From assembly GCA_009784935.1 (NCBI GenBank), contig WQXI01000016.1:442-24441 (forward strand): a stretch of DNA of 24,000 nucleotides, written 5' to 3'. Below the pieces are notes generated by a model. It was not told where the DNA came from. It saw nothing but the letters and a program-made list of their open reading frames with translations, and ran no database searches. A program made the translations under genes and the position numbers. Numbering within the stretch: position 1 is the stretch's first letter; the number at the start of each line of letters is the position of its first letter. This DNA comes from Treponema sp. (GTDB lineage: Bacteria; Spirochaetota; Spirochaetia; Treponematales; Breznakiellaceae). Below are positions 1 through 24,000 of the stretch, one piece after another.

Positions 1-154
1 AAATGGTATTATATTAAAATAACCAAAGGGGGTATTATGAGCATGTATAAACAAAACAGTAATATTAATGATCCCCCCCTATTTTTAATTTTAGCAATTA
101 AAAGTAAATTCCAATTCAATTTTTTCTACACGATTCACCAAGGCGAGGTGACAA

Positions 155-629
155 ATGTTTTGTAAATATTGCGGGAAACAATTACCAGATAATAGTAATT
201 TTTGCTCAGGGTGCGGTTATAAGATAATAAACACTAGTAATAACAACACTTATTATTATTTTTGGAATAATAACAAATAAATCTTCCGGAAATTCTAAAT
301 CAACAACAAGAAACGCTTCACCAACATATACAGCTGCAAATTTTGTAGGAACTTGGGATGGAGTAGATGAAGGAACTGGTTTATCGACTGTCTATACTTT
401 TAATAGAGACGGGACTGTTCAGAGTGTATCAATAGATATTACTAACCGAGGCACATATAGAGTTAGCGGAAACACTATTCAGATAACCATGACAGAGGGG
501 TTCACGGGTATTTTATTTCCTGATGGTCAGAGTGTTAGATACAATTTTAGGTTTAATGGTAACGACAGGCTTCAACTTACAACTACTATCTTAGGTATTC
601 GCTTAACAGAGAACCTCATAAAAAGATAA
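155..629 (+). pseudogene. Frameshifted gene for a zinc-ribbon / single-TM / small beta-rich ectodomain protein
   Basis: ATG 155 opens MFCKYCGKQLPDNSNFCSGCGYKII (CxxC..CxxC zinc ribbon) but this frame stops at TAA 278-280. The +1 frame is open from 231 to TAA 627-629. It continues with a hydrophobic helix (LVITTLIIIFGIIT) and a domain FVGTWDG..YTFNRDGT..GTYRVSGNTIQI, yet has no ATG/GTG/TTG before 489. Skipping one base in the A-rich stretch near 227-231 joins the two parts. Confidence 0.45.
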
Positions 630-722
630 ATACAGGTATTACACCACATAGAAGATGTAAAAACCCTGTGCAATCTAGCCTTTAATTAAGCGTTAATTTA
701 TTTTTGCAGGTACTGTCATAAT

Positions 723-1067
723 CTAATTACTTAACCTATAAAGAGCATATTGATTAAGCGAAATGCCTTCTTGCTCTGCTGCTAAAGCAAGTCGGGCATG
801 AAGGCTTTTTGGCAAACGCAAAACGAATTTACCACTGTATTGATTATCTTCTATCGGCTCAGGTATTGAAAAACCGTTTTCCAGTTTTGCTTCAAACCAA
901 CCTTTCATTGCTTCTTGTATATTTTCAAAGGCTTCATTGTAGGTACTGCCATGACTCATACAGCCGTCAAGCTCTCTAACAGTAGCGAAAAAATATGAAC
1001 CCGTCTCATCATTCTTATGCTGTATAACAATATGATAAGGCTTTGAAAGGTACTTCTTTACATTCAT
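723..1067 (-). CDS. hicB: HicB-family antitoxin (type II TA), HicB N-domain plus C-terminal ribbon-helix-helix
   Basis: 114 aa ORF. N-terminal block YHIVIQ..ETGSYFFATVRELDGCMSHGSTYNEAFENIQEA is typical of the HicB fold. C-terminal FVLRLPKSLHARLALAAEQEGISLNQYALYRL is a CopG/Arc-type RHH. The start overlaps the upstream toxin stop at 1067. Confidence 0.8.
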   Translation of the reverse strand: MNVKKYLSKPYHIVIQHKNDETGSYFFATVRELDGCMSHGSTYNEAFENIQEAMKGWFEAKLENGFSIPEPIEDNQYSGKFVLRLPKSLHARLALAAEQEGISLNQYALYRLSN

Positions 1068-1294
1068 TATTTTTCTCCAATTCGTTCCAGTATTGCAGTT
1101 ATATAGGCTTTTTTTATTTGCCCTTTTGCAACAACAGTAATAACATCGCCTGTAGAATTAATATACTGACGATGTGAACTTTCCATGCGTTTGCAACTAT
1201 AGCCGTAATAACGCAATACATAATCAGCTTCTTCAAGGATTATTCCATGAGGCTGGTCTTTCATTTTCTGTAAAAGTTTCTTAATCCTTGCCAT
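1067..1294 (-). CDS. hicA: HicA-like mRNA interferase toxin
   Basis: 75 aa ORF directly upstream of and overlapping hicB. YGYSCKRMESSHRQY and ITVVAKGQIKKAYITAILERI loosely match the HicA/YcfA pattern (G-F/Y..R..GSH..f ... tv...l..gtl..IL). Toxin-first order is typical of hicAB. Confidence 0.6.
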   Translation of the reverse strand: MARIKKLLQKMKDQPHGIILEEADYVLRYYGYSCKRMESSHRQYINSTGDVITVVAKGQIKKAYITAILERIGEK

Positions 1295-1300
1295 ATTCTT

Positions 1301-1330
1301 ATAATACTATATATGATACTATCATGTCAA
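1301..1330 (-). promoter_or_regulatory. Putative hicAB promoter with palindromic operator
   Basis: On the minus strand: TTGACA (1330..1325), 18 nt, TATTAT (1306..1301), 6 nt, ATG (1294). The spacer contains a perfect 13-bp palindrome ATGATAgTATCAT (1313-1325). There is no Shine-Dalgarno sequence. Confidence 0.45.
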
Positions 1331-1368
1331 GTATTTTTTTATACCCGTTTCCCAATTATCTGTGGTTA

Positions 1369-1397
1369 TTGTCAAGATTAATTTAAATTAGTAAGAT
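1369..1397 (+). promoter_or_regulatory. Putative promoter of tRNA-Leu
   Basis: TTGTCA (1369-1374), 17 nt, TAAGAT (1392-1397). The tRNA 5' end lies 14 nt downstream of the -10 box. Confidence 0.35.
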
Positions 1398-1410
1398 ATA
1401 GGGGTATTTC

Positions 1411-1493
1411 GCCGGCGTGGTGGAATGGCAGACACTGGGGACTTAAAATCCCCTCCTAGCAATAGGGTATCAGTTCGAGTCTGATCGCCGGCA
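1411..1493 (+). tRNA. tRNA-Leu, anticodon UAA
   Basis: Manual cloverleaf. Acceptor GCCGGCG/CGCCGGC, D stem GTG/CAC, anticodon stem GGGGA/TCCCC with loop CTTAAAA (anticodon TAA). Long variable arm CCTA-GCAA-TAGG (class II tRNA). T arm ATCAG-TTCGAGT-CTGAT, discriminator A, CCA not encoded. Confidence 0.92.
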
Positions 1494-1525
1494 GTGATAA
1501 TTAGCCTATCAGTAAGGAGCAAACT

Positions 1526-2905
1526 ATGACAAATAAAATCCCTACAAGAATTTACATTTCCGAAGATGAGATGCCTAAATACTGGTATAACCTTAGAGCA
1601 GATATGAAAAATAAGCCCGATCCCATGCTGCACCCCGGCACTTTACAGCCTGTGACTGCCGCAGATTTGGCGCCTGTTTTTTGTAATGCCGTTATAGAAC
1701 AGGAACTTGACGAGACAACAATTAATATTCCCATACCCGAAGAGATTCAGGATTTTTACCGCGCGTACCGTCCGTCAGCACTTATTCGGGCTTATTATCT
1801 CGAAAAGGCGCTGGATACGCCTGCAGAAATTTATTATAAGTTTGAAGGAACAAATACTTCGGGCTCTCATAAACTTAACTCGGCAGGACCGCAGGCTTTT
1901 TACGCAAAAAAAGACGGGCTCACATCGCTTACTACCGAAACCGGCGCAGGACAATGGGGAACAGCAATGTCGATGGCTTGCGCGTTTTACGGTTTAAAAT
2001 TGATCGTATATATGGTAAAAATCAGTTCGGAACAAAAGCCATACCGAAAAGCGCTGATGGAATCATACGGCGCAAACTTGATTGCTTCGCCGTCTAACAC
2101 GACAGAATCAGGCAAAAAAATTCTGGCAGGCGATCCCAACACTGGCGGCTCCCTTGGCTGCGCAATTTCCGAAGCAATAGAAACAGCAGTTAAAACCGAT
2201 AAATGCCGTTATGTGCTTGGAAGCGTTCTTAATCATGTTTTATTGCACCAGACAGTAATCGGCTTAGAAGCAAAAACAGCTTTGGATAAATTCGGCATTA
2301 AACCCGACATAATCATCGGCTGTGCAGGCGGCGGTTCAAACTTGGGCGGTCTTATCGCTCCGTTTATGGGTGACAAGATCGAAGGAAAATCCGATGCTCG
2401 CTTTATCGCAGTCGAACCTGCTTCCTGCCCTTCGTTTACACGTGGCCGTTATGCTTATGACTTTGGTGATACAGCGCAAACTACTCCGCTAATTAGAATG
2501 CAAACCTTGGGAAGCGGTTATATGCCATCGCCTAACCATGCCGGCGGTCTTCGTTACCATGGAATGAATTCAACCCTTGCAAAATTGTTTAAAGACGGTC
2601 TTTTAGAAGCAAGAGCAGAAGTTCAAACTGATGTCTTTGACGCAGCTATTCAATTTATGAAGACAGAAGGTATTCTTCCTGCGCCGGAATCTTCGCATGC
2701 CATAAAAGCGGCGATTGACGAAGCAAATGAATGCAAAAAGACAGGCAAGAAAAAAGTCATTCTTTTTGGATTGAGCGGAACCGGGTTCTTTGATATGACA
2801 GCATATATGTCTTACAATAATAAGACTATGAGCGACCATATTCCAAGCGACGCTGAGCTGGAACGCGGATTTGCTTCAATTCCGGCAATTCCTCAGAACG
2901 GTTAA
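1526..2905 (+). CDS. TrpB2-type tryptophan synthase beta-like PLP-dependent enzyme
   Basis: 459 aa, the length of the TrpB2 class. N-terminal EMPKYWYNLRADM motif, PLP-lysine block GTNTSGSHKLNSA, GCAGGGSN glycine loop. AAGGAG Shine-Dalgarno at 1514-1519. No trpA or other trp genes in the window. Confidence 0.85.
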   Translation: MTNKIPTRIYISEDEMPKYWYNLRADMKNKPDPMLHPGTLQPVTAADLAPVFCNAVIEQELDETTINIPIPEEIQDFYRAYRPSALIRAYYLEKALDTPAEIYYKFEGTNTSGSHKLNSAGPQAFYAKKDGLTSLTTETGAGQWGTAMSMACAFYGLKLIVYMVKISSEQKPYRKALMESYGANLIASPSNTTESGKKILAGDPNTGGSLGCAISEAIETAVKTDKCRYVLGSVLNHVLLHQTVIGLEAKTALDKFGIKPDIIIGCAGGGSNLGGLIAPFMGDKIEGKSDARFIAVEPASCPSFTRGRYAYDFGDTAQTTPLIRMQTLGSGYMPSPNHAGGLRYHGMNSTLAKLFKDGLLEARAEVQTDVFDAAIQFMKTEGILPAPESSHAIKAAIDEANECKKTGKKKVILFGLSGTGFFDMTAYMSYNNKTMSDHIPSDAELERGFASIPAIPQNG

Positions 2906-2918
2906 TAGGTAAATTTCT

Positions 2919-2948
2919 CCCCCATTTCTTCCGATAATGGAATGGGGG
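2919..2948 (+). terminator. Stem-loop after trpB2 (weak intrinsic-terminator candidate)
   Basis: CCCCCATT (2919-2926) pairs with AATGGGGG (2941-2948) across a 14-nt loop, followed by CATATTTT. It overlaps the annotated ATG of the next ORF. Confidence 0.3.
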
Positions 2949-3482
2949 CATATTTTGAAAAAGTTATTAATATTTATTCTTGCAGTTTTGATTGCAACAG
3001 CGCTGACAGCCGCTCTTTATGCAGAAGACGATGTCACAATCAAATTTCATAATTTTACATGGGGTACTACTATCGATTCTTTTAGAGCAAGGATGGGAAA
3101 CCCTGTACATGTAGAAGAAATGAACGGGTTTCAGTCATTGGTTTATGAAAATATACCTATGGCAGGTTATCGCGCATTTATGGTCGTCTATTTTTCACGA
3201 AACGGACTGGAAGGCGGAGCCTATTATTTTGACACCAATAATCTCGAAGAATTAATGATGTGTTATGCCGCTGTCCAAAAAGAGCTTGTAACGTTATTTG
3301 GTCCTACACCGCCTGCGCCTGCAGGACGTTTTGAAGAACTAATGAGAGAAATGCGGCCTTATGAATCTTGCTGGAATTTATCAAGCGGATATGTACATCT
3401 CAAAGTTAATACACGGACAAACGATCCTGTTACATTATGGATTTCCGGTCCTTCTATGACTAAAATGTTTGATGGTTCTTAA
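2937..3482 (+). CDS. Hypothetical secreted protein with N-terminal signal peptide
   Basis: 181 aa ORF with KKLLIFILAVLIATALTAALYA-EDD, a signal-peptide-like N-terminus. The in-frame TTG at 2955, preceded by GGGGG 7 nt upstream, would give the more typical MKKLL start. I recognise no family. Confidence 0.55.
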   Translation: MEWGHILKKLLIFILAVLIATALTAALYAEDDVTIKFHNFTWGTTIDSFRARMGNPVHVEEMNGFQSLVYENIPMAGYRAFMVVYFSRNGLEGGAYYFDTNNLEELMMCYAAVQKELVTLFGPTPPAPAGRFEELMREMRPYESCWNLSSGYVHLKVNTRTNDPVTLWISGPSMTKMFDGS

Positions 3483-3488
3483 AATAAT

Positions 3489-4601
3489 TTAACAGATAGT
3501 TCCGCCGCCGATTACAATATCCCCGTCGTACATTACAACTGCCTGCCCCGGCGTGATTGCGCGCTGGGGTGTATCAAATTCAATGTTAAGATTATTTTCT
3601 CCTGTCTGTTCTGCAGAAGCCCATTGTTCAGCTTGAAGATAGCGCGTTTTTACTTTTACCCGCATGGGCGTTTTTATATTGTCCAGCGCAATTATATTGA
3701 TGTTTTTTGCAGAAAGCGATTTGCTGTACAGAGCTTCATCTTCTGCAAGAGTCACAGTGTTTGCCTCAATTGACTTAGAAACAACATATATCGGAGTGTT
3801 AGCTGCAACTCCAAGCCCCCGCCTCTGGCCTGTGGTATAACGAATAAGACCTTTATGCCTGCCGATAACTTTTCCGTTTATATCGATAATATCGCCATGC
3901 GGATATTCTTTGCCTGTATATTTCTCAATAAAACTGCCGTAATCGCCGTCAGGTATAAAACAAATATCCTGACTCTCTCCCTTGGCGGCGTTTACAAGTT
4001 TTTTTTCTTCTGCAATTTTTCGCACTTGAGTCTTTGTAAGCGATCCCAGCGGGAAGCGGGCTTTTTGCAGCTGCTGCTGGCTAAGGCAGTATAATACATA
4101 GCTTTGATCTTTTTTTTCGTCTATTGCTTTTTGCAGAAGGAATCTGCCGCTTACCGGGTCTTTTGTTACCCGCGCATAATGCCCTGTAACAAAAAAATCG
4201 TAATCTATTTTTTTTAATTGCAGATGGATAGGGTTAAATTTAATATTACGATTGCATTCTATGCATGGGTTTGGAGTTGCTCCGCTTTCGTATGTTCTGA
4301 CAAAATGACGTATGACATGTTCGTCAAATTCTTTTGTAAGATCGAGGGTTAAATGTTCTATGCCAAGATTAAGAGCAGCTGTCTTTGCGTCATTTATATC
4401 CTGCAAAGAAGAGCAGCCAGTTTCTTCGCTGCGGAGTTTAAGAGTTAAGCCTGTACATTCTAAACCCTGCTCAATGCTCAAGGCAGCCGCAACAGTGCTG
4501 TCAACGCCGCCGGACATTGCGCACACTGTGCGGGCGCACACTGTGCGGGCGCACACTGTGCGGGCGCATACTGTGCGAGCGCACACTGCACTACTTAACA
4601 A
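3489..4601 (-). CDS. mnmA: tRNA 2-thiouridine(34) synthase MnmA
   Basis: PP-loop CAMSGGVDSTVAA, catalytic-cysteine block NPCIECNR, and QSYVLY, DICF, TGQRRGLG blocks as in MnmA. The start is uncertain. The ORF opens with TTG at 4601 and reads MLSSAV(CARTV)x4-CAMSGG. Alternative in-frame GTGs lie within the repeats and an ATG lies at 4517. Confidence 0.9.
   Translation of the reverse strand: MLSSAVCARTVCARTVCARTVCARTVCAMSGGVDSTVAAALSIEQGLECTGLTLKLRSEETGCSSLQDINDAKTAALNLGIEHLTLDLTKEFDEHVIRHFVRTYESGATPNPCIECNRNIKFNPIHLQLKKIDYDFFVTGHYARVTKDPVSGRFLLQKAIDEKKDQSYVLYCLSQQQLQKARFPLGSLTKTQVRKIAEEKKLVNAAKGESQDICFIPDGDYGSFIEKYTGKEYPHGDIIDINGKVIGRHKGLIRYTTGQRRGLGVAANTPIYVVSKSIEANTVTLAEDEALYSKSLSAKNINIIALDNIKTPMRVKVKTRYLQAEQWASAEQTGENNLNIEFDTPQRAITPGQAVVMYDGDIVIGGGTIC
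4519..4593. repeat. 15-bp tandem repeat, about 4.7 copies, each unit dyad-symmetric
   Basis: GCGCACACTGTGCGG occurs identically at 4519-4533, 4534-4548 and 4549-4563. Variants follow: GCGCATACTGTGCGA (4564-4578) and GCGCACACTGCACTA (4579-4593). The arms CGCACA/TGTGCG alternate with 1-nt and 2-nt centres. Confidence 0.95.
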
Positions 4602-5472
4602 TGTTCCGCCTGCTCATTAAAAATGAAAGTACTAACCCAACAATAAAACAAACGGCAGAAATTACGATTCCAATGCCTTCGCCGATTCCTTCGGCTTCAC
4701 GATACAAAACAAAAATTGAACCAACAACGAGCCCTAAAACAGCGCCGTATGTTTCTCTTGGAACTTTTGCAAGTAAAAAACGTACAAAGGCTGCGCTTAA
4801 TAAAAGCCCTGCAAGCGCGCCTAAAACAACGGGTATTATTAATGGAACATTTAATTCAGAAACTGCCAGAAGCACTGTGCGGTAAAAGCCAATTACAAGA
4901 AGCATAAACGCGCCGGAAATCCCCGGAATAATCATTGCGATTGCAGCTAACGCGCCTGCCGCGGCTAACATTCCAAATACATGCAGCGTTAATTCTGTAT
5001 AAACTACCGTGCCTTCTTCTGGTTTTACAAATGCAAATACTATCATAACAGCGATTGCAATTACAAAACAAATTACAGAAGGCAAAGACGGCAATGCATC
5101 TTTTTTATCTTGAGAAGTTTCGCTGTTAATGTTAGTTTTAGCACAAACATAAGCTTGCGGGCAAACTTTGGAATATATTAAAGGTATACTGCCTGTGATG
5201 ACTCCGATAAAAAACCAATAAGCGGGAGTGCTGTGGTTCTCCATTAATAAAGAAAAAACTTTGCTAAAGAAAAATATTCCCGCGATTCCTCCGATTACTA
5301 AAGGAAGCCAAAACATCCATGCTTCAAATATCTTTTTTAAATCAGGCACTATTACATTTATAAGACGATCGTAAACGCTGAACACAACTGCCATTGTCGC
5401 AACCGAAAACCCGGGAATAATCGCTGTGATACCGAGAATAAATCCAATGCCTGTTAATTTAATTAGTTCCAT
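4591..5472 (-). CDS. DUF368-family polytopic membrane protein (family linked to polyprenyl-phosphate translocation)
   Basis: 293 aa, highly hydrophobic. It has the duplicated DUF368-like motif IPGFSVATMAVVFSVYDRL and IPGISGAFMLLVIGFYRTV (compare IPGVSGGT). GGAG Shine-Dalgarno upstream of ATG 5472. The stop TAG (4593..4591) lies inside the 15-bp repeat array. Confidence 0.7.
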   Translation of the reverse strand: MELIKLTGIGFILGITAIIPGFSVATMAVVFSVYDRLINVIVPDLKKIFEAWMFWLPLVIGGIAGIFFFSKVFSLLMENHSTPAYWFFIGVITGSIPLIYSKVCPQAYVCAKTNINSETSQDKKDALPSLPSVICFVIAIAVMIVFAFVKPEEGTVVYTELTLHVFGMLAAAGALAAIAMIIPGISGAFMLLVIGFYRTVLLAVSELNVPLIIPVVLGALAGLLLSAAFVRFLLAKVPRETYGAVLGLVVGSIFVLYREAEGIGEGIGIVISAVCFIVGLVLSFLMSRRNIVK

Positions 5473-6386
5473 AATTTCTCCGGATAGATTCCTGCTGTTG
5501 TCATTTCTTCCAGTTTTTTTATTGCAGCTTCTCTGTCTTCTTTGTATGTAACGCCGAACCAGTCAGAATCTGCAGAAAGAACTTTTACATTAATGATTTT
5601 CTGCTTAATAAAATGATCAACGGCTTTGGGAATAAAACATTCGCTTTTTATCTGCCCCGGAATATCCGCAGTAAATGTTTTAAGGTAGTCATCAAAGTAT
5701 TTTTTTAAATGAGGCAGTATATCAGGAGAAAATCCCCAAAAGTTCATTGATACCGGCGTATCAGGAGTTAGTTCACGTATTGAACCATCCGGCGCGGTAT
5801 TAAATATTTTTTCATCTTTTTTTTCTATTGCAGTAAGTTCATCTACGCTGACCAAACAGCCGTTTTTTACTTCGCATACTCCGCGCGCTACAGTTCCCTG
5901 CGGACTAAGCGTTTTTTCCAGCCTGTAAGGCACGATAGAAGATTTGTCTGTATCCGAACCTAAGAGATGTTTGCCCATAACAGCGAATGCTTCTCTTCCG
6001 TAAAAATCATCAGCATTGAGCACAGTAAACGGCGCATCAATTTTATCAGCGGCGCATAGCAAAGCATGCCCTGTGCCCCATGGTTTTGTACGCCCCGCTT
6101 CCTTTGCCGCACTGAAAATATCCGGCGGAATCAAAGTGTCAAGATTTTGAAAAGCTAGTTCGTAATTAACTTTTTTACCCATACGCGCTAGAACAAGCTG
6201 ACTAAAATCTTTTTCGATATCATTACGGATAATAAAAACTATTTTTTCGAACCCGGAATTAACAGCGTCAAATACAGAGTAATCCAAAAGCACTTCGCCG
6301 TTTTTTCCGATTTTATCCATTTGTTTTAATCCGCCGTAACGGCTTCCCATGCCTGCGGCAAGAACTACTAAAATAGGACCTTTCAT
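5463..6386 (-). CDS. Sugar-phosphate nucleotidyltransferase family protein
   Basis: N-terminal LAAGMGSRYGGLKQ matches the NTP-transferase G-x-G-t-R loop. 307 aa. AAGGAG Shine-Dalgarno directly upstream. Overlaps the DUF368 gene start by 10 nt. Substrate unknown. Confidence 0.65.
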   Translation of the reverse strand: MKGPILVVLAAGMGSRYGGLKQMDKIGKNGEVLLDYSVFDAVNSGFEKIVFIIRNDIEKDFSQLVLARMGKKVNYELAFQNLDTLIPPDIFSAAKEAGRTKPWGTGHALLCAADKIDAPFTVLNADDFYGREAFAVMGKHLLGSDTDKSSIVPYRLEKTLSPQGTVARGVCEVKNGCLVSVDELTAIEKKDEKIFNTAPDGSIRELTPDTPVSMNFWGFSPDILPHLKKYFDDYLKTFTADIPGQIKSECFIPKAVDHFIKQKIINVKVLSADSDWFGVTYKEDREAAIKKLEEMTTAGIYPEKLWN

Positions 6387-6388
6387 AT

Positions 6389-6943
6389 TTACTCCTTTGT
6401 ATACGTAATAATAGAAAAATTTTCATAATTTACGGTGTCGGTTTTTTTCCAGCTTTCGTCTATTTTAGGAAAATAAGTATCACCGTCGTAATTTCCGGGG
6501 ATTAATGTAAGAATTATTTTATTTGCATAAGGCATTGCCTGAGTGTAGATTGATTCCCCGCCGCAGATAAATACTTTTTCGTAATTGGCACAAGATTCAA
6601 TGGCGGCATTTAAAGAAGAAAGAATAACCACAGAGGACTGCAACTGAAGTTGCTTGGAGTTACACGGAGTCTTTCGTCCGAAAGCACTATCTTCTCCGTG
6701 AAACTCTGTGTACTCCGTGGTAAAATTCTTATTTTTGGAAATAATTATATTCAATCTTCCGGGCAGAGGTTTAACAGGAAGCGAGTCCCAAGTTTTTCTG
6801 CCCATTATACACGGCCATCCAATAGTAGTCTCTTTAAAGTGCGCGAGGTTTCCTTTTATCGACCACGGCATAGCGTTATCTTTGCCGATAACCTGGTTTT
6901 CTGCCATAGCGGCAATTAAAATTATCTCTTGCTTCTTCTTCAT
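6389..6943 (-). CDS. folA: Dihydrofolate reductase carrying an in-frame repeat-element insertion
   Basis: DHFR blocks IAAMAENQVIGKDNAMPW, IMGRKTWDSLP..PLPGR.NIIIS, FICGGESIY, GDTYFP. At 184 aa it is longer than the roughly 160 aa of typical DHFRs. The extra segment TTEYTEFHGEDSAFGRKTPCNSKQLQLQSSV maps to the repeat at 6628-6720. Confidence 0.85.
   Translation of the reverse strand: MKKKQEIILIAAMAENQVIGKDNAMPWSIKGNLAHFKETTIGWPCIMGRKTWDSLPVKPLPGRLNIIISKNKNFTTEYTEFHGEDSAFGRKTPCNSKQLQLQSSVVILSSLNAAIESCANYEKVFICGGESIYTQAMPYANKIILTLIPGNYDGDTYFPKIDESWKKTDTVNYENFSIITYTKE
6615..6741. repeat. CACGGAG/CTCCGTG palindromic element, copy B (inside folA)
   Basis: The core 6628-6720 (93 bp) runs from CCACAGAGGA to CTCCGTGAAACTCTGTGTACTCCGTGG. 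It is near-identical at both ends to the intergenic copy at 13137-13214. Flank similarity (GAAGAA.. on the left, (A/T)AAATTCTTA..TTGGA on the right) extends to about 6615 and 6741. Confidence 0.8.
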
Positions 6944-6956
6944 CTAAAATCTTCCA

Positions 6957-7020
6957 TTCGTGAAAATACCGTAGGTATTAGTTCGTGCAAGTACCGAAGG
7001 TACTAATTCGTGGTAAAAAT
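6957..7020. repeat. 25-bp tandem repeat (about 2.5 units) in the thyA-folA spacer
   Basis: TTCGTG occurs at 6957, 6982 and 7007, an exact 25-bp period. Units are TTCGTG-aaaaTACCGTAGGTAttag and TTCGTG-caagTACCGAAGGTActaa. Each has a small internal hairpin (GTACC-GAA-GGTAC). The end TTCGTGGTAAAAATT resembles the CTCCGTGGTAAAATT end of the heptamer element. Confidence 0.75.
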
Positions 7021-7029
7021 TTTTAAATA

Positions 7030-7896
7030 TCATACGGCAATCTCAAACTTTATCGCAGGATGAGGATCGTAATTTTCTACGATTGTGTCGTCATAGTGCC
7101 ACTCAAATATCGATGTAAATTTTTCTGTTTTAATTCTAGGAAGCTCTTTTGGCTTTCGCGTTAGCTGCAAACTAATTGCATTAATATGATTTACATAAAT
7201 ATGCACATCACCCAAAAAGCCGATTAATCTGCCTTCGCCCAAGTTTGCTTCTTTTGCCAGCAAGTGTAAAAGACAGCCGTAACTTGCAATATTAAAAGGC
7301 AGCCCCAGCGCGACATCGACCGATCGCTGATTCCAAAGCAGGTTAAGCTTACCGTCAATAACAGTCACCTGAAAACTATAATGGCATGGAGGCAATGCCA
7401 TGCGGTGTAAGTCGCTAGGGTTCCACGCGCTGACAATCATTCGGCGGTCATCGGGATTTGTTTTTAATGTCTGTACAAGTTTTTTTAGCTGATCAACGCC
7501 GCTGCCTTCCGGCGAACTGTTATACGCAGTATATTTTGCACCAAAGTTACGCCATTGCCAGCCATATATAGGACCAAGCTCACGTTCGTTCATCATTTTT
7601 GTTTTTGTTTGTTCGTCATTACCGTACGGAACAACATCGGGGCTGCACCATTCGTCCCATATCGAATTTTTTTGTTCTTTTAGCCATTCTTTGTCGGTAT
7701 ACCCGCGGATAAAAAATTCGAGTTCTGAGCGAACCATGCGGAACGGCACTTTTTTTGTGGTTAAAAGCGGGAAACCCTCAGACATATCATGTTCAAACAT
7801 AGCGCCAGCGATGGAAAGAGCGTCTACGCCGGTACGGTTAGTTTTTCTAAAACCGGTGTCGAGTATTTTTTGTACGATATCAAGATATGCTTTCAT
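7030..7896 (-). CDS. thyA: Thymidylate synthase (ThyA type)
   Basis: 288 aa with ThyA hallmarks: active-site LPPCH, TKK.PF, WNPSD, NQRS.D, and C-terminal ..IAV. Its ATG overlaps the upstream stop as ATGA (7896..7893). Confidence 0.95.
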   Translation of the reverse strand: MKAYLDIVQKILDTGFRKTNRTGVDALSIAGAMFEHDMSEGFPLLTTKKVPFRMVRSELEFFIRGYTDKEWLKEQKNSIWDEWCSPDVVPYGNDEQTKTKMMNERELGPIYGWQWRNFGAKYTAYNSSPEGSGVDQLKKLVQTLKTNPDDRRMIVSAWNPSDLHRMALPPCHYSFQVTVIDGKLNLLWNQRSVDVALGLPFNIASYGCLLHLLAKEANLGEGRLIGFLGDVHIYVNHINAISLQLTRKPKELPRIKTEKFTSIFEWHYDDTIVENYDPHPAIKFEIAV

Positions 7897-8375
7897 ACCT
7901 TTAATGCCTGCGCAGATAAACTACCGTTATGGATTTGTTCTTTTACATAAAAGCCGTAAGTTTTATCATGGATTGCAATATGACTAAAAATCCAGTCTTT
8001 AAGAGTACGGACAAAATGATTGGGTACAAAATGTTTGCCTTCGTTATATTCTTTTGCCGCTTCTAGAATATCCTTAATTAAAATATCATGCATTTTTTTA
8101 TGCTCATTCAGCTGAGGATAATTTATTGTTTTTAGTAGTTTTATTTCGTCATCAAAGTGAAAATGGACATACTCCACCATCTTGTGCATTGCTTCTTTAA
8201 ATACAGTTTGGAGCATATCAGGTTTGGCAATGCAGGCAACATATAATTGATTTGTAAGCTCAACAAGCTTTTTATGCTGAACGTCTATTACTTCGATTCC
8301 TGTTGCATACTTTTCATCCCAAACAACAATTTCTGCCGTTTCCTGCTTTTTTTCCTGCTGGTCATTATTAGTCAT
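7893..8375 (-). CDS. Hemerythrin-like metal-binding domain protein (bacteriohemerythrin)
   Basis: W-DEKYATGIEVIDVQHKKL, HFHFDDEIKLL, EHKKMHD and DWIFSHIAIHDK give the H..HxxxE..H..HxxxxD ligand pattern. The ORF is open to a TTG at 8411, but ATG 8375 (MTNNDQ..) or ATG 8384 are more plausible starts. Confidence 0.8.
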   Translation of the reverse strand: MTNNDQQEKKQETAEIVVWDEKYATGIEVIDVQHKKLVELTNQLYVACIAKPDMLQTVFKEAMHKMVEYVHFHFDDEIKLLKTINYPQLNEHKKMHDILIKDILEAAKEYNEGKHFVPNHFVRTLKDWIFSHIAIHDKTYGFYVKEQIHNGSLSAQALKV

Positions 8376-8382
8376 ATCGAAC

Positions 8383-8411
8383 ATTATACCAAAAAACAGG
8401 AAAAAAGGCAA
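8383..8411 (-). promoter_or_regulatory. Putative promoter of the hemerythrin-thyA-folA unit
   Basis: On the minus strand: TTGCCT (8411..8406), 17 nt, TATAAT (8388..8383), 7 nt, ATG (8375). There is no Shine-Dalgarno sequence. Confidence 0.4.
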
Positions 8412-8441
8412 TTAGACCTTATTTTATAAATATGTTATAAA
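8412..8441 (+). promoter_or_regulatory. Putative promoter of the NUDIX gene; contains a direct repeat
   Basis: TTAGAC (8412-8417), 18 nt, TATAAA (8436-8441), 7 nt, ATG 8449. TTATAAATAT is directly repeated at 8424-8433 and 8435-8444. There is no Shine-Dalgarno sequence. Confidence 0.3.
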
Positions 8442-8448
8442 TATCTCT

Positions 8449-9024
8449 ATGAACAAAACACATTTGGCGTGGGAAGAAACCAGCCGCAAAAAAACATATG
8501 AATGTAAGATATTTTCGATTTCGGAGTCTTATTGCAAATCACCGAGGCAAATAACGAAGGCTGATCCAAAAGCTGAACCGCACACTTTTACTATCATCGA
8601 TACAAAAGATTGGGCTATTGTTATTCCGGTTATCGAAACCCCTGCGGGCAAAAAGTTTTTAATGGTGTGGCAGTGGCGGCATGGCTCGCAATGCCTGAGC
8701 CTAGAGTTTCCAGGCGGTGTTTTTGAACCCGGCGAAAATCCGGAAGAAGCCGCCGCAAGAGAATTATACGAAGAAACAGGATACAAACCGCAAAAGATAA
8801 AAAAGCTTGGGGATTTTAGTCCTAACCCGGCAATGATGTCAAACAAGGTTCACTTTTTTCTTGCCGAGGATCTAATTGATACAGGTAAGCAAGAACTAGA
8901 CGAAGATGAATATGTCGAAATTGAAATAGTCGATGCAGACGAAGTTATAAAAGGAATGGGCAAAGCCCCGTACATTCATTCACTTATGGGAACTGCCCTG
9001 TCGTTGTATTTCCAAGACAAGTAG
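8449..9024 (+). CDS. NUDIX hydrolase (ADP-ribose pyrophosphatase-like)
   Basis: Nudix box GGVFEPGENPEEAAARELYEETGY (G-x5-E-x7-REUxEExGU). 191 aa. Confidence 0.85.
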   Translation: MNKTHLAWEETSRKKTYECKIFSISESYCKSPRQITKADPKAEPHTFTIIDTKDWAIVIPVIETPAGKKFLMVWQWRHGSQCLSLEFPGGVFEPGENPEEAAARELYEETGYKPQKIKKLGDFSPNPAMMSNKVHFFLAEDLIDTGKQELDEDEYVEIEIVDADEVIKGMGKAPYIHSLMGTALSLYFQDK

Positions 9025-9034
9025 AACTCTTATG

Positions 9035-9166
9035 GCGGTTTACGACGTTTTGCAAAGCAAAATGTAAGGCGGCTTTCGCCGCCCGTAAACCGCTGAGATA
9101 GACGACGTTCACGAAGTGTAATGTCGTCTATCGTGTAAGTATGCGACGTTTTAATGTCGCATACTT
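9035..9166. repeat. Three consecutive perfect stem-loops between convergent genes
   Basis: H1: GCGGTTTACG (9035-9044) pairs with CGTAAACCGC (9084-9093) and encloses two inner hairpins (TTTTGC-AAA-GCAAAA; GGCGGC-TTTC-GCCGCC). H2: GATAGACGAC (9097-9106) pairs with GTCGTCTATC (9123-9132). H3: AAGTATGCGAC (9137-9147) pairs with GTCGCATACTT (9156-9166). H2 and H3 share the stem-loop junction CGAC-GTT..AAT-GTCG; H1 has CGACGTT only on its 5' side. No U-tract on either strand. Confidence 0.8.
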
Positions 9167-9170
9167 GTTA

Positions 9171-9866
9171 CTATCTTGGTATTTCCAAAACCATGCCGGG
9201 AAGGATTAAATCAGGATTGTCTGGTTCGGGCATTCTGGATTTGTTGGCTTCATAGAGTTCTCTCCATCTAAAGGGATCTCCATATACCCAAGAATAACCT
9301 GCGATATTCCACAGACAGTCTCTTTCTACTCTCCATGTTCTTACAATATATTGTCTGTTAGAGCCGGTTGCAGTACCAGTGCCAGTCCCCGCTCCTGTTC
9401 CGGTTCCAGTACCAGTTCTTGAAGCCGATGCGGTTCTTCCGGGTTCGAACGCCGCAAATATTTCTATCGAGTTCATTGCAGCTTCGATTGCGTCACCCCA
9501 TTCTTCTTCTGATTGAGCGGCAACAGCTTCTTCGTAATATTCTTTTCCTTGATTAAAATTAATCGGGAACCTGTCTGCTATATTGTTTCTTTCGGCTAAA
9601 TCCATCAAACGTTTTGCTTCTATAATTAACTGTTCGGCAACATATTCGTCAGATAACCCGGCAAAAAGAATTGCTTCATTGGCGAACCCTGCGCTTGCCT
9701 GATAATCGCCGATTTCATACATTTCCTGCGCAAGTTTTGATAAACGAAGGCTTTCGATATAAAACTCATTATTGCTGATTCTTTGATCTACCTGTGCAAA
9801 TGCAGACACTGCAAAAAACAAGGATACAATCACAACTGCAATTATTTTATTGTTAAGATTCCTCAT
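9171..9866 (-). CDS. Secreted LysM-domain (peptidoglycan-binding) protein
   Basis: Signal peptide IIAVVIVSLFFAVSAFA. Helical N-domain, then a Thr/Gly linker (TGTGTGTGAGTGTGTATG). C-terminal LysM-like block YIVRTW..DCLWNIAGY..YGDP..W..LYEAN......PDLILPGMVLEIP. GAAGGAGG Shine-Dalgarno. ATGA overlap with the upstream gene. Confidence 0.8.
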   Translation of the reverse strand: MRNLNNKIIAVVIVSLFFAVSAFAQVDQRISNNEFYIESLRLSKLAQEMYEIGDYQASAGFANEAILFAGLSDEYVAEQLIIEAKRLMDLAERNNIADRFPINFNQGKEYYEEAVAAQSEEEWGDAIEAAMNSIEIFAAFEPGRTASASRTGTGTGTGAGTGTGTATGSNRQYIVRTWRVERDCLWNIAGYSWVYGDPFRWRELYEANKSRMPEPDNPDLILPGMVLEIPR

Positions 9867-10846
9867 CTTACGCCTCCTTCAATTAATCTTTCTGCTTCTT
9901 GAGCGGCTCCGCTGCTTTCTTCGATTTTTTCACCTGCAAGCCTGATAGCTTCTTCCGCTCTAACGCGCCTTTCTTCGGTTTCTTTTCTGGAGATTGCATA
10001 AATCGCTTCTGCTTCTACAAAAGTAATTCCGGCAACATTAAAGTTTTCGGCTCTAAAGTTTTCTTCTGCTCTGCCAAAAATAGCTTCTCCCTCGCGGAAA
10101 GTATCGCGGGAAGCAATGTTTGCTCTTTCTGATACAGCAAGTTCTCTTTCTGAAACAGCGGCTGTTCTGCGTTCTCTCGCGTACACTGTCCAACCGTTAG
10201 AAAGTACAATATTGTAACGAAGAAGAGCTTCTTCTGCGCCGGCTAAAGCTCCCTCTTTATCGCCTTTTTCGTATGCTTCGATTGCTGTCTGGGCAACGCT
10301 GTCGGCTCTGGTAAAATTGTCAGCGTCATATTGCGTAAATCCGCGATCGATGATTTCTTGTCTTGCCAAAAATACATTAGCGCCCATTTCAAGAGTTTCG
10401 TATTCTTCCAATGCCTCAAATGCGGTATCTCTTGCTTTGTAATAATCCTCTGCATCATACTGCTCTTTTGCGGCAAGCGCGAGATCATCTGCTTTTTTTA
10501 AGTATTCCGGGAAAACTTCGGTAAATCCTGTATGTATCAGCTGTTCCCTCGCGGCGAGAATTTCATCTTCTATTGCCTGAGCGTAAAGCGGAACTGTTTT
10601 CTTAAAAAGTTCGTCATAGGCATCTGCAGCAATGCTGTATTCGGCAGCACTGTTGGCTGCTTCGTACAGGGTTTCCAGAGTTTCCCATTCGCTGGGAAAA
10701 TAAGCCGGAACTTCAAAGTCAATTGCCCTCTGTCTGGCTTCCTTTGCCCTGTCTTCTTCGACTTTTGCGCCTGTGGTATTACATGAAACGCCTAAAAATG
10801 CAACCAATGCTATTGTTAATAGAATAAAAAAGCTGTTTTTCTTCAT
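9863..10846 (-). CDS. Helical-repeat lipoprotein (Ala/Glu-rich)
   Basis: The start is placed at ATG 10846 (MKKNSFFILLTIALVAFLGVSC; lipobox LGVSC) with AAGGAGGGG directly upstream. The longer ORF to 10960 has no signal peptide or ribosome-binding site. About 4 internal repeats of the type AR..(I)I..GF......F..A......A.E.Y. Confidence 0.7.
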   Translation of the reverse strand: MKKNSFFILLTIALVAFLGVSCNTTGAKVEEDRAKEARQRAIDFEVPAYFPSEWETLETLYEAANSAAEYSIAADAYDELFKKTVPLYAQAIEDEILAAREQLIHTGFTEVFPEYLKKADDLALAAKEQYDAEDYYKARDTAFEALEEYETLEMGANVFLARQEIIDRGFTQYDADNFTRADSVAQTAIEAYEKGDKEGALAGAEEALLRYNIVLSNGWTVYARERRTAAVSERELAVSERANIASRDTFREGEAIFGRAEENFRAENFNVAGITFVEAEAIYAISRKETEERRVRAEEAIRLAGEKIEESSGAAQEAERLIEGGVR

Positions 10847-10910
10847 TAACCCCTCCTTATCGGGAATAAAAGCAGTATACACGATTTTGAATTTTTGGTA
10901 AAGAGTTTCT

Positions 10911-11144
10911 ATGGATAAAATAAGTTTCGAAATAACCAAACATTTTGGTGTAATTTCCAAAGAAAAGAGCGGATGGCAGAAGGAATTGAACCTTGTGTCG
11001 TGGAACGGCAGGGCTCCAAAGCTCGATATCAGGGACTGGGCGCCGGATCATGAAAAAATGGGCAAAGGCGTGACTCTTACAGAGGGCGAAGCGGCGGCTC
11101 TGGCAGAACTGCTGGTTTTTGCCCTCGCCAAAGAGGGGAATTGA
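10911..11144 (+). CDS. YdbC/PC4-like small ssDNA-binding family protein
   Basis: 77 aa. GVIS..KSGWQKELNLVSWNGRAPKLDIRDWAPDHEKMGKGVTLT.EEA..L matches my memory of the YdbC (PC4-like) family signature. Not verifiable here. Confidence 0.55.
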   Translation: MDKISFEITKHFGVISKEKSGWQKELNLVSWNGRAPKLDIRDWAPDHEKMGKGVTLTEGEAAALAELLVFALAKEGN

Positions 11145-11156
11145 TAAAAGAAGAGT

Positions 11157-11263
11157 TCACACGGAGACGCAGTGACACGGAGGACACGGAGCGAATTCTA
11201 AGGTTTTTACTTTTCCTTACCTTATTCTTTGTGATCTCCGTGCCTTTGTGCCTTTGTGTGAGG
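11157..11263. repeat. CACGGAG/CTCCGTG palindromic element, degenerate copy C (upstream of groL)
   Basis: Left arm TTCACACGGAGACGCAGTGACACGGAGGACACGGAG (11157-11192). Right arm CTCCGTGCCTTTGTGCCTTTGTGTGAG (11237-11263). Same heptamer words, imperfect inverted symmetry. Confidence 0.55.
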
Positions 11264-11361
11264 GAATTTACATAAAATAGCTATTGAAGAAAACGAGCGA
11301 ATTTGATAGCTTTATATCTGGGTTCTGATTTGAGCCCAAAATCAATTAATTTCAACCTTAA

Positions 11362-13020
<1,659 letters not shown>

Positions 13021-13121
13021 GCGAACTGTGTTGAAGAGCCTCACACGGGTCTTGCAGCGAAGCTTCTAGCAGGCACAGAGACACAAAGTTTTAATTTAGG
13101 TTTTAAGATTAGGAGCTGTCC

Positions 13122-13235
13122 GAGAAGAATTAGAGACCACAGAGGACACGGAGTAACACAGAGGTTTTTGTTCGAAAATCTTACGCTCTCCGTGAAACTC
13201 CGTGTACTCCGTGGTTAAATTCTTACTTATTGGAC
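13122..13235. repeat. CACGGAG/CTCCGTG palindromic element, copy A (groL-murJ spacer)
   Basis: Left arm CCACAGAGGACACGGAGTAACACAGAGG (13137-13164). Right arm CTCTCCGTGAAACTCCGTGTACTCCGTGG (13186-13214). The arms are imperfect reverse complements. Each arm has 3 heptamers spaced 9-10 bp apart. The outer inverted flank is AAGAATT..CCAC paired with GGTTAAATTCTTA. Confidence 0.85.
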
Positions 13236-13255
13236 ATCTCCTTTTTTTTGGTATG

Positions 13256-13282
13256 TTGAAAGTAACGTCATAAAAGTATACT
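13256..13282 (+). promoter_or_regulatory. Putative murJ promoter
   Basis: TTGAAA (13256-13261), 15 nt, TATACT (13277-13282), 6 nt, ATG 13289. The spacer is short. There is no Shine-Dalgarno sequence. Confidence 0.25.
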
Positions 13283-13288
13283 CTTTGA

Positions 13289-14920
13289 ATGACCATGGAA
13301 AAACAAGACGCCGTCGCTCAATCAATTAATACTCCGCAAACAGTAACGCAGACTGCGAAAACACTTGTCCGCCATGGAACTGTATTGTCTCTTTTAACGC
13401 TGATCTCCCGCGTTCTTGGTCTTCTTAGGGAAATGGTAAAAGCAAGGTTTCTTGGCACTACTGCCCTGTCCGATGCTTTTTCTGTGGCGTTCCTTTTACC
13501 CAATTTGTTCCGCCGTCTTTTTGCAGAAGGTTCTATCTCGGTTGCTTTTATTCCTACTTTTAAAGAACATTTACTGGAAGCTAATAAAGAAAAAACACGC
13601 GAGTTTTTATCATCTATGTTCACCTTTCTTACATTTTTTGTAACGCTTGCTGTTTGCGCCGGTATACTTGCCGCTCCTTTGCTTGTTCGCATTTTTGGAA
13701 TAGAAGAATTTGACGAAACAGTTTTTTTAACAAGAATAATGTTTCCGTTTCTTGGATTTATTTCGCTTGCGGCATTGTTTCAGGGTGTATTAAACAGCCT
13801 GCATATTTTTACGCCATCGGGGCTTGCGCCGATTCTGTTAAACATTGTTACCATTATCGCAGCTTATGTTTTAAGTCCTTACACCGCAAACCCAGCGCGG
13901 GCGATGGCGATTGGAATTCTAGTCGGTGGTTTTTTGGAAGCGGCGATTCAACTGCCGTTTGTATTAAAAAAAGGACAAACATTTTTTATAACAGGATTAA
14001 AACGCGCGTTTAGCAATCCCGGCGTAAAAAAAGTTTTACTGCTTATAGCTCCAACGATTATCGGAATGGCAGCTTATCAAATAAATGATTTGGTTTCTAC
14101 TGCGCTGGCAGGAAGAGCGGGCGAAGGTGTTGTATCCAGCTTGCAGTATTCTCTGCGGCTGCAGGAATTGTTTCTTGGCGTGTTTGCGGTTTCTATAGGG
14201 ACAGTGCTTCTGCCGAATCTTACCGAATACGCAAAAACTTCTCAGTGGGATATTTATAATAAACGGCTGGTTTCTTCCATTAATATTATTGCATTGATAA
14301 CGATTCCAGTTACTTTCTTTTCATTAATGGAAGGACAGAATTTAATCCGCCTTCTTTTTCAGAGTCATAGCTTTGATGAAACTTCGGTTACTCTTACTCT
14401 GGCGGCATTTACATTTCATATGCCGGGGCTTTTGTTTATCGCGCTTAACAGAATTATCGCGCCTGCATTTTATGCGCAAAGTGATACAAAATCACCGACT
14501 ATTGCGGGGATAATTTCTTTTGCCGTGAATATTACCCTTGCCGCTGTATTGGTAGGACCGTACCGGGGAGCGGGAATTGCGTTTGCGCTTACTATTGCTA
14601 GCGCGATAAATACAATTGCGCTTCTTGTTATGCTTGGCAAAAATCCCAATATTGACTTAAAAGCCGTTATAACTCCATCATTATTGTATATAATTAAAAT
14701 GGTTATTCTGTCTGCGCTTGCAATTGTTCCGTTATATTTTATTTCGCCGGTGTTACGCGAAGTTTTTACAGGACACAGCCGTATAATAACGCATGGAGCG
14801 CCGTTAATTATAAATGCTTTTATTTATTTTATTCTTGGAATAACAATGCTTGCGATTGTAAAAGATAAAAATTTATTGGGCTTGCTCGATATGATCAAAA
14901 AGAAAAAGGAAGTACAATGA
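13289..14920 (+). CDS. murJ: Lipid II flippase MurJ (MviN)
   Basis: 543 aa polytopic protein. N-terminal RVLGLLREMVKARFLGTTALSDAFSVAFLLPNLFRRLFAEGSISVAFIPTF is the conserved MurJ signature. Confidence 0.9.
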   Translation: MTMEKQDAVAQSINTPQTVTQTAKTLVRHGTVLSLLTLISRVLGLLREMVKARFLGTTALSDAFSVAFLLPNLFRRLFAEGSISVAFIPTFKEHLLEANKEKTREFLSSMFTFLTFFVTLAVCAGILAAPLLVRIFGIEEFDETVFLTRIMFPFLGFISLAALFQGVLNSLHIFTPSGLAPILLNIVTIIAAYVLSPYTANPARAMAIGILVGGFLEAAIQLPFVLKKGQTFFITGLKRAFSNPGVKKVLLLIAPTIIGMAAYQINDLVSTALAGRAGEGVVSSLQYSLRLQELFLGVFAVSIGTVLLPNLTEYAKTSQWDIYNKRLVSSINIIALITIPVTFFSLMEGQNLIRLLFQSHSFDETSVTLTLAAFTFHMPGLLFIALNRIIAPAFYAQSDTKSPTIAGIISFAVNITLAAVLVGPYRGAGIAFALTIASAINTIALLVMLGKNPNIDLKAVITPSLLYIIKMVILSALAIVPLYFISPVLREVFTGHSRIITHGAPLIINAFIYFILGITMLAIVKDKNLLGLLDMIKKKKEVQ

Positions 14921-16260
14921 TAACGAATGTCAGGTATAAAAACCTTCCTACGGTTGTTCTTGCAGGCCGTCCCAATGTGGGCAAGTCTACTCTCTTTAAC
15001 CGCCTGCTCAGAAAGCGAAGAGCAATTACAGATCCAACTCCGGGAGTAACGCGCGATCCTGTCGAAGCAGATTGTCTAATCGAAGGAAAGCCATTGCGTC
15101 TTATCGATACAGGCGGTTTTAAACTTGTAGACCTCGAAAGCATTGATAAACTTGTAGTAGAGAAAACATTAGAAACTATAAAAAAAAGCGATCTTGTTGT
15201 TTTGCTTTTAGAAGCTGGTGATATAACAAGCGAAGATGAAGAATTAATCGACCGCCTGCGTCCGTACCGAAAAAAATTGATTGTTACAGTTAATAAAACA
15301 GAAGGCGGCAGAATGCAGGCTGACTCCTGGAATGTTATGCAATTTGGATTTGATAAAGTTTTTATGATTTCTGCAGAACACGGCGACAATATCGGAGAGC
15401 TTCAGCAGGAAATATTAAAACGCCTTGATTTTTCCAAAGTAGAAGAAGACACAGAAGAGCAGGCTATCCGTATCGCGCTTTTGGGAAAACCAAACACCGG
15501 CAAATCAACATTATCAAACAGATTAACAGGAGCAAACGCTTCTATCGTAACAGATATTCCCGGGACTACAAGAGATACTGTAGAAGGCCGCTTTAAATGG
15601 AAATCAAAAAACTTTGTGATACTCGATACTGCGGGGATTCGGCGCAAGGCGAAAGTAACAGAAAACATCGAATATTATTCTGTTAACCGTGCGATAAAAA
15701 CAATCAATGACGCTGATATTATTGTTTTAATGATAGACGCAGAAGAGGGGCTCTCTGATCAGGATAAAAAAATCGCAGCTCTTGCTCACGATAAAGGAAG
15801 AGGTATTATACTAGCTTTAAATAAATGGGACATGATGCCTCAGGAAAAATATACTTTTAAAAATGCAGAAGACAGAATACATTTTCAGTTTGGGCAAATG
15901 GAATATGCGCCTATTATTCCCGTAAGCGCAAAAGACGGAACAGGCGTCGATAAAATTTTAAACACTGCGGTTAAAATGTACGGACAGCTTAATACTCATA
16001 TTGGCACATCGCAATTAAATCAAGCGCTGGAAAGATGGCTGCAGGAAAATCCACCGCCTTCCGGTCCTCGCACCCGCTTTAAAGTAAAGTACGCCGTACA
16101 AAAGTCCGCAAACCCTGTGCATTTTATCTTTTTTACTTCCCGCACAAGAGCTGTAAGCGATTCATATATTTCTTATATAAAAAATAAAATCCGCAAAGAC
16201 CTGGGATTTTCTCTTATTCCGGTGATACTGGAAATAAAGGATTCTACAGGAAGTAAATAA
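14917..16260 (+). CDS. der: Ribosome-assembly GTPase Der (EngA)
   Basis: Two GTPase domains with G1 motifs GRPNVGKST and GKPNTGKST, plus DTGG/DTAG and NKTE/NKWD. C-terminal KH-like domain. ATGA overlap with murJ and an AAGGAAG Shine-Dalgarno. Confidence 0.95.
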   Translation: MITNVRYKNLPTVVLAGRPNVGKSTLFNRLLRKRRAITDPTPGVTRDPVEADCLIEGKPLRLIDTGGFKLVDLESIDKLVVEKTLETIKKSDLVVLLLEAGDITSEDEELIDRLRPYRKKLIVTVNKTEGGRMQADSWNVMQFGFDKVFMISAEHGDNIGELQQEILKRLDFSKVEEDTEEQAIRIALLGKPNTGKSTLSNRLTGANASIVTDIPGTTRDTVEGRFKWKSKNFVILDTAGIRRKAKVTENIEYYSVNRAIKTINDADIIVLMIDAEEGLSDQDKKIAALAHDKGRGIILALNKWDMMPQEKYTFKNAEDRIHFQFGQMEYAPIIPVSAKDGTGVDKILNTAVKMYGQLNTHIGTSQLNQALERWLQENPPPSGPRTRFKVKYAVQKSANPVHFIFFTSRTRAVSDSYISYIKNKIRKDLGFSLIPVILEIKDSTGSK

Positions 16261-16268
16261 ATAACCAA

Positions 16269-16297
16269 TTGACATAATTCGGCTTTCGAGCCAAAAT
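16269..16297 (+). promoter_or_regulatory. Putative pgsA promoter
   Basis: TTGACA (16269-16274), 17 nt, CAAAAT (16292-16297), 5 nt, ATG 16303. There is no Shine-Dalgarno sequence. Confidence 0.4.
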
Positions 16298-16302
16298 GAA
16301 GT

Positions 16303-16878
16303 ATGAACATTGCAAACAAACTTACTCTGTTAAGAATCATCCTTGCTCCTGTTTTTTTTGTCATTTATTTAATACCCAACGCTTCTCCCAAGTGGACAAT
16401 ACCTGTTCTTTGGGCGATTTTTATCATATCAGAAATAACCGATTACTTTGACGGTTTAGCCGCAAGAAAACTTAATCAAGTAAGTGATTTTGGAAAACTC
16501 TTTGATCCTTTTGCCGACACCATCGTACAGATAACATGTTTCCTTTGTTTTTTAATCGATGGTATTTGGGGCGGAGGTCTGCTGCCGGTAATTCTTTTCC
16601 TTATAGTTGTCTACCGTGAGTTTGGCATTCTTTTTATCCGTAATTTAATGTTAAAAAAAGGAATAACTCTCGGCGCGAGTATATACGGAAAACTAAAAAC
16701 TGCCGCATATATCTGCGCTGTCGGCGCTGCTCTTCTTGCCGCAAGTTTAGAAAGGCTGGCTTTGTACGAATCATATCTTTTATATGTCAGACTAGGCTCT
16801 CTTGCAATATTCATTATCTCAGTAATAATCGCAGTCGTATCATTTTTTGACTATTTAATTAAATATAAAAAGAATTAA
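16303..16878 (+). CDS. pgsA: CDP-diacylglycerol--glycerol-3-phosphate 3-phosphatidyltransferase
   Basis: CDP-alcohol phosphatidyltransferase motif DYFDGLAARKLNQVSDFGKLFDPFADT (D-G-x2-A-R-x8-G-x3-D-x3-D). 191 aa, multiple TM helices. N-terminal NIANKLTLLRI. Confidence 0.85.
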   Translation: MNIANKLTLLRIILAPVFFVIYLIPNASPKWTIPVLWAIFIISEITDYFDGLAARKLNQVSDFGKLFDPFADTIVQITCFLCFLIDGIWGGGLLPVILFLIVVYREFGILFIRNLMLKKGITLGASIYGKLKTAAYICAVGAALLAASLERLALYESYLLYVRLGSLAIFIISVIIAVVSFFDYLIKYKKN

Positions 16879-16910
16879 TATAAAAGGTAATATATGTCAG
16901 CGGGCAGTAT

Positions 16911-18074
16911 ATGTTAGCAAGTAACATTAGAAAATTCAGCGCGCCGGGAAGAACAGAACTTGCTGGCAATCACACCGATCATAACCGCGGAAAAGTATTG
17001 GCGGCGGCTATTCAATTGGAAAACGCCGCTTCTGTTCAGCAGCGTGATGACAATATTGTATTTTTTAGATCTTCCGGTTTTTCTGATGTAGAAATTAACC
17101 TTGTTGACTCTAACGGTAAACCTGATTTAGATCCAAAACCGGAAGAAACCGGAAAGACAGAAGCGCTTATAAGAGGAATCGCGGCAGAACTCTATAAACG
17201 CGGCTCAAAAATCGGCGGATTTTCGGCTAACGCTGTTTCGACAGTGCTTCCCGGTTCCGGTCTTTCGTCATCAGCGGCATTAGAAGTTTTAATTGGACGC
17301 ATTTTTGACTGCCTTTACAGTGACGGAAAACGCAGTTTTTTAGAAATTGCGCAAATCGGCCAGATTGCAGAAAATGTCTATTTTGGAAAACCATGCGGTT
17401 TAATGGATCAGATCGCATGCGCTTCCGGCGGCGCTGTAGCTATTGATTTTGAAAACGCAGCTAACCCTGTTGTAGAACAAATCGAATTTGATCTTGCTGC
17501 TTTTGGATACATTCTTTGCGTAGTAAACACAGGCGGCAGTCACGCGGATTTAACCGCTGATTACGCTTCTATACCTGCAGAAATGAAATCTGTTGCCGCC
17601 TTCTTTGGAAAGTCAGTCCTTAGAGAGCTTGATAAAGACACTGTTATGTCCCGCGCCGCCGACATACGAAAAACTCTTGGAGACAGAGCTTTGCTTCGTT
17701 CGGTTCATTTCTTTGATGAAAACGAAAGAGTCGATTCAATGCTTAGCGCGATTAAATGCAAAAAAATAGATAGGTATCTAGAATTAGTTAATGAGTCGGG
17801 AGATTCCTCATGGAAACTTCTGCAAAATGTATATTCGCCGAACAACAATGCAGTTCAGGGTATTACAACCGCGCTTATGTTAACACAGGATTTTTCCCGA
17901 AAGCAAAAAATTTCAAATGCATTCAGAGTCCATGGCGGAGGTTTTGCAGGCACAATTCAAGTATACATGCCAAAAGACGCAATGCGCATTTACCTTCAAT
18001 ATATAGAAAATGTTTTTGGCAAAGGCGCTGTAACAGAACTAATGATAAGACAAGAAGGTGCTGTTGAGTTTTAA
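16911..18074 (+). CDS. Galactokinase-family GHMP kinase
   Basis: N-terminal APGRTELAGNHTDHNRG resembles the galactokinase signature GR.NLIGEHTDY. GHMP ATP motif PGSGLSSSAALEV. GLMDQ block. 387 aa. Sugar specificity not established. Confidence 0.75.
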   Translation: MLASNIRKFSAPGRTELAGNHTDHNRGKVLAAAIQLENAASVQQRDDNIVFFRSSGFSDVEINLVDSNGKPDLDPKPEETGKTEALIRGIAAELYKRGSKIGGFSANAVSTVLPGSGLSSSAALEVLIGRIFDCLYSDGKRSFLEIAQIGQIAENVYFGKPCGLMDQIACASGGAVAIDFENAANPVVEQIEFDLAAFGYILCVVNTGGSHADLTADYASIPAEMKSVAAFFGKSVLRELDKDTVMSRAADIRKTLGDRALLRSVHFFDENERVDSMLSAIKCKKIDRYLELVNESGDSSWKLLQNVYSPNNNAVQGITTALMLTQDFSRKQKISNAFRVHGGGFAGTIQVYMPKDAMRIYLQYIENVFGKGAVTELMIRQEGAVEF

Positions 18075-18092
18075 TAATTAATGTATTATAAT
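18064..18092 (+). promoter_or_regulatory. Putative promoter of the first hybrid kinase gene
   Basis: TTGAGT (18064-18069), 17 nt, TATAAT (18087-18092), 5 nt, ATG 18098. It overlaps the galK-like stop. There is no Shine-Dalgarno sequence. Confidence 0.4.
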
Positions 18093-18097
18093 TATCC

Positions 18098-20485
18098 ATG
18101 CCTAAAAAAAGGGAATTTTCCGAAGAATTAGAGAAACTTGCAGAAGCGGGCAAGACTGGCAACTTCAATATTACTCTAAATTACGAAGGTCTGACAAATG
18201 AAGAAAAACTTGATATTCTCCTGATCAACGAGGCTGTCCGCAATTTTAAAAACGCGACTGAATATGACTTGATGAAATACAAACTCACAAGCGACGCTCT
18301 TGGTATTGCGCTGTGGGATATGGATGTCGTAAGCTCAGATCCTATCAATCCTGACAATACTTTTACATGGTCAAAAGAATTCAGGCATATGCTTGGTTTT
18401 AATGATGAACGGGATTTTCCGAATGTCACGCATAGCTGGAGCGACAGGCTTCATCCAGAGGACAAGGAAATTACTCTTAATGCATTCGCCGCGCATCTTA
18501 ATGATTACTCAGGAAAAACGCCGTACGATATAGAATACCGCCTAATGCGCAAGAACGGGGAATACCGATATTATCATGCTTTTGGAACAACGCTCAGAGA
18601 TAAAAAAGGCGCTCCTCTCAGAGTAGCCGGAGCTTTAAGAGATATAAACGAAGAAAAAATATTAATTAAAGAAAGAACAGAAGCCGAAATAGCAAATCAG
18701 ACTAAATCAACTTTTCTTGCAAACATGAGCCACGAAATCCGTACTCCGATGAATGCGATTCTCGGCATTACAGATATTTTAATGATGCAAAAAGGATTGT
18801 CAGAAGAAACCGAATCCGGACTTGATCAAATTCATAATTCCTGCGATCTGCTTTTGGGCATTATAAATGACATACTTGACTTTTCCAAAATAGAAGCGGG
18901 AAAAATGGACATCATACCTGCTCAGTATATAATAGCAAGTTTAATAAATGATTCTGTGCACCTTAATATGATGCGAATGGACGGCAAACCTATCGAATTT
19001 GAACTGCAGGTAGACGAAAACCTTCCGGCAAAATTGTTCGGTGATGCGCTTCGTATAAAACAAATTTTAAACAACCTGCTGTCAAATGCGTTTAAATATA
19101 CAGAATCCGGCAAAGTTACCCTGTCTATTACAAGTGAACCAAAACCAGAATACGCATATATTGATCTTATTATAAGCGTTAGAGATACCGGCCACGGCAT
19201 GACAAGAGAACAAATGAGTACGCTGTATGAAGAATATTCCCGCTTTGATTTAAAAGCAAACACAATAGAAGGAACAGGTCTTGGACTCGCAATAACACAG
19301 CATTTGATACATTACATGAACGGCAGTATTAAGGTAGAAAGCGAACCGGGAAAGGGCTCTCTTTTTATTGTTAATCTTCCGCAAAAATTGATAGACAAAG
19401 ATGTTCTCGGAAAAGAACTGGCGGAAAATTTAAAACAATTCCGCAGAAACTTTGTTCCGCAAATGCAAAGAAGCCAGATTACACGCGACCCTATGCCGTA
19501 CGGAAGCGTATTAATAGTAGATGATGTAGAAACTAATCTTTATGTTGCCGCAGGTCTTTTAAAGCCGTATTTGCTTCAGATAGAGACTGTAACAAAAGGA
19601 CGCGATGTAATTAATAAAATAAACAGCGGCAAAGTGTATGATATTATTTTTATGGATCACATGATGCCGGAAATGGACGGAATAGAGACAACTCAAAAAA
19701 TACGGGAACTTGGTTATACGCATACAATTGTCGCGCTTACGGCAAACGCAGTTGTCGGACAAGCGGAGATGTTTTTACAGAATGGATTTGACGATTTTAT
19801 TTCTAAACCGATAGATATACGCCAGTTAAATTTTATTTTAAATAAACATATCCGCGACAGACAACCGCCTGATGTAATCGAAGCTGTCTACAAACACATG
19901 AGCGAAATCTCATCCAGCGAGTATCTTAGTCCTGTAGATTCGCTTTTGCTGGAATCATTTACAAGAGACGCAAAAAAAACAGCCGATCTTTTGGATGAGC
20001 TGTTTGATGCCCAAAAACTAGAAGAGAACGATGACGATTTAAAAAAGTTTACAGTTGCTGTTCATGGCATAAAAAGCGCATTAAAAAGCATAAACGAAAC
20101 AAAACTTTCTGAGCTGGCTTTTGTACTGGAAACTGCAGGCAGAGCGCTAGATACCGATCTTATAAAAGCGTCGGCTCCCGAGTTCTTAATCGAACTGCGC
20201 GCATTAATAAAATATCTTGAACTAAAATTAGATTCTGATAACGCTCAAAATGAGGTTTCTGCCGAGAATGAAAACATTAATGACCTGCGTAATAAACTGC
20301 AAATTTTAATAAAATTATGCGCAGATTTTGACAGGAAAGGTGTGCTAGAATTAATAGCTGGGATGAATTTTTGTTCCAAAAAAACAAGGGGAGTTCTGGA
20401 TATTATAAAGGAATTTGTTTTGCATAGCGAGTTTGAAAAAGCAGGAAATACTGCGAAAAAATATTTTGATAAAGTGCAGCTTTAG
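18098..20485 (+). CDS. Cytoplasmic hybrid sensor histidine kinase/response regulator (PAS-HisKA-HATPase-REC-HPt)
   Basis: No TM segment. PAS-like region LWDMDV..WSDRLHPEDKE..YRLMRKNGEYRYY. H-box FLANMSHEIRTPMNAI (His codon 18731-18733). N/G boxes NLLSNAFKYT, DTGHGM, GTGLGLAI. REC domain VLIVDDVETN..IIFMDHMMPEMDG (Asp codon 19655-19657)..ALTANA..KP. HPt-like VAVHGIKSA (His codon 20063-20065). Confidence 0.9.
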   Translation: MPKKREFSEELEKLAEAGKTGNFNITLNYEGLTNEEKLDILLINEAVRNFKNATEYDLMKYKLTSDALGIALWDMDVVSSDPINPDNTFTWSKEFRHMLGFNDERDFPNVTHSWSDRLHPEDKEITLNAFAAHLNDYSGKTPYDIEYRLMRKNGEYRYYHAFGTTLRDKKGAPLRVAGALRDINEEKILIKERTEAEIANQTKSTFLANMSHEIRTPMNAILGITDILMMQKGLSEETESGLDQIHNSCDLLLGIINDILDFSKIEAGKMDIIPAQYIIASLINDSVHLNMMRMDGKPIEFELQVDENLPAKLFGDALRIKQILNNLLSNAFKYTESGKVTLSITSEPKPEYAYIDLIISVRDTGHGMTREQMSTLYEEYSRFDLKANTIEGTGLGLAITQHLIHYMNGSIKVESEPGKGSLFIVNLPQKLIDKDVLGKELAENLKQFRRNFVPQMQRSQITRDPMPYGSVLIVDDVETNLYVAAGLLKPYLLQIETVTKGRDVINKINSGKVYDIIFMDHMMPEMDGIETTQKIRELGYTHTIVALTANAVVGQAEMFLQNGFDDFISKPIDIRQLNFILNKHIRDRQPPDVIEAVYKHMSEISSSEYLSPVDSLLLESFTRDAKKTADLLDELFDAQKLEENDDDLKKFTVAVHGIKSALKSINETKLSELAFVLETAGRALDTDLIKASAPEFLIELRALIKYLELKLDSDNAQNEVSAENENINDLRNKLQILIKLCADFDRKGVLELIAGMNFCSKKTRGVLDIIKEFVLHSEFEKAGNTAKKYFDKVQL

Positions 20486-20494
20486 GAGAATCAT

Positions 20495-23400
20495 ATGTTC
20501 ATTACAAAACATTTCTTTCGTTTGATATTAATTACATTATTCTTAACTCTTCCTGTTTGTTTTATGAACTGTAAAAAAACAACAGAACATCAATCTGCGG
20601 CATTTGAATCATTTATAAATATACCCGGTATAACAACGGAAGAAATTGCGGCTATTAATGAGCTAAAGAATGAATATAACAAATTTGTTTTTAGCGTGCT
20701 GCCGTCTACAACAGCATTTCTTGACAGCAGCGGTGAGATAGGAGGATTCTTTGCACTGTTCTGCGATTGGCTTACCGGTTTATTCGGCATTTCGTTTGTG
20801 CCGGAGTATGTTGAATGGAACGATTTTCTTGCCAAGCTTGCAAGTTTCGAAGTTGATTTTACAGGCGCAATGACACCAACAGAAGAACGGTTAAAAACTT
20901 ATTATATGACATCACCGATTGCAATGCAGATAATCAAATCTTACCAAATTACAGGGAGCGAATCCATAGAAAATATAACACAGAGACGCCTCCCAAGGTA
21001 TGCTTTTATTCTAGATACTTCCATAATAAATGATATAGCTGCCGCTGTTGGAAGCGATACATTCGAAACTATACTTGTAAGAAGCACTGACGAAGCATAC
21101 GAATTTTTAAAAACCGGACAAGCTGATGCTTTTCTTTACTCCGATGCTGTCGAGGTTTCCTTTGATAAATTCGGAGACGTTACTGCCAAAGATTTTTTTC
21201 CATTAATTTATAACCCTGTATCGCTTGCAACACAGAATCCAAAACTAAATCCGATAATTACTGCGGTTCAAAAAGCTCTTGATAACGGAGCGCACAGCAG
21301 CCTGACTACAATATATAATCAAGGGCATAAGGAATACCAAAGAAACAAACTGCGCAATCAGTTTACAGAAGAAGAGCGCGAATATATTAGAAACAATCCT
21401 GTTATTCCTGTCGGAGCAATTTATAGCAACTATCCTGTCAGCTTCTTTAACAATAGAGAAAATGAGTTCCAGGGGATATTCTTTGATTTACTTGACGAGA
21501 TAGAATCAATGACAGGTTTAGTTTTTAAACTTGCAAATGATCAGTACACAGAATGGGGAACAATACAGGAAATGCTAAGAAACAAAGAAGTCTTTTTTGT
21601 ATCTGATATGATCTGGACAAGAGCCCGCGAAGAATATTTTATATGGTCGGAGACTTCGATACATAATGATAGTTATGCGCTTATTTCTAAACTGGATTTT
21701 CCCAATGTTTCGACTAACGAAATCCTTAACTCAAAAATCGGCTTGACGCGGGAAACTGCCTATACTGCTATGTTCAAGCAATGGTTTCCCGGACATGAGA
21801 ACACGATAGAATATAACGGTATCGAAGAAACTTTTAATGCTATGCGCAACAATAAAGTGGACATGGTTATGACTACAGAAAGAAGGCTCATGTTTCTTAC
21901 GCATTATCAGGAACTTTCCGGATATAAAGTAAATTATGTTTTTAATCAGAGCATAAGCACAAGGTTTGGATTTAATAAAGATGGAGAAGTATTACGCTCA
22001 ATTATTGACAAGGCGCTCAATACTATTGATACAGAAGGAATCTCCAACCAATGGATGCGCAAGACTTTTGATTACCGCGCAAAGGTTTTAGAAGCGCAGC
22101 GCCCGCTGCTGTATGGGTCTTTGGTTTTGGGTGCATGCGTTATTTCTCTGCTTGTCATTTTATTTATAAGGAGCCGCTATACAGGTAAACAGCTGGAAGC
22201 TCTTGTAAAAGAAAAAACACGCGATTTAGCGGATAGTTATAATTATGCGCAAAAAGCGCGCGAAGAAGCGGAGCATGCAAACCGCGCAAAGTCTTCTTTT
22301 CTTGCAAACATGAGCCACGAAATACGCACACCGATGAACGCCATAATGGGAGTTACCGATATATTAATGCAGAACGAAAAACTTCCCAGCGAAATAGAAG
22401 ACGGACTGGAAATGATTTTTGCATCAAGCGAAATGCTTTTGGGTATTATCAATGACATATTGGATTTTTCTAAAATAGAAGCGGGCAAACTGGACATTAT
22501 TCCAGCTCCTTATCAAGTTGCCAGCATGATCAATGACGCAGTGCATTTAAACATGATGAGGATCGGAAACAGGCCTATTCAATTTGAATTAAAAATTGAT
22601 GAATCCATTCCTGCAGAACTTATAGGCGACGAACTTCGCATAAAACAAATTTTAAATAACGCTCTCTCTAATGCTTTTAAATATACAGATTCCGGCAAAG
22701 TAACAATGTCAATTTCGGCTAAATCCGACAGAGGCGGTAAAAACACAACGCTTGTTTTCTGCATTCAAGACACAGGCCATGGTATGACAAACGAACAGCT
22801 TAAAAGACTGTTTGAAGAATACTCGCGTTTTAGTGAAAACACTAAACGCACCATAGAAGGCACAGGATTAGGTTTTTCTATTATGCAGAGGCTGGTTAAT
22901 CTTATGAACGGCTCAATTAATGTAGAGAGCGAACCGGATAGAGGAACCTCAGTCACAGTCCAACTGCCGCAGATAATAGCGGAAGGCAGCGCAATGCTTG
23001 GGCAGGATATTATCGATAATTTACGGCGTTTCCAAATCAATAATATAGTACACAAAAGAAATATAAGATTTAAACGCGAACCTATGCCTTACGGCAGAGT
23101 TCTGATTGTTGATGACACAGAGACTAATCTTTTTGTCGCAGAAAGGCTTATGAGACTTTATAAACTGCAGATCGAAACTGCTGTAAACGGAAGAGAAGCC
23201 GTTGATAAAATTACAAACGGAAACACATATGATATTATCTTTATGGATCATATGATGCCGGAAATGGATGGTATAGAAGCAACTAAAAAAATTCGTGAGT
23301 GGGAAGCCGAACAGAATGCAAAAATAAAAAGCAAGAGTTTTACCGCGGATGAAAGCATGGAGTCTCCGAAGGAAACTCAAAGCAACAATGGGAAACCGCA

Positions 23401-24000
23401 CATGCGAACTCCTATTGTTGCACTAACCGCTAATGCAGTGGTAGGTCAGGCAGATGTATTTTTGAAAAACGGCTTTGACGCTTTTATATCCAAACCGCTC
23501 GATATTAACCAACTGGATATTACGCTGAATAAAATGATACGCGATAAACAACCGCCGGAAGTTATCGAAGCTGCACGCAGAGAACAAGCGGCTGAACAGG
23601 ACATACCTGCCGAACAAACAGATACAGAGCCTCTTTTATTGGAATCATTTATTAGAGACGCGCAAAAAGCAGTAACTTTATTAAAAGAACTAATTAAGGA
23701 TTCTGCCTATAAAAATAACGATAATCTGCAAAAATACATCACTTGTGTTCATGGTATGGGAAGTTCTCTATTGGCTGTAAACGAAAAAGAGCTGTCCGGT
23801 AAAGCACGAAGGCTTGAACAGGCAGGCCGTGATAAAGATTTTGATCTTATCTCCGCTTCTTCTCCGGAATTAATAAATGATTTATGCCTTTTATTAGAAA
23901 AAATCAAACCCGCGCATAAAGAAGAAACCACAGATGATAATATCGAAGAGCTCCTGAAAATTTTACCTGCTCTAATAGAAAAACTGTCTGATTATAACAG
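20495..24000 (+). CDS. BvgS/EvgS-like hybrid sensor kinase, 3' end outside the window (2x periplasmic solute-binding domain - TM - HisKA - HATPase - REC - HPt)
   Basis: Not in the supplied ORF track because no stop occurs before 24000. I translated it manually and the frame is open from ATG 20495 (AGGAGA Shine-Dalgarno at 20484-20489). Signal/anchor FRLILITLFLTLPVC. Two SBP type-3-like modules (..TPTEERLKTYYMTSPI.. and ..WTRAREEYFIWSETSI..). TM LLYGSLVLGACVISLLVILFI. H-box FLANMSHEIRTPMNAI (His codon 22316-22318). REC Asp codon 23246-23248. HPt-like CVHGMGSS (His codon 23750-23752). Confidence 0.9.
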   Translation, partial: MFITKHFFRLILITLFLTLPVCFMNCKKTTEHQSAAFESFINIPGITTEEIAAINELKNEYNKFVFSVLPSTTAFLDSSGEIGGFFALFCDWLTGLFGISFVPEYVEWNDFLAKLASFEVDFTGAMTPTEERLKTYYMTSPIAMQIIKSYQITGSESIENITQRRLPRYAFILDTSIINDIAAAVGSDTFETILVRSTDEAYEFLKTGQADAFLYSDAVEVSFDKFGDVTAKDFFPLIYNPVSLATQNPKLNPIITAVQKALDNGAHSSLTTIYNQGHKEYQRNKLRNQFTEEEREYIRNNPVIPVGAIYSNYPVSFFNNRENEFQGIFFDLLDEIESMTGLVFKLANDQYTEWGTIQEMLRNKEVFFVSDMIWTRAREEYFIWSETSIHNDSYALISKLDFPNVSTNEILNSKIGLTRETAYTAMFKQWFPGHENTIEYNGIEETFNAMRNNKVDMVMTTERRLMFLTHYQELSGYKVNYVFNQSISTRFGFNKDGEVLRSIIDKALNTIDTEGISNQWMRKTFDYRAKVLEAQRPLLYGSLVLGACVISLLVILFIRSRYTGKQLEALVKEKTRDLADSYNYAQKAREEAEHANRAKSSFLANMSHEIRTPMNAIMGVTDILMQNEKLPSEIEDGLEMIFASSEMLLGIINDILDFSKIEAGKLDIIPAPYQVASMINDAVHLNMMRIGNRPIQFELKIDESIPAELIGDELRIKQILNNALSNAFKYTDSGKVTMSISAKSDRGGKNTTLVFCIQDTGHGMTNEQLKRLFEEYSRFSENTKRTIEGTGLGFSIMQRLVNLMNGSINVESEPDRGTSVTVQLPQIIAEGSAMLGQDIIDNLRRFQINNIVHKRNIRFKREPMPYGRVLIVDDTETNLFVAERLMRLYKLQIETAVNGREAVDKITNGNTYDIIFMDHMMPEMDGIEATKKIREWEAEQNAKIKSKSFTADESMESPKETQSNNGKPHMRTPIVALTANAVVGQADVFLKNGFDAFISKPLDINQLDITLNKMIRDKQPPEVIEAARREQAAEQDIPAEQTDTEPLLLESFIRDAQKAVTLLKELIKDSAYKNNDNLQKYITCVHGMGSSLLAVNEKELSGKARRLEQAGRDKDFDLISASSPELINDLCLLLEKIKPAHKEETTDDNIEELLKILPALIEKLSDYN

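Follow-up and report, generated by a model that had tools for sequence, protein, structure and literature searches.

The mnmA gene of this Treponema genome begins with a head-to-tail array of a 15-bp unit that is derived from the codons of the enzyme's own first β-strand and differs in copy number between closely related genomes. We consider it probable, with some reserve, that the 5′ end of the gene carries a young in-frame minisatellite of variable copy number, a coding VNTR, which is translated from a TTG start codon into a tail that the enzyme tolerates.

Within the window (the whole 24,000-nucleotide stretch of DNA analyzed), Tandem Repeats Finder (TRF) delimited the array with a period of 15 and about 4.7 copies (score, 126; matches, 94%; unit, GCGCACACTGTGCGG). 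It consists of three identical units, one changed unit, and a partial unit of 10 bases (positions 4579-4588), head-to-tail copies far beyond chance. Each unit is dyad symmetric and laid out as an arm CGCACA, one base, an arm TGTGCG, and two bases; the arms are reverse complements, and the whole array nearly equals its own reverse complement. Searched against the 2.37-Mb, 68-contig genome, the 15-mer was found three times, always inside this array (reversed control pattern, 0 occurrences), and the 13-bp palindromic core CGCACAGTGTGCG has no second locus in that genome. The G+C content of the array region is 61 to 65%, compared with 39.7% for the genome. Coordinates are given in Table 1.

Table 1. 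Features at the DUF368-mnmA junction, in window coordinates
Feature	Position	Strand	Reading	Basis
mnmA, tRNA 2-thiouridine(34) synthase, 370 aa from TTG	3489..4601	(-)		Three MnmA Pfam domains, PDB match
PP-loop SGGVDS, S30-S35	4497..4514	(-)		Invariant in 21 homologues; Pfam and PDB matches
ATG (M29), start in database gene call P0001, 342-aa product	4515..4517	(-)	Probably mis-called	
Native β1 strand of MnmA, codons R24-A28 (RTVCA)	4518..4532	(-)	Made by the last repeat unit	Pfam, PDB, AlphaFold2
15-bp tandem array	4519..4588	(-)	(VCART)x4 then VCA in mnmA frame	TRF, sequence
Three identical units	4519..4563	(-)	Youngest part; one missing in second assembly	Sequence, assembly comparison
Older unit	4564..4578	(-)	Two changes, GTA for GTG and GCT for GCC, both synonymous in mnmA frame	Sequence
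TAG stop, DUF368 gene	4591..4593	(-)		ORF reading and Pfam
Upstream DUF368/VCA0040-like membrane protein gene	4591..5472	(-)	Overlaps mnmA start	Pfam
TTG	4599..4601	(-)	Most likely mnmA start, 11 nt inside DUF368 gene end	Same place relative to DUF368 stop in five lineages
AGGCGG	4606..4611	(-)	Shine-Dalgarno-like hexamer, 4 nt before TTG	Kept in L034-L037

The first-pass annotation of this DNA had placed a tandem repeat at the DUF368/mnmA junction, noted a unit length that is a multiple of 3, and read the minus strand as (CARTV)n ahead of the PP-loop. All three points hold: the open reading frame stays open through the array and runs MLSSA-(VCART)x4-VCAMSGGVDS. A search for the same 15-mer in other genes, proposed at that stage, was run on the whole genome and found the unit at this locus only. 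Two details needed correction. The DUF368 stop codon does not lie in the fifth unit but 3 bases outside the repeat, and the in-frame GTG ascribed to every unit is present in four of the five, one unit having GTA.

The open reading frame of mnmA opens at TTG, and its product begins MLSSAVCARTVCARTVCARTVCARTVCAMSGGVDS. It matches three MnmA Pfam families (PF03054, E = 4.6e-66; PF20259, E = 2.4e-19; PF20258, E = 2.2e-20), with the three-domain architecture of a PP-loop HUP domain, a PRC-barrel, and a C-terminal β-barrel, and a PDB search aligned Escherichia coli MnmA (2DER) over residues 23 to 369 (E = 3.6e-69). C113, C116, and C214 are, like the PP-loop, invariant among 21 homologues, and the cysteines align with the PNPD/CxxCN and ICF motifs of solved MnmA structures. 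Judged by its sequence, the enzyme is intact, with PP-loop, catalytic cysteines, and domains all kept, and is predicted to thiolate U34 of tRNA Lys, Glu, and Gln. The β1 strand is placed by the Pfam HUP match (from residue 24), the 2DER alignment (from residue 23), and AlphaFold2 (strand at 24-28). With these boundaries, only the last repeat unit is native and about 20 residues are extra, and a start at ATG 4517 would remove β1, as had been pointed out from the sequence. No match to the Pentapeptide-repeat Pfam profile (A(D/N)LXX) was found in the 370-aa MnmA; this result, a tail modeled as disordered, and a count of only 4 to 5 units led us to reject a pentapeptide-repeat protein (right-handed β-helix).

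The closest relatives among the database matches were Treponema sp. MAGs, several from JGI metagenome 3300010049 (our literature search found no paper naming this sample), with MnmA identities of 84 to 85% and 79%. The junction was compared across these closest relatives (loci L034 to L037) and the remaining mnmA-carrying members of the genus (roughly 33 genomes); the DUF368-mnmA gene order is also present in L034 to L037, L007, and L014. The N-terminus reads TTG-HKTVCAMSGG in L035 (no repeat), ...ISARTVCAMSGG (SARTVCAMSGG) in L037 (one copy), TTG-DKIVCARTVCAMSGG (VCARTVCAMSGG) in L036 (1.6 copies), and MLSSA(VCART)x4VCAMSGG in the present genome (about 4.6 to 4.7 copies). The R-T-V-C codons CGC ACA GTG TGC occur once in L037 and 1.6 times in L036, where the DNA GTA TGT GCT CGC ACA GTG TGC GCC can be aligned, codon by codon, with the first 1.6 units here, which identifies the palindrome CGCACAGTGTGCG as the ancestral R-T-V-C codons of β1. 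The L036 proto-repeat also has the GTA and GCT codons of the older unit, and in it the direct repeat GTRTGYGC is present in two copies, 15 bases apart.

Since relatives carry the same codons 0, 1, or 1.6 times, the array is derived from the codons of the native β1 strand, a tandem expansion of the true N-terminal codons, as had been surmised. In a tree of MnmA and DUF368, the present genome groups with L036 (82/88) within a five-lineage clade (100/98). Apart from L034 (genome G044), none of the ~33 mnmA-carrying genomes of the genus has a repeat at the junction; no N-terminal repeat was found among 14 long MnmA homologues, and no paper on repeats at the MnmA N-terminus was found in the literature.

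The array varies in length. The 90%-identity cluster of the MnmA database copy has a second member, P0121 (365 aa), which reads MLSSA(VCART)x3VCAMSGG and lies on ENA contig k141_11935 (ERZ27264051; locus L071) of the same species. This contig is 99.76% identical to window positions 1-14609 over 14,609 bp and has exactly one 15-bp array unit fewer: the two older diverged units are kept, one identical unit is gone, and the mnmA open reading frame of this three-unit allele is also open and in frame. Besides the array unit, the only indel is an 8-bp unit of a perfect tandem repeat at 11240-11258, and 11 of the 12 SNPs are clustered at 14194-14347. Among 13 TRF arrays in the shared 14.6 kb, only the mnmA array and the 11240-11258 repeat are variable; with 94% and 100% matches, both rank in the top three of the 13 by match percentage. 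Two closely related genomes thus differ in copy number, which bears out the strain-variable VNTR suggested in the first-pass annotation. Two assemblies of the species were found in all, representing two haplotypes, possibly from the same or sister samples, and no strain survey; exact-protein look-ups and a single metagenome pattern scan returned one further assembly and relatives that were already known, besides six matches to the 20-mer that are unrelated and due to chance.

An assembly artefact, in the array itself or in its copy number, is highly improbable. In its favor, the genome is a draft of 68 contigs, assemblers are known to err at tandem repeats, and the two assemblies disagree on copy number. 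However, at 70 bp the array is below the length of both ordinary short reads and the 141-mers of the k141 assembly, so single reads should span each version, and two assemblers agree on the same diverged 5′ units and on a minimum of 3.7 copies. The contigs are also separated by the 12 SNPs and by the 8-bp indel in a 19-bp repeat too short to collapse, so they represent two real haplotypes.

A second array was found at the same codon in locus L034 (NCBI MCL2440125.1; JGI contig Ga0123356_10000102). Its junction flanks are identical to those of the present genome for 41 nt upstream and nearly so downstream, at an overall nucleotide identity of only about 75%. The array has three copies of a different 15-bp unit, GCAGCGGGCTTGCAC, encoding AGLHA-AGLHA-TGLHV, a peptide without Cys; with either array removed, the same MLSSAVCAMSGG remains in L034 and in the present genome. 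The L034 unit has no other copy in its genome and no source within its locus. Homology of the VCART and AGLHA units was rejected (best rotation/strand, 9/15 matches, P = 0.31; gapped local alignment, P = 0.56), and the two arrays have only site, period, and frame in common. Their shared site reflects either a mutation-prone position or an old array that has completely turned over; the MnmA and DUF368 phylogeny does not discriminate between the two and supports no definite sister relation of the present genome and L034. Pure neutral chance accounts poorly for the recurrence of a 15-bp array, unrelated in sequence, at this codon in a second species.

We regard as doubtful the more general proposal that the first codons of mnmA in this Treponema clade are a hot spot where unrelated in-frame 15-nt arrays arise repeatedly (VCART here, AGLHA in L034). 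Such a hot spot could arise through hairpin-driven duplication that makes 15- to 17-bp palindromic arrays at gene boundaries genome-wide, or through selection for a longer spacer from the overlapped stop/TTG to β1, which would tune translational coupling. Whole-genome TRF gave 218 rows, with 15 as the commonest period (31 rows). A within-unit stem of at least 5 bp was present in 11 of the 28 arrays with periods of 15 to 17, compared with 6 of 45 with other periods from 9 to 23. Many of the period 15-17 arrays lie at gene starts, at gene ends, or between genes, and their sequences are mutually unrelated. Some resemble operator arrays, which makes the class heterogeneous. Together, the L034 array at the same codon and the excess of palindromic 15- to 17-bp units hint at a mutational process driven by sequence context.

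Each mnmA unit is itself a 6+6 palindrome, and other palindromic-unit arrays with periods of 15 to 17 bp, some of them intergenic, exist in the genome, as might be expected if the units served as operators bound by a dimeric protein or belonged to a dispersed family of palindromic elements. We give this explanation almost no credence: the palindrome is ancestral R-T-V-C coding sequence, the unit is found at no other genome site, and the array sits where two genes of an operon overlap. Nor was any promoter-like or terminator-like site found at the array, or any Rfam match at E ≤ 1 in window positions 4300-4800. A dispersed palindromic repeat (REP/MITE/RPE-like) was likewise rejected, as the unit and its 13-bp core occur at this locus only and the L034 unit only at its own mnmA.

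Several observations bear on the start codon. The TTG, which overlaps the last DUF368 codons and is preceded by AGGCGGAA, occurs throughout the five-lineage clade and is the only canonical start that includes β1 in L005, L006, L035, and L047; NCBI and ENA gene calls use a TTG start for the L034 species and for the second assembly. The AGGCGG hexamer is only a partial Shine-Dalgarno match, and because it also encodes Arg-Arg of DUF368, its conservation is no independent evidence. In every relative, the frame is open through the five residues that precede the MSGG ATG, and these residues are conserved, which makes ATG 4517 probably a mis-called start. All five of the substitutions available (two among the units here and three relative to the L036 proto-repeat) are at synonymous third positions, an outcome with a probability of ~(1/3)^5 = 0.004 for randomly placed changes. 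In both known arrays the period is a multiple of three, and no stop codon interrupts the frame. The conserved TTG and the synonymous-only substitutions suggest that the array is most likely translated, from TTG 4601, and that protein length is affected.

The array could, alternatively, be untranslated, with MnmA starting at an in-array GTG (V21, giving MCARTVCAMSGG) or at ATG 4517 and with a hairpin spacer setting DUF368-mnmA coupling. We judge this rather unlikely. Four in-frame GTGs lie within the array, a V21 start would give the tail length of most relatives, the database gene call uses the ATG, and the array RNA is very stable. Yet the Val codon at β1 is GTA, a non-start, in L035, L007, and L014, so the β1 GTG is no conserved start, and the ATG start deletes β1. 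No purine-rich, Shine-Dalgarno-like motif was found upstream of the in-array GTGs or the ATG, whereas neighboring operon genes have GGAG or AAGGAG. The synonymous substitutions and the keeping of frame in both arrays also count against an untranslated spacer.

The potential of the arms to form hairpins, noted in the first-pass annotation, was borne out when the junction RNA was folded: 116 nt of array RNA gave −53 kcal/mol (z = −3.5 versus shuffles), each added unit contributing about −11 kcal/mol. The L034 array RNA is predicted to fold no more stably than shuffled sequence (z = −0.07), which argues against an untranslated spacer and excludes an RNA structure common to both arrays. Opening the TTG region is predicted to cost 10.4 kcal/mol at 0 units and 11.8 to 14.1 kcal/mol at 1 to 7 units. 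This near independence of copy number also weighs against the spacer, and the same values give no support to copy number as an initiation rheostat. In these models, copy number should hardly change initiation, which probably depends on DUF368 coupling anyway. The cost of opening the predicted structure in which the TTG sits, 10 to 14 kcal/mol, counts against the main explanation. Of the two effects originally proposed for the array, a change in N-terminal length is favored by the conserved TTG and the synonymous-only changes, whereas an effect on start choice or RNA structure fits less well with an accessibility that is nearly independent of copy number.

For the translated array, AlphaFold2 (21-sequence alignment) predicted residues 1 to 20 at a pLDDT of 30 to 35, without secondary structure, ahead of an ordinary MnmA core (mean pLDDT, 73). 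Other MnmA homologues have nonrepetitive N-terminal tails of up to ~24 residues, which indicates that tail length is tolerated in the family. The unit is built with the least-used Val and Ala codons of the genome (GTG, 9% of Val; GCC, 15% of Ala), so a DNA-level accident fits better than a selected peptide. On these models, the tail is probably tolerated rather than useful, and near-neutral. A possible objection to neutrality is that the tail adds five cysteines beside an active site that depends on cysteine and persulfide.

We think it very unlikely that the tail is adaptive, either as a cysteine-rich arm that carries persulfide or loads Fe-S or through a copy number that tunes enzyme level or stability. 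The tail stands directly before the PP-loop strand with one Cys per unit, and the enzyme has a C113-x-x-C116 plus C214 arrangement, which we take to be the mark of the Fe-S-dependent MnmA type; the finding of a second species with an array at this site might point to repeated selection for a longer N-terminus. But the AGLHA repeat of that species has no Cys, leaving no common protein-level feature, and close relatives function without a repeat. The predicted disorder and the rare codons speak against adaptation as well, and three identical units with current polymorphism indicate very recent turnover at the DNA level.

For a neutral coding repeat, the ancestor would have held the 13-base palindrome CGCACAGTGTGCG in the β1 R-T-V-C codons together with the direct repeat GTRTGYGC 15 bases apart, a state that would survive in L036. 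Slippage in replication or unequal exchange between the direct repeats, probably aided by the hairpin-forming arms, would then have added three units, and gain and loss of units may still be ongoing. The start at TTG 4601, overlapping the end of DUF368, would couple translation of the two genes, and the translated repeat would place some 20 residues of (VCART)n as a floppy tail before a normal MnmA. From the comparisons above we infer slippage as the mechanism, initiation at the TTG, translation of the repeat, and its neutrality.

Coding VNTRs are known in other bacteria, for example the 24-bp repeats of the spa X-region in Staphylococcus aureus and the 60-bp arp repeats in Treponema pallidum. 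Like the mnmA array, they are head-to-tail repeats of multiple-of-3 units that keep the frame, with strain-dependent copy number, identical youngest units, and presumed slippage or unequal exchange. In contrast to spa and arp, whose products are surface or antigenic proteins with length variation thought to be selected, the mnmA array is located at the very N-terminus of a housekeeping enzyme of the cytoplasm, duplicates codons of a core β-strand, and has a unit that is itself palindromic.

Hairpin- or quasipalindrome-associated slippage and template-switch mutagenesis has reportedly been described by Ripley and by Lovett and colleagues. A short perfect palindrome flanked by short direct repeats, as here, is its classic substrate and would explain why just this coding stretch expanded. 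That literature deals mostly with point changes, deletions, and single duplications in E. coli reporters, whereas mnmA offers a natural multicopy array at a gene start. Rickettsia palindromic elements resemble the array as palindromic DNA inserted in frame in a housekeeping gene and encoding a tolerated, disordered peptide, but they are dispersed, mobile, and about 100 bp long, whereas the mnmA unit is 15 bp, genome-unique, and made from the gene's own codons.

Contingency loci of Neisseria and Haemophilus, in which units of 1 to 7 nt shift the frame and turn a gene on or off, likewise have slippage-prone repeats at the 5′ end with copy number variable within populations (PMC4085013). A phase-variable contingency locus was rejected here: a 15-nt unit leaves mnmA in frame at any copy number, as seen in both alleles, and no promoter-like site was found at the array, so no on/off switch is possible. 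Nothing suggests a new molecular system, and coding VNTRs as a class are already known; what is unusual is only the host gene, which encodes a housekeeping enzyme. The repeat provides a natural case in which a core structural codon block, β1 of a PP-loop enzyme, has become a polymorphic repeat with the enzyme unbroken. It also draws attention to automatic annotation that truncates mnmA, as several database entries begin at the internal ATG and lack β1, and it offers a strain marker for an uncultured termite-gut-type Treponema.

A related Treponema species carries its own 15-bp array in mnmA (L034 and other loci listed in the table), positioned at exactly the same codon as the array in the window and built from units unrelated to it. 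Its flanks are identical to those in the window over 41 nt.

Tandem Repeats Finder was applied to genome G000, which contains the window, and the commonest period was 15. Self-palindromic units were enriched among arrays of period 15-17 (11/28, versus 6/45 at other periods), with palindromic sequences unrelated to one another. Gene boundaries are the location of many of these period 15-17 arrays, some of which resemble operators arranged in tandem. At the C23 duplication, the duplicated segment includes the ATG start codons themselves.

Tandem repeats at mnmA of the related species, and upstream of groEL and elsewhere in genome G000
Feature	Location	Strand	Context
Three copies of 15-bp unit GCAGCGGGCTTGCAC, encoding AGLHA	L034:3013-3060; also L063 and G044:C1:16040-16084		mnmA
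15-bp tandem duplication, MMDHQ-MMEHH	G000 C23:29647-29675	minus	start of 262-codon open frame
Perfect 8-bp tandem repeat, GTGCCTTT x2.4	window 11240-11258		spacer ~120 nt upstream of groEL
Example array	G000 C19:25315-25363		
Example array	G000 C21:14540-14582		
Example array	G000 C4:13294-13339		
Example array	G000 C36:12101-12156		
Example array	G000 C15:10179-10221		

Comparison of the window with L071, the corresponding locus of a second assembly of the same species (ENA ERZ27264051), showed that the repeat upstream of groEL is also polymorphic, being one unit shorter in L071; besides the mnmA array unit, this 8-bp unit was the sole indel in the 14.6 kb compared. Out of 12 SNPs between the two, 11 fell within 154 bp of murJ (window 14194-14347), where divergence reached ~7% locally, compared with <0.01% elsewhere. 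Such clustering has the look of a patch acquired by recombination, or of a join where strains living together were assembled into a chimera.

Automatic calls in four database entries (P0001, the window's own mnmA product, P0003, P0004 and P0008) placed the mnmA start at the ATG of MSGGVDS (window 4515-4517), giving products of 342-345 aa from which the conserved beta1 strand is cut off. Such ATG-started calls occur in several of these Treponema assemblies. Other database entries from the same clade use TTG, which is the likely start of mnmA. Further into the protein, residues 113-116 (window 4253-4264) form a Cys-x-x-Cys motif (PNPCIECN), in place of the Asp-x-x-Cys found in the E. coli enzyme. 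Cys-x-x-Cys here is a mark of MnmA enzymes that depend on an Fe-S cluster.

What the first reader, a model, noticed from the sequence alone, without database searches (positions are those of the whole stretch)
6615..6741. Palindromic repeat element inserted in frame inside the dihydrofolate reductase gene
Seen in the sequence:
- The folA ORF has normal DHFR N- and C-terminal blocks.
- Between ..GRLNIIIS and ..LSSLNAAIES it has about 35 residues. From memory, E. coli has about 13 there (SQPGTDDRVTWVK) and L. casei about 9.
- The surplus peptide TTEYTEFHGEDSAFGRKTPCNSKQLQLQSSV is encoded by 6628-6720. That is 93 bp, or 31 codons, with no stop codon.
- This stretch is a copy of the palindromic element found intergenically at 13137-13214. 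The left end (CCACAGAGGA) is the same. The right arm is nearly identical (CTCCGTGAAACTC[T/C]GTGTACTCCGTGG). The flank AAATTCTTA is shared.
- The intergenic copy read in the same frame gives the same TTEYTEFHGE peptide (spurious ORF 13096..13296).

Established knowledge: in-frame colonisation of ORFs by palindromic repeats is documented for Rickettsia palindromic elements.

Inference:
- A MITE/REP-like element has landed in a surface loop of an essential enzyme, roughly the betaC-betaD loop of the adenosine-binding subdomain, without breaking the frame.
- The exact boundaries are unclear because weaker similarity extends to about 6615 and 6741. That would include the VVIL strand.
Basis: partly seen in the sequence, partly recalled or inferred. 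Interest (0 to 1): 0.75.

Follow-up and report, generated by a model that had tools for sequence, protein, structure and literature searches.

The report
Palindromic mobile element inside DHFR gene
A roughly 100-base palindromic "jumping" repeat sits in frame inside the dihydrofolate reductase gene of a termite-gut Treponema. It adds about 26 floppy residues to a surface loop without disabling the enzyme, and it belongs to a widespread repeat family whose full-length members carry a small nuclease gene.

Summary

**The gene and the insert**
- folA (6389-6943, minus strand, 184 aa) carries a 93-nt palindromic element at 6628-6720; with its outer stem it spans about 6614-6734.
- The element has an intergenic sister at 13137-13214 and a degenerate third copy at 11157-11256.
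- Against E. coli and Coxiella DHFR the insert is a net gain of 26-27 residues between strands betaC and betaD.
- AlphaFold predicts an intact DHFR core and a disordered insert.
- An 82%-identical orthologue carries the same element. It differs only by in-frame indels of 9 and 15 nt, and the core evolves at dN/dS 0.09. The gene is therefore functional and the insertion is old.
- Other termite-gut Treponema DHFRs have a short loop here, or different repeat insertions at the same place.

**Wider picture**
- The same element sits in frame inside at least nine other real genes in termite-gut contigs, including MiaA, RsmG, FolC-like and RluA-like genes. Most use the same reading frame. This resembles the Rickettsia palindromic elements.
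- The arms (three CACRGAG heptads) recur across many phyla.
- Full-length relatives enclose a 123-aa GxxExxY (PD-(D/E)XK) gene between the same arms, and one internally deleted intermediate was found.

**Verdict:** a tolerated selfish MITE-like insertion, best filed as a new variant of a known kind.

The parts
6389..6943 (-). folA (dihydrofolate reductase), 184 aa. This is the host gene of the insertion.
   Evidence: ORF. Pfam DHFR_1 at E 5e-48 in two stretches. 100% identical to a protein of a 'MAG: Treponema sp.' record. Foldseek TM 0.92 to Coxiella DHFR. Core dN/dS 0.09.
6628..6720 (-). Core of the palindromic element, from CCAC to GTGG. It is 93 nt and is read in frame as about T75-V105.
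   Evidence: The termite-gut family consensus is 77-79 nt; this copy is longer by a 15-nt insertion.
6694..6720 (-). Arm at the 5' end in mRNA sense: CCACGGAGTACACAGAGTTTCACGGAG. It contains three CACRGAG heptads spaced 9-10 nt and encodes TTEYTEFHGE.
   Evidence: The same 27-mer pattern was found in 120 metagenome loci.
6670..6693 (-). Central loop of the element (AAGATAGTGCTTTCGGACGAAAGA in mRNA sense). It is related to the family loop consensus GATTTTCGTACnAAAA.
   Evidence: Alignments.
6628..6669 (-). Arm at the 3' end in mRNA sense. Its outer heptads are intact (6629-6635 and 6663-6669), but the middle heptad is interrupted.
6640..6653 (.). Mini-hairpin GCAACTGAAGTTGC. It is part of a 15-nt in-frame insertion that is absent from the sister copy and from the orthologue P0002. 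It is unique among all 246 loci fetched.
6614..6627 (-). Outer stem or flank on the 3' side in mRNA sense (GTTATTCTTTCTTCT). It encodes V-I-L-S-S, which is the predicted betaD strand. The boundary is uncertain.
   Evidence: Repeat D16. Family consensus GTGGTTAATTCTT. Strand 105-108 in the model.
6721..6734 (-). Outer stem or flank on the 5' side in mRNA sense (AAATAAGAATTTTA). It encodes ..K-N-F. The boundary is uncertain.
   Evidence: Repeats D7 and D11. Family consensus AAGAATTTTA-CCAC.
13137..13214 (.). Intergenic sister copy, a 78-nt core between the groEL stop and the MurJ-family gene start. With its outer stem it spans about 13123-13228.
   Evidence: Gene context.
11157..11256 (.). Degenerate third copy of the same heptad palindrome, in the spacer upstream of groEL.
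7030..7896 (-). thyA (thymidylate synthase), immediately upstream of folA on the same strand. The thyA-folA order is conserved in the orthologous loci.

Best explanation
**What it is**
- The segment is a gene-less, MITE-like member of a palindromic repeat family.
- Each arm of a family member consists of three CACRGAG heptads, about one helical turn apart. The arms end in TT[A/C]A-CCAC ... GTGG-T[T/G]AA.
- Full-length members of the family are about 475 nt. They carry one small gene between the same arms, encoding a 123-aa GxxExxY protein of the PD-(D/E)XK nuclease superfamily.
- The short palindromes of about 78 nt are most simply read as internal-deletion derivatives of these cassettes.

**What happened (inferred)**
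- One such copy entered the folA codons for the betaC-betaD surface loop. This happened in the common ancestor of this Treponema and the organism that carries P0002.
- In this orientation and frame the element has no stop codon. It encodes a hydrophilic peptide (TTEYTEFHGE...KTPC...SSV), so DHFR is still translated.
- About 26 extra residues form a disordered excursion far from the active site.
- The outer stem of the element seems to have taken over the coding of strand betaD (VVIL).

**Why it persists (inferred)**
- Selection has only filtered. It keeps the frame (indels of 9 and 15 nt) and the DHFR core.
- The insert is a tolerated selfish passenger, not an adaptation.
- The loop is the one permissive place in DHFR, so different lineages hold different repeat insertions there.

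**Shown versus inferred**
- Shown: homology of the copies, absence from orthologues, in-frame status, purifying selection on the core, predicted disorder, other in-gene copies, and GxxExxY genes lying between identical arms.
- Inferred: derivation of the short form by deletion, the GxxExxY nuclease as the mobility function, and neutrality of the peptide.
For: **Repeat identity and chance**
-.

**Size and position of the insert**
- 27-aa gap against E. coli FolA.
- Split alignment against Coxiella DHFR: query 7-77 and 107-175.
- AlphaFold mean pLDDT 83.6, with residues 79-102 below 50, between strands 65-68 and 105-108.
- Foldseek TM 0.92 and rmsd 1.2 A to PDB 3tqa.

**Orthologues**
- Loops range from 15 to 127 aa among the 120 homologues.
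- The empty-site orthologue P0010 has no heptads.
- P0002 (82% identical) has the same element with -9 and -15 nt indels.
- Core dS 0.89, dN 0.083, ratio 0.09.

**Different insertions in the same loop**
- P0004 has a half element, P0003 CTCTGCG-type arms, P0018 a full CGCAGAG-type palindrome and P0021 a half arm.
- P0106 has a 19-nt tandem repeat with 17 copies.
- 24 of the 120 loops carry heptad-derived peptide signatures and 18 carry tandem-repeat signatures. The same signatures give 0 hits elsewhere in these proteins.
- Parsimony on a neighbour-joining tree needs at least 23 gains or losses.

**Copies in other genes**
- The 120 metagenome loci (every sample code seen is a termite-gut code) hold 161 element occurrences, 73 of them full palindromes of mostly 75-77 nt.
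- Pfam-confirmed host genes are a Mur ligase (FolC-like), MiaA, an RluA-type synthase, RsmG, a radical SAM protein, MMPL, heptaprenyl diphosphate synthase component I, an MptE-like protein and an Opp ABC component.
- About 10 of 12 in-gene copies use the same frame as folA. All six frames are stop-free in 29-60% of copies. Binomial p = 3e-5.

**Parent cassettes**
- GxxExxY genes (TIGR04256, PF13366; E 1e-42 to 1e-45) lie exactly between the arms in L010, L030 and L046, which come from three phyla.
- The same is true in L193 and L220, whose arm is the folA-type arm.
- It is also true in all five GxxExxY loci fetched by protein rather than by arm: L120, L244, L245/246, L247 and L248/249.
- L244 comes from the same assembly sample as the window.
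- L203 holds an internally deleted GxxExxY remnant between intact arms.
Against: - No transposition or homing activity is known for GxxExxY proteins. Pfam and the 2012 survey of the superfamily list the function as unknown.
- My structure model of the GxxExxY protein was too poor to compare with known folds (pLDDT 54).
- No direct target-site duplication is visible. The flanks are inverted, not direct.
- The arms can enclose other cargo, for example a 416-aa ATPase-like ORF in L069. GxxExxY could therefore be a passenger rather than the mobility enzyme.
- The loop of the short palindromes is not obviously derived from cassette ends.
- Two observations do not fit pure neutrality.
  - Element DNA is far more conserved between the two folA copies than synonymous sites of the gene (dS 0.116 against 0.89).
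  - In-gene copies show a strong frame bias.
- The exact ends of the insertion in folA cannot be fixed, because empty-site orthologues are too diverged.
- Enzyme activity was not tested. The canonical catalytic Asp is Asn in this whole clade.
Confidence: 0.75

Rival explanations
1. Exapted insertion. The element is kept in folA because it does something useful. As an RNA hairpin in the thyA-folA message it could act as an RNase III or ribosome-pausing site that tunes DHFR level. As a peptide it could add a regulatory or interaction loop to DHFR.
For: - Element nucleotides are much more conserved than synonymous sites of the host gene: dS 0.116 against 0.89, with 8 substitutions in 87 aligned nt.
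- The mRNA-sense strand folds at -42 kcal/mol, z = -4.9.
- About 10 of 12 in-gene copies share one frame and one peptide.
- The insertion has survived a synonymous divergence of about 0.9.
Against: - The two folA copies have each lost part of a different arm through indels, so the full hairpin is not maintained.
- Most close orthologues do without any insert, or carry unrelated repeats in the loop.
- The peptide is predicted to be disordered.
- The arms show no covariation. They are simply invariant in sequence across copies, as expected for a young or protein-recognised repeat.
- The low dS rests on only 29 codons. Later recombination could also produce it.
Confidence: 0.15
2. The segment is a native, lineage-specific DHFR loop, and the intergenic copies are fragments of folA.
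For: None beyond the shared sequence itself.
Against: - The same arm occurs in more than 230 loci fetched from other genomes and metagenomes. Most copies are intergenic and in organisms with unrelated neighbouring genes.
- The similarity ends at the element and does not extend into folA.
- Many orthologues have a 15-20 aa loop.
Confidence: 0.02
3. Assembly artefact. A metagenome assembler joined two folA halves through a repeat, or collapsed a repeat into the gene.
For: The window comes from a metagenome-assembled contig, and repeats are classic sites of misassembly.
Against: - Both halves are in frame, belong to one DHFR, and sit in a conserved order: NUDIX gene, thyA, folA, an unannotated gene of about 305 aa, a VCA0040-like gene. 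Parts of that order recur in independent assemblies.
- An independent assembly from another sample (JGI 3300010049) has the same element at the same codon with its own differences.
- Nine other genes in independent contigs show the same kind of insertion.
Confidence: 0.02
4. Site-specific targeting rather than a selection filter. The element, or its nuclease, recognises a sequence in this part of folA, or prefers to land in a resident copy. On this view the loop is hit repeatedly, not merely tolerant.
For: - Different element variants, in both orientations, occupy the same loop in different lineages.
- Nesting is seen elsewhere. In L245 a GxxExxY cassette sits inside another palindrome, L062 is nested, and L027 holds tandem arrays.
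Against: - In-gene copies in other proteins share no host sequence with folA.
- No signature of the repeat occurs anywhere else in DHFR, which is what a tolerance filter predicts.
- This rival is compatible with the main explanation and mainly changes why the loop is a hot spot.
Confidence: 0.3

Closest known systems
Rickettsia palindromic elements (RPEs; Ogata et al. 2000, as summarised in PMC10969869)
   Same: - Palindromic repeats of about 100-150 bp are found both between genes and inside unrelated housekeeping genes.
- They are inserted in frame, each family gives a conserved peptide, and the insertions sit at positions compatible with the protein fold.
- All of this is seen here in folA and in at least nine other genes.
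   Different: - The host phylum is different: Spirochaetota from termite guts.
- The sequence appears unrelated. It is built of CACRGAG heptads, though I made no direct comparison with RPE sequences.
- The family spans many phyla.
- It has gene-bearing relatives that carry a PD-(D/E)XK protein. I know of no such partner for RPEs; that rests on my own knowledge.
Bacterial MITEs such as Correia/NEMIS and ERIC, together with their parent insertion sequences
   Same: - Short and non-coding, with terminal inverted repeats.
- Many dispersed copies.
- Longer relatives have the same ends and carry a gene.
- A deletion intermediate exists (L203).
- Occasional in-frame intragenic copies are known.
   Different: - No target-site duplication was detected.
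- The putative parent is only about 475 nt. It encodes a 123-aa PD-(D/E)XK-fold protein, not a DDE, serine or tyrosine transposase.
- Mobility of that parent is unproven.
REP/REPIN elements and their RAYT transposases (definitions from PMC3733652)
   Same: - Abundant imperfect palindromes, mostly extragenic and often downstream of genes.
- Occasional copies lie inside genes.
- The system is hypothesised to be mobilised by a small dedicated protein whose own gene is flanked by the repeats.
   Different: - There is no unpaired GTAG or CGTC tag; the ends are TT[A/C]A-CCAC.
- The arms are three phased heptads rather than a 20-40 bp stem.
- No recurrent neighbouring gene was found other than GxxExxY, and no Y1 transposase turned up. 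I made no dedicated search for one.
GxxExxY protein family (NCBIfam TIGR04256; Pfam PDDEXK_3, PF13366)
   Same: The gene found between heptad arms matches these models at E 1e-42 to 1e-45. The 2012 survey of the superfamily notes multiple horizontal transfers between divisions, which fits a mobile cassette.
   Different: The copy in folA carries no gene. Only its arms tie it to these cassettes. The family's function is listed as unknown, and I found no paper that links it to flanking repeats.

Membership tests
In-frame palindromic elements of the RPE kind (behaviour, not sequence family) | A dispersed palindromic repeat with several copies in the genome or community. | tested here: met
   The window holds 3 copies.
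In-frame palindromic elements of the RPE kind (behaviour, not sequence family) | A copy inside a protein-coding gene, in frame and without a stop codon, that is absent from orthologues. | tested here: met
   Nine further host genes are confirmed.
In-frame palindromic elements of the RPE kind (behaviour, not sequence family) | The insert lies at a surface position compatible with the protein fold. | tested here: met
   AlphaFold predicts a disordered loop between betaC and betaD with an intact core. This is a prediction only.
Rickettsia palindromic element sequence families (RPE-1 to RPE-10) | Sequence homology to an RPE consensus. | not tested
   No RPE sequences were available in the tools. 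Rfam has no match. The host and the heptad architecture make membership unlikely.
MITE | Terminal inverted repeats, small size and no coding capacity. | tested here: met
   27-nt arms and a core of 77-93 nt.
MITE | A direct target-site duplication flanking the element. | tested here: not met
   The flanks of 45 full copies are TT[A/C]A and T[T/G]AA. These are inverted, not direct. TTAA flanks are ambiguous.
MITE | A longer autonomous relative with the same ends that encodes the mobility enzyme. | tested here: inconclusive
   Cassettes with identical arms enclose a GxxExxY gene, and one deletion intermediate exists. It has not been shown that this protein moves the element.
REP / REPIN-RAYT | An unpaired GTAG or CGTC tetranucleotide tag at one end (PMC3733652). 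| tested here: not met
   The ends are TT[A/C]A-CCAC...GTGG.
REP / REPIN-RAYT | Association with a RAYT (Y1/HUH) transposase gene flanked by the repeats. | tested here: inconclusive
   Clustering all ORFs of 114 loci found no recurrent neighbour of that kind. I made no dedicated HMM search for Y1 transposases.
GxxExxY (PDDEXK_3) heptad-armed cassettes | Inverted arms of three or more CACRGAG-type heptads ending in CCAC/GTGG. | tested here: met
   The folA arm 6694-6720 matches the 27-nt pattern exactly. The same pattern flanks GxxExxY genes in L193 and L220.
GxxExxY (PDDEXK_3) heptad-armed cassettes | A GxxExxY gene lying between the arms. | tested here: not met
   Only a 24-nt loop lies between the arms in folA. 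The copy is a gene-less derivative, not a cassette.
Dihydrofolate reductase (FolA, Pfam DHFR_1) | The DHFR fold and its sequence motifs. | tested here: met
   Pfam E 5e-48. TM 0.92 to Coxiella DHFR. 37% identity to E. coli FolA.
Dihydrofolate reductase (FolA, Pfam DHFR_1) | An active-site carboxylate (Asp27 in E. coli). | tested here: not met
   The aligned residue is Asn32, and it is invariant in all 120 closest homologues. The consequence for activity was not tested.

The most novel reading that the evidence does not exclude
The heptad-armed cassettes may be a previously undescribed class of minimal mobile element.
- They are about 475 nt long.
- Two 27-nt arms of phased CACRGAG heptads enclose a single 123-aa PD-(D/E)XK (GxxExxY) gene.
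- On this reading that protein recognises and cuts its own arms, or the hairpin or cruciform they form.
- The class has spread horizontally through Spirochaetota, Acidobacteriota, Planctomycetota, Bacteroidota, Proteobacteria, Omnitrophota, Bacillota and apparently some archaea.
- It spawns gene-less palindromes that, in termite-gut treponemes, colonise housekeeping genes in frame. Essential enzymes such as DHFR, MiaA and RsmG carry its footprints as extra surface loops.
Probability: 0.35. Interest if true: 0.8.

Novelty: new variant of a known kind. Interest (0 to 1): 0.68.

Why it matters
- In-frame colonisation of proteins by selfish palindromes is best documented in Rickettsia. Here the same behaviour appears in free-living gut spirochaetes, with a different repeat family.
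- It affects core enzymes, including drug-target DHFR, which points to a more general route of protein loop evolution.
- It shows which DHFR loop tolerates 10 to 110 extra residues in nature. That is useful for protein engineering.
- It affects annotation. Length-variable orthologues and many spurious small ORFs (TTEYTEFHGG, SVSSVV and similar) trace back to this repeat.
- The link to GxxExxY genes gives a testable function for a very large protein family of unknown function. It also offers a candidate explanation for why a 27-nt motif is conserved across phyla.

Tried and rejected
- **Rfam at gathering threshold on the window.** No match.
- **Rfam in E-value mode on eight loci from different phyla.** Apart from tRNAs, only sub-threshold matches, mostly to plant and animal microRNA hairpin models. 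These are generic hairpin hits and I rejected them.
- **Literature searches with exact element strings.** Only unrelated primer hits.
- **Literature searches for GxxExxY, PF13366 and TIGR04256.** Nothing links the family to repeats.
- **All-against-all clustering of ORFs in 114 loci, looking for a recurrent neighbouring transposase.** None was found apart from the small GxxExxY cluster.
- **Protein search with the element-encoded peptide, to find other host proteins.** Only four short spurious ORFs came back, so it was uninformative.
- **AlphaFold of the GxxExxY protein from 23 close homologues.** pLDDT was 54, too poor for a fold search.
- **RNAalifold on 49 copies.** No compensatory changes. 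The arms are invariant, so this gives no evidence for or against a structural RNA.
- **ORF-embedded candidates outside Treponema.** L039 was a false positive. L059 (PrmC) is a real half-arm in frame.
- **Strand asymmetry of G-T wobble pairs.** The three window copies do not share one orientation relative to transcription, so I dropped it.
Full report
**1. The observation**

- The window carries thyA (7030-7896) and folA (6389-6943) on the minus strand.
- folA matches Pfam DHFR_1 at E 5e-48, but the match is split into two stretches.
- The stretch 6628-6720 is an imperfect palindrome with a sister copy at 13137-13214.
  - 6656-6734 versus 13150-13228 is 80% identical over 79 nt.
  - 6614-6638 versus 13123-13147 is 80% identical over 25 nt.
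  - The 27-nt arm occurs twice in the window and never in 100 shuffles.
- Each arm is three CACRGAG heptads spaced 9-10 nt: CCACRGAG-nn-CACRGAG-nnn-CACRGAG.
- The folA copy has 15 extra nt that form a mini-hairpin at 6640-6653. That hairpin is unique among all 246 loci I fetched.
- Both copies fold as long hairpins, at -35 to -42 kcal/mol with z-scores from -4.3 to -7.2.
- A third, degenerate copy lies at about 11157-11256.
- The quoted peptide, the 93-nt length and the shared flanks are all correct.

**2. It is an insertion relative to other DHFRs**

- BLASTP against E. coli FolA opens a 27-residue gap right after NIIL.
- phmmer against Coxiella DHFR (PDB 3tq8) aligns query 7-77 and 107-175, leaving 29 query residues opposite 3.
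- The protein is 100% identical to one from a 'MAG: Treponema sp.' record on a 106,989-bp contig.
- Its 120 closest homologues range from 152 to 274 aa, and the loop where they vary most runs from 15 to 127 aa.
- Short-loop orthologues such as P0010 have no heptads in the loop DNA.

**3. The gene is alive and the insertion is old**

- P0002 is 82% identical and comes from a different assembly. Its sample code belongs to a higher-termite gut study.
- It has the same element at the same place and differs by indels of 9 nt and 15 nt, both in frame.
- Outside the loop, dS = 0.89, dN = 0.083 and the ratio is 0.09.
- AlphaFold gives mean pLDDT 83.6, with residues 79-102 below 50. They lie between strand 65-68 (betaC) and strand 105-108 (betaD).
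- The model superposes on Coxiella DHFR at TM 0.92 and rmsd 1.2 A.
- The outer stem of the element seems to encode K-N-F before the arm and V-V-I-L, the predicted betaD strand, after it. The exact ends therefore cannot be set.

**4. The loop holds different repeats in different lineages**

- P0004 holds a half element and P0003 holds arms of a CTCTGCG variant.
- P0018 holds a full CGCAGAG-type palindrome and P0021 holds a single arm.
- One clade carries a 19-nt tandem repeat, GGACGAGCTCTGTCCCCAA. P0106 has 17 copies.
- Because 19 is not a multiple of 3, that repeat is read in all three frames (SSVP, ELCPQ, ALSP).
- Conservative peptide signatures mark 24 of the 120 loops as heptad-derived and 18 as tandem-derived. 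The same signatures give no hit anywhere else in these proteins.
- On a neighbour-joining tree of the core, at least 23 gains or losses are needed. This is a rough estimate, because the protein is short.

**5. The behaviour is general in termite-gut treponemes**

Every sample code seen is a termite-gut code.
- These loci hold 161 occurrences, 73 of them full palindromes of mostly 75-77 nt.
- The consensus is conserved along its whole length, loop included.
- Fifteen occurrences lie in frames that stay open for at least 60 codons on both sides.
- Pfam confirmed real host genes for nine of the ten tested:
  - The Pfam domain match spans or is split by the element in four: a FolC-like Mur ligase, MiaA, an RluA-type pseudouridine synthase and RsmG.
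  - The element lies at a domain edge or between domain matches in three: a radical SAM protein, an MMPL transporter and an Opp permease-ATPase fusion.
  - It lies after the matched domain in two: heptaprenyl diphosphate synthase component I and an MptE-like protein.
- About 10 of 12 in-gene copies use the same frame as folA (TTEYTEFHGG...KTPCSSVSSV). All six frames are stop-free in 29-60% of copies. Binomial p = 3e-5.
- This is the pattern described for Rickettsia palindromic elements.

**6. What the element is**

These came from:
  - Acidobacteriota, Planctomycetota, Bacteroidota and several proteobacterial classes;
  - Omnitrophota, Gemmatimonadota, Bacillota, Synergistota and Verrucomicrobiota;
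  - termite Treponema MAGs;
  - two archaeal MAG lineages, for which contamination of the MAGs is not excluded.
- Most of these copies are complete palindromes ending in TT[A/C]A-CCAC...GTGG-T[T/G]AA. There is no direct duplication.
- Rfam has no family for the element, and exact-string literature searches found nothing.
- Most left-right arm pairs are 3-120 nt apart, but a small class is 390-442 nt apart.
- In that class the space is filled by a gene for a GxxExxY protein (TIGR04256; Pfam PDDEXK_3, PF13366), with E 1e-42 to 1e-45. This holds in three phyla.
- The same is true for the folA-type arm in termite-gut contigs L193 and L220. L203 holds an internally deleted GxxExxY between intact arms.
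- All five GxxExxY loci fetched by protein rather than by arm also have heptad arms on both sides.
  - These are L120, L244, L245/246, L247 and L248/249.
  - L244 comes from the same assembly sample as the window.
  - In L245 a cassette is nested inside another palindrome.
- More than 120 distinct close homologues of the Treponema-type GxxExxY protein exist, clustered at 90% identity.
- The 2012 survey of the PD-(D/E)XK superfamily lists PF13366 as function unknown, with multiple transfers between divisions.
- Other cargo also occurs between arms: a 416-aa ATPase-like ORF in L069.

**7. How it most likely works**

- *Shown:* a dispersed palindromic repeat sits in frame in a surface loop of a DHFR that remains under purifying selection. 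It does the same in other genes. Identical arms flank a small nuclease-fold gene elsewhere.
- *Inferred:*
  - The short form arose from the cassette by internal deletion.
  - The GxxExxY protein, or a host factor, recognises the heptads. That would explain why the arms are conserved in sequence without covariation.
  - Insertions into genes survive only where the frame is open and the peptide is harmless.
- *Not explained by pure neutrality:* element DNA in folA is far more conserved than synonymous sites (dS 0.116 against 0.89, on only 29 codons), and in-gene copies show a frame bias. I therefore keep an exaptation rival at about 0.15 and a targeting rival that is compatible with the main explanation.

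**8. Comparison with known systems, and verdict**

- The behaviour matches RPEs and intragenic MITEs.
- Membership of the REP/RAYT superfamilies fails on the defining GTAG or CGTC tag.
- The MITE criterion of a target-site duplication is not met.
- Sequence membership of the RPE families was not tested.
- I rate it a new variant of a known kind. The phenomenon is known. The repeat family, its host range and the PD-(D/E)XK cassette link appear undescribed in the literature I could search.

Noticed in passing
window 6389-6943 (residue N32 of folA): The active-site carboxylate of DHFR (Asp27 in E. coli; Asp in Coxiella) is Asn here, and Asn is invariant in all 120 closest homologues. The gene still sits next to thyA and evolves under strong constraint. 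From my own knowledge, the D27N mutant of E. coli DHFR is strongly impaired at neutral pH, so this clade may use a different protonation route.
   Followed up: partly
window 4519-4588: A 15-nt palindromic tandem repeat, GCGCACACTGTGCGG with 4.7 copies, lies inside the 5' end of the mnmA-like ORF (3489-4601, minus strand). It is read in frame as (ARTVC)n directly before the PP-loop motif AMSGGVDS.
   Followed up: partly
L121 3216-3543 (folA orthologue P0106); also P0024, P0099, P0100, P0104, P0112 and P0120: A 19-nt tandem repeat, GGACGAGCTCTGTCCCCAA with up to 17 copies, fills the same DHFR loop. It is translated in all three frames (SSVP, ELCPQ, ALSP). Several loop lengths differ by about 19 aa, which is three repeat units. 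Slippage by one unit would shift the frame, so this could act as an on-off switch in folA.
   Followed up: partly
window 11157-11256: A degenerate third copy of the heptad palindrome lies in the spacer upstream of groEL.
   Followed up: partly
window 6956-7012: A 25-nt direct repeat, ATTCGTGAAAATACCGAAGGTACTA with 2.3 copies, fills most of the thyA-folA spacer.
   Followed up: no
L245 about 690-1290 (identical in L246): Nested elements: a GxxExxY cassette with its own arms lies inside the loop of another heptad palindrome. In L248 and L249 one arm is interrupted by a mini-hairpin, GGCTGTCCC-TGAC-GGGACAGC. This recalls the mini-hairpin in the folA copy.
   Followed up: partly
L069 44-1805: In an Acetomicrobium MAG, heptad arms 1.7 kb apart enclose a 416-aa ORF with a P-loop ATPase motif (GGPRQVGKTT) on the opposite strand. 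Arms can therefore flank cargo other than GxxExxY.
   Followed up: no
L059 7340-7400: In an Acidobacteriaceae MAG, a single heptad arm is read in frame (NHRGHGEAQRE) inside a PrmC methyltransferase, between the PrmC_N domain and the methyltransferase domain.
   Followed up: partly
L239 3-1424: An element copy joins the end of an Opp-type permease domain to an ABC ATPase domain in one open frame. It may be fusing two adjacent genes.
   Followed up: no
L055, L100 (Methanosarcinales UBA203 MAG) and L089 (Ca. Ethanoperedens MAG): Complete heptad palindromes occur on contigs binned as archaeal. This is either cross-domain spread or contamination of the bins.
   Followed up: no
L027 3299-3627: Four tandem copies of a roughly 100-nt unit, each beginning with the heptad arm, in a termite Treponema MAG.
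   Followed up: no
window 18679-19982 versus 22264-23672: Two stretches about 3.6 kb apart are 71-79% identical over several hundred nt. This suggests tandem paralogous genes (repeats D1-D3, D6 and D9).
   Followed up: no

Follow-up and report, generated by a model that had tools for sequence, protein, structure and literature searches.

Features of the groEL-murJ region

The repeat element reported here occupies the spacer between groEL and a murJ-like gene in a 24,000-nt stretch of a Treponema sp. contig, the whole of which is referred to as the window (Table 1). Each of its two arms is built of three heptamers, a layout already described by an earlier sequence-only reading of this DNA, and both the outer inverted flank and the TTCGAA in the loop are present as that reading claimed. 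The heptamers start at 13139, 13148 and 13158 in the left arm and at 13188, 13198 and 13207 in the right arm, which gives a period of 9-10 nt. A repeat finder aligned the arms with 82% complementarity across 28 nt and a gap of 24 nt, rather than the ~21 nt given before. Likewise, of the three A-opposite-C mismatches claimed for the arms, just two exist among the five mismatches, one in the outermost and one in the innermost heptamer; the rest comprise one G/A and two A/A. Read on the plus strand, the CACAGAG-GA end precedes the CACGGAG-TA end, and it is therefore the minus strand of this copy whose transcript can form G-U pairs. The anticipated better pairing of that strand through G-U wobbles was confirmed: the minus strand, with 9+9+7 contiguous pairs, reaches -61.3 kcal/mol (z -8.1), versus -58 kcal/mol (z -6.05) for the plus strand.

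Table 1 Genes and repeat-derived features of the 24-kb window (window coordinates).
Feature	Position	Strand	Description
Tandem repeat	4519-4593		15-bp dyad-symmetric unit GCGCACACTGTGCGG at a gene junction; three exact and two diverged units
folA	6389-6943	-	Reads the element in frame; peptide KNFTTEYTEFHG...SSVVILS
Type A copy in folA	6615-6741 (two-armed core 6627-6721)	-	95 nt; 15-nt mini-hairpin module in place of heptamer 2 of one arm
Solo right arm, sister CACGAAC subfamily	6956-7018	+	thyA-folA spacer; three (G)TTCGTG units ending TTCGTGGTAAAAATT, with two mini-hairpins between, AATACC-gta-GGTATT and AGTACC-gaa-GGTACT
Complete type B copy	11149-11269 (two-armed core 11157-11261)	.	114 nt upstream of the groEL start; ends TCACACGGAG and CTTTGTGTGA, period 8-9 nt, outer inverted flank AGAAGAGT; core is C16:11598-11702 in contig coordinates
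groEL	11377-13020	+	C-terminal GGM repeat
Type B left half copy	13033-13110 (arm portion 13033-13088)	+	By comparison with type B copies; right arm absent; flank GAAGAGCC, TCACACGGG, inserted module 13050-13073, CACAGAG, CACAAAG, partial type B loop GGTTTTAAGATTAGG
groEL intrinsic terminator	13112-13249	+	From the fold; encloses the reported element
Terminator stem	13112-13121 and 13232-13241		GGAGCTGTCC paired with GGACATCTCC, then T8 at 13242-13249
Reported element	13122-13235 (two-armed core 13136-13215)	.	Type A copy, 80 nt from ACCAC to GTGGT
Outer inverted flank	13125-13131 and 13218-13224		AAGAATT and AATTCTT
Left arm	13136-13163		ACCACAGAG-ga-CACGGAG-taa-CACAGAG, 28 nt
Loop	13164-13187		TTCGAA at 13171-13176
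Right arm	13188-13215		CTCCGTG-aaa-CTCCGTG-ta-CTCCGTGGT, 28 nt
murJ-like gene	13289-14920	+	Downstream of groEL

The reported element forms the loop of the groEL terminator, and the composite folds as a single long hairpin in front of the U-run. Pairing between a copy's own flanks is stronger here than at any other of 54 copies. In this position the element does no more than lengthen the terminator hairpin and is probably neutral.

The occurrence of multiple copies, which the sequence-only reading had asserted, is evident within the window itself: it holds three two-armed copies, one half copy and one solo arm of a sister subfamily. Chance is excluded as the source of the heptamer arrays, since the triple-heptamer pattern did not occur once in 100 shuffles, CTCCGTG is found 11 times in the window versus 1.2 expected (a roughly nine-fold excess), and a control pattern read backwards had close to zero matches in 41 genomes.

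Family size, subfamilies and the two ends

A genome-wide search for triple heptamers located copies far beyond the window. The source genome (G000; 2.37 Mb, 39.7% GC, 68 contigs, 94.6% complete) contains 134 clusters of at least three CACRGAG/CTCYGTG heptamers, among them 54-57 type A copies that are complete from ACCACRGAG to CTCYGTGGT. Relaxing the motifs to CACRRAG/CTYYGTG yields 88 two-armed clusters. The family comprises at least three subfamilies in this genome. Type B copies have the ends TCACACRRAG and CTYYGTGTGA, a period of 8-9 nt and a conserved loop hairpin, and the CACGAAC type, with 27 arrays, has the ACCAC...GTGGT terminus in common with type A.

Conserved termini, as expected of a mobile hairpin, are present across the copies. 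The consensus ends of type A are the terminal inverted repeats ATAAGAATTTA-ACCACRGAG... and ...CTCYGTGGT-TAAATTCTTAT, and conservation runs ~10 nt past the ACCACRGAG and CTCYGTGGT ends before it ceases. Type A copies measure 50-129 nt, within the size usual for MITEs (<~600 bp), and are dispersed and free of a transposase gene of their own. They fall into length classes of ~64-72, 80, 95 and 110-117 nt, and the 80-, 95- and 110-nt classes arise because 15-nt mini-hairpin modules substitute the second heptamer of either arm. Examples of such modules are CTGCAAC-nnnn-GTTGCAG, GGCAAC-tgta-GTTGCC and GCTGTCC-gca-GGACAGC; they are seen, for instance, at window positions 6636-6655, at C1:108429-108447 and at C66:1925-1941. 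The module stems vary among copies yet remain complementary (CTGCAAC/GTTGCAG, GGCAAC/GTTGCC, GCTGTCC/GGACAGC, CGAACC/GGTTCG). In the CACGAAC subfamily the modules occupy the spacers.

Orienting the copies reveals two forms of end, CCACGGAG-TA-CACGGAG at one side of the element and CCACAGAG-GA-CACGGAG at the opposite side. In 36 of 54 copies the outer heptamers disagree, and in just four do both carry G; of 19 copies in the oriented alignment, 16 have G-U as the outermost variable pair. The ends differ at two fixed positions, both in the source genome and in the relative G020. Because this difference is consistent, the A-C mismatches represent a fixed distinction between left and right ends and not random decay.

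Arm pairing and covariation

The sequence-only reading had offered a structured RNA as one alternative and had proposed a test for compensatory changes between the arms. No such signal was obtained: the covariation score is 0.053 versus 0.052 for shuffled alignments, 227 of 500 shuffles reach the observed value, and two pairs have changed on both sides. Complementarity within a copy (0.64) does not exceed that between copies (0.69). On the G-U-capable strand, 92.7% of arm cells are able to pair. Among copies in tandem contexts this strand is sense in 4 and antisense in 10, and among copies within ORFs it is sense in 6 and antisense in 5; these splits show no orientation bias to transcription. 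An Rfam scan returned no matches. With about a quarter of the copies in ORFs in addition, the structured RNA was rejected. Nor are the copies intrinsic terminators as a family, as the consensus ends in ATTCTTAT without a T-run, and the T8 tract is found only at the enclosing groEL stem.

The heptamers are conserved and the spacers are often non-complementary (e.g. TAA opposite AAA). Heptamer conservation, the helical-turn period and the distinct ends are better accommodated by binding-site arrays in terminal inverted repeats than by a selected RNA hairpin, and the potential to form a hairpin follows automatically from the inverted repeat. The idea of an iteron-like array, also raised earlier, survives in part: the heptamers do look like repeated protein-binding sites, but they are arranged as transposon-style terminal inverted repeats, in inverted pairs at more than 100 loci, and not as a replication origin.

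Mobility and insertion sites

The number of triple-heptamer arrays ranges from 0 to 162 per genome across 41 relatives. Orthologous sites are polymorphic for the presence of the element. The groEL-murJ spacer of the relative G047 has no element, just a simple terminator, GGGCTGTCTG-gaaa-CAGGCAGCCC-T6, and sites on contigs C59 and C10 of the source genome are empty where the metagenome contigs L236 and L182 are filled. The exact 27-nt arm is present on more than 120 contigs from a handful of JGI metagenomes; a metagenome scan with the left flank of the reported copy gave no match. The element family is therefore mobile, or was so recently. In another relative, G021, the groEL-murJ spacer (locus L041, G021:C2:75900-76960) has an opposite-strand 218-aa ORF instead of a repeat element.

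A search for target-site duplications, also suggested by the sequence-only reading, found none by position-weight analysis, inspection of flanks, or counts of direct and inverted k-mers. The flanks of 116 copies share no consistent direct repeat, with direct matches about as frequent as inverted ones; their AT-rich sequence (TTTA/TTAA) could mask a duplication of TTA or TTAA.

Mapped relative to genes, the 88 two-armed clusters comprise 33 in tandem spacers, 16 in convergent and 10 in divergent ones, 22 in long ORFs and 7 at contig ends. Intergenic placement is approximately proportional to the share of each kind of intergenic DNA, and about a quarter of the copies lies inside ORFs; the family tolerates translation. 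In-frame copies are found in folA, ilvB, mutL, lnt, trpF, ispE, an ABC transporter gene and other genes, and four of the inserts, in mutL, lnt, ilvB and the ABC transporter, were confirmed as interdomain from the Pfam matches. The folA loop is 20-25 residues shorter in most relatives. The same loop carries other heptamer-like inserts in the congener sequences L149, L152 and L154-L157 (FTRRHGGHGEHE; repeated SSVP...CPQE), so insertion at this surface loop of DHFR seems to be either recurrent or ancient. In ilvB two element-derived segments (C29:15279-15371 and 15825-15910) occupy different variable linkers, and both encode the near-identical peptide FRTQNS[K/E]LSVRTAELR[E/A]LRG. The use of ilvB as a clean empty-site comparison was abandoned, as its linker length varies in all relatives.

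Insertion into existing palindromes or terminators was considered as a general rule and rejected. A copy's own flanks pair no better than do those of other copies, and only the reported copy is clearly nested; hairpin nesting is thus not the rule.

A long form encoding a GxxExxY protein

A long form with the same arms as the MITE-like copies was found in the source genome. At C2:22937-23396 (460 bp), type A arms enclose a 123-aa ORF, the only ORF in the long form, which matches TIGR04256 (GxxExxY; E 1.5e-42) and PF13366 (PDDEXK_3), and thus encodes a putative PD-(D/E)XK protein. A second copy, C4:45726-45968 (243 bp), is the C2 long form from which 217 bp have been deleted internally, as would be expected of a step from an autonomous element to a MITE. 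The C2 and C4 copies are homologous for 46 nt upstream of the left arm and for 20 nt past the right arm, and since homology extends beyond the arms, the long form may not truly end there. A small ORF (MKTNKKFK...) in the common 46 nt continues through the arm.

The other GxxExxY gene of this genome, C28:400-744, has type B arms; there is no third. Small upstream ORFs that begin outside the left arm and end at the GxxExxY start were observed as MKTNKKFKDSVCRINNHRVHGV... (C2:22925-23035, locus L131) and MKTNFKKKFHTETQRHKEH... (C28:310-400, locus L020). Relatives differ at their CACGAAC-type loci, where the nuclease reading frame is extended at the N-terminus by the left arm (LTTNHTNQHEQ).

Other candidate genes were sought in the source genome. 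A Y1/RAYT gene (PF01797) had no match in this 94.6%-complete assembly, and the four-helix-bundle gene (TIGR02436), considered as alternative cargo, is absent from it. Eleven matches to TIGR01784 were recorded, e.g. C29:19114-19908, C4:3837-4775 and C28:868-1182, the Rpn/YhgA-like PD-(D/E)XK (PD-(D/E)XK_2) 'putative transposase' of Treponema denticola. One of the matches, a partial copy, immediately follows the right arm of the C28 GxxExxY element.

The GxxExxY protein

TIGR04256/PF13366 genes number in the thousands in Bacteroidota, Spirochaetota, the PVC group and related phyla. To our knowledge, GxxExxY proteins belong to no known transposase family. Across 39 sequences from five phyla four residues do not vary, E27 (of GxxExxY), D67, E77 and K79, and these constitute the classical E...D...ExK nuclease signature. 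An AlphaFold model was obtained with pLDDT 93 and pTM 0.86. Its closest folds in the PDB are the Holliday-junction resolvase Hjc, lambda exonuclease, Cas4 (SSO0001) and Bax1; the matches are weak (E ~2e-3, TM 0.43-0.56), which fits a minimal PD-(D/E)XK domain without a close solved relative, and a sequence search of the PDB gave no match. From the conserved signature and the model, the nuclease looks active.

Sequence identity between proteins of Spirochaetota, Bacteroidota, Kiritimatiellota, Lentisphaerota and Cloacimonadota is 62-77%, with a mean column identity of 82%. For a small accessory gene this is unusually high, which points to frequent transfer or strong constraint. The closest named relative of the nuclease gene of the source genome is from a Treponema MAG. 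A superfamily survey of 2012 entered PF13366 as 'Unknown', with multiple transfers. Searches of the literature for GxxExxY, PF13366 and Treponema repeats found no paper on the function of the protein or on flanking repeats.

GxxExxY loci in other genomes

All 18 intact GxxExxY loci in 40 congeneric genomes are flanked by inverted arrays of short repeats. The repeated word varies among loci: CACRGAG, CACRRAG with TCACAC ends, CGCAGAG, CACGAAC, or ACGGATTA/AATCTGTG. The arm type follows the clades of the protein tree, with 12 label changes versus a mean of 19.7 for shuffled labels (matched by none of 200 shuffles), and the clade of CACGAAC-armed proteins has a support of 97/97. This correlation could arise from physical linkage alone.

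The analysis was extended to 80 further loci (L043-L122) from Bacteroidota, Kiritimatiellia, Lentisphaerota, Cloacimonadota and others, 76 of them with full flanks. These share the plan, with TTAACC[AG]C[AG][AG]AG units upstream and CTYYGYGGTTAA downstream. Strict AACCRCRRAG...CTYYGYGGTT termini are present at 36 of the 76. At 29 of the 76, a purine-strand array upstream is combined with a pyrimidine-strand array downstream, versus six with the opposite arrangement and one among distal control flanks. Unit-specific variants recur in both arms of individual loci: at L046, for instance, the succession CACAGAG, CGCGGAG, CGCAGAG of one arm is mirrored in reverse order by the other. No excess of sense-strand wobble was seen in the long forms (170 versus 228 in loose alignments of 67 loci). 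The Bacteroidota genomes contain 17-61 array matches each, both strands summed, many of which are gene-less palindromes of 60-80 nt, and the same genomes have 2-6 GxxExxY genes each.

Arrays and genes do not always coincide. A GxxExxY gene was not detected in the array-rich genomes G008 (107 arrays) and G004 (53 arrays). In the source genome no CACGAAC-armed gene was found despite its 27 CACGAAC arrays, and the two thus do not strictly co-occur. Incompleteness of the MAGs may account for some of these gaps.

Interpretation

The reading that we favour, though with appreciable doubt, is that the element belongs to a non-autonomous, MITE-like family whose long form encodes a GxxExxY protein of ~120 aa, a minimal PD-(D/E)XK nuclease that would mobilise the copies. 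That the element is a MITE-like mobile hairpin had been put forward by the sequence-only reading; it is supported by more than 100 dispersed copies, the differences in copy number between congeners, the empty orthologous sites, the long form with its deletion intermediate, and two consistently different termini. Each end is a three-heptamer array on one face of the helix, capped by ATAAGAATTTA-ACCAC. The heptamers would serve as repeated binding sites of a protein that synapses both ends. This protein may be the GxxExxY nuclease acting in trans, as suggested by its linkage to the arms, by their co-variation and by analogy to REP/RAYT, and the GxxExxY protein and the heptamers would then parallel RAYT and REP/REPIN, but with an enzyme of restriction-endonuclease fold. 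More tentatively, and with somewhat more doubt than belief, the GxxExxY proteins may be the enzymes of an unrecognised class of bacterial mobile element in which a minimal PD-(D/E)XK nuclease binds heptamer arrays, spaced by a helical turn, at both ends and spreads gene-less palindromes, including in frame into essential genes. The 62-77% identity of the proteins, unusually high for a selfish enzyme, counts against the favoured explanation, as does the loose co-occurrence of arrays and genes in G008, G004 and the source genome. Further points against it are that no target-site duplication could be defined, that GxxExxY is not known as a transposase family, that linkage alone could produce the arm-clade correlation, and that the long form may extend past its arms.

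It is conceivable, although unlikely, that another enzyme, of the host or an unrecognised transposase, moves the palindromes, and that GxxExxY is a selfish passenger of the homing type, which cuts empty palindromes and is copied into their loops by repair. Invariably the gene occupies the loop enclosed by the arms and keeps a constant orientation, as such a passenger would, and at loci L043 and L053 its flanks are two complete short palindromes in place of half arms; the existence of array-rich genomes without a detectable GxxExxY gene and the resemblance of the fold to minimal cutting enzymes such as Hjc point in the same direction. However, the search yielded no other candidate enzyme, with the source genome lacking a Y1/RAYT gene, and the arm type tracks the protein clade, which is unexpected for free hopping between resident palindromes. 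The arms, moreover, would provide only ~28 nt of homology for repair-mediated copying.

A function of the hairpin in RNA or transcription, for example as terminator extension, RNase III site or mRNA stabiliser, with the element kept for the host and spread by duplication, appears very improbable. Covariation equals that of shuffles, complementarity is no higher within copies than between them, the G-U-capable strand has no preferred orientation, 22 of 88 copies are in ORFs, terminator nesting is not general and no Rfam family matches; these results outweigh the fold of the reported copy, which on both strands is far better than that of shuffles, its position inside a terminator with a U8 tract, the high pairable fraction of the arms on the G-U-capable strand and the one G-U pair conserved in 16 of 19 copies. 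We give hardly any credence to the proposal that the arrays are sites of a host DNA-binding protein (nucleoid-organising, regulatory or iteron-like) and are not mobile as such. The 9-10 bp period, which puts the heptamers on one helical face, and their greater conservation relative to the spacers would be expected of such sites, but the inverted pairs with conserved outer termini at more than 100 scattered loci, ORFs included, would not. Close relatives are without arrays, so no conserved host function relies on them, there is no rep gene or origin context, and a gene-bearing long form and a deletion intermediate exist.

Mobilisation by the nuclease, as favoured here, gives the widespread GxxExxY family a testable role and, if true, would be the first functional context for a large and highly conserved protein family. 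From a practical viewpoint, the heptamer repeats disrupt the assembly of termite-gut spirochaete MAGs and are easily confused with terminators or small RNAs.

Comparison with known systems

The closest parallel is with the REP/REPIN-RAYT systems. As in these, one or a few protein genes per genome are situated between inverted short repeats, the same repeat recurs in tens to hundreds of gene-less palindromic copies, and the repeat sequence differs between protein lineages, here in that the arm type follows the GxxExxY clade. The relation is one of analogy and not of membership, because GxxExxY has another fold: RAYTs are IS200/IS605-like Y1 HUH enzymes, whereas GxxExxY is of the PD-(D/E)XK type, and the source genome has no Y1_Tnp gene (PF01797). 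The arms also differ, consisting of three heptamers at a helical-turn period rather than a single 20-40 nt palindrome with a GTAG/CGTC tag. Unlike the strictly extragenic REP/REPIN sequences, a quarter of the two-armed heptamer copies (22 of 88) are in ORFs. If the role of the nuclease is as favoured above, a transposase-free, restriction-fold nuclease would join the short list of enzymes of REP/MITE repeats; on the more tentative reading of a new element class, the REPIN/RAYT lifestyle would have been invented a second time, independently.

Translated copies invite comparison with the Rickettsia palindromic elements (RPEs), which are reportedly ~100-nt palindromes in frame in housekeeping genes, translated as loop or linker peptides. 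The heptamer palindromes resemble them in their in-frame positions in folA, ilvB, mutL, lnt, trpF, ispE and the ABC transporter gene. They belong to another phylum and apparently have another sequence, and the heptamer family has a gene-bearing long form whereas RPEs are not known to have an associated protein gene. If confirmed, Rickettsia would be joined by a second bacterial lineage whose housekeeping proteins routinely include a translated palindromic repeat, and the evolutionary origin of new linker peptides therefore becomes testable.

Bacterial MITEs such as Correia/NEMIS of Neisseria are likewise short, non-coding and multi-copy, with terminal inverted repeats and positions near gene ends; as with these, long transcript hairpins are possible and the copies derive from a longer element by internal deletion. 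In contrast to Correia/NEMIS, no target-site duplication was seen in the heptamer family, its long form has no recognised DDE or serine transposase, and its ends are internally repetitive. In this last respect the family resembles the ends of Tn7 (TnsB sites) and the att ends of Mu, in which several short protein-binding motifs form non-identical left and right ends; the heptamer-family ends are multi-motif and non-identical in the same manner. Tn7 TnsA is itself a PD-(D/E)XK nuclease, a precedent for a restriction-fold nuclease in transposition. Tn7 and Mu also require a DDE transposase and have ends of hundreds of bp on large cargo, whereas the whole long form of the heptamer family spans 460 bp with a single 123-aa ORF.
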